Part shown: positions 1 to 64,000 of the stretch, one piece after another
Numbering within the stretch: position 1 is the stretch's first letter
Layout: the number at the start of each line of letters is the position of its first letter
DNA from: Longimicrobiales bacterium
Lineage (GTDB): Bacteria; Gemmatimonadota; Gemmatimonadetes; Longimicrobiales; Gaopeijiaceae
Length of the DNA stretch: 64,000 nucleotides
NCBI GenBank assembly: GCA_965116905.1
Contig: OZ220732.1
Span: 192,001-256,000, forward strand
Reading direction: 5' to 3'
Program-made: the position numbers and the translations under genes
Notes under the pieces: model-generated
The model's database searches: none
The model's input: only the letters and a program-made list of their open reading frames with translations
Told to the model about the DNA's origin: nothing

Positions 1-1
1 G

Positions 2-196
2 CCGACCCCGCAGAGCGCCTGGCCGGAGCCGGCGGAGGCGTCGCACCCCACGTTCGCCGAGTCCGTGGCAAGAGCCTACGAAGCCGGTGTCGAGGTTTCG
101 TTCAACGGATTGTTCGCCGGGGAAACGCGGCGCCGGATATCGCTCCCGGCCTACCCGTTCGAGCGAAGGCGTCACTGGATCGAAGTGGACGGCTGA
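2..196 (+). CDS. C-terminal end (partial) of a type I polyketide synthase, SupA-like
   Basis: Frame +2 reads ...FAESVARAYEAGVEVSFNGLFAGETRRRISLPAYPFERRRHWIEVDG*. LPxYPFxxxxxW is the post-AT linker motif of type I PKS. An ACP and a hydrolase lie next to it. Absent from the ORF track because it runs off the window edge. Confidence 0.8.
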   Translation, partial: PTPQSAWPEPAEASHPTFAESVARAYEAGVEVSFNGLFAGETRRRISLPAYPFERRRHWIEVDG

Positions 197-215
197 GATC
201 GAAGTGGACGGCTGA
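178..215. repeat. Exact 19-bp tandem duplication (gatcgaagtggacggctga x2) spanning the PKS stop codon
   Basis: Read directly at 178-196 and 197-215. Confidence 0.95.
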
Positions 216-228
216 GCGCTCGGAACAC

Positions 229-1146
229 TCAGATCAGCCGTTTTTCCTCCAAGTACCCGCGCATGGTCTCTACGCATTCCTCAGGCTTCTCCAACTGCAG
301 GAAATGCGTCGTCTCCGGGATGAAGTCGTAGTCGATGCTCTGAATGTGACTGAGGTTGAACGTGGGCAGATACGCGAAGGTCGACGTGGGGTCGGAACCG
401 ATCACCTTCGTTGGACACGGGAGGTTTCCGAAGTCCACCAGGAAGGCGTAGGTCCGTATGTACGCGATGATCTGCGCTTCGTACTCCCGGGGGCACCGAA
501 GCTCGAAGCCGTCTTCCCCGGGAGATTCGGTCAGAACGGTTCTGGCCATGAGGTCGGAAGCGCCGGGAACTGCCCGCAGCAGCAGCGGCAGGTAGCTCAT
601 GAGATCGGCAAAGTCGCTTCGGTGGCGGAATCGATGGGTGCGTAGCCGTGTCAACCCGGCGGAACGGTCGGCCAGCGCGTCGTAGTCCGGGTCGCCCGGA
701 CCGGGCCTGTACAGGGGCGGATCGAACAGGACCCAGGCGGACAGGGTCCCGCTGCGCCCCTCGGAAAGCTCAGGCGACAGCAGCGTGGTCAGCGCCGACA
801 GGGAATGGAACACGCCGATCGTCGGCCGATCCCCGTATTTCGCCGCCACCGCATCGATCACCTGCTCCTGATCCCGGACCAGATTGGGCACATTGTGTTC
901 GTCGCGATCACCGACCTCGTTCCACCCGTGGTTTCTCAGGTCGTAGACGAACAGATCGAAGTCGTCGACAAGCAGCGACCAGAAGGGGTAGTAGAGATCG
1001 ATCGCAAGCCCGTTGCCGTGGCACAGCAGAAGCCGGGGCCCGGCGGGATTCCCGTGCCGGCGCACGATCGTGACGCTGCCGTCAGCGTGACGAACACGGC
1101 ACAGCGAATGCGGCTGGGGTACCTCCCACACGGCTCGCGAACTCAC
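229..1146 (-). CDS. Alpha/beta-fold hydrolase (SupD-like)
   Basis: HGNG oxyanion motif, YDLRNHG, nucleophile elbow GVFHSLS, C-terminal THFLQLE His. Confidence 0.85.
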   Translation of the reverse strand: MSSRAVWEVPQPHSLCRVRHADGSVTIVRRHGNPAGPRLLLCHGNGLAIDLYYPFWSLLVDDFDLFVYDLRNHGWNEVGDRDEHNVPNLVRDQEQVIDAVAAKYGDRPTIGVFHSLSALTTLLSPELSEGRSGTLSAWVLFDPPLYRPGPGDPDYDALADRSAGLTRLRTHRFRHRSDFADLMSYLPLLLRAVPGASDLMARTVLTESPGEDGFELRCPREYEAQIIAYIRTYAFLVDFGNLPCPTKVIGSDPTSTFAYLPTFNLSHIQSIDYDFIPETTHFLQLEKPEECVETMRGYLEEKRLI

Positions 1147-1227
1147 ACCCCGGCAACCCCTCTGGTTCCTGCGGTCAGAACTGGAAACTGCCCGACCCCC
1201 GGGAGGGGCGGTCGAGCAGCGGCAGGG

Positions 1228-1458
1228 TCAGCCCATCTTCGAATCGAGGTGCGCGACCAGCTTGCCGAAGGTTGTAATCTTGCCGCAGTCCTCGGGCGGA
1301 ATCGATACGTTGAACTCGCGCTCAACGATCCGCATGAAGGCCACCGCATCCAGTGAGGAGACTCCTGAATCGGCGAAGCCTCCGTCAAGGCTCGGTTCGT
1401 GACCCAGATCCAGGTGTTGATCGATCAGTGCTCTCAGTCGGCTCTCGGTTCCGGCCAT
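1228..1458 (-). CDS. Stand-alone acyl carrier protein (SupB-like)
   Basis: 76 aa, acidic; DSGVSSLDAVAF phosphopantetheine-site region; IVEREFNVSIP and TFGKLV are typical of ACP helices. Confidence 0.85.
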   Translation of the reverse strand: MAGTESRLRALIDQHLDLGHEPSLDGGFADSGVSSLDAVAFMRIVEREFNVSIPPEDCGKITTFGKLVAHLDSKMG

Positions 1459-1607
1459 CGGTAGCTGGTCCTCAGGTGTTGGGAATTGTGTCGGGAAATT
1501 GGACGATCCGAAAAGTCAGTCGGTAAAATAGTGCCGTGCCCGGATACCAAAGTCAAGAATCCAAAGTCAGGAATCCGGAATTCCCCAAAACGGCCGAGCA
1601 AGGTCCC

Positions 1608-3371
1608 ATGACCCCGACACCCACCGCATCGCCTGCTGCCGGCCCCACCGTCCGCTACCAGCCCGACGAGACGCCGCCGCCCGGGCTCGCGGCAGGCGTG
1701 GGACTGCAGCTGGCGGTGCTCAACATCGCCGCCGTGATGCTGATCCCGATGGTCGTGATGCGGGCTGCCGGGATGTCGGACACCTACCTGGCATGGGCCG
1801 TGCTCGCCTCGGTGACCGTGTGCGGCCTGACGACGGTGATCCAGGCGTTTCGCGCCGGCCGCATCGGCACCGGACACGTGATGGTCATGGGCACCTCCGG
1901 GGCGTTCATCCCGGCCTCGATCATGGCACTGGTCGAGGGCGGCCCCGCCCTGCTGGCCACCCTTGTCGTGGTCTCGGCGCTGGTCCCGCTGGTGCTCTCG
2001 TGGCGACTGTCCCTGTTCCAGCGGATCCTGACCCCCGCCGTCTCCGGGACCGTGATCATGCTCATCCCGGTCACGGTGCTGCCGTTCATCTCCGGCCTCC
2101 TCTCCGGGACCCAGGAGGGCGCAAGCGCAACCGGTGCGCCGCTCAGCTTCCTGGTGACCGTCATCGTCATCGGCGGCCTGGCCCTGAAGGCCACCGGCCC
2201 CCTGAAGCTCTGGGCACCCGTCATCGGCGTGGTCGCAGGCTCGGTGATCGCGGCCCAACACGGCCTCTATGACCTTCAGCGCGTCGGCGCGGCCGCGTGG
2301 ATCGACCTCCCCAGGCCCAGTCCGCCCGGCCTCGACCTACGCCTCGGCCCCGCCTTCTGGACGCTTCTCCCCTCCTTCCTGCTCGTGGCCGTGATCGCCG
2401 CCGTTCGCACGATGAGCAGCGCGGTGGCGGTTCAGCGCGTGTCGTGGCGCCGGAAGGACCGGGCGATCGACTTCCGCGCCGTTCAGGGCGCGGTGGCGGT
2501 GGACGGCGTGGGTAATCTTCTCGCCGGGCTGGCCGGGACCGTCCCGGGCAGCGCCACCACCACCAGCGTCCCGCTGACACAGCTCACCGGCGTGGCCGCC
2601 CGGGCGGTCGGGGTCGTCGCCGGCGCGGCGTTCATCGCGCTGGCGTTTCTCCCAAAGGCGTTCGCGGCCATCCTCGCCATCCCGGACCCGGTCTTCGCCG
2701 GCTATCTCGTCATCCTGCTCGCGATGCTCTTTGCGATCGGCATGAAGATCGTCCTGCAGGACGGGCTCGGCTATCGCGACGGCCTGGTCGTCGGCATCGC
2801 CTTCCTGACCGGCGTGAGCCTGCAATACGGCGTGATCTTCCCGGAACACGTCTCGGGATTCGCGGGCGGCCTGCTCGCGAACGGCATGAACGCGGGGGGC
2901 TTCGCCGCAATCCTCATGACCCTGTTCCTGCGAGCCACGGCTCCACGCCGCAGCCGGATCGAAACCTCGGCCGACCTGTCGGAACTGGAGGCGGTCAGGG
3001 GGTTTCTGAGCGACTTCGCGGCCGAGAGCGGGTGGGGCCCGGAAATGGCCGACCGGCTCGCGGCCGCGACGGAGGAGGCGCTGCTCACGCTCGGCGAAGG
3101 GGCCGCGGGCGCCGCGGAGACCCGGCAGGACGGTCGGCGGCGACTGCTGATCGTGGCTCGCCGGGAAGCGGACAACGCGGTTCTCGACCTCCATGTCGCG
3201 CCCGTCGGCGAGAACCTCCAGGACAGGGTCGCCCTGCTCGCCGAGGTGGAGGACAAGGCGCTGGTCGAGCGAGAGGTCTCTCTGCGCCTCCTACGCCACC
3301 TGGCGTCGTCCGTGCGGCATCGACAGTACCACGACACGGACATCGTGACGGTGCGCGTGGAGGCCCGATGA
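1608..3371 (+). CDS. NCS2 (xanthine/uracil/vitamin C) permease with a C-terminal soluble RsbW/HATPase-like domain (SupE-like)
   Basis: Many TM segments, N-terminal RYQPDE..P motif, MGTSGAF. Hydrophilic C-tail with RLAAATEEALLTL. Start placed at ATG 1608 (uncertain). Confidence 0.8.
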   Translation: MTPTPTASPAAGPTVRYQPDETPPPGLAAGVGLQLAVLNIAAVMLIPMVVMRAAGMSDTYLAWAVLASVTVCGLTTVIQAFRAGRIGTGHVMVMGTSGAFIPASIMALVEGGPALLATLVVVSALVPLVLSWRLSLFQRILTPAVSGTVIMLIPVTVLPFISGLLSGTQEGASATGAPLSFLVTVIVIGGLALKATGPLKLWAPVIGVVAGSVIAAQHGLYDLQRVGAAAWIDLPRPSPPGLDLRLGPAFWTLLPSFLLVAVIAAVRTMSSAVAVQRVSWRRKDRAIDFRAVQGAVAVDGVGNLLAGLAGTVPGSATTTSVPLTQLTGVAARAVGVVAGAAFIALAFLPKAFAAILAIPDPVFAGYLVILLAMLFAIGMKIVLQDGLGYRDGLVVGIAFLTGVSLQYGVIFPEHVSGFAGGLLANGMNAGGFAAILMTLFLRATAPRRSRIETSADLSELEAVRGFLSDFAAESGWGPEMADRLAAATEEALLTLGEGAAGAAETRQDGRRRLLIVARREADNAVLDLHVAPVGENLQDRVALLAEVEDKALVEREVSLRLLRHLASSVRHRQYHDTDIVTVRVEAR

Positions 3372-5581
3372 CCTGCACTCCGATGCACACCCTCAGACGG
3401 CGCATTCCCATCCGCAGACGGCGCATTCCCGTCCGCAGACGGCCCGTTCCCGTCCTCGGGCGCATCGTTCCCATCCTGGCTCTCGCCGCGGCCGCCTGCG
3501 GGGGTGAGGCAGCGCCTCCCGTGCCGGCGTCGGTGACGGTCGTCCCCGGCGCCCTCACCTTCGCTTCGCTGGCCGACACCGCCCGCCTCACCGCGACCGT
3601 GCGCGACGAGAACGGCGAAGTCATGCCGGCCGCCACCATCACGTGGCTCTCCCAGGACGCGGAAGTGGCCCGAATCTCCCCCTCCGGGAGCACCCCACCC
3701 GAGGGCGCCCCCTCCGTGCTGGTCACCTCCGTCGCGGACGGCAGCACGAGAATCACCGCTACCGCGGGCGGCGCGAGCGGCACCGCAACCGTGCAGGTCG
3801 AACAGGTCGCCACGACCGTCGAAGTCGCCGCGCCCATCGACTCCCTCATGGTCGGCGACTCCGTGCAGATGACCGCCCACGCAACCGATGCGGTCGGATC
3901 GGAAGTGGTCGGCGCCCTCTTCTCCTGGGAATCGAGCGACCCCGCGGTCGCCACCGTCGACGACGATGGCTGGGTGCGTGCCCGCGCCCCCGGATCGGCC
4001 GAAATCGCCGCCATTCTCGGCGAACTCCGTGCGTCGGCGGCCCTGACCCTGTTGCCGCTGCCCGAACGCACGGTTCTCCAGGCGATCTACGAGGCAGGCG
4101 GTGGAGCACTGTGGAAGGACAACACCAACTGGCTCACCGACGCTCCGCTCGCCGAATGGTTCGGGGTCCACCTGAACGAAGACGGCCAGGTCGTCCACTT
4201 GCTGCTCACCGACAACGGGCTCATCGGCACGATACCGCCCGAAATCGCCAGCCTCAGCCACCTGGAGTCCCTGCACATTGGACTCAACGACCTGACCGGG
4301 CCCCTGCCGCCCGAAATCGCCCACCTCAAGCGGCTCAAGTCCCTCGAGCTGACCTACAACGCGTTCGACGGCCCCATCCCGCCCGAAATCGGCAGCCTCG
4401 AGTCCCTGGAATGGCTCGGCGCGTTCGGCAACGCGTTCACCGGCGAAATCCCCCCCGAAATCGGCGACCTCGGCAAACTGGAGTCGCTGGACCTCTGCTA
4501 CAATCGCCTCACCGGCCCCATCCCGCCCGAGATCGGCAACCTCGCCAGCCTGAAGCGACTCGCGCTCTGCGGCATCGACGCCAACCCCACCGAGGGCAAC
4601 CGCCTGAGCGGCGAAATCCCCCCGGAAATCGGCAAGCTCACCAACCTCAGCCTGCTGAGCCTGGGGGCCAACCGCCTCACCGGCCCCATCCCGCCCGAGA
4701 TCGGCAACCTGGCCGCGCTCGACTCGCTTCTGCTCTACAGCAATGAGCTGACCGCCATCCCGCCCGAGATCGGCAACCTCGAGAGCCTCCAATGGCTCGT
4801 GCTCTACGGGAACCGCCTGACCGGCTCCATTCCGCCCGAAATCGGCAAATTACACAAATTGCGTATTTTACACATCGGCTGGGGATGGGCGAGCGGCCGC
4901 AACCTGCTCACCGGCTCCATTCCGCCGGAAATCGGCAACCTCACCGGCCTCCAGCACGTGGACCTGGGCGGCAATCAGCTCTCCGGGCCCATCCCGCCGG
5001 AGATCGGCAACCTCCGCTCGCTGACCAACCTCGAACTGGGCTCGAACGCGCTCGATGGGCCCATCCCGGCCGAGATCGGCAACCTGACCCGCCTGACCTC
5101 GTTCGCCGCCTGCCCGAACAGCCTGGAGGGACGGATCCCGCCCGAGTTCGGCAAGCTCGGACGGCTGACCCAGCTCTTCCTCTGCAGCAACGAGTTCTCC
5201 GGTCCGATGCCCCCGGAGCTCGGCGAACTGCACAGTCTCCGCCAGCTCATCGTAGTCGGCAACCGCCTGACCTCGGCGGTCCCGGGGTCGATGGTCTCGC
5301 TCCGCCGCCTCCGCGAGTTCTACTGGCAGAACAACGACGGACTGTGCGTGCCGGTGCTCTCGGAATTCGACTCCTGGCTCGCCGGCATCCCCTCCCACCG
5401 CGGCGACCGCTGCGCTCCCGCATCGGCACAGGCGACCGAGTCGACAACGTCCGTCGGCCCTCTGCGCACGGGCGGCCCTCTGCGCACGGGCGACCCTCTG
5501 CGCACGGGTCCGCGTATGCATGTGACCAGAGAGCGGCCCCTGTCGCCCCGCCCCGTCGCGGACCTTCTCCGCCGCCGGTAG
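3368..5581 (+). CDS. Lipoprotein with Ig-like (Big_2) domains and about 15-16 plant-type leucine-rich repeats
   Basis: ATGA overlap with the permease stop; lipobox LAAAACG; two Ig-like segments (ITWLSQDAEVARI, FSWESSDPAVATVD); LRR N-cap (NWLTDAPLAEWFGV); repeats of LxxLxxLxLxxNxLTGxIPPEIG. Confidence 0.9.
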   Translation: MTCTPMHTLRRRIPIRRRRIPVRRRPVPVLGRIVPILALAAAACGGEAAPPVPASVTVVPGALTFASLADTARLTATVRDENGEVMPAATITWLSQDAEVARISPSGSTPPEGAPSVLVTSVADGSTRITATAGGASGTATVQVEQVATTVEVAAPIDSLMVGDSVQMTAHATDAVGSEVVGALFSWESSDPAVATVDDDGWVRARAPGSAEIAAILGELRASAALTLLPLPERTVLQAIYEAGGGALWKDNTNWLTDAPLAEWFGVHLNEDGQVVHLLLTDNGLIGTIPPEIASLSHLESLHIGLNDLTGPLPPEIAHLKRLKSLELTYNAFDGPIPPEIGSLESLEWLGAFGNAFTGEIPPEIGDLGKLESLDLCYNRLTGPIPPEIGNLASLKRLALCGIDANPTEGNRLSGEIPPEIGKLTNLSLLSLGANRLTGPIPPEIGNLAALDSLLLYSNELTAIPPEIGNLESLQWLVLYGNRLTGSIPPEIGKLHKLRILHIGWGWASGRNLLTGSIPPEIGNLTGLQHVDLGGNQLSGPIPPEIGNLRSLTNLELGSNALDGPIPAEIGNLTRLTSFAACPNSLEGRIPPEFGKLGRLTQLFLCSNEFSGPMPPELGELHSLRQLIVVGNRLTSAVPGSMVSLRRLREFYWQNNDGLCVPVLSEFDSWLAGIPSHRGDRCAPASAQATESTTSVGPLRTGGPLRTGDPLRTGPRMHVTRERPLSPRPVADLLRRR
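3394..3456. repeat. Imperfect 21-bp tandem repeat x3 in the LRR signal region
   Basis: cagacggcgcattcccatccg / cagacggcgcattcccgtccg / cagacggcccgttcccgtcct. Confidence 0.9.
5456..5509. repeat. Imperfect 18-bp tandem repeat x3 in the LRR C-terminal tail
   Basis: ggccctctgcgcacgggc x2 plus gaccctctgcgcacgggt (GPLRTG x3). Confidence 0.9.
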
Positions 5582-5634
5582 TGTATCAGGGGCGGAGGAA
5601 TACCGACTTCACCACCCAGCCCGCTGGACATTCA

Positions 5635-6408
5635 ATGGCTGCCTTGCCCAGCACCTTGCCCAGCACCTTGCCGACCGCCACTGCGTTCGCGGCTGCCATC
5701 GCGGCTGCCCTCCTCGTCTCCTTTTCCACCGCATTTGCGCAGACCGACCCCGACGACGACATCTCGTTCCACCTGGTGGGCCAGGTCGTCGACAATGCCA
5801 CAGGCGCACCGGTGCCCGGCGCCCGGGTGTCCGTCGCGGCGTCCGAGTGGATGTCCGTGACCAACTCGGAAGGGCGCTTCATCCTGCATGGCCTGCGCCC
5901 CGGACCGCACCGGGTGTCGGTCGAGCAGCTGGGCTACCACACGCTTGTCGCCCAGGTGCATGCCGGGACGGAGACAGCTCCGCTGCGGCTCGGGATCGAA
6001 CCGGACCCCATCGTTCTCGAGGGCCTCGAGGTGGTCGGCCGGCGTTTCGAGAGACGGCGGCGCGCCACAGGCCTGAGGGTCAGCGAGTTCGGCCAGCACG
6101 ACCTGGCGGCCAGCAGCAGTCGCTCGGCGGCCGAAATGCTGGAGGAGCGCATTCCGGTCCAGCGGACCCGGTGCGACGATGGGGCGTTCGAGTGCGTTTT
6201 CTCACGCGGCGGACGGATGCGTCCCACCGTCTGCATCGACGAAACCCCGACGATCGATGGCTGGAACGCCCTCGCGGCGTACCGTCCCCAGGATTTCCAT
6301 ATGATCGAGGTCTACGGGCGAGCCAGTCTGGTCCGCGCCTACACCCACCATTTCATGGAGCGCGCTGCCCGGATCCGGTTTCTGCCGACTGCGGTGGGCT
6401 CCTGCTAG
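5635..6408 (+). CDS. Exported protein with a carboxypeptidase-regulatory-like domain and a plug-like C-terminal region (no beta-barrel)
   Basis: Signal peptide ending AFA-Q; GQVVDNATGAPVPGARV...TNSEGRF...LGY; DPIVLEGLEVV; C-terminal CIDE...FHMIEVY. Confidence 0.7.
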   Translation: MAALPSTLPSTLPTATAFAAAIAAALLVSFSTAFAQTDPDDDISFHLVGQVVDNATGAPVPGARVSVAASEWMSVTNSEGRFILHGLRPGPHRVSVEQLGYHTLVAQVHAGTETAPLRLGIEPDPIVLEGLEVVGRRFERRRRATGLRVSEFGQHDLAASSSRSAAEMLEERIPVQRTRCDDGAFECVFSRGGRMRPTVCIDETPTIDGWNALAAYRPQDFHMIEVYGRASLVRAYTHHFMERAARIRFLPTAVGSC

Positions 6409-7693
6409 CGCCGCGCATCTCCGCCGCGCGGGCGTGCGCCTCGAGCCCTTCCATGCGGGCGAGCGCGGCCGCGTCCCTAGCCAGCAGGTCGCGCTCCGGG
6501 CCCGGTTCCAGCCGGAGCCAGGTGGGCCGCCGAAGGAAGGACAGCACGGACAGGCCGCCGGTGAATCGCGCCGTGCCTCCCGTCGGGAGCGTGTGGTTGG
6601 GCCCTGCGCCGTAGTCGCCGAAGACTTCCGCGACGGATTCGTCGACGAACAGCGACCCGAATGTGGTCAGCGTCTCCGCCCACGCTTCGGCGCGGCTCCC
6701 GTGAAGCTGCAGGTGTTCGGGTGCGAGATCCTCGCAGCTGCGCAGGGCGGCGGCTTCAGGGGCCACCACGGCAAAGCCGTTCTTGAGGGCGGCGATCGCC
6801 GTCTCGGCGGTGGGCAGGCCGGCCAGTTGCCGGTCGAGCTCGCGTTCCACGCCCCCGACCAGGTTCGCGGACGTCGTGATGAGGACCGGTAGCGCGGCGG
6901 AGTCGTGCTCGGCCTGCGCCAGCAGGTCGGCCGCGATAAGGGCGGGGTCGCCTTCCTCGTCCGAGAGGACGGCCAGCTCGGAGGGGCCGGCCAGCAGGTC
7001 GATGCCGACCACGCCCGACAGGAGGAGCTTCGCGGCGGTCACCCACTGGTTTCCGGGCCCGACGACGACATCGCATCGCGGCACGGGGCCGACGCCGTAC
7101 GCCATGGCCGCCACGGCCTGCGCCCCTCCCACGCACAGCAGCCCATCCACCCCCGCCACCACCCCCGCCGCCATCACCTCGCGGGACGGTCTCGGCGAGG
7201 CCAGCCACACCTCGTGCACCCCGGCCACCCTGGCCGTCACGGCCGTCATGAGCACGGACGACGGCAGGGGGAACCGCCCGCCCGGGGCGTAGCACCCCGC
7301 CACCCGCACGGGCACCACGCGGTCGCCGGCCGTCCCCCCCTCGACCGGCACGGACACGGGCGCGGCCGCCGCCATCTGGGCGCGCGCGAAGTGCTCGATC
7401 CGGCCGGCGGCGCGCTTGAGCACGTCGCGATCCGCCCGCGGCAGTGAATCCAGGGCAGCCTCCATCTCGCGGGGAGTCCTGACCAGCACCCCGCCGGCTT
7501 CGATACCGTCCCACCGCTCCGCGAATTCGCGCAGCGCCTCCTCTCCACCCTTGCGCACCGCTTCGACGATCTCCAGCACGGCCGGGATGATCCCGGGCGG
7601 CACGGCAGGCTGGCGGGCGCGGCCCACGTCGGCTGCGGCAACTCGTCTCAAGCGCACGCGCGGCGGCCCATCAGCCGCCCGATCGTCACGCAC
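6353..7693 (-). CDS. hisD: Histidinol dehydrogenase
   Basis: GCYAPGG..PLPSSVLM, GGAQAVAA, VVGPGN, AGPSE, DLLAQAEHD, APEHL, GDYGAGPNHTLPTGG. GTG start at 7693 overlaps the upstream stop. Confidence 0.95.
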   Translation of the reverse strand: MRDDRAADGPPRVRLRRVAAADVGRARQPAVPPGIIPAVLEIVEAVRKGGEEALREFAERWDGIEAGGVLVRTPREMEAALDSLPRADRDVLKRAAGRIEHFARAQMAAAAPVSVPVEGGTAGDRVVPVRVAGCYAPGGRFPLPSSVLMTAVTARVAGVHEVWLASPRPSREVMAAGVVAGVDGLLCVGGAQAVAAMAYGVGPVPRCDVVVGPGNQWVTAAKLLLSGVVGIDLLAGPSELAVLSDEEGDPALIAADLLAQAEHDSAALPVLITTSANLVGGVERELDRQLAGLPTAETAIAALKNGFAVVAPEAAALRSCEDLAPEHLQLHGSRAEAWAETLTTFGSLFVDESVAEVFGDYGAGPNHTLPTGGTARFTGGLSVLSFLRRPTWLRLEPGPERDLLARDAAALARMEGLEAHARAAEMRGASRSPPQSAETGSGQRAP

Positions 7694-8981
7694 GGCCCGG
7701 CCGCTTCGGCTCCGACGCCACCCTGCGCCTGACCGTGAGGCTTCTCCGGTCCAGCTCCCGCTCCACATCGGCCAGACTGGCCCCGGCGCGCTCCAGCGCC
7801 ACCGTCAGGAAGTACATCACGTCCGCGGCCTCCTCGACGACGCGGTCGGCGACGACCTCCCCGCTCGGCTCGGCACCCGCCGCCTCCCCCAGTTCGCCGG
7901 CCTCTTCCACGAGCTTGCCGCGCAGGAACGCACCGTCCTCGAGCAGCCGCCCCGTCAGCGACCCGGGCACCGCCCGGGCCCGCCGCGACTTCACGGTCCG
8001 CTCCAGCTTCCGGAGCCCCCGCGCCGGACCGAAGCACGTCCAGTCGCCCTGGTGGCAGAACCCGCCGCCCGCCTGCCGCACGACGAACCGCAGGGCATCG
8101 CGGTCGCAGTCGGCCTCGATGCCGAGCAGCGCCTGGGTCGCGCCCGAGGTGGCACCCTTGCGCCACAGCCCGCGCGTGCGCGAATGATACACGCCAATGC
8201 CCTCGTCGATCGCGGTGCGGATGCTCTCCGGACCGGACCAGACGAGGCCCAGCGCGCCACCGCGCTCGTCGCACACGACCGTTGGCCAGAGCCCGTCGGC
8301 CCGCTCGCTGCGCAGCGGGGCCGTGAACGCCTCGGCCAGTCCGAGGTGGCCGCGGTACAGCGCCATCCCCACCTGGGCATCGGCGCCCGAACGGTCCAGC
8401 CACGCAATCTCCTCCGCGGTAGTGATGCCTCCCGCGACGGTCAGGCGTGAGGTGCCCGCGGCTTCCACCAAGGGCGCAATCTGGTCCCGGGGAAAGCCGC
8501 CCTCCTTGCCCTCGCCCTCGACGAAGGTCACGAGGAAGCTCCCCGCGAGGCCGCTCAGTTCGCGCATGCCCTCGTAGACGGTGCGGCCGGTGCGCCTGGT
8601 CCACCCCTTGACCACGACCTCGCCCTCCCACGCGTCCAGTGCGGCCACGACCCGGTCGCGCGGCAGCCCTTCCAGCACCTCCGGTACGGCCGCCGTGCCC
8701 AGCACCACCTTCACGGCGCCCCGATCGAGCCAATCGAGCGCCGCATCGCGGTCGCGGATGCCGCCCCCCACCCGGCACGGCGCGATCGCGCACAGTTCTT
8801 CCATGACGGCCGCGTTGGACCCCCGCCCCAGCGCGGCATCGAGATCCACCACCGCGACCTCGCCCACCCGGCCGAAGCGCTCGGCGAGCGGCCGCGGATC
8901 GCCTGCTTCCAGCACCTTGCGGCGGCCCTGCACCAACTGCACGGCCTGACCGTCCATGAGGTCGATCGAGGGAATGATCAC
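7686..8981 (-). CDS. hisAIE: HisA-HisI-HisE fusion (ProFAR isomerase / PR-AMP cyclohydrolase / PR-ATP pyrophosphatase)
   Basis: N-terminal IIPSIDLMDGQAVQL, VVDLDAA, VGGGIR (HisA); WRKGATSG, DCDRDAL, FCH...CF (HisI); KLVEEAGEL, EEAADVMYF (HisE). GTGA overlap with the hisF stop. Confidence 0.9.
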   Translation of the reverse strand: MIIPSIDLMDGQAVQLVQGRRKVLEAGDPRPLAERFGRVGEVAVVDLDAALGRGSNAAVMEELCAIAPCRVGGGIRDRDAALDWLDRGAVKVVLGTAAVPEVLEGLPRDRVVAALDAWEGEVVVKGWTRRTGRTVYEGMRELSGLAGSFLVTFVEGEGKEGGFPRDQIAPLVEAAGTSRLTVAGGITTAEEIAWLDRSGADAQVGMALYRGHLGLAEAFTAPLRSERADGLWPTVVCDERGGALGLVWSGPESIRTAIDEGIGVYHSRTRGLWRKGATSGATQALLGIEADCDRDALRFVVRQAGGGFCHQGDWTCFGPARGLRKLERTVKSRRARAVPGSLTGRLLEDGAFLRGKLVEEAGELGEAAGAEPSGEVVADRVVEEAADVMYFLTVALERAGASLADVERELDRRSLTVRRRVASEPKRPGRA

Positions 8982-9856
8982 AATGCGTCCTCCCGGGCCG
9001 ATGCGCTTTCCCCGATCCGGCCCGCGGCCCGCGCCAACCCGCGCGCTTCGGAGTACCCGGGCCGCACCGACACCCCGAGCCCGGCCAGCGCCCGCTTGAC
9101 CTCCTCCACCGTCCAGTTCCGCTGGTGGAAGATCGACGCCGCCAGCACGGCATCGGCCCCGGCGCGAACCGCGTCGGCCATGTGTTCGGGAGAATCGGCG
9201 CCCCCCGACGCAACGATCGGCACATGCACGGCGGAACGCACCGCGCCCAGCAGGGTGAGCTCGTAGCCGCTGCGCGTGCCGTCGCGGTCGATGCTGGTCA
9301 GCAGAATCTCGCCGGCTCCGCGCTCGACCGCCTCCCGCGCCCACGCGACCGCGTCCCGCGCGACCGGTCTGGTCCCGGAAAGCACGACCACCTCGTAGCC
9401 GCTGTCCCCGCCACCCGTCCCACGTGGCCCTCCCGACTGGCCCGCTCCACTCCCGCGCCGCAGCGCGTCCAGCGAGACCACCACGCACTGCGACCCGAAC
9501 CGCCCGGCCAGGTCGGTCAGCAGCGCGGGGCGCCGGAGCGCGGCGGTGTTCACGGCCACCTTGTCGGCGCCCGCCTCCAGGAGCGCCGCCGCGTCCTCGA
9601 TCCCGCCGATCCCGCCCCCGACGGTCACCGGCACCGACAGCCGGGCCCGCACGGCGGCCACCGTGTCGAGACGGGTGCCGCGTCCTTCGGGGGTGGCCGT
9701 CACGTCCAGCACGACGACCTCGTCCGCTCCCTGCTCCTCGTAGGCCAGGGACAGCGCGGCCGGGTCGCCCTGATCCTCCAGACCCTGGAACCGGACCCCC
9801 TTCACGACCCGTCCGTCTCGGACATCGAGGCAGGGGATGATGCGAACGGGGAGCAC
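8978..9856 (-). CDS. hisF: Imidazole glycerol phosphate synthase, cyclase subunit
   Basis: RIIPCLDVRDGRVVKGV, GADKVAVN, GAGEILLTSIDRDGT, ASGG, LAASIFH. Confidence 0.97.
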   Translation of the reverse strand: MLPVRIIPCLDVRDGRVVKGVRFQGLEDQGDPAALSLAYEEQGADEVVVLDVTATPEGRGTRLDTVAAVRARLSVPVTVGGGIGGIEDAAALLEAGADKVAVNTAALRRPALLTDLAGRFGSQCVVVSLDALRRGSGAGQSGGPRGTGGGDSGYEVVVLSGTRPVARDAVAWAREAVERGAGEILLTSIDRDGTRSGYELTLLGAVRSAVHVPIVASGGADSPEHMADAVRAGADAVLAASIFHQRNWTVEEVKRALAGLGVSVRPGYSEARGLARAAGRIGESASAREDAL

Positions 9857-9859
9857 GGG

Positions 9860-10474
9860 TCAGGCCTCCAGCCAGCGCGTCAGGAGCGCCTTGCCGTAGT
9901 CGCCCGACAGTTCGGGGTGGAACTGGCAGCCGACCACGGGGCCGCGCTCCACCGCCGCCAGAAAGCGGCCGGCGTACTCGCACCAGACGGGCAGCCAGCC
10001 GTCCGGGGCGGTCGCGAGTCGATAGGAGTTGGCGAAGTAGGCGTAGCCGCGCGGCACGATCTCGCACCGGTCGTCCGGGGTCACCAGGTTCCACCCCATC
10101 TGCGGGACTCGCCAGCCTTCCTCCCCGCTCTCGTAGCCGTCCACCACCCCGTCGAACACGCCGAGACCGGCGACGCCCGGCGCCTCCTCGCTGCCGGTCG
10201 CCATCAACTGCATGCCGAGGCAGATGCCGAGGGTGGGCCGGCCCCGCTCGATGCGTTCCCGCAGGGCATCCTCCAGACCGTGCGCCGCAATGGCGCGCTG
10301 GGCCGCGGCGAAGGCGCCCACCCCCGGAAGCACCAGCCGTTCTGCCGCGGCCACATCGCCGGCGTCGTCGGTCGCGCGAACGCGGCATCCCAGGCGCTCG
10401 AATCCCGTCAGGACCGAGGCCAGGTTGGCGGTGCTGGTGCGAACGACGGTGACCGCAGGGTGCCGTGGCGTCAC
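9860..10474 (-). CDS. hisH: Imidazole glycerol phosphate synthase, glutaminase subunit
   Basis: LVLPGVGAF, LGICLGMQL, VPQMGWN, GCQFHPELS. Confidence 0.96.
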   Translation of the reverse strand: MTPRHPAVTVVRTSTANLASVLTGFERLGCRVRATDDAGDVAAAERLVLPGVGAFAAAQRAIAAHGLEDALRERIERGRPTLGICLGMQLMATGSEEAPGVAGLGVFDGVVDGYESGEEGWRVPQMGWNLVTPDDRCEIVPRGYAYFANSYRLATAPDGWLPVWCEYAGRFLAAVERGPVVGCQFHPELSGDYGKALLTRWLEA

Positions 10475-11121
10475 AGGACCCCCTTCGTGGACGGCACATC
10501 GTCACCGCCGGCCGGCGCCAGCGCGGCCTTCAACGCCAGCGCCACAGCCTTGAAGCACGCCTCGATCCGGTGGTGGTCGTTGGCGCCCCGGATCACATCG
10601 ACATGCAGCGTCAGGCCGGCGGTCTGGGCGAAGGACTGGAAGAAGTGCGGCACCATCTCGCACGACAGCGCGCCCACGCGATCCCGCCGGAGATCGAGTT
10701 CGCCGGCGAAGAACGGGCGGCCCGAGACGTCGACGACGGCGCGCGCAAGCGCCTCGTCCAGGGGCGCATACGCGTGCCCGAAGCGCACGATGCCGCCGCG
10801 GCGATCGCCCAGCGCCCGCGCCACAGCCTGACCCAGCGCCAGTCCGGTGTCTTCGACGGTATGGTGGTCGTCGACCTCCAGGTCGCCGTCGCAGGTCAGT
10901 TCCAGCCCCCACCCCGCGTGGAAGGCCAGCGCGTGCAACATGTGATCGAAGAAGCCGATCCCGGTCTCCACCCGGACGGTGGCAGGCCCCGCCTCACGCC
11001 CGTCCAGGTCGAGGCGCACCTCGACCCTGGTCTCGCCGGTCTCGCGTCGGACGCGCGCAACTCGCGCCCGTTCGCTTGCGGAAACCGCTCCGCCGTCTCC
11101 GCCTCTGCCTGAGTCACCCAT
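10471..11121 (-). CDS. hisB: Imidazoleglycerol-phosphate dehydratase (monofunctional)
   Basis: RETGET, TGIGFFDHML, DDHHTVED, PLDEAL, NDHHRIEA, VPSTKGVL. Confidence 0.96.
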   Translation of the reverse strand: MGDSGRGGDGGAVSASERARVARVRRETGETRVEVRLDLDGREAGPATVRVETGIGFFDHMLHALAFHAGWGLELTCDGDLEVDDHHTVEDTGLALGQAVARALGDRRGGIVRFGHAYAPLDEALARAVVDVSGRPFFAGELDLRRDRVGALSCEMVPHFFQSFAQTAGLTLHVDVIRGANDHHRIEACFKAVALALKAALAPAGGDDVPSTKGVL

Positions 11122-12793
11122 CGAACAATCCTCCGAAATCGCTGTCAGCCTTGACGACACGGGCGGCCCCCGCGTCCTCGAGCGCGGTCCACAGGGCCGC
11201 CGCCGCCTCCTCGGGCTGTCCCGGCGGCACGACCCCCACCGGCACCACCCCCGCCCCCACCGCCGCCCTCACGTCGTCGGGGGTGTCGCCCAGCATCCAC
11301 GCGGTCCGCGCGTCGAGCTGCTCCAGCGCGCCTCGCACGGGTGCCGGATCGGGCTTGAGCGGCGCGTCTTCACGGCAGACCACCGCACTGAAACATCCCC
11401 GCACCCCCTGCTCACGCAGGAAGCGCAGGGCGTCGGAGCGCGGCCTCCCGGTCACGATGCCCAGCCTGTACGACCGCGCGAGCCGTTCGAGCAGCTCACG
11501 CGACGGGATCAGCGTCTCGTGGCGGCGCAGCCCCGGCGCATCGTCGGTGCCCTGGTAGATCTCCTCGAAGCGCGCCGTCACCTCTTTCAGCGAGGCGTCA
11601 ACCCCCGCGCCGGCCAGCACCCCGTGCGTCACCGCCCAGTCGTCGTTGGCGCGCCCGGCGGCCTTCACGGCGCTGATCACGTCGTGTCCGGCCTCCACGC
11701 CAAACGACGCGCACGTCCGCACGATCGTCTCCCGGTACGACCGCCGCACGTCGGCCAGCACGCCGTCCATGTCGAAGAGCAGCGCGTCCGGCCGCTCCAG
11801 GCACCCCAGCGCCTGCTCCACACGGCGGAACTCCGCGTCGTCCCGCGGCACCGTGATCCGCACGTACTCCGGCAGGTGCGTGAAGTAGCGCACCAGCACC
11901 CCCTGCGCGGCCATGCCACGCAGGATCCAGCGCGCGTCCGGAAACGACGAGAACACGAAGTTCGTCTGCGACGGCTGCGGTACCCCGCCGATCCCCCGGA
12001 TCACCTCGGCCAGCCGTTTCCGCCGCTCCCGCACGTAGTCGACGAATCCCCGCATCTCGTCCACGCCGTTCTCCAGCCGGTCCAGCGCGATCGCGATCGA
12101 CGGTCCGGTCAGCGCGTACGGTCCCCCGTAACCGCGCAGCACGTCGATCCGCTCCTTCGCGCCGACCGCGAAGCCCACACGCAGCCCCGCCAGCCCCCAC
12201 GACTTCGACATCGTGCGGATCATCACCACGCGCGGGATCTCGAGGAGTGCCGCGGTGTGATCCTCGTCCGCGAACTCCGCATATGCCGAGTCCACCAGGA
12301 GCACCACTTCGGGCGGCAGCGCGTCGGCCAGCCGCAGCAACTCGCGTGTCGTGAACGCCCGGCCCGTCGGGTTGTCCGGCGTCAGCACCGCCACCACACC
12401 CGTCGTCTCGTTCACCTCGGACAGAATCTCGTCGTGGGGCAGCGTCCCCCACTCGTACTCGACCGGAACAAGCCGCCCCTTCGCCATGCGCGCGCACGCC
12501 GGAATCATCTCGAAGGTGGGTGTGGGGAAGACCATCTCCCGGTCTGGACCCAGAAACGCCCGGAAAACCCGGTCGATGGCGTCGTCCCCGCCGGTCGTGA
12601 CCAGCACGTTGGCGGGATCGGTGCCGAGGTACGCCGCGTAGGCCTCCTCCAGCGGCCTGGGGTCCGCGTACTTGCGCAGAATCCCGGGCCCGATCCGTTC
12701 CAGCACGTCGAAGCACTCCCGCGGAGGCGGTTCGCCCTCGTTCATGCTGAGGTCGATGACGTCCCGCATGGCTCCCTTCATGGCCCCGCTCAT
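11114..12793 (-). CDS. hisC: Histidinol-phosphate aminotransferase fused to a C-terminal HAD-family phosphatase
   Basis: PDNPTG, VDSAYAEF, RTMSKSWGLAGLRVG (PLP Lys), followed in frame by LLFDMDGVLAD, IVTGRP, KPDP, MLGDTPDD (HAD motifs I-IV). Confidence 0.92.
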   Translation of the reverse strand: MSGAMKGAMRDVIDLSMNEGEPPPRECFDVLERIGPGILRKYADPRPLEEAYAAYLGTDPANVLVTTGGDDAIDRVFRAFLGPDREMVFPTPTFEMIPACARMAKGRLVPVEYEWGTLPHDEILSEVNETTGVVAVLTPDNPTGRAFTTRELLRLADALPPEVVLLVDSAYAEFADEDHTAALLEIPRVVMIRTMSKSWGLAGLRVGFAVGAKERIDVLRGYGGPYALTGPSIAIALDRLENGVDEMRGFVDYVRERRKRLAEVIRGIGGVPQPSQTNFVFSSFPDARWILRGMAAQGVLVRYFTHLPEYVRITVPRDDAEFRRVEQALGCLERPDALLFDMDGVLADVRRSYRETIVRTCASFGVEAGHDVISAVKAAGRANDDWAVTHGVLAGAGVDASLKEVTARFEEIYQGTDDAPGLRRHETLIPSRELLERLARSYRLGIVTGRPRSDALRFLREQGVRGCFSAVVCREDAPLKPDPAPVRGALEQLDARTAWMLGDTPDDVRAAVGAGVVPVGVVPPGQPEEAAAALWTALEDAGAARVVKADSDFGGLFDG

Positions 12794-13665
12794 GGCACGA
12801 TCTGCTGCGGTTCCGACACGACCAGATCGGTGCCGCCCCGCGCCTTCACCTCGAGCAGGAGCGCCGGCAGCGCCGTCCTGGGCACCGCCGCGCGCACCGC
12901 ATACCCGCTCTCGCCGTGCAGCCGCGACACCGTGGGCTCGCGCATGCAGGGCAGAACCGAGATGACCCGCTCGAAGTCCTCTTCCGACACGTTCAGCTCG
13001 AGCATCACCCGCCGCCGCGCCTCCAGAACCGACTTGAGGAGGAGGACGAGGTCGTCGATCCGGGCCCGGCTCGCCGGGTCGTCAAGGGCTGCGGGATTGG
13101 CGTAGAGACGGGTCGAGGAGAGCATCAGCGTATCCGCGACGACAAGGCCGTTTCCGCGCAGTGTCGCTCCCGTTGCGGTGTTGTCGACGATGAGGTCCGC
13201 GTCCTCGGGCGGGAACACCTCGGTGGCCCCGTAGGACCGCACCACATCGGCCTCGAAGGGCTGGTCCGCCGCCCACTCCCTCACCAGCCGCACGTACTCG
13301 GTCGCCACGACCAGGCGGCGGCCGGCCGGAAACGCTCCGCCGTCGAGCAGCGACTCGGGCGCCGCCGCGACGACCTTCACCGGGTCGAGCGCGGTGTCGA
13401 GCAGTTCGACCAGGTCGGCGTCCAGCTCGGCCACCCAGTCCGCGCCGGCGAAACCGATGTCGCGGGACCCGGCATCGAGCATCTTCACCACGTTCTGCGG
13501 CTTGAGCAGCTTGGCCTCGAAGCCGGGCCACGAGAGCACAGGCCGATAGTTGCGCGACCCCAGGTGGACGTCGATCCCGGCCTCGGCCAGCAGCGCGAAG
13601 ACCCCGCCCTGCATGTGCCCCTTGGGCAGGCCGATGTGGATCGGGGGGCAAGCTGCAGCACTCAT
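12790..13665 (-). CDS. hisG: ATP phosphoribosyltransferase, long form
   Basis: IGLPKG, DIGFAGADW, VATEY, GATEVFPPEDADLIVD..ATGATLRGNGL, C-terminal regulatory domain (PTVS). AGGAG upstream of ATG 13665. Confidence 0.95.
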   Translation of the reverse strand: MSAAACPPIHIGLPKGHMQGGVFALLAEAGIDVHLGSRNYRPVLSWPGFEAKLLKPQNVVKMLDAGSRDIGFAGADWVAELDADLVELLDTALDPVKVVAAAPESLLDGGAFPAGRRLVVATEYVRLVREWAADQPFEADVVRSYGATEVFPPEDADLIVDNTATGATLRGNGLVVADTLMLSSTRLYANPAALDDPASRARIDDLVLLLKSVLEARRRVMLELNVSEEDFERVISVLPCMREPTVSRLHGESGYAVRAAVPRTALPALLLEVKARGGTDLVVSEPQQIVP

Positions 13666-13714
13666 TTCCGGTTTTCGTCTCCTCGCCGGCCTGCCCCGGA
13701 ACCGGCCGGCGCAC

Positions 13715-13748
13715 AAAAAAGCGCCGACCCCCCCGAGGAAGCCGGCGT
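13715..13748 (-). terminator. his attenuator (intrinsic terminator)
   Basis: Minus-strand RNA CGCCGGCUUCC-UCGG-GGGGGUCGGCG-C-UUUUUU: an 11-bp stem including G-U pairs plus a U6 tract, between the leader ORF and hisG. Confidence 0.85.
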
Positions 13749-13781
13749 TTGGGTATCCCGTGCTTTCGTACGGCTACACCG

Positions 13782-13847
13782 TCACGCGGCCGCCTCTCCC
13801 AGGTGGCCGTGATGATGATGCGTGGCGTAGCAGACACAGGTATTCAT
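13782..13847 (-). CDS. hisL: his operon leader peptide MNTCVCYATHHHHGHLGEAAA
   Basis: Reverse complement: atg aat acc tgt gtc tgc tac gcc acg cat cat cat cac ggc cac ctg gga gag gcg gcc gcg tga. Five His codons among six consecutive codons, directly upstream of the terminator and hisG. Confidence 0.88.
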   Translation of the reverse strand: MNTCVCYATHHHHGHLGEAAA

Positions 13848-13856
13848 AGGGCCCTA

Positions 13857-13886
13857 ATTGTCACAAGGACCGCCGCTGGATGTCAA
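13857..13886 (-). promoter_or_regulatory. Sigma70-type promoter of the his operon
   Basis: TTGACA, 18-nt spacer ending TGT, then GACAAT (extended -10-like), 9 nt before the leader ATG. Confidence 0.65.
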
Positions 13887-13896
13887 GCGGACCCAC

Positions 13897-13955
13897 CGGA
13901 GCCCGCGCCGGATACGGAGCCCGCGCGTCGGATACGGGGCCGCACCGGATACGGG
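13897..13955. repeat. Imperfect 17-20-bp tandem repeat x3 between the his promoter and the TA module
   Basis: cggagcccgcgccggata / cggagcccgcgcgtcggata / cggggccgcaccggata / cggg. Confidence 0.8.
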
Positions 13956-14006
13956 CAGCCGCGTCGCCCCGGGTCGAGGGCCGCGTCCTGATCCCGGCCG
14001 CGTCCC

Positions 14007-14036
14007 TTGATCGTATACTATATAATTATATACATT
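14007..14036 (+). promoter_or_regulatory. AT-rich TA promoter with a palindromic operator
   Basis: TTGATC-18-TACATT; perfect 14-bp palindrome TATATAATTATATA at 14019-14032 in the spacer. Confidence 0.6.
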
Positions 14037-14072
14037 AGATTATGGATACTTTATGTTGAATACCTCTCTCCC

Positions 14073-14327
14073 ATGAAACCAATCCAGGTCACGTTCGACG
14101 AGACGCTGCTTGCCAGGCTGGACCGGCATCCCATGGTCCGTGAGCGCGGGCGGTCCGCGGTCCTGCGCAAGGCCGCCGCGGACTTCCTGAAGCGCCAGGA
14201 GGCCGAGGAGATCGACCGCCTGTACCGTGCCGGCTACGCCAACGCCGCCAGGGGCGACTGCGAACTGAGGGACCGGCCCGGAGAGCTCGAGGACTGGGCC
14301 GCCCAGGGAGTGTGGCCCGGAGAATGA
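14073..14327 (+). CDS. Ribbon-helix-helix (CopG-like) antitoxin
   Basis: MKPIQVTFDETLLARLD...RSAVLRKA RHH pattern; ATGA overlap with the toxin. Confidence 0.85.
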   Translation: MKPIQVTFDETLLARLDRHPMVRERGRSAVLRKAAADFLKRQEAEEIDRLYRAGYANAARGDCELRDRPGELEDWAAQGVWPGE

Positions 14328-14650
14328 ACGGCCGGCCACGAAGAGGCGAAGTCTGGCTGTATGCCTTCAAACCGCCGGACAAGCGGCGCCCTGTAGTCGT
14401 ATTGACACGTGAATCCGTGCTTCCGCTTCTCCGCACGGCCATGGTGGCGCCGGTGACCTCGACGATCCGCGGTCTGCCCAGCGAGGTGCGGGTGGGGGTC
14501 GCCGAGGGTCTCAAGCGCGACTCAGTGGTGAACCTCGACTGGGTGCAGACGGTCGAGCAGCGGCGCCTGAAGCACTACATGGGGTCTCTCGACGACGACA
14601 GGATGGCTCAGGTCTGCCGCGCACTCGCGGTCGCCACGGGTTGCGACTAG
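14324..14650 (+). CDS. mazF: MazF/PemK-family endoribonuclease toxin
   Basis: RRGEVW, KRRPVVVLT, VAPVTST, SVVNLD..QTV. Confidence 0.92.
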   Translation: MNGRPRRGEVWLYAFKPPDKRRPVVVLTRESVLPLLRTAMVAPVTSTIRGLPSEVRVGVAEGLKRDSVVNLDWVQTVEQRRLKHYMGSLDDDRMAQVCRALAVATGCD

Positions 14651-14700
14651 CTTCGTCCCAACCGACACCCCACGCGCACACCCCCCAACCCCATGCGCCC

Positions 14701-14925
14701 ATGAAGATCCCGCGCTCCCACTACCTCCCCCGCACGCGCAACGGTCGGATCGCGACCGTAGCCTTCATCGTGGCGATGGCGCTGGCCCAGCCGCCGATCG
14801 TCCACGGCCTGGTCAACCGGACCGAGCCCTGGATCCTGGGGATGCCCTTCATCTTCGCGTACCTGCTCGCCGCGTACATGGTGGGCATTGCGGTTCTCAT
14901 CTGGGCGCACCGGAAGGGGCTGTAG
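14701..14925 (+). CDS. Small 2-TM membrane protein (DUF3311/DUF485-like symporter partner)
   Basis: Two hydrophobic segments and NRTEPWILGMPF; its stop abuts the symporter ATG. Confidence 0.8.
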   Translation: MKIPRSHYLPRTRNGRIATVAFIVAMALAQPPIVHGLVNRTEPWILGMPFIFAYLLAAYMVGIAVLIWAHRKGL

Positions 14926-16410
14926 ATGGAACCCTGGGTCGTCTCAACCGGGCTGATCTTCATCTACCTGATCGCGACCATCGTGATCGGGGTCCTGGCC
15001 AACCGGAAGGGCACGGCGAACATGGAGGACTTCTTCCTCTATGGACGCCAGGCCGGGTTCATCGTGCTGTACCTGACGGTGGTGGCCACGTTTCACTCCG
15101 CGTTCGCGTTTCTCGGCTCCGGCGGGTTCTTCTATACCCACGGGATCGGGTTCTGGATGGCGGGCACGTGGACCGTGCTGGTGGGCGCGATCACCTACAC
15201 GCTCGGGACGCGGATCTGGGTGCTGGGCAAGAAGTTCGGCCATATCACGCCCGCAGACCTGATCGCCGACTTCTACGAGAGCGAGACGGTGAGGGTGATC
15301 GTGGCGCTGGTGTCCGTAGTCTTCACCCTGATCTACATCCAGGTGCAGGCGCAGGGGCTGGGCATCATCCTGTCCGTCGCGACCGGGGACCGAATACCGT
15401 TCGCGTGGGCGTCGGGTCTGCTTCTGGTCGTGGCCGCCGGGTACCTCATGGTAGGGGGATTGAGGGCCGTCTACTGGACCGACGTCATCCAGGGGATCTG
15501 GATGTACATCGCCGTGTGGGCGGGAAGCCTGCTCCTGACCTACAAGCTCTTCGGCGGGCCCGTCGCACTCTGGCGGAGGCTGGCCGCCGAGCGTCCGGAC
15601 CTGCTCTCGCTGCCCGGCCCGGAGGGATTCTTCACGCCGGGGGTCTGGGTGGGCATGACCGTCGCGCTCTCCTTCGGGATCATCCTCCAGCCGCACATGA
15701 TGATCCGGTACTTCACGGCGGCGTCGGACAAGACCATGAAGCTGCTGGGCGCCACCACCCCGATCTACCTGATGACGCTCTTCATACCGGCCGCGTTCGT
15801 CGGCCTCGGCGGGGCGCTCATCCTGCCCGAGCTGGAGACGGCCGATCGCATCTTCCCGGAACTGCTGACCGCCTACGCTCCCGCGTGGCTCACCGGACTG
15901 ATCCTGGCCGGCGCGACGGCGGCCGCGATGTCCACCCTGGACTCGATTCTGCACTCCAACATGACCGTGCTGACGCGTGACGTGTACCAGCGCTACGTCG
16001 CCCGCGGCCGCAGCGACCGGCACTACCTTGCCTTCGGGCGCTGGCTGGTGGTAGCGCTGCTCGGCGTCGGCTGGGTGCTTACCGTGTACAACTTCGACTT
16101 CCTCGTGACGCTGGTGACGCTGTCCGGAGTGGGCGCGCTGCAGCTGCTGCCGGCTGTACTTGGTGTGTGCTATCCCGGACGCCGCCTCACGACCTCCGCA
16201 GGGGTGATCGCGGGAATCTGCACGGGCCTTCTCACCGTCTACCTGACCCAGGTGGTTTGGCCGCAACCCCTCGGCATCCATGCCGCGCTGTGGTCGCTGG
16301 TGGCCAACTTCGCGGTCACGGTTGGGGTGTCGCGCTTCACGCGCCCGCCATCGGACGCGACCGTCGAGAGGGTCCACGGCGAGGTGGAGCGCTTCGTGTA
16401 CGGCGACTGA
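14926..16410 (+). CDS. Sodium:solute symporter family protein
   Basis: About 13 TM segments; EDFFLYGR, SAFAFLG, GGLRAVYWTDVIQG, AAAMSTLDS. Confidence 0.93.
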   Translation: MEPWVVSTGLIFIYLIATIVIGVLANRKGTANMEDFFLYGRQAGFIVLYLTVVATFHSAFAFLGSGGFFYTHGIGFWMAGTWTVLVGAITYTLGTRIWVLGKKFGHITPADLIADFYESETVRVIVALVSVVFTLIYIQVQAQGLGIILSVATGDRIPFAWASGLLLVVAAGYLMVGGLRAVYWTDVIQGIWMYIAVWAGSLLLTYKLFGGPVALWRRLAAERPDLLSLPGPEGFFTPGVWVGMTVALSFGIILQPHMMIRYFTAASDKTMKLLGATTPIYLMTLFIPAAFVGLGGALILPELETADRIFPELLTAYAPAWLTGLILAGATAAAMSTLDSILHSNMTVLTRDVYQRYVARGRSDRHYLAFGRWLVVALLGVGWVLTVYNFDFLVTLVTLSGVGALQLLPAVLGVCYPGRRLTTSAGVIAGICTGLLTVYLTQVVWPQPLGIHAALWSLVANFAVTVGVSRFTRPPSDATVERVHGEVERFVYGD

Positions 16411-16644
16411 GCCCGGCGCGTCAACCCGCGTCGACGCCCGGGACAGGGGCTTCGATCACCGAAAAATCCAACTCCGGCCCCGTCGTATCGCCGAACGGGG
16501 GCGCTTGACGGGCGCGCTGAGTCCCAAAAATCGAAATTTGGGCTCAAAATCGTATACACAAGCTTGCGCACTCTTGCGCACCGGAGGTGCAATCCCCATT
16601 TTCGCCCCGTTCCCCAACCAGTCCACTCCAAAGAGGAGAGAACC

Positions 16645-17016
16645 GTGGACAAGAATTGGGTAGTAGGATCCGTTGTCGCGGGCATCGCGATGTTCGTGGT
16701 CAACCTGATCCTGGGGGCGATCAATGTCGATCTGCTGTCTGCCTCCATGGGAGCCGCGTTCACCGCGAACTCGATCGTGGGTCACCTGTTCGCAGGTGCC
16801 GTACTCGCGACGGTGCTCGGCTGGAACGGGGCCAGCGACGCCGCTGGCGCGGGCAAGGCGGGAGCGACATTCGGTGTCCTCCTGGGCCTTGCCGGCCAGA
16901 TCGGTGGCATGGGCTTCGACGTCATGGGCCTCATCGGCGCCATTCTGACCGGCGCCATCGTCTACGGCGTCAGCGGTGCCGTCATGACAATGGCACCCAC
17001 GGGGGGGGGCGACTAA
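16645..17016 (+). CDS. Small 4-TM membrane protein of unknown function
   Basis: GAGGAG RBS then GTG; Gly-rich hydrophobic helices; followed by a hairpin. Confidence 0.7.
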   Translation: MDKNWVVGSVVAGIAMFVVNLILGAINVDLLSASMGAAFTANSIVGHLFAGAVLATVLGWNGASDAAGAGKAGATFGVLLGLAGQIGGMGFDVMGLIGAILTGAIVYGVSGAVMTMAPTGGGD

Positions 17017-17026
17017 TTCATTCACG

Positions 17027-17054
17027 ACCTCAGGGCTGGAACCGGCCCTGAGGT
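17027..17054. terminator. Stem-loop between convergent genes
   Basis: acctcagggctg-gaac-cggccctgaggt, 12-bp stem; no strong U-tract. Confidence 0.6.
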
Positions 17055-17161
17055 TCAACGACGACCGCTCTCTGAGCCGGACCGCCGCCACGGGTGCTAG
17101 GAGCCCCCGGGATGGCGGATGCGGAAGCCAGGTCCGCGATCGGCTCAGGGGGCGGTCGTGC

Positions 17162-18205
17162 TTATGCCAAGCCCTGCGAGGCGTCCAGTCGCCCGTCGAT
17201 GTCGTATCCGGCCGCGGCCCATCCGGATGCCTGCCGCCCGCGGTCGAAGGTCACGTCGATGCGGCCCAGGCGCATGCCGCCCCAGCCGACCTGGTTCACC
17301 ACCGTGAACCCCGGCCGATCCGTTCCGAAGACCACGGCTTCGTCGAGGAATGTGTGGGTGTGGCCGCCCAGGATCAGGTCGATCTCGGGCACCGCTTCCG
17401 CCATCGTCCGGTCACTCGGCCGGTTCGGATCTGCATAGGCATACCCGAGGTGTGACAGGCAGATCACCAGCGAACATCCCTGCTCCCGCAGCTCGCGGCA
17501 GGCGGTGCGCGCCGCCTGGACCGGGTCGGTGTACCGCACGCCTTCGTGCAGGCTGGCGAGCACGAGCTTCTCGAAAGCGATGCCCAGCCCGAAGATTCCC
17601 ACCTTGACACCGTCGAATTCTCGTACTGTGTATGGCCGGACGTGCCCGGCCAGCGCCGACGCGCTCACATCGTAGTTGGCCGAAACGAATTCGAAGTCCG
17701 CCTCGGGGAGCATCGACACGAGCCCGTCCACTCCGTTGTCGAAGTCGTGGTTGCCCAGGGTGGCGACGTCGTAGCCCATGGCGGTCATCGCGCGGAACTC
17801 GATCTCGCCGCCGAAAAAGTTGAAATAGGGCGTCCCCTGGAAGATGTCTCCCGAATCGAGGAGCAGGACGTGCTCGTTCGCCTCGCGCACCCGGCGAATC
17901 AGCGTGGCGCGCCGAGCCGCCCCTCCCAGTCCGGAGAAGGGGCCGCCGTCCATGGGGAAGGGGTCCATGCGAGAGTGCGTGTCGTTGGTGTGAAGGACGA
18001 CCAGGCGGAACTCGTCGTCGATCAGGGGACCGTAGCGGCGGGGGGTGCGGCTCGCCGCCCGCAGCGGCCGGGGTCCGGCCAGTCCCGCAATGCCGCCCGG
18101 ACCCGCGGCGCCGGCCAGACCGGTAGCGCCGGCCAGACCCGCGGCACCCGCCAGCCCCCAAGCCCCTCCCAGACCCAGCGAACGCACAAAATCGCGGCGT
18201 TTCAT
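17162..18205 (-). CDS. Tat-exported metallophosphoesterase (catalytic subunit of a split 5'-nucleotidase)
   Basis: [11 protein letters not shown]at signal; LHTNDTHS, LLDSGD, LGNHDFD, LSHLG, GGHTH. Confidence 0.9.
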   Translation of the reverse strand: MKRRDFVRSLGLGGAWGLAGAAGLAGATGLAGAAGPGGIAGLAGPRPLRAASRTPRRYGPLIDDEFRLVVLHTNDTHSRMDPFPMDGGPFSGLGGAARRATLIRRVREANEHVLLLDSGDIFQGTPYFNFFGGEIEFRAMTAMGYDVATLGNHDFDNGVDGLVSMLPEADFEFVSANYDVSASALAGHVRPYTVREFDGVKVGIFGLGIAFEKLVLASLHEGVRYTDPVQAARTACRELREQGCSLVICLSHLGYAYADPNRPSDRTMAEAVPEIDLILGGHTHTFLDEAVVFGTDRPGFTVVNQVGWGGMRLGRIDVTFDRGRQASGWAAAGYDIDGRLDASQGLA

Positions 18206-19032
18206 CGAGTGCACTCCTCGTGTTCACTGTCCGCCGCACGGCGGACGCGTCCGTCCAGCGCGGGAGTCACGGTGTCGCGCTCGCGGAGGTATGCGACGAG
18301 GACATCCCGGATCAGCACGTCCAGGTCCTCGCGCCCCTGGGCGCCCGCCTCCCACAACACGGTCCAGGTGCCGCCCCCGTCCGCCAGGTAGTCGACGGTG
18401 GCAAGGCGGTAGGTGCGCTCCGGATCGATGGGCTGTCCACCCACCCGCACGTTCACGGCGTCGGCGCCGCTCAGCTCCATCGTCCAGCCCGCGACGGGTT
18501 CGCCACAGCTCTGCGCGACCTCGTCCGCCAGGCGCTCCAGCTGGGATCCCGACAGTGAGAGTACGGTGACGTAGTTCTCGAAGGGCAGCAGTTCGTATGC
18601 GTGCCGCATCAGGATCGGGCCCTCGGCGAGGGGAACCCTCAGGCCGCCGTCGTTGAGAAGAGCCATGTGTACCGGCTCGCCGGCGAGGTCCTGCGCGACA
18701 TCGAGCAGCGCGTCGGCAACAAGGTTCTCCAGCGTGCCCTCGGGGTCGGCCTTCCGGAAGCCCCCCGAAGCGTGTGCGAGCACCTCGGCGAGCTGCTGTC
18801 CCAGCCGGTCCCGGTACGGGGCGATCAGCGCCTCGATGTCGGCAGCCGGTTCGAAGCTCTCGTCAACCACCGTGAAGTCGACCGGGGCCCCGGTGACCGG
18901 AAGAACGCCCGGGGGCGATTCGGGCGCGCGGTCGGCTACGGTGCAGCCGCCAGGGATGGTGACGGCGGCCCCCAGGATGGTGGCGGCTGCGAGCATCGGC
19001 GGGATCGATTTCGGCATGAGGATGCTGAACAT
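18202..19032 (-). CDS. 5'-nucleotidase C-terminal (substrate-binding) domain protein, probable lipoprotein
   Basis: [34 protein letters not shown]. Start uncertain; ATGA overlap with the partner gene. Confidence 0.85.
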
Positions 19033-19130
19033 CGCGTCATCGGGAGTTGCGCGCCACGGCGGATCCCGCATCGTTGCACAACACCCGGTGTCACCGTCAT
19101 CACTCCTCTCTACCCACACGAGCTACTCCC

Positions 19131-20315
19131 ATGTCCCTTGCCCACTCGCTTGACGGCGTTCGCGTCCTCGATCTCTCCCGTCTCCTGCCGGGACCCTTCC
19201 TCACGATGGTCCTCGCCGACCTCGGCGCCGACGTGGTCAAGGTCGAGGAGCCCCGCGTGGGCGACTACATGCGCGACTTCCCCCCGCGTGGCGAAGGCAT
19301 GTCGGGCCGCTACCTGACGGTCAACCGCAACAAGCGGTCGGTGACGATGGACCTGAAGGACGATCTGGAGCGCGAGCGATTCCTGCGCATGGCCGCCCAG
19401 GCCGATGTCGTCGTCGAGAGCTTCCGGCCGGGCGTGATGGATCGGCTCGGGGTCGGCTACGAGGAGCTGCGCGAGCGCAACGCCGCCATCGTCCTGTGCT
19501 CCATCTCGGGCTACGGACAGACGGGGCCGTACCGGGACCGCGCCGGCCACGACATCAACTACCTGGCGCTGGCGGGCGTGCTCGCGATGAGCGGCGCGGC
19601 GCCCGGTGGCCCGCCCGGGATGGCGGGCGTGCAGATCGCGGACATGGCGGGTGGTGCGATGTGGGGTGCGATCGGCATCCTCGCCGCGCTGATCGAGCGG
19701 GACCGCACGGGGGTGGGGACCCACCTGGACATCTCCATGACCGAAGGCGCCCTGGCGCTCCTGGCCAGCGAGTTCGGGATCCTCGATGCGGAACCCGAGG
19801 TCCCCACGCGGGGCACCGGCCTCCTCAACGGTGGTGCGGCGCGCTACGGCGTCTACCGGACCAGCGACGGCAAGTACCTGAGCGTGGGGGCGCTGGAGCC
19901 GCAGTTTCTCGCCCGGTTGGCCGCTGCGGCGGGGCTGGAGCTGCCGCGCGGGCCCGAAGCCGCAGCGGCGCACGCCGCAGGGGCGCCGGGCGAAGACGAG
20001 TTCCGCCGCCAGCTCACAAGGGTCATCGCGTCGAAGACACGCGACGAATGGGTACGCGTGCTCGCGGACTACGATTGCTGCTGCGAGCCCGTGCTGGAGC
20101 TGGACGAGGTAGCCGACCACCCCCTGCACCGCGAGCGCGGGCTCTTCTTTGAAATCGGGGATAGCGGGGTGCCCGGGGCACTGCAGGTGCGTACGCCTCT
20201 CGGCATGCCCGCTGCCCGCCGTCCGGCCCCGGCCCTGGGCGAGCACGACGACGAGGTGTTTGAGGAGTATGGGGTGCCTGCGATACAGACGTCGTCCCGT
20301 CAATCGGGACGGTGA
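19131..20315 (+). CDS. CaiB/BaiF family III CoA transferase (AMACR-like)
   Basis: [54 protein letters not shown]...GHDINY. Confidence 0.93.
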
Positions 20316-20333
20316 ACCGGGCCAGAGTGCGGC

Positions 20334-21461
20334 CTATCCCCCCCACACCTCCTCGAACACCCGCAGGTAGTTCTCGCCCAGGAACTTGAGGATCACCTCG
20401 TCCGAGTGGCCGCGCGCGGCCAGCGCCTCCGTCAGGCGGGGCAGCTTCGAGATGTCCTCGAGGCCGGCCGGGGCCATCTCCTGGCCGTAGTGATCGCTGC
20501 CCAGCCCGATGTGGTCGGGTCCCATCACCTCCAGCGCCGTCTCGATGTCCTGCACGACGCTGTCGAGATCACGGTGCGCCACATGGATGAGGCCGAGGAC
20601 GCCGCCGTTCGCCGCCAGCGCATCCAGCATCCAGCGGTCGCGGGGCAGTTCGAGGCGCGGGCGGGGCAGCTTGCCGTCCAGCAGATCCTGCGCCTCGGGC
20701 GCCGTGTCGGGGAACATGGTGGGCGTGGTGTGCGAGAGGATGACGGGATTGCGGGTGATCTCGAGGATCTCGCTGAAGCCGGCTTCGCCGATGTGCACCA
20801 GGTCGATCACGATCCCGAGCGCGTCCATCCGCCGGACGACCTCCTCGCCGAGCGCGGTCAGGCCGCCGCGCCGGTCCGCCGCCCAGCAGCCGTCGGCGAA
20901 GATGTTGCGGCGGGTGTGGGTCAGGCTCCCCGAGCGCAAGCCCAGGCGATAGTACAGGTCGAGGAAGCGCGGATCGGTGCCCAGAGCCTCGCAACCCTCG
21001 AAAGTGAGGACCAGCGCGACCTTCCCCTCCTCCTTGGCGCGGCGGATGTCCCGGACCGTCGTGGCCAGCAGCAGTTCGTCGTGGCGGCCTATCTGGTCGT
21101 GCAGATTCCACACCATTTCCATGCCTCGCCGAACCGGGTCGCGCAGCCAGTCGTCGTCGAGGTAGATCGCGCAGAGCTGGGCGGTGACGCCACCCTCGCG
21201 CCAGCGCGGCAGATCGTACTGGCCCATGGGACCGAACCAGACCGTGTGGGCACCCATGCCGAAGCGGACGAGGGGGTTGTGCTCCAGCCCCGGCGGCGGC
21301 TCCCAGTCGAGACCGGGCACCTCGACGCGGTCGCCGAGGCTCATCTTGCCCTCCGTGACTGGAATCAGGATGTCGCTGTGACCGTCTACGACGATGGCGC
21401 GGCGGTGGAGGTCGCGAGCCGCAGCGGCCGGGCGCCCCTCGGACGGATTCTCGCCGGTCAT
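20334..21461 (-). CDS. Membrane dipeptidase (M19 family)
   Basis: VVDGHSD, LTFEG, GLTALG, IDLVH, SHT, DHIGLGSD, GENYLRVF. Confidence 0.9.
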   Translation of the reverse strand: MTGENPSEGRPAAAARDLHRRAIVVDGHSDILIPVTEGKMSLGDRVEVPGLDWEPPPGLEHNPLVRFGMGAHTVWFGPMGQYDLPRWREGGVTAQLCAIYLDDDWLRDPVRRGMEMVWNLHDQIGRHDELLLATTVRDIRRAKEEGKVALVLTFEGCEALGTDPRFLDLYYRLGLRSGSLTHTRRNIFADGCWAADRRGGLTALGEEVVRRMDALGIVIDLVHIGEAGFSEILEITRNPVILSHTTPTMFPDTAPEAQDLLDGKLPRPRLELPRDRWMLDALAANGGVLGLIHVAHRDLDSVVQDIETALEVMGPDHIGLGSDHYGQEMAPAGLEDISKLPRLTEALAARGHSDEVILKFLGENYLRVFEEVWGG

Positions 21462-23278
21462 CAGGCGCCCCCCGAGCCCGGCAGTCCGCCTTCCACCACC
21501 GGCAGTTCGATACGTGACCCGTCCGCGCCGCCCCGGTACACCGTCAGGGTGGCATCGCCGTCGGCAGGCACCGCGTCGAACATGCCGGCGTCGGCACCCG
21601 CGATCGCGACCCGGATGCGGTGACCCGCGCGGACCAGTGTGGCGATGGGCCAGAGCCGGAAGCTCACCGTCGCGGCCTCGCCGGGCGGCATGGGCTCGGC
21701 GTCGGCGCGCGCGAAGGAGTGGTATGGCTCCTCACCCTCGAAATACGGGTTGGGCACGGCCTTGCGGTGGATCAGCCGCAACCCTCCCTCGGTCACGTAG
21801 CGGCTCCGGCCCTCCGGATCGACATCTTCCAGGTAGACGAAGAGCGCGCCGTCCTCCCGGTCCGACGCGAGCTTCAGCGTGATCACCGGATAGCCGGCAA
21901 TCTGCAGGTCGGATTCGAGCGGCTCGGTGGTATAGGTGAGCATGCGGGCGTCCATGTCGGCGCGGTCGTCCAGGTTGAGGATCGGGGTGCCCATCTGGGC
22001 CATCCAGCGGTTGTCGGAGCCGGTGGTGACTTCCGGATCGACGGCATATTCGTCGCTGCCTTCCGTCACGGCCTCCGAATCTCCGGTCAGGCGCGCGCCC
22101 GAGTCCATGAACAGGGCTGTGGTGACGGTTCCCGCCGGCGGCCAGACCTCGGTGTCGTGGTACGCCTCCTCGCCCAGGTTGAAGAAGCGCATGGCCGGCC
22201 AATCGTCCACGCCGTTGTCGTCGCCCTTCAGGTGGTGGTCGAAGAAGAGGCGCCGCAACTCCATCTGTTCGTCCACCGAGGGTTGGGGCGGCAGAGGCGC
22301 TGCCCCCACGGAATAGGGGCTGGCGCTGTAGCCCCCGCCGTGCGTGGAGGCCAGGATGAGCACCTTCTGGGGATTCGAGAAGTGCCGGAAGCGCAGCAGC
22401 GTGCCGTCAGCGGTGCCCGCGTCCATCCAGCTGACCAGGACCAGCATCGGCACACCCGACGCCTCGATCTCGGCCTTCCAGTGGATCGGGCCGATCTCGG
22501 CCCACGCCTGGTCCCCGCCGACCACGTCGTCCCGGTACTCCGTGGCCAACACCGCCTGGAACACGTCGGGATTGGCCGCGTGTTCGGCCACGGCTGCCGC
22601 AAGCATCGAGCCGTCCTCGTCCTCGTCGACACGGGCCACGCCGGCGCCGATCACTTCCACGTTGTTGTCGTCCATGTGACCCACCAGATCGCCCCACGTC
22701 TCGATGAAGCCCCGGGCCAGCAGGCCGTAAGGACGAATCGGGCTGGGATAGGCGTCGAAGTCCGACCACCCCGGAATCACGGCCTTCACGGCGGGGTGAT
22801 TCACGGCCGCAAGCAGCTCGGCGGTGGTGCCCGTGTACGAGGTTCCGTAGGCACCCACCGTCCCGTCCGACCATTGCCTCGACACCACCCACTCCACCAC
22901 ATCGTGCGCGTCGAGGACTTCCTGGCGCCCGTACTCCACAGGCCGCGTGCCGAAAGAGGCGCCGCTGCCGCGCGCGTCCACCTTGACCAGCGCGTAGCCG
23001 TGCTCGAGGAAATGGCGATCCAGGCCCGAAAGCGTGTTGATGCGCTCGCCCGTCTCGGGATCCTCCAGGCCGCGGCGATAACGGGTCAGCGTGAGGAGGG
23101 CGGGATACGGCGGCTCGTGATCCTCCGCCGGGAGATAGACGTCGGCGGCGAGCCGCGGACCGTCGGCCGCGGTCAGGTAGTGAGCGGAAACATCCGGTCC
23201 GGGTGCGCTCTGCGCGGCGGGATCGCAGGCGAGGAGGGCGACGGTGAGGGCCGCCGCGGCCAGGCGGGCGATCCTCAC
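21461..23278 (-). CDS. CocE/NonD (S15-like) hydrolase, lipoprotein
   Basis: Lipobox LLAC; LAADVYLP, VDARGSGAS, GAYGTSYTG nucleophile, C-terminal jelly-roll (GHRIRVAI). GTGA overlap. Confidence 0.9.
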   Translation of the reverse strand: MRIARLAAAALTVALLACDPAAQSAPGPDVSAHYLTAADGPRLAADVYLPAEDHEPPYPALLTLTRYRRGLEDPETGERINTLSGLDRHFLEHGYALVKVDARGSGASFGTRPVEYGRQEVLDAHDVVEWVVSRQWSDGTVGAYGTSYTGTTAELLAAVNHPAVKAVIPGWSDFDAYPSPIRPYGLLARGFIETWGDLVGHMDDNNVEVIGAGVARVDEDEDGSMLAAAVAEHAANPDVFQAVLATEYRDDVVGGDQAWAEIGPIHWKAEIEASGVPMLVLVSWMDAGTADGTLLRFRHFSNPQKVLILASTHGGGYSASPYSVGAAPLPPQPSVDEQMELRRLFFDHHLKGDDNGVDDWPAMRFFNLGEEAYHDTEVWPPAGTVTTALFMDSGARLTGDSEAVTEGSDEYAVDPEVTTGSDNRWMAQMGTPILNLDDRADMDARMLTYTTEPLESDLQIAGYPVITLKLASDREDGALFVYLEDVDPEGRSRYVTEGGLRLIHRKAVPNPYFEGEEPYHSFARADAEPMPPGEAATVSFRLWPIATLVRAGHRIRVAIAGADAGMFDAVPADGDATLTVYRGGADGSRIELPVVEGGLPGSGGA

Positions 23279-24702
23279 TCCGGCACCTTCATCGAACTGA
23301 TGATCGGCGCGACCGGCAGCGCATCCAGGTCCACCACCTTCCCCTCCTTGATCACCATGTGGATCTCGCGGTAGTTGTACGCGCTCTCGAGCGGATTGGC
23401 GTCGAGGATCACGATGTCGGCCCACCGGCCCGGCTGCAGCGTCCCAATCTCATCCTCCAGCCGGTACGCGCTCGCCACATTGCTCGTGGTCGACTTGAGC
23501 ACCTCCATCGGGTCCATCCCCAACTCCTCCAGGCCCACCAGGGCATTGAAGTGCCCCTCGCCCAGCTTGACGCGCGAATCGACCGTATCGGACGCCAGGG
23601 TCGCGGACTCCGCCAGCAGCACCGGATTCTGGATCCCTGCGTCGGTGGACATCAGCAGCTTCGCGCCCGCCTTGATCATGTTGGCCCGGTTGATCGCGCC
23701 GATCTTCATGTAGGGCGTGAGCCCCGCGGGGCTGTGCGCCTCCAGCGCCGCCAGACGCCGCGCCGTGATCGGCAGGACCGAACACGCAATGCCGCGGTCG
23801 ACCATCTTCCGGATCGATTCCATCGGGATCGGAATCTCGGGCCCGGAGATACCGCAGTGCGTGATGATGTCCACCCCTGCCTCGATCGCCATGTCGAAGC
23901 TCTCGACCGAGGTCGTGTGGGTCTGCACGGTCATGCCGGCGCGGTGGCCCTCCTCGACGATCACGCGCTGCACGCGCTCCGAGAACGAGATCAGGTTCAT
24001 GTCGACGTGACCGCTGGCGCCGTACTTGAGGAAGTCCATCCCCAGCGTCGTGTAGTTGCGGATCACGTCGGCCACCGAATCGGGGGTCATCCACAGCAGT
24101 TCGCGCCCCGTCTTCTCTTCCCAGGTGTCGTTGATCCGCTTGACGAAGGCCTGGCTCACGTACGGCGCGTGCGACTCGCGGAAGTCCGGTCCCAGCGGTC
24201 CGCTGAACCCAATGATGTTGCCGGCGATGTACATCCGGCTGCCCGGCGCCTCGCCCGCGTTGATCATGTCGCGCGCCTTCCCGAGGGCCGCGCGCGGTCC
24301 CCAGGTGTCGAAGACGGTGGTCTGTCCGGTCTTCAGGGTGATCTGGGCCGCCTCGAGCACGATCTCGTGGAGCCGGTGCTCATGCAGGATGAGCGTCTCG
24401 AGGTCGAGGTTGAGGAAGAGATGGAGGTTGCCGTCCATCAGCCCGGGGATGACGTACTTGCCCCCGGCATCGATCGTGGTCGCGCCCGCGGGGACAGGGG
24501 TCGAGGCGGCGGACCCGGCGGCGGTGATGCGCCCATCGGTGAACACGACCACGCCGTCTGCGATCGGCGCGGCCCCCGTGCCGTCGATCACGGTGCCGCC
24601 GGTGACGGCGACGGTCTGGGCGGCGGCGGCCGGGGCGAGCGCGGCGGGGGCGAGCGCGACGGTGAGAAACAGGGCAAGCGCGTTGGCTCGGTGGGTGGAC
24701 AT
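23275..24702 (-). CDS. Exported amidohydrolase-superfamily protein
   Basis: Signal peptide; TVIDGTG, GKYVIPGLMDGNLH, DFLK, QTH, ITHC, STDAG, GTLQPGRWADIVILDANPL. Confidence 0.88.
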   Translation of the reverse strand: MSTHRANALALFLTVALAPAALAPAAAAQTVAVTGGTVIDGTGAAPIADGVVVFTDGRITAAGSAASTPVPAGATTIDAGGKYVIPGLMDGNLHLFLNLDLETLILHEHRLHEIVLEAAQITLKTGQTTVFDTWGPRAALGKARDMINAGEAPGSRMYIAGNIIGFSGPLGPDFRESHAPYVSQAFVKRINDTWEEKTGRELLWMTPDSVADVIRNYTTLGMDFLKYGASGHVDMNLISFSERVQRVIVEEGHRAGMTVQTHTTSVESFDMAIEAGVDIITHCGISGPEIPIPMESIRKMVDRGIACSVLPITARRLAALEAHSPAGLTPYMKIGAINRANMIKAGAKLLMSTDAGIQNPVLLAESATLASDTVDSRVKLGEGHFNALVGLEELGMDPMEVLKSTTSNVASAYRLEDEIGTLQPGRWADIVILDANPLESAYNYREIHMVIKEGKVVDLDALPVAPIISSMKVPE

Positions 24703-24742
24703 GGCTGACTCCTTGTGGTCCTTCGGTACCTTCGGTTTTCCC

Positions 24743-26266
24743 TCAGTCGGCCCTCGGCACCATGCGGGCGCCCTGGGCGATATACGTCATGCGCCCGTCG
24801 GGACGCGGGTCGAGAAAGCTCATGACCGCCGCGGTCGGGTTCCCCTCGGGGTCCGGGAACGTAAACGCGTCGTTGCCGACAGGCTTCAGGGGCACCATCG
24901 GCGTCGGCTCCATCGGCGTGTCGTCGTAGAAGGGGAATTTGGCCCACAGGGACACGCCGAGGCTGCCAGCCATCTGGCCGGGCATCTCCGCGATCTCGTA
25001 GATCTGGGCGACGTTCTCATAGCGTCCCGCGTAGCGCGCGATGTCGACCTCGTCGTCGACGATGGGCCGGACCACGGGCGGCGGCGGTGCCACTCCCGAG
25101 GCTTCCTCCATCCACTTGGCGGAGAGCTCGCTGGTCAGCCCGCCGCTGTGCGACGAGTTGCCCAGGACTGCGACCGCCACATTGCTTTCGGGGTGTGCGG
25201 TCAGGTTCGCCAGGATGCCGGGCCCGCCGCCCCCGTGCGACACGAAACCGCCCTCGGAGAGCATCCAGCCCAGACCGAACGCGACCGGCGTGCCCTCGCC
25301 CCGCATCCGCGTGGTTTCGGCCCGCATGGCGCGGGCGCTCCCGGGCGACAGGATCGTGGCGCCGTTCGGGCCCGTGCCGTCGGCCATGTGCGCGGCGGCG
25401 AAGGTGACCAGCGCGCTGGCGGACATCATCGCCGTGGCACCGGCCGGCGCGAAGCTGATCGGCAGGAAGGCGAACGACGTCCGCACCGGTTCGCCCGTCT
25501 CGGGGTCGGTGAAGTGCCCGACGCTCGCCCGGTGCAGGAGCGCGTCCTCGGGTAGCACGGCGGCGTGCTCCATGCCCAGCGGCTGGAAGATCCGCTCCTT
25601 CACGAGGTCGTACCAGCTGCGCTCCCGGATCCTCTGGCACAGGTAGCCGGCGATCACCGTGGCCGTGTTGCAGTACGAGGTGTCGGCGCCCGGTTCGTGA
25701 ATCTTGCCCATGCCTGCGAAACGCGGGATCGCCTTCTCGATGGTCTCCTCGTCGTGGCCCTGCTCGGGCACCATCTCGCCGTCGATGCCGCTCGTGTGGT
25801 TGACGAGCATCGCCACCGTGATGCGCGCCAGGTGTTCCGGATCGGCAAGGCGCAGCTCGGGCAGGTAGGTCGAGACAGGGGCGTCCAGCTCGACCAGCCC
25901 GTCGTCCACCATCTGCATGAGGAGGGTCGTGTTGAAGATCTTGGTGATCGACCCGATGTGCATGACGGTCTCGGGGGTCATCGTGACGCCGCTGCTGACG
26001 TTCACGAGTCCCGCCGCGGCGGTGCGGATCTCGCCGTTGGCGAAGACGGCCGCGCTCGCGCCGACCACCCCGTGGCGGGCCAGCGCCTCCTCCAGGTCGG
26101 CCTGGAGCGCCGGGTCGGTTCCGGCGGGCGCGCTTGCAGGCCGCGTGCGTGCCGGCGAATCCGGAACACAGGCCGTGACGCCGACAACCGGGGGCACCGT
26201 CGCCGCGACCGCGGCGGTCCTGAGGAAGTCCCTGCGGGTGCTTGTCGACCTCTTGCGGGCGGGCAT
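24743..26266 (-). CDS. Tat-exported serine hydrolase (beta-lactamase/S12 family)
   Basis: STRRDFLR Tat signal; GSITK (SxxK), SYCN (YxN), SHGG. Confidence 0.9.
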   Translation of the reverse strand: MPARKRSTSTRRDFLRTAAVAATVPPVVGVTACVPDSPARTRPASAPAGTDPALQADLEEALARHGVVGASAAVFANGEIRTAAAGLVNVSSGVTMTPETVMHIGSITKIFNTTLLMQMVDDGLVELDAPVSTYLPELRLADPEHLARITVAMLVNHTSGIDGEMVPEQGHDEETIEKAIPRFAGMGKIHEPGADTSYCNTATVIAGYLCQRIRERSWYDLVKERIFQPLGMEHAAVLPEDALLHRASVGHFTDPETGEPVRTSFAFLPISFAPAGATAMMSASALVTFAAAHMADGTGPNGATILSPGSARAMRAETTRMRGEGTPVAFGLGWMLSEGGFVSHGGGGPGILANLTAHPESNVAVAVLGNSSHSGGLTSELSAKWMEEASGVAPPPPVVRPIVDDEVDIARYAGRYENVAQIYEIAEMPGQMAGSLGVSLWAKFPFYDDTPMEPTPMVPLKPVGNDAFTFPDPEGNPTAAVMSFLDPRPDGRMTYIAQGARMVPRAD

Positions 26267-26284
26267 TTGCATTCTCCTGGGCCG

Positions 26285-26322
26285 CGGCCGTGAACGCGTG
26301 GTTCGGCCGTGAACGCGTGGTT
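26285..26322. repeat. Exact 19-bp tandem duplication (cggccgtgaacgcgtggtt x2)
   Basis: Read directly; left flank of the vapBC-type module. Confidence 0.95.
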
Positions 26323-26401
26323 CTTGCGCACCGGACCATTGTCGGCACGCCGGACTGCCAGAATAGGTTGCGGCGGTGATCGCCGCCAATGTTCGCAGAG
26401 G

Positions 26402-26439
26402 TTGACAACATATGACCAGTCACCGAGACTGGTTATATG
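26402..26439 (+). promoter_or_regulatory. TA promoter with a 13-bp inverted-repeat operator
   Basis: TTGACA-17-GAGACT; catatgaccagtc-accga-gactggttatatg (1 mismatch) overlaps the -10 and the ATG. Confidence 0.75.
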
Positions 26440-26775
26440 GAGACCATCAACGCATCGTACTTCAAGGCCCGCTGCCTGGCGATCCTCGACCGTGTGAGGG
26501 AAACGGGCGAACGCATCGTGATTCTCAAGCGGGGGGAGCCCGTGGCGGAGCTCGGACCGCCCAGCCGCGCGGAATCGCGGTATCCGCAAGCGGAACTGAA
26601 GGGCACGGTCACGGTGCTCGGTGACATCGTCGGGCCGGTCGTGCCGGAGCACCACTGGGACAGCCTGACGGGCACCGGCACGACCCCCGCCGACGCAGCG
26701 CCCGGCGAGGCCGCAGGTGAGGCTGCAGGTGAGGCCGACGCACGCAAGCGAACCCCGTGGAAGGGCGGCGAGTGA
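26437..26775 (+). CDS. Phd/YefM-family antitoxin
   Basis: INASYFKARCLAILDRVRETGERIVILKRGEPVAEL. Confidence 0.92.
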   Translation: METINASYFKARCLAILDRVRETGERIVILKRGEPVAELGPPSRAESRYPQAELKGTVTVLGDIVGPVVPEHHWDSLTGTGTTPADAAPGEAAGEAAGEADARKRTPWKGGE

Positions 26776-27188
26776 CGACGCTCCCGAAGACCCGCGTCCT
26801 CCTGGACACCCACATCCTGATCTGGTGGCTTCAGGGTGGTGGTCCACTGTCGTCCGAGCAACGACGGGTCCTCCATGCGGCCGACGCGGACTCGCCACTG
26901 CGCGTATCCGACATATCCCTCTGGGAGATCGCGACGCTTCACAGCCTGGGCCGTATACGGCTTGCGCTTCCGCCCAGGGAGTGGCTGGAGAAGGCGGTCG
27001 CGCCGCCGCTCGTTCGGCGCTACGGCATCTCCCCGGCGATCGCGGCCGAAGTGGCCGCCCTGCCGGACTCCTTTCACCGGGACCCCGCCGACCGTATTCT
27101 CGTTGCGACCGGGCGCATCATGGGAGCGACGCTGCTCACGCACGACCGTCACATCGTCGACTCCGGACTGGTGCCGACGCTGAACTGA
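26772..27188 (+). CDS. vapC: VapC (PIN-domain) toxin
   Basis: LLDTHILIWW, SDISLWEI, HRDPADRILVAT, LLTHD; GTGA overlap. Confidence 0.93.
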   Translation: MTTLPKTRVLLDTHILIWWLQGGGPLSSEQRRVLHAADADSPLRVSDISLWEIATLHSLGRIRLALPPREWLEKAVAPPLVRRYGISPAIAAEVAALPDSFHRDPADRILVATGRIMGATLLTHDRHIVDSGLVPTLN

Positions 27189-27200
27189 GACGGTCGGCCG

Positions 27201-27240
27201 CCGCGCCCGCAGCCGCCGCGCCGCGCCCGCAGCCGCCGCG
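27201..27240. repeat. Exact 20-bp tandem duplication (ccgcgcccgcagccgccgcg x2)
   Basis: Read directly; right flank of the vapBC-type module. Confidence 0.95.
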
Positions 27241-27262
27241 CCCCGAAGAAGGAACCGTGCCA

Positions 27263-28825
27263 ATGAGACCGACGACGAACCCCACCTCCCGCCGCGCCTT
27301 CCTCAGGGCGGGGACCGCAGCGCTGACCGGCGCGATGATCGCCCCGCAGCGCATCCTCGCCGATCCCTACGCACCGCTCACGGTGCATCCCGACCCCGCG
27401 CGGCCCGGCTCCGGGCGTGGGGCGGCCGCTCTCTCATCCCCAATCAGAGTCCAGGGCGTGGTGCGCTCGCAAGGCGTGGGGCTTCCCCGTGTGCCGGTCT
27501 CCGACGGCGTCCAGGTCGTCGACACCGCGGACGACGGCACCTTCGAACTCATCACGACGCCCGACCGGGGCTTCGTCTGGTTCACGACGCCATCGGGCTA
27601 CCGGATCCCGCTTAACGCCCCCGGCACCGCCCGCTTCTACCAGCCGCTGTCCGACGGGCGGGAGCAAACGGCCGTCTTCGAACTCGAACCCGATCCGGTG
27701 CCCCACGACAACCACACACTCCTGCTCCTCGGAGACATTCAGACGGAAGACCCCACGGAGATGGGGTGGTTCCTCTCGCAGTCGGTGCCGGACCTGCGGG
27801 AGACGGTTGCGGGACTCGGCGGCGAGCATGCCTTCGGCATTTCCTGCGGCGATATCATGTTCGACAACCTTGAACTCTACCCGGACTACGAGCGCGGGGT
27901 CGGCGAGACCGGCATCCCCTTCTTCCAGGTCGTCGGCAACCACGACCTCGACATGGACAACCTGACCGACCAGGCCTCGACCGAGACCTTCAGCCGGCAC
28001 TTCGGGCCCCGGTACTATTCGTTCGACCGTGGGGCCGTGCACTACGTGGTCCTGGACGACGTGTTCTGGCACGGCAGCGGCTACATCGGCTACCTGGGGG
28101 CCGATGCGCTCGCGTGGCTGGAGCGGGACCTTGCCCGTGTCGAGCCGGGGTCGCCCGTGATCGTGGCGACGCACATCCCCGTGCTCGGCAGCCAGCACCT
28201 GCGCCGCGGCGAGGAACGTCCGGGCACGGCGCTCGCGATCATGAACCGCCAGGCCCTCTACCGGCTGCTGGAGCCGTTCGAGGCGCATATTCTCACCGGC
28301 CACACGCACGAGTGCGAGCATGTGTTCGAGCAGGGCACGCACGAGCACGTTACCGGGGCGATCTGCGGAGCGTGGTGGAGCGGCCCGATCTGCCATGACG
28401 GCACCCCAAACGGCTATTGCGTGTACACCGTCCGCGGCGAGGAAGTCCGCTGGCGCTACAAGGCGACCGGGCATCCGGACGACCATCAGATGCGGCTCCA
28501 CCTGAGCGGCGGCGGCCCGTCGTCACCAAGCGGCCCGTCGTCAGCAGGCGAACTGGTCGCCAACATCTGGAACTGGGATCCGGAGTGGACGGTTCGGTGG
28601 TTCGCGGACGGTGAGCCCATGGGTGCGATGCCCAGGCATCCGGGCTTCGATCCCCTTAGCGCGCAACTGCACACGGGACCCGACCTGCCGCCACGGCGGA
28701 CCTGGGTGGAGCCGGTCCCGACCGATCACATCTTCCGCGCGCCGCTCACGGGTGAGGAAAGCGTTATCGTGGTCGAAGCCACCGATCGGTTCGGTGAGGC
28801 TTTCGTCGAGGAATGGCGGAGGTAG
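27263..28825 (+). CDS. Tat-exported calcineurin-like metallophosphoesterase with N- and C-terminal accessory domains
   Basis: SRRAFL Tat signal; GDIQ, CGDI, GNHD, THIP, GHTH, GAWWSG...DGTPNGY. Confidence 0.9.
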   Translation: MRPTTNPTSRRAFLRAGTAALTGAMIAPQRILADPYAPLTVHPDPARPGSGRGAAALSSPIRVQGVVRSQGVGLPRVPVSDGVQVVDTADDGTFELITTPDRGFVWFTTPSGYRIPLNAPGTARFYQPLSDGREQTAVFELEPDPVPHDNHTLLLLGDIQTEDPTEMGWFLSQSVPDLRETVAGLGGEHAFGISCGDIMFDNLELYPDYERGVGETGIPFFQVVGNHDLDMDNLTDQASTETFSRHFGPRYYSFDRGAVHYVVLDDVFWHGSGYIGYLGADALAWLERDLARVEPGSPVIVATHIPVLGSQHLRRGEERPGTALAIMNRQALYRLLEPFEAHILTGHTHECEHVFEQGTHEHVTGAICGAWWSGPICHDGTPNGYCVYTVRGEEVRWRYKATGHPDDHQMRLHLSGGGPSSPSGPSSAGELVANIWNWDPEWTVRWFADGEPMGAMPRHPGFDPLSAQLHTGPDLPPRRTWVEPVPTDHIFRAPLTGEESVIVVEATDRFGEAFVEEWRR

Positions 28826-28830
28826 TCGAG

Positions 28831-29994
28831 ATGAAGCAGATGAAGGTGGGTGGGAGAGCGACGATCCTCCCGCTGGCAGCGGTTCTCTGCGGAGGTGCGT
28901 TCGCCTGCGAGCCCGCGCCCTCGCCCGCGCCCGCCGAGCCATGGACACTGGAAGACGTCACGCCCAACACCGACGACGGCATCCGCGTCCTGATCATTCA
29001 CGACATGGAGGGACTGTCGGGCCAGGACGATCCGCGCAGCTACCGGTTCGGGACCGAGCAGTATCCGTCGGGCCAGGAGATGCTCGCCGCGGACGTCAAC
29101 GCGGTGGTGGACGGGCTCTTCGCCGGCGGCGCGACCGAAGTGGTGATCGCCGACGGGCACGGGAGCGGCAACTCCGACCCCGATCTGCGCACCGACCTGC
29201 TGGACGCGCGCGCCGTCCAGATCATCCGCGACGAGCCCTTCGACACCTACTTCGACCTCCCCGAGTCGGAGGAACTCGACGCGGTGGCCGTGGTCGGCAT
29301 GCATTCCAGGACGGGAAGCGGCGGGTTTGCCGCCCACACCTTCACCCTGGGCATCGACCTGCTGATCAACGGCCAGCCCATCACCGAGACCGAGCTCGTC
29401 GCGCTGTCCTGGGGTCGGTTCGGCGTGCCGGTCATCTTCGCATCCGGCGACGACAAGCTGCGCGGAGACCTCGCGACCATGCCCTGGATCGAATACGTGA
29501 CGGTCAAGGATGCTCCGGCGGCCGACACCGCCATCACCCGCCCCGTCGACGAGGCCCGCGCGGATCTGCGGGACGGGGCGCGGCGGGCGGTGGAGCGGCT
29601 CGCGGAAGCGAAGTCGATGCGGGCGGTGCTGCCGGTGCGGGCGTCACTGCACGCGGTGCCGCCGGCGAATCTTCGCTTTCTGGAGGGAATCCCCGGCCTG
29701 GATGGGGGCGACGGAACCGGCCCCGCGTACGCCGACGACACCTACAGCTTCACGGCCTCGGACATGCGCGAAGCCTACGACGGCCTGGTGGCGGTAGTGG
29801 GCATGGCGCGCGTCGGCTACCAGAGTCTGTTGCAGGAGGTCGTCGCCGCGAGACCGGACGCGGGCGAGATCCAGTCGGCCTTCGGCGAGGCGCTGTGGCA
29901 GCGCTGGCACGACCAGGAGTCGGGGCGATACGAGCGGCCGGGGGCGGGCGAGGCGATCGGTCAGATGATCCGGCGGTTTCACGGATACCGGTGA
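28831..29994 (+). CDS. M55 (DppA-like) D-aminopeptidase with an N-terminal export signal
   Basis: HDMEGLSG, DVNAVVDG, DGHGSG, VGMHSR, AHT, TETEL, SGDD. Confidence 0.85.
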   Translation: MKQMKVGGRATILPLAAVLCGGAFACEPAPSPAPAEPWTLEDVTPNTDDGIRVLIIHDMEGLSGQDDPRSYRFGTEQYPSGQEMLAADVNAVVDGLFAGGATEVVIADGHGSGNSDPDLRTDLLDARAVQIIRDEPFDTYFDLPESEELDAVAVVGMHSRTGSGGFAAHTFTLGIDLLINGQPITETELVALSWGRFGVPVIFASGDDKLRGDLATMPWIEYVTVKDAPAADTAITRPVDEARADLRDGARRAVERLAEAKSMRAVLPVRASLHAVPPANLRFLEGIPGLDGGDGTGPAYADDTYSFTASDMREAYDGLVAVVGMARVGYQSLLQEVVAARPDAGEIQSAFGEALWQRWHDQESGRYERPGAGEAIGQMIRRFHGYR

Positions 29995-30004
29995 GACGGA
30001 CGCC

Positions 30005-32680
30005 ATGACCCTGCCTTCAGTACTTCTCTTCGCCGCCGCGACGGGCATGCAATCTCCCCAGCAGGTCGGCATGGCGACCGACTCCATCCTCACGCACACC
30101 GACGGCGTGGTGCCGCCGACCGTTACCGCCGTGCGGGCCGATCCGGCCCCCGTCCTCGACGGCATCCTCGACGACCCGGTCTGGCAAAGGGCCATCCCCG
30201 TCACGGGATTCCGCCGCGATCGGCCCGGCGACGGCCTCCCCGCGGCCGAGAGGACCGAGGTGCGGGTCGCCTACACCGACGACGCGCTCTACGTCGGGGC
30301 GCGCATGTTCGACCGCGACCCGTCCCGGATATCCCTGCTCCGCGGCCGGCGCGATTCGTTCATGCAGCCCAACGACCAGTTCCTGATCCAGCTCGACTCC
30401 TACCACGATCACCGCACCACCTTCGTCTTCGGGGTGACCCCGGCGGGCGGACGCAACGACCTGGTCGCGCCCAACGACGGATTCCAGGGGATGGACGCGG
30501 GCTGGGATCCGGTGTGGGACGCCGCGACCCGCGTGGACTCGCTGGGCTGGGTGGCCGAGATGCGCATCCCCTTCTCGCAACTCCGCTTCCGGGAGGGCGA
30601 CCGCCAGGTCTGGGGCGTCAACTTCCGCCGCGACATCCTGCACGCGGGCGAGGCGGTGGACTGGGCGTGGAGACCGTCCACGGAGAGCGGCCTCGCTTCG
30701 TCGTTCGGACACCTGCTGGGACTGGAAGACGTGCGCAGGCCGTCGCGCCTGGAAGTCCTTCCCTATGCGGTCACGCGCGCGAGCTTCGACCAGCGCGCGG
30801 ACCCGGCGAGTCCCTTCGACGATGGCTCGGTCTACGGAGGCGCGGTCGGGCTCGACCTGAAGTACGGGCTCACCGGAGGACTGACGCTCGACGCCACCGT
30901 GAACCCCGACTTCGGGCAGGTGGAGGCGGACCCGGCCGTGGTGAATCTGACCGCCTTCGAGACCTTCTTCGAGGAGCGCCGGCCGTTCTTCGTCGAGGGC
31001 GCGGGTCTCTTCGGCTTCGGCGGGCTCGAGGGCTTGCGCTTCTTCTATTCGCGTCGGGTCGGTCAGCGTCCGGCGATCCGGGCCGGCGGCGGCCGGGGTT
31101 CCTTCGTCGACCAGCCGACCCAGTCGACCATCCTCGGCGCAGCCAAGATTTCGGGCCGGACCGACTCGGGGTGGGTCGTCGCCTTCATGAACGCCACCAC
31201 GCAGCGCGAAAACGCCCGCGTCGCCGAGGGTGCCGGCGCGCCGGTCACCGAGGTCCCGGTGGACCCGCTGTCGAACATCACGGCGCTGCGTGTCCGCCGC
31301 GACATGCGGGACGGCGACAGCTACATCGGCATGATCGCGACCGGCGTGGACCGAGACCTGAACCACGGCATCTTCGTCGTGTCCCTGCGCGACCGCGCCT
31401 TCACCGGTGGCGTGGACTTTCTCCATCGCTTCGCGAACCGCACCTACGCGCTGCAGGGCTGGGTGGGCGGCTCGCACGTCAGCGGCAGCCCGCACGCGAT
31501 GCAGCGGGCGCAACGGTCGTCCGTGCGCTACTACCAGCGGCCCAACCAGGACTACGTGACCTTCGACCCCGACCGGACGTCGCTCGGCGGCTACGCGGGT
31601 GAACTGGCGATGCGCAAGATCGCGGGCGAGTGGCTCTACGGCTTCGAGGCGAGCATGATCTCACCCGGCTTCGAGATGAACGACGCCGGCTTCCAGACGA
31701 TCGCGGACATCTACGCGCTCACCGTCGGCGGCACGCGGCGCTGGGTGGAGCCCGGCCGCTACTTCAGGTCCGCCAGCCTGACCCTGGGCGGGTCCGAACG
31801 CCGGAACTTCGGCAACCTGGTCTCTCAGCGCGAACTCTCGTTGCGCGGCAACGGCCAGACGGTGGGCTTCCACTCCCTTCGCGGCTCGCTGCGCTACGAA
31901 GTGGAGACCCTGGACCACCGCGCAACGCGAGGCGGTCCCGCAATAGTCACTCCCGCGAACTGGGGCGGCAACCTCTGGTTCAACACCGACGGACGAAAGC
32001 GTGTATCGGGAGGCCTCTCCGTCAACTTCTCGGGTGATGCCGAGGGTTCCTACTCGATCGCGGGCGGCCCCACCCTCTTCGGCCGCGGCGAGGGCCTGTT
32101 CAGCTGGAGCATCCGGCCCACCCTGAGGAAGAGCAGGAGCGCCGCCTTCTACGTCACGCAGGGCGACGACCCGGCCGCGCACGCGACCTTCGGCCGCCGC
32201 TACATCTTCGCCGAACTGGAGCAGCACTCGCTCGACGTGACGATCCGCATGGACCTCGCGCTCACTCCGCGCATGACGCTGCAGGTCTACGGCCAGCCTT
32301 TCATCGCGACCGGCGACTACGAGAACTTCATGGCGCTCCGCGAACCCCGGACCTACGACTTCCTGCGCTATGGCCAGGGCGCCGCCACGATCGGGTACTC
32401 ACTGGGCAGCGACGCCTACACCGTCATCGCGGACGACACCGGGTCCGCCGCACCGATCCGCTTCGGCAACCCCGACTTCCGCACGCGTTCCTTCCGGAGC
32501 AACGTGGTGCTGCGCTGGGAATACCTTCCGGGCTCCACCCTCTTCCTGGTGTGGAGCCAGGATCGGCGCGACTGGTTCCGCGACCCGGACTTCGACGGCG
32601 TGGGCAGCCTGCGGGGCCTCTTCTCGGACCCCATGCGCAACGTCTTCCTGATCAAGGCGAGCTACTGGCTGGACTTCTGA
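30005..32680 (+). CDS. CBM9-like / DUF5916 outer-membrane protein
   Basis: PVLDGILDDPVW, WVAEMRIPFSQLRF, LDATVNPDFGQVEADPAVVNL, FFEERRPFF, VLRWEYLPGSTLFLVW, C-terminal YWLDF. Confidence 0.85.
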   Translation: MTLPSVLLFAAATGMQSPQQVGMATDSILTHTDGVVPPTVTAVRADPAPVLDGILDDPVWQRAIPVTGFRRDRPGDGLPAAERTEVRVAYTDDALYVGARMFDRDPSRISLLRGRRDSFMQPNDQFLIQLDSYHDHRTTFVFGVTPAGGRNDLVAPNDGFQGMDAGWDPVWDAATRVDSLGWVAEMRIPFSQLRFREGDRQVWGVNFRRDILHAGEAVDWAWRPSTESGLASSFGHLLGLEDVRRPSRLEVLPYAVTRASFDQRADPASPFDDGSVYGGAVGLDLKYGLTGGLTLDATVNPDFGQVEADPAVVNLTAFETFFEERRPFFVEGAGLFGFGGLEGLRFFYSRRVGQRPAIRAGGGRGSFVDQPTQSTILGAAKISGRTDSGWVVAFMNATTQRENARVAEGAGAPVTEVPVDPLSNITALRVRRDMRDGDSYIGMIATGVDRDLNHGIFVVSLRDRAFTGGVDFLHRFANRTYALQGWVGGSHVSGSPHAMQRAQRSSVRYYQRPNQDYVTFDPDRTSLGGYAGELAMRKIAGEWLYGFEASMISPGFEMNDAGFQTIADIYALTVGGTRRWVEPGRYFRSASLTLGGSERRNFGNLVSQRELSLRGNGQTVGFHSLRGSLRYEVETLDHRATRGGPAIVTPANWGGNLWFNTDGRKRVSGGLSVNFSGDAEGSYSIAGGPTLFGRGEGLFSWSIRPTLRKSRSAAFYVTQGDDPAAHATFGRRYIFAELEQHSLDVTIRMDLALTPRMTLQVYGQPFIATGDYENFMALREPRTYDFLRYGQGAATIGYSLGSDAYTVIADDTGSAAPIRFGNPDFRTRSFRSNVVLRWEYLPGSTLFLVWSQDRRDWFRDPDFDGVGSLRGLFSDPMRNVFLIKASYWLDF

Positions 32681-32702
32681 GCGGCGATCGGTGCGCGGCC
32701 GG

Positions 32703-33911
32703 TCAGCGGATGTCCGGCGGCAGCCTCTTCACCACGATGACCGGGACATCGAATTCGTCCTTTTCGAGGAAGACCACCAAGCCGTCAGGGCCGAATTCGT
32801 CGGGCATCCGCATTCGCTGGTCGATGGTTCCCAGATAGCGGCCGGTTGGCGTGAGCACGTCGATCGGTCCGCGGTCCACCTCCGGTTCCTCTCCGCGGCG
32901 CTGGACCCAGAGATTGCCTTCCCAGGTGGTGCGTAACGCATGGAGCACCGGCACCTCCGGGAAGAACTGCATGTCCTCGATCGCTCTCGCATGCGCCGCA
33001 CGGAATACTCCGGCCAGTGCAACCATATCCGGGGGCACCCTGCCACTCGGGTCCCGCGCCAAGCCCAGTTTCGCCAATTCGCGGTCCTTTTCCACCTGTC
33101 TGGCGCGGTCGGTGGCCGGCTCGGGATCGATCGGGCGGCGCAGAACCCGAAGCACCTCGCCGGACGGCGCGGTGACCTTGATCGCGTAGGCAGAGGAGTC
33201 CGAAAACGCGACCCCGCCCGCAGCGAGCCCGTCGAAAACGAGAGGTGGCTCAAATCCCCACACCGTGCCGCTCATCACATCGGCCGCACTCCCGGAAATC
33301 ACTTCTTCGGTCCCTGGCGGCGCCCATGCTTCCACGAACGTGTCGATCCGCGCCTCATCCGACGACAGATCGGTCCGCACGATCTTGCGTATGCCATCCG
33401 AGAGGATCGCAGCGCCATCGCGGGCCGGGCGCGCACCAAAGCTCGCGGCCCGCACAAACGCCCCGATACCCGAGATGTTCGATGGGTCGACCTTCACGCT
33501 CACCGTTCGTTCGAACACGCCGTCGGCGCCGAAGATCTGAAAGACAAAGGAGTCGGTGACGACGATTCGCCCGCTCGGCAAGACATCCAGCTGCTCTGGT
33601 CTTCGGAACTCGCCGGGGCCCTCGCCGGGGCGACCGATCTCGCCCAGGAGGTTGCCGCCAGGGTCGACCACGACAACGCGAGCAGGCGCGTCCAGGAAAT
33701 ACAGATTCCCGGCCTCGTCGAAGCCCGCGGCCGGCACCGTCCCCAAGACCTGCCATTCGGCGACAGCATCGACCGACCCGATGCGGTAGACCTCGACGAG
33801 TTCCGCGGCCAGGCGTCGATCCTCGCCTGGAAGTTCGACTGTTTCCTGGGCGCGGCCGTCCCCCGCGATCAAGAGTGCCGCGAGGCATCCGGGAAGGAGT
33901 GTCCGGTTCAT
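32703..33911 (-). CDS. Exported six-bladed beta-propeller (NHL-like) protein
   Basis: Signal peptide; IGRPGEGPGEF; DVLTPTGRYLG; DEFDVPVIVV. Confidence 0.8.
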   Translation of the reverse strand: MNRTLLPGCLAALLIAGDGRAQETVELPGEDRRLAAELVEVYRIGSVDAVAEWQVLGTVPAAGFDEAGNLYFLDAPARVVVVDPGGNLLGEIGRPGEGPGEFRRPEQLDVLPSGRIVVTDSFVFQIFGADGVFERTVSVKVDPSNISGIGAFVRAASFGARPARDGAAILSDGIRKIVRTDLSSDEARIDTFVEAWAPPGTEEVISGSAADVMSGTVWGFEPPLVFDGLAAGGVAFSDSSAYAIKVTAPSGEVLRVLRRPIDPEPATDRARQVEKDRELAKLGLARDPSGRVPPDMVALAGVFRAAHARAIEDMQFFPEVPVLHALRTTWEGNLWVQRRGEEPEVDRGPIDVLTPTGRYLGTIDQRMRMPDEFGPDGLVVFLEKDEFDVPVIVVKRLPPDIR

Positions 33912-34150
33912 TCGAGAGTGGAGGTGTACCAGAAGGATTGGCCGTCGCCCAGCCACCGCGCACCGACCACTCCCCCTTTCACAAGTGACGGGTAAGCCAT
34001 AAGTTGCCGGAAGCGGGCGAACCGGTCCTCCGGGATTTCCTGGGCGGCGGTCCCACCGCCCCCGCCCGCCACCATGATCAGGGCCAGCAGTGGGAGGCTG
34101 AACGGTGAGAGGGTACACCGAGCGTTCGAGCGGGGCTGGGGCCTGATCAT
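33908..34150 (-). pseudogene. 5' fragment of an exported DPP IV/S9-type peptidase gene
   Basis: Signal peptide plus LVKGGVVGARWLGDGQSFWY, resembling DPP IV N-termini; ends after 80 aa at an ATGA junction with the beta-propeller gene. Confidence 0.55.
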
Positions 34151-34282
34151 GTCGGAAGACTACGCGGCAGCAGCAAAATCGGCCACCCCTTTTGCCCCTG
34201 TCTGTATGCAAATCGGTACGCAGATCGCCGCGACACGGGACACGTCCCCCACGTTGTACGCAGTCAGCAAAGGAGGAGCCTC

Positions 34283-37270
34283 ATGAGATTGCGCTACGGC
34301 ATCCTGGCGGGCCTGATCACGCTTCTGGGCACGGGAGAAGCCCTCGCCCAGACGCGTGTCCTCACGGGCACCGTCACCGACGCCACCACCGGACAGCCCA
34401 TTTCGGGCGCGGCCGTCGCCGTCACGGGAACGACCCTCGGCACCTTCACGGCAGAGGACGGCAACTTCGCCGTCTCCGTGGGGGCGGGCGAGGTCCTTCT
34501 CGACATCAGCATGCTGGGATACCAGCCGGCATCGGTCACCGTACCCGAGGGCACGAACAACATCAGCGTCACCCTCAGGGTCGACGTCCTCAACCTCGAC
34601 GAGATCGTGGTGACGGGACAGGCGACCGGAATCTCCAGGAGGAACCTCGCCAACGCGGTCTCGACGGTGAACGCGCGGGACCTTGAGCGGGTGCCCACGT
34701 GGTCCGTTGAGCAGGCGCTCCGGGGCAAGGTCGCCGGGGCGAACATCCAGTCGAACTCGGGAGCCCCGGGCGGAGGCATGCAGCTTCAGCTCCGGGGTGT
34801 ATCGACGATCCTGGGCGCACATAGACCGCTCTATGTGGTGGACGGGGTGATCGTCAGCGACCAGACAATTCCGTCGGGTGTGCACACCGTTACCGTCTCC
34901 TCTTCAAACCCTGTTCGTGGAGGCTCGCAGGACAACTCCGCAAACCGAATCGCCGACCTGAATCCCTACGACATCGAGAGCATCGAGATCCTCAAGGGGG
35001 CCTCGGCCGCCGCGATCTACGGATCGAAGGCGAACAACGGCGTGGTCATCATCCGCACCAAGCGGGGCCGGGTCGGCGCGCCGCAGTTCAACGTCACCCA
35101 GCGCTTCGGCGTCTTCCAGCTCGCCAACAAGCTCGGTCTGCGCGAGTTCACCTCGATGGACGAGGCGGTGGAGTTCTTCGGACCCCAGGCGAGGGATCAC
35201 TGGCAAGCCGGCAAGTTCTTCGACCACGAGGAGCTGCTGGCGGGCAACGAACCCCTCTCCTACGAGACTCAGGCGAGCGTGAGCGGCGGCACGGAGGACA
35301 CGCGCTACTACGCCTCGGGACTGGTGAAGCACGATGGCGGCATCATCGACAACACCTTCTACAACAAGGAGTCGCTGAAGCTCAACATCGACCAGACGCT
35401 GGGCGACCGAGTTTCCTTCAGCCTGAACACGAACGCGATTCACACCCTGGCGGGCCGCGGCATCACCAACAACGACAACCGGAGCATCAGCTACTACATG
35501 ACGCTCCCGTCCACGCCCAGCTTCGTGGATCTGCGGGCCGTCTGCGCCGACGGAAGCCGCCAGGCCGACATCGACAACTGTCCGAGCGGCACGGGCACCT
35601 ACCCCAGGAACCCGTTCGCCGGATCGAACATTCTGGAGACGGCATCGCTCGTGCGGAACGACGAGGAAGTGTGGCGCTTCGTCGGGTCCGGCAACCTCAC
35701 CTTCGACGCCATCACTTCGTCCACTCACAATCTGCGGCTGAGCGCCACCGGCGGAATCGACTTCTACAACCAGAAGAACGAGCTGTTCTCGCCGCCCGAA
35801 TCCCAGTTCGAGCCAAGCGACGGGCTTCCCGGCACGTCGGTGCTCGGGTCGGCCTACAGCCAGTACATGAACGCCAACCTGAACGCCGTCTACACCTTCA
35901 ACTCCGACGCATACCAGTCGACGACGTCCTTCGGTACCCAGTACGAGATCCGCGACCTCGACGTGAGCAGCACGATCGCGAAGAACCTCATCGGGGGCCT
36001 GCAGAACATCGACCGGGGCACTGCGACCGAGGTCAGGCAGGACCGGGAACGGATCCTCGACTTCGGCATCTTCGCTCAGGAAGAGTTGCTGATGATGGAC
36101 GAGCGGCTGCTCCTGACCGCGGGAGCGCGCGCCGACCGGAGTTCCAACAACTCCGACACCGAATCGTTCCACTTCTATCCGAAGTTCGCCGCCTCCTACC
36201 GCTTCCCCGTAGGTAGCAACCTCCTGGAAGAGGTCAAATTCCGGGGCGCCTGGGGCCAGTCGGGCAACCAGCCGGTCTACGGGCAGAAGTTCACCGAGTA
36301 CGAGGGCAGGAACATCGGGGGACTGCCAGCCCTGCGCGTACAGGGCGCCACGGCGGCGCTGGACCTGCGTCCCGAGCGCCAGACCGAGATCGAGGGCGGG
36401 GTCGACGCGACGCTCTTCGAAGACCGCGCGACGCTCGAACTGACCTACTTCAACAAGACCGTCAAGGACGTGATCCTCGAGCGCTCGCTCGCCCCGTCGA
36501 CCGGTTTCGTGGAATCCATCTTCAACGGCGGCGAGATCAATATCTGGGGTATCGAGACCGCGCTGACGGTGGTGCCGTTCTACACCAGCAACCTGCAGTG
36601 GACTTCGCGCACCACCTTCACCATGGATCGCAGCCAGGTGATCTCGCTCCCGGTGCCGCGCTTCCGGATCCAGGGATTCGGGTACTTCTACGGCACCACC
36701 GTGGCCGAAGAGGGCAGGTCACTGACGCTGCTCTGGGGCAACGGCCCCGACCCCGAAACGGGCGAGGTCGGCGTAGGCCCGCTGGCGGAATCCAACGCGG
36801 ACTTCCGCATGGGCTTCTCGAACGACATCAGCTTCGGACGGTTCAACGTCTACTCGACGCTGGATTGGCAGAAGGGCGGGACGGCCAACAATCTGACCCA
36901 GTTCCTCTTCGACCTCACCCGGAACACCGAAGACTGCAACAACATGGTGAACGGCGAGAGCGTCTGCGTGAAGCGCAACCGGGAGTTCCCCCAGAATACC
37001 GGGACCTACTTCCAGGACGCATCCTTCGTGAAACTGCGCGAACTGACCGTCAGCTACGACATGCCCGACGACATGGTCGCGAACATCTGGAGCGCGGCCC
37101 GGCACATTCGACTCAACCTGAGCAGCCGCAACCTGCTGACCTTCACCGACTACGCCGGCCTGGATCCCGAAGTCAGCAACTTCGGCAGCGAAGCGGTCGG
37201 CCGTGGCCAGGACGTGGCACCCTACCCGCCGAGCCGGAGCTTCTGGTTCTCGGTGGATGTGGGCTTCTAA
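34283..37270 (+). CDS. SusC/RagA TonB-dependent transporter
   Basis: N-terminal extension; LNLDEIVVTG; DIESIEILKGASAAAIYGSKANNGVVII; DASFVKLREL; C-terminal F. Confidence 0.95.
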   Translation: MRLRYGILAGLITLLGTGEALAQTRVLTGTVTDATTGQPISGAAVAVTGTTLGTFTAEDGNFAVSVGAGEVLLDISMLGYQPASVTVPEGTNNISVTLRVDVLNLDEIVVTGQATGISRRNLANAVSTVNARDLERVPTWSVEQALRGKVAGANIQSNSGAPGGGMQLQLRGVSTILGAHRPLYVVDGVIVSDQTIPSGVHTVTVSSSNPVRGGSQDNSANRIADLNPYDIESIEILKGASAAAIYGSKANNGVVIIRTKRGRVGAPQFNVTQRFGVFQLANKLGLREFTSMDEAVEFFGPQARDHWQAGKFFDHEELLAGNEPLSYETQASVSGGTEDTRYYASGLVKHDGGIIDNTFYNKESLKLNIDQTLGDRVSFSLNTNAIHTLAGRGITNNDNRSISYYMTLPSTPSFVDLRAVCADGSRQADIDNCPSGTGTYPRNPFAGSNILETASLVRNDEEVWRFVGSGNLTFDAITSSTHNLRLSATGGIDFYNQKNELFSPPESQFEPSDGLPGTSVLGSAYSQYMNANLNAVYTFNSDAYQSTTSFGTQYEIRDLDVSSTIAKNLIGGLQNIDRGTATEVRQDRERILDFGIFAQEELLMMDERLLLTAGARADRSSNNSDTESFHFYPKFAASYRFPVGSNLLEEVKFRGAWGQSGNQPVYGQKFTEYEGRNIGGLPALRVQGATAALDLRPERQTEIEGGVDATLFEDRATLELTYFNKTVKDVILERSLAPSTGFVESIFNGGEINIWGIETALTVVPFYTSNLQWTSRTTFTMDRSQVISLPVPRFRIQGFGYFYGTTVAEEGRSLTLLWGNGPDPETGEVGVGPLAESNADFRMGFSNDISFGRFNVYSTLDWQKGGTANNLTQFLFDLTRNTEDCNNMVNGESVCVKRNREFPQNTGTYFQDASFVKLRELTVSYDMPDDMVANIWSAARHIRLNLSSRNLLTFTDYAGLDPEVSNFGSEAVGRGQDVAPYPPSRSFWFSVDVGF

Positions 37271-37292
37271 CGTGAACGGGAGAATGAGACCA

Positions 37293-38666
37293 ATGACTAG
37301 ACAACTGGGCCGTCTCCTGACGGCAGGTCTCTTCGCCACCGTCTTCACGGCGTGCGAACTGACCGTACCCGATTTCAACAACCCAAGCGTTGAGGATCTG
37401 CAGAACAACCCGAACACGGCGGCCATCGCGGCCGCGGCGCAGGGCCTGCTGTTCGACACGCGTCTCACCGCGGCCGACATGGTGCACTGGGTCGGCGCCT
37501 TCGGCCGCGAAGTCTACCCCATGGCGCCCACCGGTTCTTCCCTGCCGGGCAGCGTCCGCGACCCCTGGACCCAGACGCTCTTCGTGGGGACCCAGGTCTG
37601 GGCCGAAGCGTACAAGAACATGCGCAACGCCAACCTGCTTCTGGAGGCGTTGGCGGGCGCGGAGATACCCGAACCCGACAAGGCGGCGGTGCGTGGTTTC
37701 ACCAAGACCATCCAGGCGTACGACCTGCTGCACATCGCGGTAACCCGGCGGCACCTGGGGGCACCCGTCGCGGTCGGGACCGACCCCAACGAGCCGCCGG
37801 CTCCGATTGTGGGAGAAAACGAGGTCTACGGCCACGTGATCAGCCTGCTCGACGAAGCGCGCGGCGATCTGCAGGCCGCCTCTTCCTTCCCCTTCGGCGT
37901 GACGGCCGGGCTTGCCAACTTCGCCTCGCCGGGCGACTTCATCCGCCTCAACCGCGCGATCAAGGCACGCGCGGAGGTGCATCGCAACAACTGGTCCGGC
38001 GCCCTCCAGGCGGTGGCGGAGTCCTTTGCGGGAACCAACGTGCCGCTTGCCTACGGGGCGCAGCACAGCTGGTCGGTCAACTCGGGCGACCTGGTCAACC
38101 CGGCGAACCGGCCCGACCTGCTGTACGCCAACACGCGCTTCCGCACCGAGGCGCAGGCCCGTGCGGACGGATCACCCGACCTCCGCTTCCAGACCAAGTT
38201 CAAGGAGGTTGGGGCGTATCAGCTGCTCGAAGTGGCTTCGGATCTGCAGTACACACTGTACGAGAGTCCGAGCGCTCCGTTCGTCTGGGTCAAGAACGAG
38301 GAGTTGATCCTGATTCGCGCCGAGGCAAACCTTGCAACGGGCAACCGCGCCGCGGCGATCGAGGACATCAACTTCATCCGCATGAACTCGGGTGGCCTCG
38401 AGCCGCTGCCGGATCCCTATCCCGGATCTGACGACGACCTGCTGAACGAACTGCTCTACAACAAGCGGTTCTCGCTGGTCTTCGAGTGGGGGCACACGTG
38501 GATAGACATGAACCGCTACGACAAGCTGCTGGATATCCCCGTGCTGGGTCCGCCCAGTGCCGACCAGCGGCTTCACAGCGCGATGCCCTACCCGCTGAGC
38601 GAGTGCCTCCCGCGCGAACCGGAGGTTCCGGCGGGGTGCATGACTCAGCAGGGTGTCATCCCGTAG
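37293..38666 (+). CDS. SusD/RagB lipoprotein
   Basis: Lipobox FTAC; EELILIRAEA; INFIR; KRFSLVFEWGHTWIDM; follows susC. Confidence 0.92.
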   Translation: MTRQLGRLLTAGLFATVFTACELTVPDFNNPSVEDLQNNPNTAAIAAAAQGLLFDTRLTAADMVHWVGAFGREVYPMAPTGSSLPGSVRDPWTQTLFVGTQVWAEAYKNMRNANLLLEALAGAEIPEPDKAAVRGFTKTIQAYDLLHIAVTRRHLGAPVAVGTDPNEPPAPIVGENEVYGHVISLLDEARGDLQAASSFPFGVTAGLANFASPGDFIRLNRAIKARAEVHRNNWSGALQAVAESFAGTNVPLAYGAQHSWSVNSGDLVNPANRPDLLYANTRFRTEAQARADGSPDLRFQTKFKEVGAYQLLEVASDLQYTLYESPSAPFVWVKNEELILIRAEANLATGNRAAAIEDINFIRMNSGGLEPLPDPYPGSDDDLLNELLYNKRFSLVFEWGHTWIDMNRYDKLLDIPVLGPPSADQRLHSAMPYPLSECLPREPEVPAGCMTQQGVIP

Positions 38667-39067
38667 GAGCAGCCGGACTCCGGCTTGTCGCCGCTCTTAT
38701 CGCCGCGGCGGTCGCCGGATGCGCTTCGAGTTCGGAGCGCTCCGGCGAACCGCCCGGCATGGGCGACGAGGCGGCGTGGGAGGGTGCGCCCCAGAGCAAG
38801 CTGCACGTAAACAACCGCAACTGGCTCGACATGCGCATCTACGCGTTGCGCGGGGCGGACCGGATGGCCCTTCTTACGATCACAAGCATGAGGCGCGACT
38901 CGGTGCCCCTGCCACGGAGCCTGCTCATGGGCTCGGGGTTCCGGTTGCAGGCCGATCCCATCGGCGATCGGCCATACCGCAGCAGTGTGATCTACGTGCG
39001 TCCCGGACAAACCGTGTGGTGGAGGCTCGAGAACGTGCTGGGCCAGTCCAGCCTGTGGATCTATTGA
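38636..39067 (+). CDS. Small lipoprotein of unknown function
   Basis: Hydrophobic stretch with lipobox VAGC; VNNRNWLDMRIY beta-rich domain. Start (GTG 38636) uncertain. Confidence 0.6.
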   Translation: MHDSAGCHPVGAAGLRLVAALIAAAVAGCASSSERSGEPPGMGDEAAWEGAPQSKLHVNNRNWLDMRIYALRGADRMALLTITSMRRDSVPLPRSLLMGSGFRLQADPIGDRPYRSSVIYVRPGQTVWWRLENVLGQSSLWIY

Positions 39068-39095
39068 AAAGAGAAACACTGACCAAGGAGCAGTC

Positions 39096-41075
39096 ATGAC
39101 CAGCCATCGGAAACCGGCGGGTATCCGCCGCGTGCCCGGAGCCGCCCTCACCCTCACCGCCGTCGCAATCCTGACAGCGGCCACAGGTCTCCAGGCCCAG
39201 AAGCCCGACATCCTCACCATCGACCAGCTGCTTTCCATCGAATCGGTGGTCTCCGGCTCGCCGGCCTGGTCGCCCGACGGCTCGGGAATCCTGTTCCAGT
39301 CGTCCCTCTCGGGCGGGCTGATGACCATCTCCCCCGACGGCGGCTTCCCCACACGCCTGCCGATCGAGATGGGCAGCTCGGGCCACTTCCTGGCCTCCCA
39401 GTTGCCGGGCTGGTCGCCGTCCGGCAACTGGATCTCGTACGTGTCCGACAAGGACGGCTCGCCCGAGATCTGGATCTGGTCCACCCGTGACGGCACCGAG
39501 AGGCGGCTGACCGGCCTGGGCGGGCGCATCAACTCGATGACCTGGTCGCCCGACGAGCGCTCGATCGCCTTCGCCGGCGACCGCTACGGCAACTACGACA
39601 TCTGGACCGTCGAGGTCGCCACCGGGCGCGTCCAGCGCATCACCAGCGACAAGCTCTACGAGGTCTTCCCGACCTGGACCCCCGACTCGGAGCGCATCCT
39701 CTACGTACGCCTCAACGACACCTGGGAGGACCACGACGTGATCGAGGTCGCTCCCGACGGCTCGGGCGCGCGCACCGTGCTCCAGGACTCCGACTTCTTC
39801 GACTATGGCGCCGGCACCACCTTCGCCTATCCGCGGGTCTCCCCCGACGGCAGCCAGGTCCTCTTCCGCTCCCACCGCAGCGGCTGGATCAACTATTGGC
39901 TCGCCCCGATCGGAGGTGGAGAACCCCGTCCGATCGCCGCCGCCGAGGCCGACCAGAGCAGCGCCAGCTGGTCGCCGGACGGCAGCATGATCGCGTACAT
40001 CGAGAACCACAACGGCCATCACGACCTGCGCGTTGTTGCCGCGGACGGCGGGAAGCCACGCGTGCTGGCGTCGCCGGGCGGAATGGGCGGCAATTCCGCA
40101 GGCGGCGTCGCGTCCAATCCCTCCTGGTCGCCCGACGGACGGTCGATCTCGTACACGATGGCCGACCTTCTGACCCCTCAGGATCTGTATGTGGTGTCTT
40201 TGGAGGACGGCCATGGCCGCCAGCTCACCTCGTCCATGCCGGCCGGGAACTTTGGGGCGCGATTGATCCTGCCGGAGAAGGTTCACTACCCCAGCACGGA
40301 CGGATACTCGATCCCCGCCTACCTGTACCGCCCGGTGGGAGTCCCGGCGGGTGAGCGGGCGCCCGGCATCCTGTGGATCCACGGCGGACCCACCTCGCAG
40401 TTCAACGACACCTTCCAGCAGCACGTGCAGTTCTTCGCCCAGCGCGGGTACGCGGTGCTGCTGCCCAACATCCGGGGCAGTTCCGGGTACGGGAAAGCCT
40501 TCGCCGACGCCAACAACAACTGCTGGGGCCACTGCGACCTGGAAGACGTGCTCGCCGGCGTCGACTTCCTGAAGACGCAGCCCGAGGTGGATCCGGACCG
40601 GATCGGCCTGACGGGCACCAGCTACGGCGGCGTGATGAGCATGTACGCGGCGTCGTTCGCGCCGGACGCCTTCCGCGCGATCATCCCCGGCTCGGGGTAC
40701 GGCGACTGGATCCACTTCTACACCGGCGAGAACGAGCTGCGGCACATCAAGCTGCTCGAGCATGAACTCGGGCCCTTCGAGACGAGCCAGGACGTATGGC
40801 GCAACAGCTCGGCGATCTTCGAGATCGACAAGGTCTCGACGCCGATCTTCATGGTGCACGGCGAGGGGCGGTACCCGGGGTCGGACCAGTCCGAGATCTT
40901 CGCGCAGGCGCTGGAGAACTTCTACAAGCCGTACGAGTACACGACGTACCCGAACGAGAACTACTACGTCCGGGGCAAGGCCAACCGGCGCCAGATGCTG
41001 TTCGACATGCTGGACTTCTTCCGCCGTTTCCTGAACGACGAAATGGTGGACACGGGCGAAAGGATGAACCGATGA
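39096..41075 (+). CDS. S9-family peptidase-like protein with PD40 propeller (paralog 1; non-canonical triad)
   Basis: Signal peptide; WSPDG repeats; WIHGGP, PNIRGSSGYG, GTSYGG; HGEGRYP and YPNENYY at the Asp and His positions. Confidence 0.9.
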   Translation: MTSHRKPAGIRRVPGAALTLTAVAILTAATGLQAQKPDILTIDQLLSIESVVSGSPAWSPDGSGILFQSSLSGGLMTISPDGGFPTRLPIEMGSSGHFLASQLPGWSPSGNWISYVSDKDGSPEIWIWSTRDGTERRLTGLGGRINSMTWSPDERSIAFAGDRYGNYDIWTVEVATGRVQRITSDKLYEVFPTWTPDSERILYVRLNDTWEDHDVIEVAPDGSGARTVLQDSDFFDYGAGTTFAYPRVSPDGSQVLFRSHRSGWINYWLAPIGGGEPRPIAAAEADQSSASWSPDGSMIAYIENHNGHHDLRVVAADGGKPRVLASPGGMGGNSAGGVASNPSWSPDGRSISYTMADLLTPQDLYVVSLEDGHGRQLTSSMPAGNFGARLILPEKVHYPSTDGYSIPAYLYRPVGVPAGERAPGILWIHGGPTSQFNDTFQQHVQFFAQRGYAVLLPNIRGSSGYGKAFADANNNCWGHCDLEDVLAGVDFLKTQPEVDPDRIGLTGTSYGGVMSMYAASFAPDAFRAIIPGSGYGDWIHFYTGENELRHIKLLEHELGPFETSQDVWRNSSAIFEIDKVSTPIFMVHGEGRYPGSDQSEIFAQALENFYKPYEYTTYPNENYYVRGKANRRQMLFDMLDFFRRFLNDEMVDTGERMNR

Positions 41076-43099
41076 GACGCATTGACACCCTCTCCCGCAG
41101 CCTTGTGGCTTTGATCCTCGCGGGGGGACTCGCCTGCCAGACCGACGCTCCGGCCGGGGGAGATGCGGGCGGTTCGGCAACACCCGCGGACGCTTCGGCG
41201 CCTGACGGAGCCATCTCCGCCGCCGAACTCGTCGACCTGACCGCGGCGGTGGGCGGCACCCATCCGCCCAGGTGGTCGCCGGACGGCTCGCGGATCACGT
41301 TCGTCTCCGGCGGCGACCTGGGCGCGGTCAGGACGGAAGACGGCGCCTTCGAGATCCTGACCGAGGACCTGTCGCTGAGCGGCGTCGGGTCGCTGGGGGC
41401 GCCGCAGCCCATCTGGTCGCCCGACGGCCGCTGGATCGGCTACACCTCGGACAAGAGCGGCGCGCCGGACATCTGGCTCTGGTCGGCCGTGGAGGGGGAC
41501 GGGATGCGGGCCGGCGCCGACGTGCAGCTGACCGGGCTGTCGGCGCGGGCCAACGGGCTGGCGTGGTCACCCGACGGCACCCGGATCGCGTTTTCCGGCG
41601 ACCGGTTCGGCAACATGGACATCTGGACCGTGTCCGTGCCGGACGGCAAGGTAAGCCGCCTGACCGACGACCCGCTCTACGAGGGCTATCCCAGCTGGAC
41701 GCCCGATGGAAGCCGGCTTCTCTACGTGCGCATGGACGATCGCTGGGTGGACCACGATGTCATCGAGGTGGACCCGGACGGGAAGAACCCGCGCACGGTC
41801 GTGCAGGACCGGGGGTTCTTCGATTACCGGGCCGGGCGGGCCTTCGCGTCGGCGCAGGTGTCGCCGGACGGGGAGACGGTGCTGTTTCGGTCGCAGAGCA
41901 GCGGATGGCTGAACTTCTGGGTGGTGCCGCGGGACGGCGGCGGCGAGCCCGGCGGCGCCGAGCCCCGCCAGATCGCCGCATCGAACTACGACCAGAGCGA
42001 CGCGCGCTGGTCCCCCGACGGCAACTGGATCAGCTACACCGAGAACCGCGACGGCGTGCACTCGCTGCGCCTCGTCTCGGCCGACGGCTCGAAGCACAGG
42101 GTGCTGGTGGACCCGGAGGTGGGCGCCGCGCTGCGGGCGGAGTGGTCACCGGACGGCAGCCGGATCAGCTACACGATGGAGACGCCCACGCGCCCCGCCG
42201 AGCTGTTCGTGCTCGACATCGAGTCCGGCGAGAGCACGCTCCTTCACAGCACCGTCGCGGCGGGCTCGGCCGAGAAGCTGCACATGCCCGAGAAGGTGAG
42301 CTATCCCAGCAGCGACGGCCTCACGATCGAGGCGTACCTGCACCGGCCGCCGGGCGCGGAGCCGGGTGAGCGGTTCCCGGGCGTGATGTGGATCCATGGC
42401 GGGCCCACGTCACAATTCGACGACCAGTTCCGCCGACACCAGCAGGTGCACTTCTTCGCGCAGCGTGGGTACGTCGTCCTCATGCCCAACATCCGCGGGA
42501 GCTCGGGATACGGCCTCGAGTTCGAGGACCTCAACAACGGCTGCTGGGGCCACTGCGACCTGGAAGACGTGCTCGCGGGCGTAGACTACCTGAAAACACT
42601 GCCCGACGTCGACCCCGACCGGATCGCGGTGACAGGGACCAGCTACGGCGGCATCATGACGATGGACGCGGTGGCGTTCGCGCCCGGCGTGTTCCAGGCC
42701 GCGATCGCGCTGTCGGGCTATGGCGACATGACCGACTTCCACACCAGGGTGCACGAGCTGCAGCACATCAAGCTCCTGGAGTACGAGCTCGGTCCCTACC
42801 CCGAGAACCGGGACGTCTACCTGAACAGCTCGGCCATCCTGAAGGCCCATGAGGTGACCACGCCCACTTTCGTGATTCAGGGCGAGGGGGTCGCGGCCGA
42901 CTGGCGGCTGCGCGAGGACCAACCGCAGGCAGCGCTCGACTTCGCGCGCAAGCTCGATCAGCACTACAAGATCGTGCGCTACAAGGCCTACCCGGGCGAG
43001 GGATACTACGTGTACGGGCGGGACAACACGATCCAGAAGCTCCACGACATGCTGGGCTTCTTCGAGGAGTTTCTGGTGACGGAAATCGGCGGTATGTAA
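41072..43099 (+). CDS. S9-family peptidase-like lipoprotein with PD40 propeller (paralog 2; non-canonical triad)
   Basis: ATGA overlap; lipobox GLAC; WSPDG repeats; WIHGGP, GTSYGG; QGEGV and YPGEGYY. Confidence 0.9.
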   Translation: MRRIDTLSRSLVALILAGGLACQTDAPAGGDAGGSATPADASAPDGAISAAELVDLTAAVGGTHPPRWSPDGSRITFVSGGDLGAVRTEDGAFEILTEDLSLSGVGSLGAPQPIWSPDGRWIGYTSDKSGAPDIWLWSAVEGDGMRAGADVQLTGLSARANGLAWSPDGTRIAFSGDRFGNMDIWTVSVPDGKVSRLTDDPLYEGYPSWTPDGSRLLYVRMDDRWVDHDVIEVDPDGKNPRTVVQDRGFFDYRAGRAFASAQVSPDGETVLFRSQSSGWLNFWVVPRDGGGEPGGAEPRQIAASNYDQSDARWSPDGNWISYTENRDGVHSLRLVSADGSKHRVLVDPEVGAALRAEWSPDGSRISYTMETPTRPAELFVLDIESGESTLLHSTVAAGSAEKLHMPEKVSYPSSDGLTIEAYLHRPPGAEPGERFPGVMWIHGGPTSQFDDQFRRHQQVHFFAQRGYVVLMPNIRGSSGYGLEFEDLNNGCWGHCDLEDVLAGVDYLKTLPDVDPDRIAVTGTSYGGIMTMDAVAFAPGVFQAAIALSGYGDMTDFHTRVHELQHIKLLEYELGPYPENRDVYLNSSAILKAHEVTTPTFVIQGEGVAADWRLREDQPQAALDFARKLDQHYKIVRYKAYPGEGYYVYGRDNTIQKLHDMLGFFEEFLVTEIGGM

Positions 43100-43208
43100 G
43101 GTTCAGTATACATAAGGGCGATATACGACTATTCAAATAGGCGATGTCGTCGTGGGGGAGCGTTGATGCGCGCAGCTCCAGCCGATCGTCACGATCTCTA
43201 CAGCCGAC

Positions 43209-43664
43209 TCAGTCCTCAACCAGGCGCTTGCCCATGCTCAGCACGTCGTCTTCCGCGTATCCGATCGAGCGGTAGAACCCAACGGCTGCGGTGTTCGATC
43301 TCCTGACTTGCACGCTGATCTTCGGACAGCCCATCTCGCGGAGCCGTTCTTCGGCCTGGTCCATCAGGAGCCGTCCGAAGCCCCGCTCTCTGCTGTCCGG
43401 GGCAACGGCCAGATAGTTGATCCAGCCGCGGTGGCCTTCGTACCCCGCCATCACGGTCGCGACCGGCCGGCCGTCAAGGAGTCCTACGAGAAACAGCTCC
43501 CGCTGGACCCGCAGCTTGCGTCCGATGTCCTTGATCGGATCGTTCCACGGCCTGCTCAGACCGCACTTGTGCCATAGCGCGACGACGGCGTCTTCGTCCG
43601 ACTCGCGGTAAGGGCGGATCTCCAGCTCAACCTCCCGGCGGAGACGTGATCGGGAACTCGACAA
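43209..43664 (-). CDS. GNAT acetyltransferase (YpeA-like)
   Basis: EIRPY, RPWNDP..DI.RK, VMAGYEGHRGWINYLAV, GCPKI, FYRSIGY. Start uncertain (TTG 43664 or CTG 43625). Confidence 0.9.
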   Translation of the reverse strand: MSSSRSRLRREVELEIRPYRESDEDAVVALWHKCGLSRPWNDPIKDIGRKLRVQRELFLVGLLDGRPVATVMAGYEGHRGWINYLAVAPDSRERGFGRLLMDQAEERLREMGCPKISVQVRRSNTAAVGFYRSIGYAEDDVLSMGKRLVED

Positions 43665-44478
43665 TGGCGTCGACGATCCCGCGAGCCACGCGGTCGGGCT
43701 GCCCGATGATCAGTTCGCGGTCGGCAGCGCTGGTGAGGAAGCCGGTCTCGATGATCGCCGCGATGGTCATGGGATGCAGCGCGTGCTCGTAGCGCCGGAA
43801 GTTGAAGGCGTAGTAGTTGCGCATGCGCCGGGTCGTGTCCGGAAGCCGCCGGATGCCTGTGGCCGCGCCGTAGGTGCGCTTGAGCAGGTCGACGAAGCCT
43901 GGAGCCCGCCCGGTCGCATCGCGGCTCGGCGCCGCCACCCGGTAGCCTCTCACGTTCCGGTCGTTGCTCGCGTCCGCGTGGATGGCAAGGAAGAGGTGGG
44001 CGCGGTAGCCGGGCGGCACCACGGCCGGCAGGATGTCAACCACATAGCCCAACTCTTCCAGCATGGCGCCCGTGCGGCGGGCGATCACGAGATTGACCTC
44101 CCATTCGGCGGTGCCGTTCCAGTTGGCGCCGTTGCCGCGCAGCCGTGACAGCTCGCGCGGGGCTTCGTTCGCCCGCCAGTGACCCACCTGCAGGCCGATG
44201 CGTACGGGTCCGTCCGGCGGCTGCCACTCAGCGGGCGTGGGGATGGGGCCAGGGTACCGGTTGCGGTAGCGCCACCGCCTGCGCTGCTGCTGCGGCGGCT
44301 CCTGGGCTCGCTGGACAACAGGCGTGTCCTGTACGAAGGCGAGCGCCAGCACTTCATCGGCTGCGAGCTCGACTCCACCTGCGGGCTCGATCCTACCGGC
44401 GGGCCCGACTCCACCGGCAGACCCGCCCAATGCGATCAAACACCACGCCCCAACGGCTGCCGACACGATGATCTTCAC
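43627..44478 (-). CDS. N-acetylmuramoyl-L-alanine amidase (Amidase_3-like), exported
   Basis: GLQVGH, EWEVNL, LAIHAD, IIETGFLTS: Zn ligands and catalytic Glu pattern. Confidence 0.85.
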   Translation of the reverse strand: MKIIVSAAVGAWCLIALGGSAGGVGPAGRIEPAGGVELAADEVLALAFVQDTPVVQRAQEPPQQQRRRWRYRNRYPGPIPTPAEWQPPDGPVRIGLQVGHWRANEAPRELSRLRGNGANWNGTAEWEVNLVIARRTGAMLEELGYVVDILPAVVPPGYRAHLFLAIHADASNDRNVRGYRVAAPSRDATGRAPGFVDLLKRTYGAATGIRRLPDTTRRMRNYYAFNFRRYEHALHPMTIAAIIETGFLTSAADRELIIGQPDRVARGIVDAIVEFPITSPPGG

Positions 44479-44633
44479 GAACAGACTCCTTCACGAGGGT
44501 GGCCCGGTGCGGGCGATAGCCTTGGCAACGGTCCCGGTACCCACGTCGTCCGGAGCGTGCGTTTCCCTGCCCGGTGCTCCTGAACTTCGCGAAGTGCCTC
44601 GAGCACCTCTGCTGCGATATTCCGTTCACTCAT
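44475..44633 (-). pseudogene. Truncated HigA-type antitoxin remnant (N-terminus only, HTH missing)
   Basis: MSERNIAAEVLEALREVQEHRAGKRTLRT resembles N-termini of HTH antitoxins, then diverges and stops at 52 aa. Confidence 0.55.
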
Positions 44634-45348
44634 TCTCAATCTCCCTGGCCACCCTGCGCCACTCAGCACGTTCACCCCCGTCCGCCGAGGCCGTAGTGAT
44701 CGTCGTGACGTGCAGGTTGAGTCCGTGATTGACCCGCAGGCCGAAGACGCCGTCCGTGGCAAGGCCTTCCCGCGGCCCGCTCCACACCTCCTCGCCGTTG
44801 ACCGAGAAGCTCAGTTCGTCGCCCGCGGCTTCGAGCACCAGCACGTTCTTCGCCGTGGCCGAGCCCTCCGGTTTCGTAGCGTAGGACACGATCGAGGGGT
44901 GGGCGGTCCAGTTGTGGACGACCGGGGTCTCGCCGCCGGCGCGACTCTTCACAAGGAATTCGCCGCCCTCACGCAGCAGGAAGTACGTGTAGCGCTGATC
45001 CGGGCCCTGGAGGTCCGAGCCGCCGATGAAGAAGCCGAACGCCTCCCGCCGTCCCTGTGGGTCGAAGAGGAAGGTCTCGGACTCGATGCGAAAGTCTCCC
45101 GTCGCAACCGAATCGGGGTGCCAGGCGATCATCGCGGGGCCGGTGGTGACGTGGTAGCCGGGAGTCATGGTGACGAGGTAGAGGTCGTCCATGCTGGCGC
45201 CCTCGCGGTCGAAGCGGACCTGCCAGCCTTCGGGGAAGGGCAGTCCTTCGTCGTCCTGGGCGGCGGCGGGGAGGGCCGTGAGCGCCGAGGCTGATGCGGC
45301 GATGGCGAGCGCGATCGACGTGGTGGGCAAGCAGGTCTTTCTGAACAT
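44626..45348 (-). CDS. Exported beta-sandwich (ConA/LamG-like) protein of unknown function
   Basis: Signal peptide ending AAA-Q; beta-rich sequence; FSVNGEEV, GVFGLRVNH. Confidence 0.75.
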   Translation of the reverse strand: MFRKTCLPTTSIALAIAASASALTALPAAAQDDEGLPFPEGWQVRFDREGASMDDLYLVTMTPGYHVTTGPAMIAWHPDSVATGDFRIESETFLFDPQGRREAFGFFIGGSDLQGPDQRYTYFLLREGGEFLVKSRAGGETPVVHNWTAHPSIVSYATKPEGSATAKNVLVLEAAGDELSFSVNGEEVWSGPREGLATDGVFGLRVNHGLNLHVTTITTASADGGERAEWRRVAREIENE

Positions 45349-45481
45349 GTGGTGTCCTGGTATCGAAGAGGTGTCGGCGGGGCTCGGAGTTCCGTGACGG
45401 CTCCTGGGGATCGATCCCCCGTCGGTCAGCCCAGTCTGGTGGGCTCGCCGGTCCGGGACAAGCCCTCCGGCCGAAAAACGG

Positions 45482-46686
45482 TCATCGCGGGGGGTTCAGG
45501 CGCCGCCCGACCACATGGGGCACGCCAAGCGGATCGTCACGGGTTCCCCAGACGTGCGTGGCCGTCGCGTCCGCGGCTTGCAGGCCTTCGGGCAGCAGAA
45601 CCCGGCGGGGCTCACCGGACGTGTCGCCCCGCGGAATCGTGTAGTACACCCGCAGCGTGTCCACCCTCTCGAAGGTCTTGAGCCACACGTCGTCCGAGGC
45701 GGCAAGAAGGAAGCTCTCTGCGGCCGGCAGGTACTCGGGTTTGTAGAGCGCTTCCTCGAATGCCTGCAGGTAGCTGAGTTGCTGTGCGGGTGACCAACCG
45801 GGTCTCTGAAACTCAGGGCCCTTTCGGATATCGACCACTTCCTGGATCCGATCCGGCGTGAGTGCCAGCGGATCGAATTGCAGGCGCCGCTCCCACAGCG
45901 TATCTCCGCGCGCGTCGAGTTCGAGGAGGTCGAGAGAGCCGGGCGGTCCGCCGGACCGCCGCATGATCAGGATTCTCCCATGCGCGAACGCGGTATAGTC
46001 ATAGTCTCCGAAGCGTTGGGCCGTGAAGCTGCGCATGTCATCCATTACGACGGTAAGCTGCGCGTTGCGTGTGTCCTGCCAGAAGATCTCTTCGGGTGGC
46101 AGCCACTGTCCCGCATCGGAGCGCCGGACGAGCAGGAGAGGTTGGCGCACCATCGGGGGGCCTCCCAGCAACCCCGCCATCCTGGACGCGGAGTACAATG
46201 GCCTGACCACGTATCCTCCGTCGGCTGTGGGTGTTTCGATGCCCACGCGCGTATTCCGATAGCGCAGCGCTGTCGTCGTGCCGATCTCCGTGCCCTTCAG
46301 CACCCCATCCGCAGTGTAGTGAGTGAACCGTGTGCCCCAACCCTCGCGCACCGAGAACCCGCCATCCTCGTTGAAGTAGACTCGCGACGGCTGGTTGAAC
46401 TCGCCGGGCCCCTCGCCCTTCCTCCCGACCACGAACTGCAGGGATCCGTCCGGATTCCAGACGCTGACCTGGGTCTCCATCGGGTCGACGACAAAGATTC
46501 TCTCTCGGCGGGGGTCGGCTCGGAGAAAGGCCCAGTTGAACAGCACGCCCTGTTCGACCGTGCCGGTGAATCGGTACTCCAGCTCGGTCCGCCACTCTTC
46601 GTGTTTTCGCGCGACAGAATCGTGCGCGCCGCCGCACCCAATGCACATGACCAGCAGCATGGCTGAAGCAACCGGGGGCACTCGCT

Positions 46687-46693
<7 letters not shown>
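45482..46693 (-). CDS. Six-bladed beta-propeller (NHL-like) lipoprotein
   Basis: Lipobox CIGC; VGRKGEGPGEF; DPLGVPHVVGRRL; start overlaps the addA stop. Confidence 0.78.
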
Positions 46694-49952
<3,259 letters not shown>

Positions 49953-49956
<4 letters not shown>

Positions 49957-52900
49957 TCGTCCTCCCAGTTGCGCACCCGCCGCAGCGGCGCCAGCTCCGG
50001 CAGATCCTTCAGATTGCGGGCCGTCCAGTCGGCGAAGCGGCACGACACCTGCCCCCAGTTGCCGCTCCGCACCCCGCACACCTCGCCGTAGTCACAGAAG
50101 CGGCAGTCGTTCTTCGCGTTGTCGGTCGCCGGGAAGTCCCCCGCGGCGACGCCTTCGAGCAGGGTCGCGACAAGGAGTCCGCCGGTTTCCAGCTCTTCCG
50201 TCTCGAACGGCCACACGCGGTTCTCGCCGCGACGCGTCGGGAAGTGGTATTCCATCCCGCTGACGGTTCTGTCCAGGACGGCGGCAGCCGCCAGGGTGTA
50301 GATCACGTGCTGCACGCGGCGGCCGCCGTCGTAGATCCCCGACTTCCCGCCGTAGCCGTGGTCGGTGCCGGTCTTGTAGTCGACCACGCGCAGCTCGGCC
50401 CCGTGGTCGTCGAGCCTGTCGATGTAGCCGCGCACCTGCACGGGTCGCCCGTCCGCGTCGATCGCCACGGGATCGTCGGTCATCCCGAAGGGCATCTCCA
50501 GGGCGATCCATGGCGGCGGTTCGCTGCGGATCATCTCGACAAAGGACCGGGCGTCGTCGCGCAGCGCCGCCATCTCCCACTCGTGGACGGCACGGCTTGG
50601 CGCGGGCACCTGCCACAGCTTCCGCGCCCCCTCGTCGTCGACAAGCGACAGGGCCAGCGCGACAAAACCCTCGTCTTTGGGGTCCAGTCCCCGTTCCCGC
50701 GCCAACTCCAGTGTGTGCTGGTAGACCGAGTGCAGGAGACTGCCCCGCTCAAGCGGGTTGAGCCAGCGGTGGGCATCGAACTCCGGGTCGTCGGGCGGAT
50801 AGGCGCGCAGGACATAACTGAACAGGAAGCGGCGCGGGCAGGCGCCCAGGCTTCCCAGGCCGCTCGCCGAGAACGTGTGCCCCGAGAGGTCCTGGTACGA
50901 GAGCGGGGGAGACGGCGTGCCCAGAAACCCCGTGTGCACCGAGGCCAGATCGCTCCGCAACCCCTCAGCTGCCGCCATCCCCAGGCCCAGTCGGGGATAG
51001 GCATGCCCGACCGCCTCGAGGCCGTCGAGCAGCCTGCCGTCGGCCGAAGCGAGGGTGCGAAGCCAGACATCTCCCGCGTCCACGTCGGTGGCAAGTTCGG
51101 CTCGCGGAAGGCGGGACTCGCTGGCGCCCAGGTGAGCCTCGAGGTCCTCGAAGCTGAGGGTCCGGTCACCCTCGCGCAGGCGCAGCGCCTGGAGCAGTTC
51201 CGGCGCCGGTGCCAGTTCGCGCGCCTCGGCCGGATCCCAGCGCGAGTAGCTGAGGGTCAGCGTCCCCCGGAGACGCGCGATCAGCTGGGCGAAGTTGAAG
51301 CGGGCCTCCGTTGTCCGGTCGCGCGCGAGGGGAAGCTCGCCGCGGCCGAGGTGCCACCGCTCCCTGTCCAGCAGCAGCGGGTCCTCCATCGTGGACCCGG
51401 GGAAGCGCCCCGAGTCCATTCCCACGACAAAGGTGTAGGGCCGACCCGTGGCTCCGCCGTGGGCGAAGTCGGTCAGGTAGAGGTGGCCGGCAGCCGAGCT
51501 CCAGGGCGCCATCCCCTCGGCTCTCGGCGCGGGAATGCGGATCTGGAGGAAGGACTTGACGATGGCCGCGGCCGACGCGTAGTCGGTCGGCCGGGTCAGC
51601 GTCGCCTCGATCCGGTCGAGCTGGCGGAGCAGCCGGTCCCGGGCGGTGTCGTCGGTGTCGGTGCCCGGGGCGACGCGCGCGAGGATGCTCTTGACGCCGG
51701 TAGCGACCCGGGCGGGGGACACGGTGCCGTCGACTGGCGGGGTGGCCTCCAGCAGAGGCCGAATGAGCGCTTGCAGGGCGAGCAGGTTTTCGCGCCTTCG
51801 CTGCTTGAGCCGCTCGAAGCTCTCCTCGTTCTGCAAGGGGCGCCGCCTCAGGCCGTCCAGACCCTCGATGGCCCGCTCGACCCGGGCGATATGGCGCTCC
51901 TTGCCCCACCCGATCCGCAGCCGTCTCAGTTCGCGGGCCAGGCCGGGACCCCGCAGCCGGTCGGCCGGCGGTGGCGGCTGCACGTCCCCGGCCTCGATCA
52001 GGGCCCGCAGGCGCGATTCATGGAAGTCGTTCTCGATCCACTGGAAGTAGGTCGTGACCACGCGGCCGGGGCGTGTGCGTTCTACGGGCAGGCCCACCGC
52101 GAAGGTGACGGGTATGTCCAGGGCCTCCGCCAGCGCATGCAGCGCCGACCCGTAGAGGGAAGGATCCGCGGCGATCACCTCGACCTCGTCCCAGCGTGCC
52201 CCCAGGTCGATCGCGCGGCGCAGGACTCCACGCACTTCGTCGCAGACCGAGCCCGCGGCGAAGAGTTCGATGCGCGGCCGCGGCCCTTCGAAGCGCTCGA
52301 CGGCGTGCAGATAGCTTCCGGCCGCGGTGGGTGGCGCTACGTCCCAGAGGATGCCCTTCGGCACCCGCATGCCCTCGACCGGGTCCGTCCTGAGGAGGGA
52401 CGCGCCCCGGACCTGCAGCGCGCGCGCGAAACGTCCCGCCAGCCCGCGGTCGGGGAGGCCCGGCAACAGGAACGTCGGATCGCTCAGGGGCGGGGCGGCG
52501 GTCTCGTCTTCGAGAATCCGTGTGGCGGTACTCAGCACCATCGCATTGTCCGCGAGGTTGCTGGCTTCCAGGAGTTCCTCGTACCGGCAGAGCACGGCAG
52601 TGATCAGCGCCTGCCGATCCGTCGCCCCCGCGGGGCGCTCGATCGCGCGGGAATCGATGCCCCCCAGGCGCAGGGCCGCCACCGAGTGACGGACCGCGTC
52701 GCGGAAGCCAACCTTTTCGCGGAGCGTCGGAAAACGGAAGCCGCGCCCCGCTTCGAGCGCTTCGTCGATCGCACGCTCCACAAGCGCGTGCTCGTCGAAG
52801 GAGTCGATCACCGTGCGGCCAGCCCCCGACAGGTCACGCGCAACGATTTTTGATGCGAGGGGTCGTAACGTGTTGACTTCAAAGCCAATCCATGACTGAC

Positions 52901-53096
52901 CGCGCAACGCGACCTGCCGCAGCAGCTCCTTCCCCTCGCCTCGCGTGCGTGCGATCAGGATCTTGCGGTCCCGCCCGCCGCGCCGGGCGATGCGCTCCAG
53001 CTCCTGCACAAGGCCGCAGGCGGTGGCGTCGCCGCCGGAGGGGGGTGGGGTGGGGTGGCCGCGGCCTCTCTCGAAGTCGAGGTAGAGCTGGCTCAC
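49953..53096 (-). CDS. addB: AddB-type subunit (degenerate helicase plus Fe-S PD-(D/E)xK nuclease)
   Basis: FSAS...ACPRRF, RGSLLH, GYIDRLD, VVDYKTG, CRFCDYGEVC (four-Cys staple); GTGA-coupled to addA. Confidence 0.85.
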
Positions 53097-54232
53097 GCCG
53101 GGCCACTCGCGGCGCCGGCTTCCGGGTGGGCGTGCTCGCCGAACAGCCGCCCCAGCCGGCGCGCCTTACGCCGCCGCCAGATGCCCCGGTGGTAGGCGTC
53201 GCTGGCCAGCAGGGAGAGCGTGATGGTGGCCTCTCCGTACACCATGCGTTCCCGCGCGGTTTCGACCTTGCCCCAGGTGGTCGCCTCGCGCAGGGTGGAG
53301 CCCGAGAGGCCCCCGTCGCGTACATCCGCCACCGTGAGCTGAACGGCGTATTTATGCATGGGGATCTCTGCCGTGCGGGGATCGCCGCCCTCCTCCCCAC
53401 CCCCCTCCATCAGCATCCGCGCGGCCACCACCGCATCCTGCGCGAAGTTCTTCGGCACGCCCCCACCCACCATCAGCAGGCCCGTCTCGGCCGCGGCCAG
53501 CTTGATCCTCGCCAGCTCGTGGAAGTCCTTTGCGGAATCGAAGGCGACATGGGGCAACCCCCGGCCGGCCGCCCTCACGCGGTGCGCGACCGCCCCGAAC
53601 CCCGCCGAGGAATCGCTCAGCGCCGGCACGAAGATCGGCACCTCCCTGCGGTACGCGGATAGCACGATCGAGCGGGCGTCGCCATGGTTGCGCGCCAGGT
53701 ACGCGCCCATCTCCCGCACGACCTCGCGGCTGGAGTGCGCGCGCGGCGCCATCCCGTCCAGGACCCCGGCCACGGTCTCGTCGCAGACCTGCAGCTCGGC
53801 CTCGTCGATGTACGTGTCGTAGATCCGGTCGATGCCGAGTTCCCTGAGCTCCTCGTCGCTCGCCGCCGGCGCCTCGACCGTCCCCGGAGCCATGTAGTGC
53901 CGGAACCCGAGCGCCTCGAAGAAGTCCTGGTCGACCACGATCGCGCCGGTCGCCACGACCACGTCGACCATGTCGCGCTCCACCAGCGCCAGCAGCGCCT
54001 CCTTGAGCCCGGCGGAGACGAGCGAGCCAGCCAGGGTCAGGATGACCACGCCGCGGTGCTCCTCCAGCATCTCGGCGAAGATGTCGGCCCCCTCGGCAAG
54101 GTTGCGGGCCTGGAAGGCGGCGCTCCGGTAGGTGTCGACCACCACGCGGCCGTCGAACGCGGTGATGTCGATGTGCTCGACCGGCCTGGCGAGCAGCCGG
54201 CTCTTCGCTACGGACCGGGAGCCCGTATCCAC
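53093..54232 (-). CDS. Deoxyhypusine synthase-like protein (SpeY-type, polyamine biosynthesis)
   Basis: PVEHIDIT.FD, TLAGS..SAG, IDRIYD, PALSDSSAG, GGGVPKNF, DGGLSGSTLREATTWGKV (catalytic Lys). Confidence 0.9.
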   Translation of the reverse strand: MDTGSRSVAKSRLLARPVEHIDITAFDGRVVVDTYRSAAFQARNLAEGADIFAEMLEEHRGVVILTLAGSLVSAGLKEALLALVERDMVDVVVATGAIVVDQDFFEALGFRHYMAPGTVEAPAASDEELRELGIDRIYDTYIDEAELQVCDETVAGVLDGMAPRAHSSREVVREMGAYLARNHGDARSIVLSAYRREVPIFVPALSDSSAGFGAVAHRVRAAGRGLPHVAFDSAKDFHELARIKLAAAETGLLMVGGGVPKNFAQDAVVAARMLMEGGGEEGGDPRTAEIPMHKYAVQLTVADVRDGGLSGSTLREATTWGKVETARERMVYGEATITLSLLASDAYHRGIWRRRKARRLGRLFGEHAHPEAGAASGPA

Positions 54233-54238
54233 GGACTC

Positions 54239-57178
54239 CTAGAACACCACCTCGACGCCGAGCCGGAACGTGCGGTTCGGCGACAACGTGATGCTGCTCT
54301 CGCTCCCGAGGGCCAGCCCGCTGCCGAAGGTCAGGCCGTTGAGCTCGCCGTCGATCAGCGCGTTGCGCGACCAGATCCAGAGGTTGCGGCCGGCGGCGTA
54401 CACGGTGGCGCGGTCGGCGTTGATGCGCCCGGCAATCCCCTCGGGCAGCGCGTAGCGCACCGAGACCTCGCGCAACTTGAAGTAGTCGCCGTCATAGATG
54501 AATGCGCTGCGGGCGTTGCTCTGGCTGTACCTGCCGCGTTCGGTGCCGTCCTTGTTGTACTGCACGGGGAAGGCATACGCGCACTCCGCCGCCGCCCCGT
54601 CCTCGGCGCCGCAGCGTACGAGCTCACGGCGGTAGATGCCGTTGAAGGTCGCCCACACCGAGCCCCAGTCGAAGACCTCGTGGCCGCCGGCCCAGTCGGC
54701 CAGCGCCGAGATGGTGAGGTCGTTGGCCACCGAGATGGTCGTGTGGATGCCGCCGCTCTTGTCCGGTGTCGGGAATCCGCCGGTGAACTGGCGTTCAGAG
54801 GCGTCGAAGAGCCCGTCGCCGTTGGTGTCCGACGGCATCGTGACCCACCAGGCCCCGACGGGCCCGCCGCGGCAGGTGTCCTCGTTCCCTTCCTCCGACA
54901 TCATCCAGCAGCCGGTGACCCGCTTCTGGGACCCGTCCACGGAGAAGTCGGGAACTCCGCCCATGTCGGCAATCTTGTTGTCGTTGTACGCGAAGGTGCC
55001 GCCGAGCGACCACGCCAGCATCCGGTGGTTGATCAACTGCACATTCAGCGTCACTTCGACGCCCCGGTTCAGGATCTCGCCCACGTTCTCCTGTTGCGTA
55101 CCGAGGCCGGTGACCGGCTGCCGGGGCACGCGGAACAGCGCGTCCGTCGTCCGTGCCTCGTACACCGTGGCGTTGAGACCGATGCGGTCCGACCACAGAG
55201 CGGCATCGATTCCCGCCTCGATCGTGGAGGTCTTCTCGGGTCTCAGCTCGAGGTTGCCGGGGTTCGCAAAGCGCGGCGCCGACTCGCCCCGGAAGGGACG
55301 CGCGGAAAACGTACGGTCCTTGCTGAAGGCACCCGGGAACTTGCCCGTCTGCCCGTAGGCCGCCCGGACCTTGAGTTCGTCGACAAACGGAATGCCGATG
55401 TCGTCCGAGAGCATGTACGAGCCGGTCGCCTTGGGATACAGCTCGAAGTCGATGTCGTCCCCGAAGCTCGAGCCCGCATCCATCCGGAAGCCGCCCCCCA
55501 GATACACCTTGTCCCACAGGCTCACCTGCTCGTCGAGGTACGCGCCCCCGTTGAAGACCTCGACGTTGCCCTCGTAGGCCGTGATGAGCGCGGCGGCGTC
55601 GAAGTCGTTGGTTCCCGGGAGTGCGAACGTCCGCCCGTAGCCGTTGATGAGGCTCATGTCCTCGCGGAACCCCTGCACGCCCACCGTGAGCGTGGACCCG
55701 AGCCAGCCGTCCCCCAACTCCCAGGAGTGGGTGGCACCCGCATCCATCGACACGGAGATGAAGGAGCGGTCGCGCCGGGTGATCTCGCCGGTGGGATCGT
55801 CGACGGTGAAGCCGATGGGCTGATACACTCGCTGGGCGTTGGTCCGGTGGTCCACGCCCACATTGAGCCGGGCCGAGAGGTCGTCCTGGATGTTCCAGCG
55901 GAGCCCGCCCGCGAAGATGGCCCGGGAAACCGCCTCGTCGATATCGGGCATGAGGAAGATGCGCAGCGCCTCGTGCAGGTCGGACGCCCCGGAGAAGAAG
56001 AGGGCGTCGCCGACCTCGAAGGTGGTCAGCGGGTCGTTGATCGCCGCACCGTTGTAGAGACGCTGGAAGTTGTGCCGGACGTAGCTCCCCGAAAACTCCA
56101 TCGTGAAGTCGTCGCTCAGCGAGGCCTGCATGCCGCCGCGCAGGTTGTAGTTCGTGCTTCCGTCCTTGGGCTGTGTCCCCGTGCGGTCTTCGAGACGGCC
56201 GCTGACGCTGTAGGTGACGTCGGCGGTTCCCCCGGACACGCCGGCGTAGTAGCTCTGGACGCTGCCCTGCTGAAAGTAGTTGTCCCGCATGAAGGTCTCG
56301 GCGACCTCGCCGCTCTCCACGCGCTCCGGGAAGACCAATCGCGTATCGAGGATGTTCCAGAGTTCGGCCTGTTCGATGCCCTGCTCGACCCTGGCCGTAA
56401 ACCGCGGCGCCCCGGGCATCCCCTTCTTTGTGAAGATCTGGATGACCCCGGTGGCCGCGTCCGAGCCGTAGAGGGTCGAGGCCGCGCCGCCCTTGGTGAC
56501 CTCGATCCGCTCGATGTCGCTGATAAGCAGGTCGGCCAGCGCGGACGACTGCTCGCCGCCGGTTCCGAACGCGGTGGCGTGGTCGTTGTCCACGCGCACG
56601 CCGTCGACGTAGATGACCGGGGTCTGCGGGTTGAAGACCGAGGACACGCCCCGGAAGTTGATCAGCGAACCCGTGCCCGGCTGCGCGGACGTCGCGCTGA
56701 TGGTCGCTCCGGCGACACGGCCCTGGAGAACCTGGTCGATGGACTGGACCGGGGCCAGCTCGAAGTCCTCGGCACTGAGCACCTCGACCGACGTTCCCAG
56801 CGCGCGGCGGGTGGTTTCCGCACCCACGCCCGTGACCACGATCTCGTTGAGCGCGATCGCCGTCGACACCAGTTCAATGTCGGTCGTCACCGTCTGGCCG
56901 GCGGCTACGGTCACCGTGCGCTCGACACCCTCGTAGCCGATCAGGGTCACCCGCACGACGTGTTCGCCGGCGGGCACGCTCAACAGCAGGTAGCGTCCGG
57001 ACGAGTTGGTGATCTGTCCGATTCCGGTCCCTTCGACCAGGACCTGGGCGTTGGAGAGCGGCCGCCCGGAGGCGTCGTCCAGGACCTGGCCCTGGACGAC
57101 GCCCGTCTGGGCTGTGGCCGGCGTGGCACCGACCGTCAGCGCCAGCACGGCCGCAAGCGCGGCGATGTGTTTGGTCAA
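54239..57178 (-). CDS. SusC-like TonB-dependent transporter (copy B)
   Basis: LNEIVVTG, DIERIEVTKGGAASTLYGSDAATGVIQIFTKKG, DGDYFKLREV, C-terminal F; TTG start. Confidence 0.92.
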   Translation of the reverse strand: MTKHIAALAAVLALTVGATPATAQTGVVQGQVLDDASGRPLSNAQVLVEGTGIGQITNSSGRYLLLSVPAGEHVVRVTLIGYEGVERTVTVAAGQTVTTDIELVSTAIALNEIVVTGVGAETTRRALGTSVEVLSAEDFELAPVQSIDQVLQGRVAGATISATSAQPGTGSLINFRGVSSVFNPQTPVIYVDGVRVDNDHATAFGTGGEQSSALADLLISDIERIEVTKGGAASTLYGSDAATGVIQIFTKKGMPGAPRFTARVEQGIEQAELWNILDTRLVFPERVESGEVAETFMRDNYFQQGSVQSYYAGVSGGTADVTYSVSGRLEDRTGTQPKDGSTNYNLRGGMQASLSDDFTMEFSGSYVRHNFQRLYNGAAINDPLTTFEVGDALFFSGASDLHEALRIFLMPDIDEAVSRAIFAGGLRWNIQDDLSARLNVGVDHRTNAQRVYQPIGFTVDDPTGEITRRDRSFISVSMDAGATHSWELGDGWLGSTLTVGVQGFREDMSLINGYGRTFALPGTNDFDAAALITAYEGNVEVFNGGAYLDEQVSLWDKVYLGGGFRMDAGSSFGDDIDFELYPKATGSYMLSDDIGIPFVDELKVRAAYGQTGKFPGAFSKDRTFSARPFRGESAPRFANPGNLELRPEKTSTIEAGIDAALWSDRIGLNATVYEARTTDALFRVPRQPVTGLGTQQENVGEILNRGVEVTLNVQLINHRMLAWSLGGTFAYNDNKIADMGGVPDFSVDGSQKRVTGCWMMSEEGNEDTCRGGPVGAWWVTMPSDTNGDGLFDASERQFTGGFPTPDKSGGIHTTISVANDLTISALADWAGGHEVFDWGSVWATFNGIYRRELVRCGAEDGAAAECAYAFPVQYNKDGTERGRYSQSNARSAFIYDGDYFKLREVSVRYALPEGIAGRINADRATVYAAGRNLWIWSRNALIDGELNGLTFGSGLALGSESSITLSPNRTFRLGVEVVF

Positions 57179-57187
57179 GCCAATCGG

Positions 57188-58663
57188 CTAGTTGAACGGC
57201 GACGCGTTGTTCGCCACCAGCACCTTGTTCATGTCGACGTGGATCGTCACCTCCATCTTGACCAGGGGAGCACCCGGGTCCACACCGTCGTAGAGGTCGA
57301 GAGGCGTGTAGATGTCCATCGCGTAGCGTGGATTCTGCGGGATGTAGGCGGGCACGATCGGCATGGTTCCCGGATCTCCCTCGTTGATGTTGTCGTTCTG
57401 GTCGATCTCGCGGAGCATCATCGGGAGCTTGATCCCGAGATCGGCGAGGCGGCGGCCCTCCAGCAGGAGGATCTCCTGCCGGGCCAGCCACAACGCGTGC
57501 CACACTTCGTTCGCGCTGCCCAGCCCCGCGATGCTGTCCGCACTCAGCGAGGTGCCCGAGATGTTCGGAATCTCCAGCCCGTCGCTCGGGCGATTGAGCA
57601 CCAGTCCGGCCCTGTAGGGACTGTCCGCATCGGCCCTGACCAGGATCTCCGCACTCCGCGGGCGCAGGCTGAGATCCGCGTTCCGCCGCTCGTCGATGTC
57701 GTCGAAGGACACCATGCTCCGGCTCTTCGCCAGCGTGACCGCATTCGCCAGGTGGCTGCGCGCCTCGCCGACGTTGCCACCCGCCAGCGCGGCCTCGGCG
57801 AGGATCAGGTGCATTTCCTCGGCCTTGGCGACCGGGATCGGCGAATCGCGCTCCGTGTACTTGGGATCCAGGAAGTCCAGCCTCGGGAGGGGCTGCATCT
57901 CCTGAAGCGCACGGAGGACGAGGAAGAATACCGACGTGTTGGCAAGGAACTGCTCGTCGTACGAGGGTGCGAAGAGGAAATCGGAAGACGCTCCCAGGAC
58001 GGCGTTCGCCGCCGAGGCGGCCGCGCCCGCGTCGCCCAGAAGCCGGTGGGCCCTTGCCAGCGCCGCGTTGGCCTGCGGTCCGAAGCCGGCTCCCGCCTGC
58101 AGGTCGCTGACCGCCCTGGTCAAGGCGACGTCGGCAGACTGCGGCGACCCGTCCTCCTCGTGGGGCACGTTGGAAAAGACCTCGCCCATGGTCAGGAAGG
58201 CCATGCCCCGGTAGTAGTGCGCCTCGGCCACGAGTGCCGGCGGCGCCCCGGGATCGTTGGGCGCGATCTCGTCAATCACGAAGTCCGCCAGCGCGCGCAA
58301 CTCCTGCACGTTCCAGTACACGCCACTGGCGCTGGTTCCGGTCCCGTTCACGTAGTCCGACGTCACCAGGTGCGGTTCGTCCATGTCCACGGGGATCCCC
58401 GTGCCATGGATCGAGTAGTTGTCGCTGATGACCTCGGCCGCGACCACGTACGCGTTGATCATCCGCGCGAACTGCGCCCTCAGTCCGGGCAGCAGCGCCT
58501 CCGTGGGGTTGGCAGCCTCGGCCAGGTCGTCGTCGGTCGTCGTCGGGTTGCTTACCTGGGTCGGATCGATGGCGTCACAGGCGACGACCGCCAGCACGGT
58601 CAGGAGCGCCGCGGCAACAGAGCGACCGCCCGCTGCGAAGATCGACATGTTCTTCTTTTTCAT
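57188..58663 (-). CDS. SusD-like lipoprotein
   Basis: Lipobox VVAC; AEAHYYRG; EEMHLILAEA; RQEILLLEGRRLAD. Confidence 0.88.
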   Translation of the reverse strand: MKKKNMSIFAAGGRSVAAALLTVLAVVACDAIDPTQVSNPTTTDDDLAEAANPTEALLPGLRAQFARMINAYVVAAEVISDNYSIHGTGIPVDMDEPHLVTSDYVNGTGTSASGVYWNVQELRALADFVIDEIAPNDPGAPPALVAEAHYYRGMAFLTMGEVFSNVPHEEDGSPQSADVALTRAVSDLQAGAGFGPQANAALARAHRLLGDAGAAASAANAVLGASSDFLFAPSYDEQFLANTSVFFLVLRALQEMQPLPRLDFLDPKYTERDSPIPVAKAEEMHLILAEAALAGGNVGEARSHLANAVTLAKSRSMVSFDDIDERRNADLSLRPRSAEILVRADADSPYRAGLVLNRPSDGLEIPNISGTSLSADSIAGLGSANEVWHALWLARQEILLLEGRRLADLGIKLPMMLREIDQNDNINEGDPGTMPIVPAYIPQNPRYAMDIYTPLDLYDGVDPGAPLVKMEVTIHVDMNKVLVANNASPFN

Positions 58664-58689
58664 TTGTCTGGTCTCCTTGTCAGAGCGGT

Positions 58690-61647
58690 CTAGAACACGA
58701 CCTCGACACCGAACCTGAAGGTCCGGTTCGGGGACAGGGTGATGCTGCTCTCGCCTCCCAGCCGCAATCCACCGCCACTCAGGCCGTTCAGCTCTCCGTC
58801 GATCATCTGGTTCCTGGACCAGATCCAGAGATTGCGGCCGTTGGCGTAGACCGTGGCGCGTCCGGCCCCCACGGCATCAGCCCAGTCCTCCGGCAGAAGG
58901 TACCGCAGCGAGACCTCCCGGAGCTTGAAGTAGTCGCCGTCGTAGAGGAAGCCGCTCCGTGCCGCGCTCTGGCTGTACTTCCCGCGTACCGTGCCGTCGG
59001 CGCGGTACTGCGTCGGGAACGCGTAGGCGCATCCCTCCGCGGCCCCCTCTTCCATGCCGCAACGGACCAGCTCACGACGATAGATGCCGTTGAAGGTCGC
59101 CCACACCGACCCGTAGTCGAACACGTCGTGACCCCCGGCCCAGTCCGCCAGGGCCGTGATGGTGAGGTCGTTGCCGATGGAAACCGTGGTGTTGGCGCTG
59201 CCACTCTTGTCGGGCACCGGGAAGCTCCCGGTAAACGCGCGCTCGGAGCCGTCGGTAAGCCCGTCGCCGTTCGTGTCCACCGGCATCGTCAGATACCAGG
59301 CCCCCACGGGCCCGCCCCGGCAGGTACTTTCATCGTTGGGATCGCTCTGCGTCCAGCAGCCGGTGACGCGCTTCTGGCCACCCTCGGCGCTGAACTCCGG
59401 AACCCCGCCCATATCCGTCACTTCGTTGTGGTTGTAGTTGAAGGTCCCGCCGATGCTCCAGGCCAGGGACTGGGTGTTGAGCAGCTGCAGGTTCAGCGCT
59501 ACCTCCACGCCCCGGTTCAGGATCTCGCCCACGTTCTCCTGCTGGGTGCCCTGACCGGTCACGGGCTGGCGCGGAACGGAGAAGAGCGCGTCGGTCGTGC
59601 GGGCCTCGTAAGCGGTCAAGTCCAGGCCGATACGATTGTCCCACAGCGCCGCGTCGATTCCTGCCTCGATCGTGGAGGTCTTCTCGGGGCGCAGGTCTTC
59701 GTTGCCGGGGTTGGCGAACCGGGGTGCCGATTCGCCCCGGAAGGAGGTGGCCGAGAAGGTCCGGTCCTTCAGGAAGGCTCCGGGGAACTTGCCGGTCTGC
59801 CCGTAGGCGGCGCGAACCTTGAGTTCGTCCACGAGAGGCAGCCCGACGTCCTCCGACAGGATGTATGACCCGGTGGCCTTCGGGTAAAGCTCGGTGTCGA
59901 TGTTGTCGCCGAAGCTGGAACCCGCGTCGATCCGGAAGCCTCCGCCCACGTACAGCTTGTCCCAGAGGCTCACCCGCTCGTCGACGTAGAACCCGCCGTT
60001 GAAGACCTCGACGTTCCCTTCACCCGCGGTGATGACCGCGGCGGCGTCGAAGTCGAAGGTGCCGGGCAGCGCGAAGGAACGTCCCATGCCCCAAATCACG
60101 CTTTCTTCCTCGCGGAACCCCTGCACACCCACCGTCGTCGAAGATCCGACAGTCCCGCCGATGCTTTCCCAGCCATAGGTCAGGCCGCCGTCCAGGGACA
60201 CCGACGTGAAGGAGCGGTCCCAGCGGCGGAGTTCACCGGTGGGTTCACCCGGGGTGAAGCCGATGGGCTCGTAGGTGCGCTGCTGGTTGTTCCGGTTGTC
60301 CGTGCCCAGCGTCATCCTGAAGGACAGGTCGTCCATGATGTTCCAGCGGGCACCGGCCGAGAAGATGAACCGGTTGACCGCTTCGTCGATCTGGGGCAGC
60401 AGGAAGATGTCCAGCGCTTCGTGCAGCGTCGAAGCGCCCGAAAAGAAGAGCGCGTCGCCGACCTCGAAGGTGGTGAGCGGATCGGCGATGGCGGACCCGT
60501 TGTAGAGCCGCTCGAAGTTGTGCCGGACGTAGTTGCCCGAGAACTCCAGGGTGAAGTCCTCGGACAGCGATGCCTGCAGGCCGCCGCGGATGTTGTAGTT
60601 GGTGCTGGCGTCCCTGGGCTGCGTGCCGGTGAGGTCCTCCAGACGGCCGCTGACGCTGTACGTAACGTCCGCGGTCCCCCCGGAAACACCCACGTAGTAG
60701 TTCTGGGTCTGGCCGTTCTTGAAGTAGAGATCCCGCATGAACCGCTCGGTGATCTCGCCGGACTCGACGCGCTCGGGGAAGATGAGGCCCATGTCGAAGA
60801 TGTACTTGAGCTCGGGCGTCTCGATTCCCCGTTCAATGCGCGCGGTGATCCTCGGCGCCCCCGGGGTTCCCTTCTTGGTGAAGATCTGGATCACGCCCGT
60901 GGCCGCGTCCGATCCGAAGAGCGTCGAGGCCGCCCCGCCCTTTGTGACCTCGATACGCTCGATGTCGCTGACGAGAATGTCCGCCAGCGCCGACGACTGC
61001 TCGCCGCCCGTGCCCGCCGCCGTCGACTGGTCGTTGTCGACGCGGACGCCATCGACGTAGATGACGGGGGTCTGGGCCCCGAACACCGATGAGACGCCGC
61101 GGAAGTTGATCAGGGACCCGGTTCCGGGCTGCGCCGACGTGGCGTTCACCGTGGCGCCCGCGACCCGGCCCTGAAGGAGCTGGTCGACCGACTGCACCGG
61201 CGCCAGTTCGAAGTCTTCCGCGGCGAGCACCTCGACCGAGGTGCCCAGCGCGCGCCGTGTCGTCTCGGCACCCACGCCCGTGACGACGATTTCGTTGAGC
61301 GAGATCGCGGTCGAGGCCATCTGGATGTCGGCGGTGGCCGTCTGGCCGGCCGTGACCGTGACGGTCTGCGTCGCTTCGTCGAATCCGATCAGGGTCGCCT
61401 GAACCGTATGCTCTCCGGCGGGCACGTTCAGAAGCACGTAGCGGCCGGACGAGTTCGTGAGCTGCCCGATCCCGGTGCCGGCGACCAGAATCTGGACGTT
61501 GGAGAGCGGACGCATCGAGGCCGCGTCCACGACCAGTCCCTGCACGACGCCCGTCTGCGCCAGCGCAGGAGACGCGGTGACGGCCGTCAGCGCCAGAAAC
61601 GCCAACAGGCCCCCTGCCGCACTGCTTGCAAGTCGACTGAGTTGCAT
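58690..61647 (-). CDS. SusC-like TonB-dependent transporter (copy A)
   Basis: Same motifs as copy B, with long identical stretches; purine-rich RBS (AAGGAAGGA) before ATG 61647. Confidence 0.92.
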   Translation of the reverse strand: MQLSRLASSAAGGLLAFLALTAVTASPALAQTGVVQGLVVDAASMRPLSNVQILVAGTGIGQLTNSSGRYVLLNVPAGEHTVQATLIGFDEATQTVTVTAGQTATADIQMASTAISLNEIVVTGVGAETTRRALGTSVEVLAAEDFELAPVQSVDQLLQGRVAGATVNATSAQPGTGSLINFRGVSSVFGAQTPVIYVDGVRVDNDQSTAAGTGGEQSSALADILVSDIERIEVTKGGAASTLFGSDAATGVIQIFTKKGTPGAPRITARIERGIETPELKYIFDMGLIFPERVESGEITERFMRDLYFKNGQTQNYYVGVSGGTADVTYSVSGRLEDLTGTQPRDASTNYNIRGGLQASLSEDFTLEFSGNYVRHNFERLYNGSAIADPLTTFEVGDALFFSGASTLHEALDIFLLPQIDEAVNRFIFSAGARWNIMDDLSFRMTLGTDNRNNQQRTYEPIGFTPGEPTGELRRWDRSFTSVSLDGGLTYGWESIGGTVGSSTTVGVQGFREEESVIWGMGRSFALPGTFDFDAAAVITAGEGNVEVFNGGFYVDERVSLWDKLYVGGGFRIDAGSSFGDNIDTELYPKATGSYILSEDVGLPLVDELKVRAAYGQTGKFPGAFLKDRTFSATSFRGESAPRFANPGNEDLRPEKTSTIEAGIDAALWDNRIGLDLTAYEARTTDALFSVPRQPVTGQGTQQENVGEILNRGVEVALNLQLLNTQSLAWSIGGTFNYNHNEVTDMGGVPEFSAEGGQKRVTGCWTQSDPNDESTCRGGPVGAWYLTMPVDTNGDGLTDGSERAFTGSFPVPDKSGSANTTVSIGNDLTITALADWAGGHDVFDYGSVWATFNGIYRRELVRCGMEEGAAEGCAYAFPTQYRADGTVRGKYSQSAARSGFLYDGDYFKLREVSLRYLLPEDWADAVGAGRATVYANGRNLWIWSRNQMIDGELNGLSGGGLRLGGESSITLSPNRTFRFGVEVVF

Positions 61648-61681
61648 GGTGTCCTTCCTTGTCTTTATGACTCGAGTTCGG

Positions 61682-61754
61682 TGGAAGCGCCAATCGTTTC
61701 GGCGCCTCCAAAAAGGTGGTGGAGCCTCCGCTCCAGATACGGTCAATGTCTGGA
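61682..61754 (-). promoter_or_regulatory. Structured intergenic region between gyrB and susC (overlapping hairpins)
   Basis: Stems at 61682-91/61701-10, 61706-10/61720-24, 61720-25/61730-35 and 61732-37/61749-54; no known riboswitch consensus recognised. Confidence 0.4.
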
Positions 61755-61818
61755 TTCGTTGCGCATCTCCTTTCTCCTTCTCTCGATCGGCGGCGTCAAG
61801 GCCGGGGAGACAACTTAC

Positions 61819-64000
<2,182 letters not shown>

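Follow-up and report, generated by a model that had tools for sequence, protein, structure and literature searches.

The histidine (his) operon in this 64,000-nt stretch of Longimicrobiales bacterium DNA (the window hereafter, whose own coordinates are used throughout) is preceded by a real and conserved leader element immediately upstream of hisG. We propose that this element is very probably a ribosome-mediated transcription attenuator that reads histidine codons, that its antiterminator is the helix between positions 13796–13784 and 13748–13735, and that its short open reading frame (ORF) likely begins as a leaderless message; sequence comparison and modelled RNA folding point to this reading. 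As in other attenuators of this class, a short His-rich ORF lies ahead of a his biosynthetic operon, an intrinsic terminator (with termination predicted from the sequence) lies between that ORF and hisG, and in computed folds a ribosome on the His codons releases an antiterminator that is incompatible with the terminator. A previous sequence-only reading had called a His leader peptide and attenuator at this site. Every feature that it listed lies where it placed it, and its main proposal is borne out by conservation, frame retention, folding and covariation; the specific antiterminator that it named is not, and it missed both the promoter upstream of the ATG and the cross-phylum family described below.

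Layout of the locus

Promoter, leader and operon form one array on the minus strand that runs from 13886 to 6353, in the order TTGACA, extended −10, ORF, hairpin, U6, hisG. Its parts are as follows.

13881–13886, minus strand: −35 box TTGACA; the promoter prediction matches the consensus at 10 of 12 positions, with an 18-nt spacer
13857–13865, minus strand: extended −10 element TG-n-GACAAT, its 3′ edge 9 nt ahead of the leader ATG
13782–13847, minus strand: leader ORF MNTCVCYATHHHHGHLGEAAA, 21 aa; translation likely begins at the predicted transcript 5′ end or no more than about 3 nt from it
13803–13820, minus strand: sensor His codons 10–13 and 15 (CAU CAU CAU CAC GGC CAC), doubling as the protector helix 5′ strand (region 1)
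13779–13815, minus strand: protector helix 1:2, pairing the His codons with the ORF end and the bases past its stop; 96.7% of cells paired in the genus, without compensatory change
13784–13796, minus strand: region 2, antiterminator 5′ strand GAGG-C-GGCCGCGU, codons 18–22; GAGG, GG and CG invariant in 27/27 leaders
13752–13780, minus strand: inner hairpin with a GAAA (GNRA) loop, inside the antiterminator and compatible with both states; P 0.97 when the antiterminator forms
13735–13748, minus strand: region 3, ACGCCGGCUUCCUC, terminator 5′ arm and antiterminator 3′ strand
13715–13747, minus strand: intrinsic terminator-like hairpin (13747–13722; 11 bp, 8 GC pairs, −19.4 kcal/mol) and U6 (13720–13715)
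13704–13729, minus strand: post-terminator hairpin, pairing the terminator 3′ arm with bases past the U tract; in 14 of the 19 genus leaders examined
13679–13684, minus strand: Shine-Dalgarno-like GAGGAG of hisG, 13 nt ahead of its ATG
12790–13665, minus strand: hisG, first gene of the operon; TIGR00070 and TIGR03455 above cut-off
6353–12793, minus strand: hisC-HAD, hisB, hisH, hisF, hisA-hisIE and hisD, identified by family models

The promoter at 13886–13857 is predicted to be of the sigma-70 type. Taken singly, neither it nor the terminator occurs beyond chance (one promoter found against 0.2 expected, one terminator against 0.5), and the minimum free energy of the leader as a whole does not go beyond that of its shuffles (z −0.99). 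The combination is another matter: when the 4.2-Mb source genome (G000) was scanned for the joint occurrence of a −35 box, an intrinsic terminator and a short ORF containing an amino-acid run, this was the only site to emerge.

The his operon downstream is complete, in the order hisG-C-B-H-F-A/IE-D. Besides hisG, the models for hisB, hisH, hisF, hisD and the phosphoribosyl-ATP diphosphatase domain score above cut-off, and those for hisC, hisA and HAD score below it with E ≤ 1e-32. Two of the genes are fusions on the minus strand, hisC-HAD at 11114–12793 and hisA-hisIE at 7686–8990; the HAD domain of the former may be the histidinol-phosphatase. The nearest named relatives of hisG (76–94% identity) are labelled Gemmatimonadota or Longimicrobiales, save one titled Chloroflexota. 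That record is a 3.5-kb contig (L031) whose hisG is 94% identical and whose leader is near-identical to ours; it is possibly mis-binned.

The surroundings of the array hold further features. Between the promoter and the divergent genes, at 13895–13960, three short imperfect direct repeats around CCGGATACGG were seen by eye. Behind an AT-rich stretch at about 14010–14060, a small divergent gene pair on the plus strand (14073–14650) encodes an 84-aa ORF without a family match and a 112-aa MazF-like ORF (E 0.003); it looks like a type II toxin-antitoxin pair. At 3032–5581 on the plus strand lies a long ORF in which Ig-like and leucine-rich repeats were recognised by eye, and which we take to be of a kind common in sponge symbionts.

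Conservation of the leader and its histidine codons

Is the leader ORF maintained as a coding sequence? In an initial set of 30 hisG loci from the genus, 27 have the element ahead of the gene, and in all 27 aligned leaders the ORF has 20–24 codons, of which 2–6 are His. From ATG to His run the frame is kept in every one of the 27: indels ahead of the run add or remove entire codons. The run's last CAC never varies. The only frameshifting indel among them (L029) sits 3′ of the run; in L029 and in L112 a one-base insertion past the His run shifts the frame so that the stop comes three codons further on, with the helices intact. Both synonymous codons are used: the 128 leader His codons of the 27 leaders comprise 62 CAU and 66 CAC, a share of CAU well above the 17% in the genes of the source genome, which has one tRNA-His gene. 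The sequence-only reading had described a 21-codon ORF with a His run, which is indeed present at 13847–13782, and had given non-conservation of run and hairpin in relatives as a refuting outcome; the run is kept in 27/27 aligned genus leaders, and the terminator helix is paired in 97.3% of cells. Searched against curated NCBIfam models, the leader peptide matched no family at E ≤ 0.01, a weak test for a peptide of 21 aa.

The element follows hisG through the genus. A covariance model built from 29 leaders, five of them from the genus, matches at E < 1e-7 adjoining hisG in 40 of 53 genus genomes, those five among the 40; hisG itself is present in 45 of the 53. The leader therefore accompanies hisG in 40 of 45 genomes that have the gene, against a strong match in none of the eight that lack it. 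The five genomes with hisG and no leader are G011 (locus L149), G072 (L150), G023 (L151), G008 (L152) and G016 (L022); in G011 and G072 another long ORF stops about 70 nt ahead of the hisG match. A second full copy of promoter, His leader ORF and terminator lies between hisC and hisB in one genome (L111, G007:C13:261455-261610, minus strand), and its sequence differs from that of the copy next to hisG.

Competing helices in the leader RNA

Three mutually exclusive helices and an inner hairpin make up the predicted switch. The terminator hairpin begins 34 bases past the leader ORF, and its U6 ends 49 nt ahead of the hisG ATG at 13665, in keeping with the earlier description of a GC stem and U6 about 50 nt before hisG. 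Genus members examined have 6–8 U within 8 nt past a hairpin of 16–22 kcal/mol. The terminator stem shows one pair changed on both sides in the genus alignment. Its two arms behave differently: the 5′ arm CCGGCUUCCUC is invariant in 27/27 leaders, whereas the 3′ arm varies, which indicates that the 5′ arm has a second partner.

We propose that this partner is region 2, whose genus consensus is GAGG-N-GGYCGYGU. The helix 13796–13784 : 13748–13735 has 12 bp and a stability of −17.0 kcal/mol on its own; together with the inner hairpin it reaches −30.4 kcal/mol, where the terminator combined with that hairpin gives −29.2. Across the genus, pairing is kept in 323 of 324 cells, and there is one compensatory swap of C-G to U-A. 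Eight of its 12 pairs never vary, however, so that covariation within the genus is thin. On these grounds and the folding results below, the identification of this helix as the antiterminator is supported.

Region 2 also takes part in the protector helix 1:2. The hairpin that had been called in the 3′ half of the ORF (GGCCACCU with AGGCGGCC) does pair, as the top of this longer helix. In the post-terminator hairpin the U6 lies in the loop, so that it could form only after read-through; it is absent from L023–L029.

Folding with a modelled ribosome

The position of the ribosome was modelled by holding the bases beneath it unpaired. In the 113-nt nascent RNA of the source genome, the probability of the antiterminator is 0.01 without a ribosome, rises to 0.62–0.95 with His10–His15 in the A site (0.95 at His11–Gly14), and is 0.00 with the ribosome at codon 18 onward. 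For the full leader, the terminator has an advantage of 9.1 kcal/mol without a ribosome and of 7.6 with one at the stop codon, and a disadvantage of 3.2 with one at His11. None of 150 leader shuffles shows as large a switch, although the best-His value alone is reached by eight of the 150, which counts against the model. The dip in termination stays within codons 10–16 for ribosome footprints of 8–16 nt. Folding of alternative structures, which the sequence-only reading had put forward as a check, thus yields three ribosome-dependent states, with termination least favoured when the ribosome is on the His codons.

The same pattern is found among relatives. We compared 52 leaders, 19 from the genus and 33 others, which were chosen for their His ORFs and hairpins and are related rather than independent. 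Their mean terminator preference is +6.3 kcal/mol without a ribosome, −1.6 at the best His codon (a minimum over several codons) and +10.3 at the stop. Relative to the best His codon, the terminator is more favoured by over 2 kcal/mol at the stop in all 52 leaders and without a ribosome in 49. The least-terminating ribosome position is a His codon in 36 of the 52 and falls within one codon of one in 47, where His makes up 27% of the codons scanned. When pairing of the terminator 5′ arm with anything upstream is scored instead, a cruder measure, just 29 of the 52 leaders behave as expected; for the source genome this measure gave 0.60 at the stop by way of a weak alternative helix, which counts against the model. 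Equilibrium folding of longer RNA is also less favourable: at 126–132 nt the antiterminator wins only for His11 and partly for His12, and the terminator wins for His10, 13 and 15. Consequently the model needs the antiterminator to be trapped kinetically, during RNA synthesis.

We therefore envisage the following sequence of events. Transcription would start within about 3 nt of the AUG, and ribosomes would load on the leader in the manner of a leaderless mRNA. With no ribosome, or with one in the first codons, helix 1:2 would tie the His codons to the ORF end, and the terminator (3:4) would form. A ribosome stalled on His10–13 would cover region 1, leaving region 2 (13796–13784) to pair with region 3 (13748–13735) around the inner GNRA hairpin; the antiterminator would then occupy the terminator 5′ arm before the 3′ arm is made, and polymerase would enter the his operon. 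A ribosome past codon 17 or at the stop would cover region 2, and the terminator would form. The signal would be charged tRNA-His, and the peptide itself is likely a by-product. In public RNA data, two runs of one study contain the stretch, in the form of contigs alone; the best of these covers the leader and continues into the divergent genes, and no clustering of ends is listed.

A likely leaderless start

The leader ORF is likely leaderless, with a predicted transcript start no more than about 3 nt from the AUG, because it begins 9 nt after the −10 box and no Shine-Dalgarno sequence for it is found within the predicted transcript. Given a spacer of 17–18 nt behind the −35 box, 9 nt is the gap that remains in the source genome. 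With the spacing of 4–9 nt between −10 element and start described for Streptomyces, where leaderless is defined as 0–3 nt (PMC8079986), a gap of 9 nt would leave a 5′ untranslated region of about 0–3 nt, too short for a Shine-Dalgarno sequence. Promoter geometry in the genus would fit such a predicted start: the −35 TTGACA lies 31–34 nt from the leader ATG in 26 of 27 leaders by script and 32 nt in the 27th, read by eye, and the −10 element lies 8–10 nt from the ATG, again without a Shine-Dalgarno sequence. The source genome appears to use such starts elsewhere. Among its 2479 genes, a crude prediction, the motif TANNNT ends 5, 6, 7 and 9 nt before the ATG in 21, 33, 27 and 20 cases, respectively, against 2–9 genes for each of the other gaps, and nearly all of the leaderless-type genes are without a Shine-Dalgarno sequence. 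The modal gap is 6 nt, however, and the 9 nt of the leader exceeds it, which counts against the proposal. Strict sites with TTGAC plus a −10 element number 53 in the genome, too sparse for judging leaderless starts.

Alternative explanations

Two alternatives keep the leader as a regulator and alter the partner of its strands. The sequence-only reading had proposed CGGUGU (13781–13776) with ACGCCG (13748–13743) as the antiterminator, and these segments, whether acting alone or as a back-up for a stall at His15, are complementary: pairing is retained in 94.4% of the cells of the genus alignment, with two G-C pairs that never vary. As an antiterminator, however, this pairing fares poorly. Its probability is at most 0.05 at every ribosome position, its stability is −6.4 kcal/mol against −17.0 for the longer helix, and nine of 162 cells are broken with no compensatory change, a result below all 500 shuffles; moreover, helix 1:2 and the inner hairpin draw on these bases too, which can account for their conservation. 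We reject it as the main antiterminator and consider even a subsidiary role highly unlikely. A comparably small chance attaches to translational attenuation in the style of the mycobacterial polycysteine leaders, in which the leader would gate the hisG ribosome-binding site, through CUUCCUC complementary to GAGGAG, with little termination. Invariance of the anti-Shine-Dalgarno-like CUUCCUC would fit such a role, as would the long rod that extends to the Shine-Dalgarno edge in the full read-through RNA and the U tracts of many members of other phyla, which are weak; many members outside the genus have only 3–5 U within 8 nt past the hairpin, which also counts against our main reading. Yet the pairing of CUUCCUC with the Shine-Dalgarno sequence has a probability of 0.00 in 7/7 ribosome states, so that an anti-Shine-Dalgarno role is not supported; the Shine-Dalgarno sequence is 0.51–0.73 unpaired with no trend, the invariance of CUUCCUC is explained by its GAGG partner in region 2, and the genus members examined have the hairpins and U tracts given above.

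A further pair of alternatives departs from sensing by the His codons. The element could be a constitutive leaky terminator or a small RNA, its His codons a by-product of RNA pairing. The His codons do pair within helix 1:2, the leader is missing from five of 45 hisG-bearing genus genomes, and leaders of the Palauibacter type have only three spaced His codons. Against this stand the ATG, frame and His run kept in all 27 leaders with a near-even mixture of CAU and CAC, the recurrence of His runs in other phyla with different sequence, the finding of the element only before his genes, and the fall of the least-terminating ribosome position on His codons; we regard the by-product explanation as slightly less likely than either alternative above. 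The least likely is some other route, whether a T-box, a ligand-binding riboswitch, a HisR-type repressor, or Rho termination gated by leader translation. T-boxes and HisR do control his operons in other phyla (PMC9413887). However, Rfam T-box and His_leader models give no match at the site to E 10, and no Rfam family, T-boxes included, matches at gathering score in 12 loci; the TrpR/HisR family PF01371 has no match in the source genome (97% complete), with the control matching in 3 of 14 genomes; and a predicted intrinsic terminator with competing helices is present. The His-codon attenuator with the 12-bp antiterminator is thus the reading that we carry forward.

A family of leaders across phyla

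Outside the genus, the covariance model matches before hisG in 37 of 64 further hisG loci (L047–L110, 60–81% identity), 24 of these loci being training sequences of the model. The matching records are labelled Myxococcota, Planctomycetota, Actinomycetota, Acidobacteriota, Krumholzibacteriota, Eiseniibacteriota and Gemmatimonadota, labels from metagenome bins that may be wrong; the architecture thus appears ahead of hisG in about seven phylum-level lineages. The common core consists of the His run, a G-rich ORF end and a terminator arm CGCCG-R-YY. The ORF end and the terminator arm covary, for example GAACCGG/CCGGUUC in L069, GAGCCGG/CCGGCUC in L106, GGGUCGG/CCGACCC in L065 and ACGG/CCGU in L104.

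Covariation in relatives had been named as a check by the earlier reading, and it is seen across 23 anchored lineages as well as in the single swap within the genus. Of the 115 variable positions in these lineages, 85 pair, where permutations give 71.8 (p 5e-5); the swaps include C-G, U-A and A-U. Pairs were counted by an anchor script, the MAFFT cross-phylum alignment being one base out of register in region 2 for several rows; for two of the 25 rows it found no anchor, and in two genus rows it settled on a wrong triplet, an error that works against the outcome. Similarly, cognate duplexes in 25 lineages average −17.9 kcal/mol against −15.4 ± 0.5 for permuted ones, 2.5 stronger; a downstream control region also shows a cognate advantage of 1.1 kcal/mol (p 0.008), so that composition or kinship inflates this test.

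A draw of 150 genomes from the phylum gave 28 matches at E ≤ 0.01. All 14 matches outside the genus at E ≤ 1.1e-6 directly precede hisG with a His-containing ORF that begins 29–32 nt past a −35 box; of ten weaker loci examined, two lie before hisG with a His-containing ORF. The leader element was found before his genes only. In a genome of the same family, a weak match (L140, G186:C20:32927-33054; E 3e-4) has seven consecutive His, lies 28 nt past a −35 box, and precedes an unrelated hisG (30% identity) followed by hisD. The Palauibacter-type leaders (L054:1297-1359, L056, L062, L066, L124, L128 and L136) keep the RNA architecture with their three spaced His codons set among Phe and Tyr codons (e.g., HPFFGHYYYH); possibly these are dampened sensors, or sensors that also feel aromatic amino acids.

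The relationships of the hisG genes suggest horizontal spread: genus HisG is 60–68% identical to distant homologues, compared with 30–38% to the hisG products of two other families of its own order, and in a quick hisG tree with an unresolved backbone the Gemmatimonadota sequences fall in separate groups. On balance we lean, at somewhat better than even confidence, toward one homologous family of leaderless His attenuators common to Gemmatimonadota, Myxococcota, Planctomycetota, Actinomycetota (Acidimicrobiia), Krumholzibacteriota, Eiseniibacteriota and Acidobacteriota-labelled records. Its core would be the G-rich ORF end paired with the CGCCG-R-YY arm, and the self-contained cassette of promoter, ORF and switch would move between lineages with the his operon and could also give rise to a copy elsewhere, as in G007.

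Relation to known attenuators and significance

The closest functional analogue is hisL of E. coli and Salmonella, in which stalling at His codons favours an antiterminator over an intrinsic terminator (PMC3896937, PMC9413887). Both have a short His-rich ORF before hisG, and in ours, too, stalling is predicted to favour the antiterminator. In contrast to the seven consecutive His codons given for hisL, the leader described here has four plus one, is a compact 133 nt, carries its antiterminator 5′ strand inside the ORF and likely starts leaderless. It has no match to the hisL model RF00514 (His_leader): there are none at E ≤ 10 in the source genome (the control scored above cut-off in 1 of 14 genomes), none among the seven weak Rfam matches at the site, and none at gathering score in 12 loci. 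Likewise, the candidate His attenuators of the Bacillus cereus group, Peptostreptococcaceae/Lutispora and Erysipelotrichales, with 3–5 His codons, a terminator and an antiterminator, are unmatched by RF00514, and one likely horizontal transfer of operon and attenuator together is reported among them (Ashniev et al. 2022, PMC9413887). These Firmicutes candidates belong to a different phylum and are compared here by description rather than by sequence; the available text on them mentions no leaderless start.

Leaderless leader peptides are themselves known. Those of Streptomyces lividans trpL1, leuL2 and ilvL are followed by hairpins and a U-rich stretch (PMC8079986); their codons are those for Trp, Leu or branched-chain amino acids, His is represented in none of the eight listed, and the main text does not use the word histidine. 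The leaderless start of our element, by comparison, is a predicted one. Mycobacterial polycysteine sORFs are leaderless attenuators as well, in which ribosome stalling senses charged tRNA (Canestrari et al., 10.1101/834739). Ours resembles them as a short ORF with an amino-acid run and a leaderless start (here predicted), and differs in that the case dissected there frees a Shine-Dalgarno sequence for translation, whereas here intrinsic termination is predicted and no Shine-Dalgarno switch was found. PMC4833913 refers to a conference paper about His leader peptides of Actinobacteria. In a literature search confined mostly to freely available journals, no description was found of this RNA family or of His attenuation in this lineage. 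Vitreschak 2004 and Lopatovskaya 2010 are said to have predicted His attenuators in further phyla, e.g., Bacteroidota and Thermotogota. The mechanism, then, is textbook and leaderless attenuators are known from Streptomyces, so that no new mechanism is revealed; what appears new is the RNA family, which is without an Rfam entry.

Experiments have established his attenuation in enterobacteria, and predictions have added a few other groups; the finding extends it to phyla that have received little study, in the form of a compact RNA family. The base-pair-level model is testable with a handful of mutations, and an addition to Rfam would make unannotated leaders recognisable. A leaderless start needs no Shine-Dalgarno sequence and would make the switch portable between phyla. 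Finally, sequences of these bacteria turn up in sponge metagenome runs, and the leader suggests that these bacteria still tune histidine synthesis to supply.

Follow-up and report, generated by a model that had tools for sequence, protein, structure and literature searches.

An S9C-like propeller hydrolase clade without the canonical triad His and Asp, with a candidate relocated histidine and a SusC/SusD neighborhood

Enzymes of S9 subfamily C, comprising acylaminoacyl peptidases and S9 carboxypeptidases (PDB 8WT1, 7EP9, 4HXE, 5YZM, 5L8S, 1VE6), combine a propeller with an alpha/beta-hydrolase domain. The inactive S9B homologs DPP6 and DPP10 have the S9 fold with a broken triad, and lack the nucleophile serine. 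The gibberellin receptor GID1, a plant protein with a different lid and no propeller, has lost the histidine without gaining a new one, and its retained Ser and triad Asp bind gibberellin (PMC3531792). In other alpha/beta-hydrolases a triad member has been moved or dropped. Migration of the acid is well known, with the acid after beta6 in lipases and LinB and a Ser-His dyad in IroE, but a fixed place on the beta8 loop is assumed for the histidine, which stays there in all of these hydrolases (PMC7034887; PMC11878206) and is 'totally conserved' in the words of PMC11878206.

Within the window analyzed here (64,000 nt of a Longimicrobiales genome), two overlapping genes on the forward strand encode relatives of these proteins. 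Paralog 1 (P0001; 39096..41075, 659 aa) has an N-terminus that by eye resembles a signal peptide, a seven-bladed PD40 propeller, and an S9 catalytic domain with a short acid loop. Paralog 2 (P0002; 41072..43099, 675 aa), whose ATG at 41072 overlaps the paralog 1 stop as ATGA, shares this architecture, with a lipobox-like GGLAC at Cys22 (also by eye) and a long acid loop containing Trp-Arg; the two proteins are 52% identical over 648 columns. Both match PF00326 (135 and 129 bits) as well as PD40, their AlphaFold models are confident (pLDDT 90.6 and 91.3), and the genes are confirmed to encode S9C-like propeller plus alpha/beta-hydrolase proteins. Full-length Foldseek comparison with S9C structures gave TM scores of 0.74-0.80, and the catalytic domain superimposed on them over 248-261 residues (Z 28.6-31.6, rmsd 1.9-2.8 Å, 24-28% identity); 4WJL, representing DPP6/DPP10, reached Z 25.4. 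P0001 scored below the NCBIfam cut-offs for the AtxE2 isopeptidase (NF033523, 148 against 400 bits) and Dpp5 (NF053518, 147 against 900 bits).

Both proteins retain HGGP, RGSSGYG and GTSYGG, and their clade shares HGGP, PNxRGSxGYG and GxSYGG with S9C. The nucleophile is Ser509 in paralog 1 (AGC, 40620..40622) and Ser524 in paralog 2 (AGC, 42641..42643); unlike in DPP6/DPP10, this serine of the GxSxGG elbow is kept in 147/147 family representatives and in all 384 distinct family domains, and it is His and Asp that were lost instead. The oxyanion-hole residues Gly430, Gly431 and Tyr510 are essentially invariant (Gly431 in 147/147, Tyr510 in 146/147), the ApAAP equivalents being Gly369 and Tyr446 (PMC4394528). 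Absent are two features of S9 membership, the catalytic Asp after beta7 and the catalytic His after beta8. The acid loop reads HGEGRYP in paralog 1 (40857..40877), shorter than HGxxDxR[VC]P and without its Asp, and QGEGVAADWR in paralog 2 (42878..42907), where the loop Arg takes the place of Arg549 in paralog 1. The His loop is YPNENYY in paralog 1 and YPGEGYY in paralog 2, placing Tyr623 (TAC, 40962-40964) and Tyr645 (TAC, 43004-43006) in the canonical His slot, each followed by a second tyrosine (Tyr623-Tyr624, 40962..40967; Tyr645-Tyr646, 43004..43009). These motifs and codons are exactly as given in the first-pass annotation, which had noted a kept Ser, a Tyr at the His position and no canonical Asp in both proteins. 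Pairwise HMMER alignments match Tyr623 to the catalytic His of solved S9 enzymes and show no Asp in the acid loop. Close homologs are not mostly His-bearing: the proposed check on E[GN]YY found Tyr-Tyr in 121/121 paralog-1-type sequences and in 118/119 of the paralog-2 type, the sole exception running out of frame. A profile search of the host genome matched 42 open reading frames, of which 39 have the canonical His, two are paralogs 1 and 2, and one is an unrelated, misaligned hydrolase.

The paralogs belong to one clade of 147 dereplicated catalytic domains (SH-aLRT 99 with trait columns removed) that is conserved across phyla and has the canonical His in 1/147 members, compared with 194/197 canonical sequences. 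The clade has gained His550 (132/147), Glu547 and Tyr624. The 132 His550-bearing members form what we call the core; as His550 defines this group, its presence in 132/132 is circular and only other positions are informative. Around the His slot the core register is gap-free on both sides in 131/132 members (beta8 aromatic at -5, Asn/Gly/Ser at +7), and the slot itself holds Tyr or Phe in 132/132. Phe occurs in 7/132, in members of at least two or three lineages in which His550 is retained, and the Tyr623 hydroxyl is therefore dispensable. Ser-Tyr chemistry through the His-slot Tyr, one of the rewiring options first raised for this locus, does not agree with this pattern, and the invariant tyrosine is the next residue, Tyr624.

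Triad loss and His550 gain coincide. Canonical counts in this region come from a slower, more accurate alignment, since the fast one shifts canonical sequences out of register at the 547-553 helix; in the slower alignment, the catalytic Asp at HG+4 was present in 115/116 His-bearing rows compared with 0/21 Tyr-type rows, and His occupied position 550 in 2 of the 116. P0001 has 16 histidines, and only His550 and propeller His213 are highly conserved without being shared by canonical S9. His550 was lost at least two times inside the clade, and the signature erodes where it is absent (Tyr624 132/132 with His550 vs 8/15 without; Glu547 124/132 vs 0/15; Tyr237 116/116 vs 9/13). Copies without His550 in the three genome sets examined (G062, G789 and genus g19) occur in multi-copy genomes, and on a metagenome contig with an array of family genes the copies read (L128/L129) also lack it. 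All 18 single-match genomes, 11 of them from one genus, have a complete His550-type gene, and other genomes hold 3-7 scattered family copies, which argues against the suggested heterodimer as an obligate pair. In a homolog search set to longer proteins (520-749 aa skipped), most matches were long canonical S9 proteins, with a single fused member of the family (P0389), and an ESM Atlas search returned only generic S9 clusters.

His550 belongs to a motif specific to this family, at the N-terminal end of the S1-pocket helix: Glu547-Leu-Arg549-His550 in paralog 1 (40734..40745) and the equivalent Glu562-Leu-Gln-His565 in paralog 2 (42755..42766). Mapping via P0336 equates His550 with ApAAP Phe485, Glu547 with Asp482 and Tyr535 with Val471, and by this homology His550 and Glu547 adjoin the position of the deleted ApAAP Asp524/Arg526 loop. 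In ApAAP, Phe485 touches a docked active-site ligand (PMC4394528), Asp482 is part of a network next to the catalytic site (R113-E88-R526-D482), and another of its members, R526, touches the catalytic Asp524 (PMC3338720; PMC3827171). Among Glu547 members, 123/124 have Arg either at 549 or in the acid loop; long-loop members have the loop Arg in 39/39, with Arg549 also present in only one, and the active-site Arg thus sits on the helix in some subclades and in the loop in others. In the subclade with Val547, a new acid-loop Asp is found in 8/8 members where 37/39 long-loop relatives have Trp, a change that represents one evolutionary event. This covariation suggests that the S1-pocket helix and the acid loop touch, although Glu547, which covaries with Arg, may be an Arg anchor instead of the acid. 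Relative to S9C, the clade has lost the Asp after beta7 and the His after beta8, moved the Arg526-type residue, and gained Glu547/His550, Tyr535, Ser533, Tyr624, a Cys pair and propeller Trp, Asp and Tyr residues. The Cys pair (Cys476-Trp-Gly-His-Cys480, 40521..40535 in paralog 1), a probable disulfide of exported members, occurs in 216/221 full-length proteins, and four of the five without it also lack a hydrophobic N-terminus by a crude heuristic. The propeller residues (Trp210, His213 and Phe-Phe-Asp236-Tyr237) belong to blade-4 loops (39723..39806 in paralog 1) that are conserved family-wide and that we infer to face the catalytic domain.

Upstream on the same strand are genes for a SusC/RagA TonB-dependent transporter (34283..37270; TIGR04056, 497 bits with the cut-off at 368), a SusD-like protein (37284..38666; PF07980, E 3e-5, start codon uncertain), and, between the latter and paralog 1, a small lipoprotein-like open reading frame (38637..39067; start uncertain) whose C-terminal 102 aa matched no family. 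The 13 closest SusD homologs all lie beside family genes, while no family gene was detected in 65 of the 84 genomes that had a SusD-type match. Neighbors of family genes are often peptidases or amidases; this neighborhood is weak evidence, because these organisms are peptidase-rich anyway. Contigs from RNA libraries covered all 30 bins, including the flanking genes, in run X1, where DNA carry-over is possible and transcription is not shown; those of run X2 contained only a relative's SusC/SusD and paralog 1, again without showing transcription.

We tentatively favor an active, exported serine hydrolase with His550 as a candidate relocated base, working with the SusC/SusD importer. In this proposal, which comes close to an even call, the catalytic His would have moved from the beta8 loop to the S1-pocket helix, the Ser-His-acid triad would have been rebuilt from other parts of the fold, and acid and Arg would have traded places between helix and loop. 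His550 would act as general base for Ser509, loss of the Asp-x-Arg loop would free the room for it to reach the serine, and the aromatic ring of Tyr or Phe 623 would occupy the former His slot. Glu547, or the loop Asp in one subclade, could orient His550, anchor a substrate-binding Arg, or both, and Tyr624, Tyr535 and propeller Trp210, Asp236 and Tyr237 may form the substrate site. Imported via the adjacent SusC/SusD, a probable peptide or acyl-amide substrate would then be cleaved in the periplasm by the two paralogs, one of them soluble and the other lipid-anchored. A relocated His is the best supported of the rewiring options listed in the first-pass annotation, with His550 as its candidate on sequence grounds. 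The same annotation had proposed an undescribed S9 subfamily in which the active site is rewired. This proposal is supported, and in the literature searched (MEROPS and most subscription papers lay outside it) we found no description of the clade or of a relocated His.

Retention of Ser509 in all 15 representatives without His550 counts against a His550 base, as a serine dependent on it should drift once it is lost. This retention would fit a protein without any protein base, either a GID1-like binder or sensor, or an enzyme or covalent trap with a substrate-supplied base, in which Ser without a triad binds or attacks the ligand and His550, Tyr624, Tyr535 and Arg are recognition residues. His550 does map to a specificity-pocket residue, and since ApAAP Phe485 is a pocket wall and not a canonical base position, it may serve substrate recognition only. 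GID1 offers a precedent, the adjoining SusC/SusD importer is in keeping with binding, and diversification among binders would fit the paralog expansions, which reach 7 copies. However, the gain of His and a nearby acid coincides exactly with the loss of the triad, a loop Asp apparently compensates when Glu547 is gone, the oxyanion hole is essentially invariant, and the acid was lost too, unlike in GID1. We consider the absence of a protein base rather unlikely overall, although it is the most serious competitor to His550 as base. The retained serines would also be explained if the base came from the propeller, with His213 of the blade-4 W-x-x-H loop completing the site upon domain closure, as His213 is present in 12/13 His550-less members and in 123/129 full-length representatives. 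Yet His213 is replaced by Arg or Gln in 5/116 otherwise intact members, including a close ortholog of paralog 1 (L060), the Asp preceding it is variable, and in the model it begins a blade strand, as residues with a structural role typically do; a propeller base is very improbable.

The invariance of Tyr624 in His550-bearing members (never Phe, and eroding where His550 is lost) could instead reflect a relay in which Tyr624, activated by His550-Glu547, is the base/acid for Ser509 in a Ser-Tyr-His-Glu wire, and the residue after the catalytic His touches ligands in several alpha/beta-hydrolases (PMC7034887, Table 2). By homology, however, Tyr624 would face the leaving group whereas His550 would lie toward S1, and the His-slot Tyr itself tolerates Phe, making the relay improbable, if less so than a propeller base. 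The four gained residues Glu547, His550, Tyr623 and Tyr624 are also typical Fe(III) ligands, Tyr-Tyr-His-Glu being the ligand set of the ferric-binding protein FbpA, and a TonB-dependent transporter adjoins. A metal site is nevertheless hard to credit given Phe623 in several lineages and a residue other than Glu at 547 in 8/132 (Val in one subclade), with His550 kept. Sequencing error or decaying pseudogenes would account for the absent triad residues and for nothing beyond them, and we give this almost no credence. Conservation of the serine throughout the family and across phyla refutes it, both synonymous codons were seen at Ser509, His550 and Tyr624 (164 loci), and contigs of run X4 (records 25 and 28) are identical at the His-slot codons, although X4 may be the source sample. 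Error and decay had initially been argued against from the same change in two diverged paralogs, a judgment borne out by the Tyr-Tyr counts in homologs and by the canonical His of the other S9 genes in the same genome.

With Ser retained and the beta8 His dispensed with across a large natural clade, relocation of the base can be tested directly, and the Tyr/Phe623 variants, the Glu-to-loop-Asp subclade and the paralogs without His550 provide built-in controls. Should His550 prove to be the base, one of the most studied folds would have a new triad topology, and annotation that relies on the triad would miscall these proteins as inactive. Otherwise, the clade would represent a binder of the GID1 type in bacteria, or an enzyme with substrate-assisted catalysis, linked to a SusC/SusD importer and likewise undescribed in the literature searched.

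Other candidate residues were considered and rejected. Migration of the acid to beta6, as in the lipases, is not seen, as position XIV (ApAAP Ala469) corresponds to Ser533 (Ser in 120, Ala in 7 and Gly in 5 of 132); unlike in those hydrolases, there is no acid at this position and the member missing from its loop is His. Alternative His bases are less conserved (His588 in 114/147, His479 in 85/147, His540 in 47/147 and His443 in 43/147), and Lys552, considered as a beta-lactamase-type base, is Gln in 27/132. Gln435 is conserved, but at a position where it is common in canonical members, and the conserved Asp438 maps to ApAAP Asp376, an interdomain hinge residue.

The two S9-like genes in the window, paralog 1 (P0001, 659 aa, 39096-41075) and paralog 2 (P0002, 675 aa, 41072-43099), lie on the forward strand, share 52% identity and are linked by an ATGA overlap. 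Both match Peptidase_S9 and PD40 in Pfam, and neither reached the cut-off of a named NCBIfam family. The first-pass annotation described tandem enzymes that keep the Ser nucleophile, with Tyr at the catalytic His position and no canonical Asp. Its motifs and both TAC codons lie where it had placed them, and alignments to solved S9 enzymes bore out a Tyr (Tyr623, P0001 numbering) on the catalytic His and an acid loop without Asp. Among 42 own-genome ORFs matched by the domain profile, 39 have a normal His, two are the paralogs and the remaining one is an unrelated, misaligned hydrolase. Judged by eye, P0001 has a signal-peptide-like start and P0002 carries a lipobox. A Cys476/Cys480 pair is missing in four proteins without a hydrophobic N-terminus, an absence consistent with a predicted disulfide of the exported forms.

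In the AlphaFold models, P0001 has a seven-bladed propeller followed by a hydrolase domain (pLDDT 90.6), and P0002 is represented by a hydrolase domain (pLDDT 91.3). The nearest solved structures in fold searches were S9C enzymes, including 8WT1 (Z 31.6, rmsd 1.9 Å over 256 residues) and the acylaminoacyl peptidase ApAAP (1VE6; Z 28.6, rmsd 2.3 Å over 253 residues). By descent and fold, the family is an S9C-related clade. Tests for the S9 catalytic Asp and catalytic His were both negative, and it should therefore be kept apart from the standard S9 peptidases. Pooling 723 catalytic domains (all proteins plus loci L031 onward; ≥200 profile positions kept) and dereplicating them gave 344, of which 147 scored ≥230 bits on the family profile and 197 ≤212. 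With 50%-identity representatives, the search passed a sharp boundary from the family to canonical S9. When the three trait stretches were removed from a 77-row subsample, the 55 family rows formed one clade (SH-aLRT 99), with P0001 and P0002 in separate subclades. Named loci are mainly from Gemmatimonadota, with some from Acidobacteriota, Gracilimonas, Aminicenantes, Anaerolineae and others. Matches occurred in 39/301 genomes of the window's phylum, and in 2/301 and 1/301 for the phyla of genomes G061 and G064, respectively (counts that take in the centre genome, with eight candidates scored per genome); 20 of 36 same-genus genomes had a match, 18 of them two. One genome labelled Eubacteriales (G062; loci L110, L115, L118, L120-L125) has six family copies, one of them next to a gene for an outer-membrane beta-barrel transporter, and may therefore be mislabelled. 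P0389 (1424 aa) places a family enzyme behind RNA-polymerase-alpha-CTD and sigma-region-4-like domains (PF03118, PF04545, precomputed list), perhaps an artefact of read-through or assembly, and P0246/P0388, P0256, P0261 and P0324 are single chains holding two full canonical S9 units.

All 147 family representatives keep Ser509, and one of the 147 has the canonical His, which 194/197 canonical rows carry. Of the rows in the more accurate alignment, 115/116 with His have the loop Asp, versus 0/21 of Tyr type. Another histidine, His550, occurs in 132 of the 147. These core members have a His-slot register without gaps on either side (131/132) and carry Tyr624 (132), Tyr535 (126), Glu547 (124) and, at position 623, Tyr (125) or Phe (7). 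The tree splits the Phe623 members into no fewer than two or three lineages, and a hydroxyl in the His slot is therefore dispensable. The initial emphasis on the His-slot Tyr is thereby corrected: Tyr623 swaps with Phe, and it is Tyr624, one position on, that stays conserved. All 116 core members of full length have propeller Trp210, Phe235, Asp236 and Tyr237; 111 of them have His213. Ser, Glu547, His550, Tyr623 and Tyr624 were found in 121/121 paralog-1 sequences (from the best 120 of 773 matches), and the paralog-2 set (best 120 of 807) had Glu and His in 119/119 and Tyr-Tyr in 118/119; both match totals take in canonical relatives.

The P0001 model places His550 on helix 548-558 and Tyr623 in a loop past the last strand; active-site geometry for the family is drawn from homology. 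Mapped through P0336, which aligns to ApAAP without gaps, His550 corresponds to Phe485, Glu547 to Asp482, Leu553 to Phe488, Tyr535 to Val471 and Ser533 to Ala469. ApAAP Phe485 touches a docked active-site ligand (PMC4394528). Asp482 is part of an R113-E88-R526-D482 network next to the catalytic site, and R526 touches the catalytic Asp524 (PMC3338720, PMC3827171). In alpha/beta-hydrolases the catalytic imidazole is coordinated by the residue two after the acid or, in some families, by residues outside conserved positions (PMC7034887). Given this mapping and these contacts, the gained Glu547/His550 pair would adjoin the shortened acid loop. Arg covariation agrees: in 123/124 Glu547 members an Arg is found either at position 549 or within the acid loop. 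Members with a short loop use 549 (82/85) and those with a long loop use the loop's own Arg (39/39, only one with Arg549), and the window genes represent one of each type. A Val547 subclade has a new acid-loop Asp in 8/8 sequences, a single event.

The observation is real and conserved across the family; the relocated-His mechanism remains a proposal. We tentatively favour active serine hydrolases of the periplasm: His550 would act as general base for Ser509, Tyr or Phe623 would occupy the old His slot, Glu547 or a loop Asp would support His550 and Arg, and Tyr624 with propeller residues would give the substrate site its shape; the substrate would be a peptide or acyl-amide brought in by SusC/SusD. 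A binder or substrate-assisted enzyme is a less probable account. All 15 representatives without His550 keep Ser509 and the oxyanion glycines, consistent with a function of Ser that does not depend on His550, as in GID1, where the His was lost and Ser and Asp bind the ligand (PMC3531792); moreover, ApAAP Phe485 is a pocket wall, so that His550 could serve recognition, and Glu547 could merely anchor Arg. However, all 18 single-detected-copy genomes carry His550 (11 are of one genus). The heterodimer raised at first pass need not be obligate. DPP6/DPP10, FbpA and beta-lactamase offer further comparisons with the family.

Some His550-less representatives are nested in the tree, showing secondary loss at least twice, and others lie near the base on long branches. 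They retain Tyr624 in 8/15, Glu547 in 0/15 and Tyr237 in 9/13, erosion that ties these residues to His550. A relay through Tyr624 is unlikely, and propeller His213 as base, kept in 12/13 of these members, is more doubtful again; a metal site is still more improbable, and an artefact hardly credible. One metagenome contig (loci L128 and L129) carries about four family genes in an array, the copies read having Ser but no His550 and two being without most of the S1 helix; locus L131, on a separate contig, again has His in the canonical slot. Acid migration and nucleophile swaps are described for the fold, and the beta8-loop His is called totally conserved, in passages of PMC11878206 and PMC7034887. 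Our literature search returned no account of the Tyr clade or a relocated His; MEROPS, subscription papers and supplements lay outside its scope and could hold one.

SusC and SusD-like genes precede the pair, and related SusC/SusD genes (SusC 45-51% identical) lie beside family members in Gracilimonas and in further Gemmatimonadota families. The 13 closest SusD homologues all adjoin family genes; however, of the 84 genomes that gave a SusD-type match, 65 are without a detected family gene. Peptidases and amidases were many among 144 neighbour ORFs scanned (S15, M28, M14, M20, gamma-glutamyltranspeptidase, amidohydrolase), and the bacteria concerned are described as S9-rich regardless (bioRxiv 10.1101/2024.09.22.614393). 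Upstream on the same strand (26717-32680) are a calcineurin-like phosphoesterase, an M55 D-aminopeptidase (28813-29994) and a DUF5916 protein (30005-32680), and downstream on the opposite strand are a GNAT acetyltransferase and an Amidase_3 protein (43209-44478). In six Acidobacteriota loci (L082, L083, L096, L098, L099, L104), from related rather than independent organisms, a gene of ~570-596 aa lies directly 3' of most family genes; those scanned (L082, L096, L104) are gamma-glutamyltranspeptidases. A neighbour of ~480 aa with a weak choice-of-anchor B match, for which no solved relative was found, recurs at L078 (three copies), L213 (two), L214, L215 and L230. An unannotated, exported alpha/beta-hydrolase of ~580 aa (GGSTGGW; weak PF00756 and CE1-like matches) adjoins Tyr-clade genes in several lineages (L092:9890-11626, L141:3233-4954, L226:13137-14957, L228:7170-9149, L230:6787-8538, three copies at L123 and two at L106), and in the window's own genome lies away from them (G000:C1:4083643-4085319).
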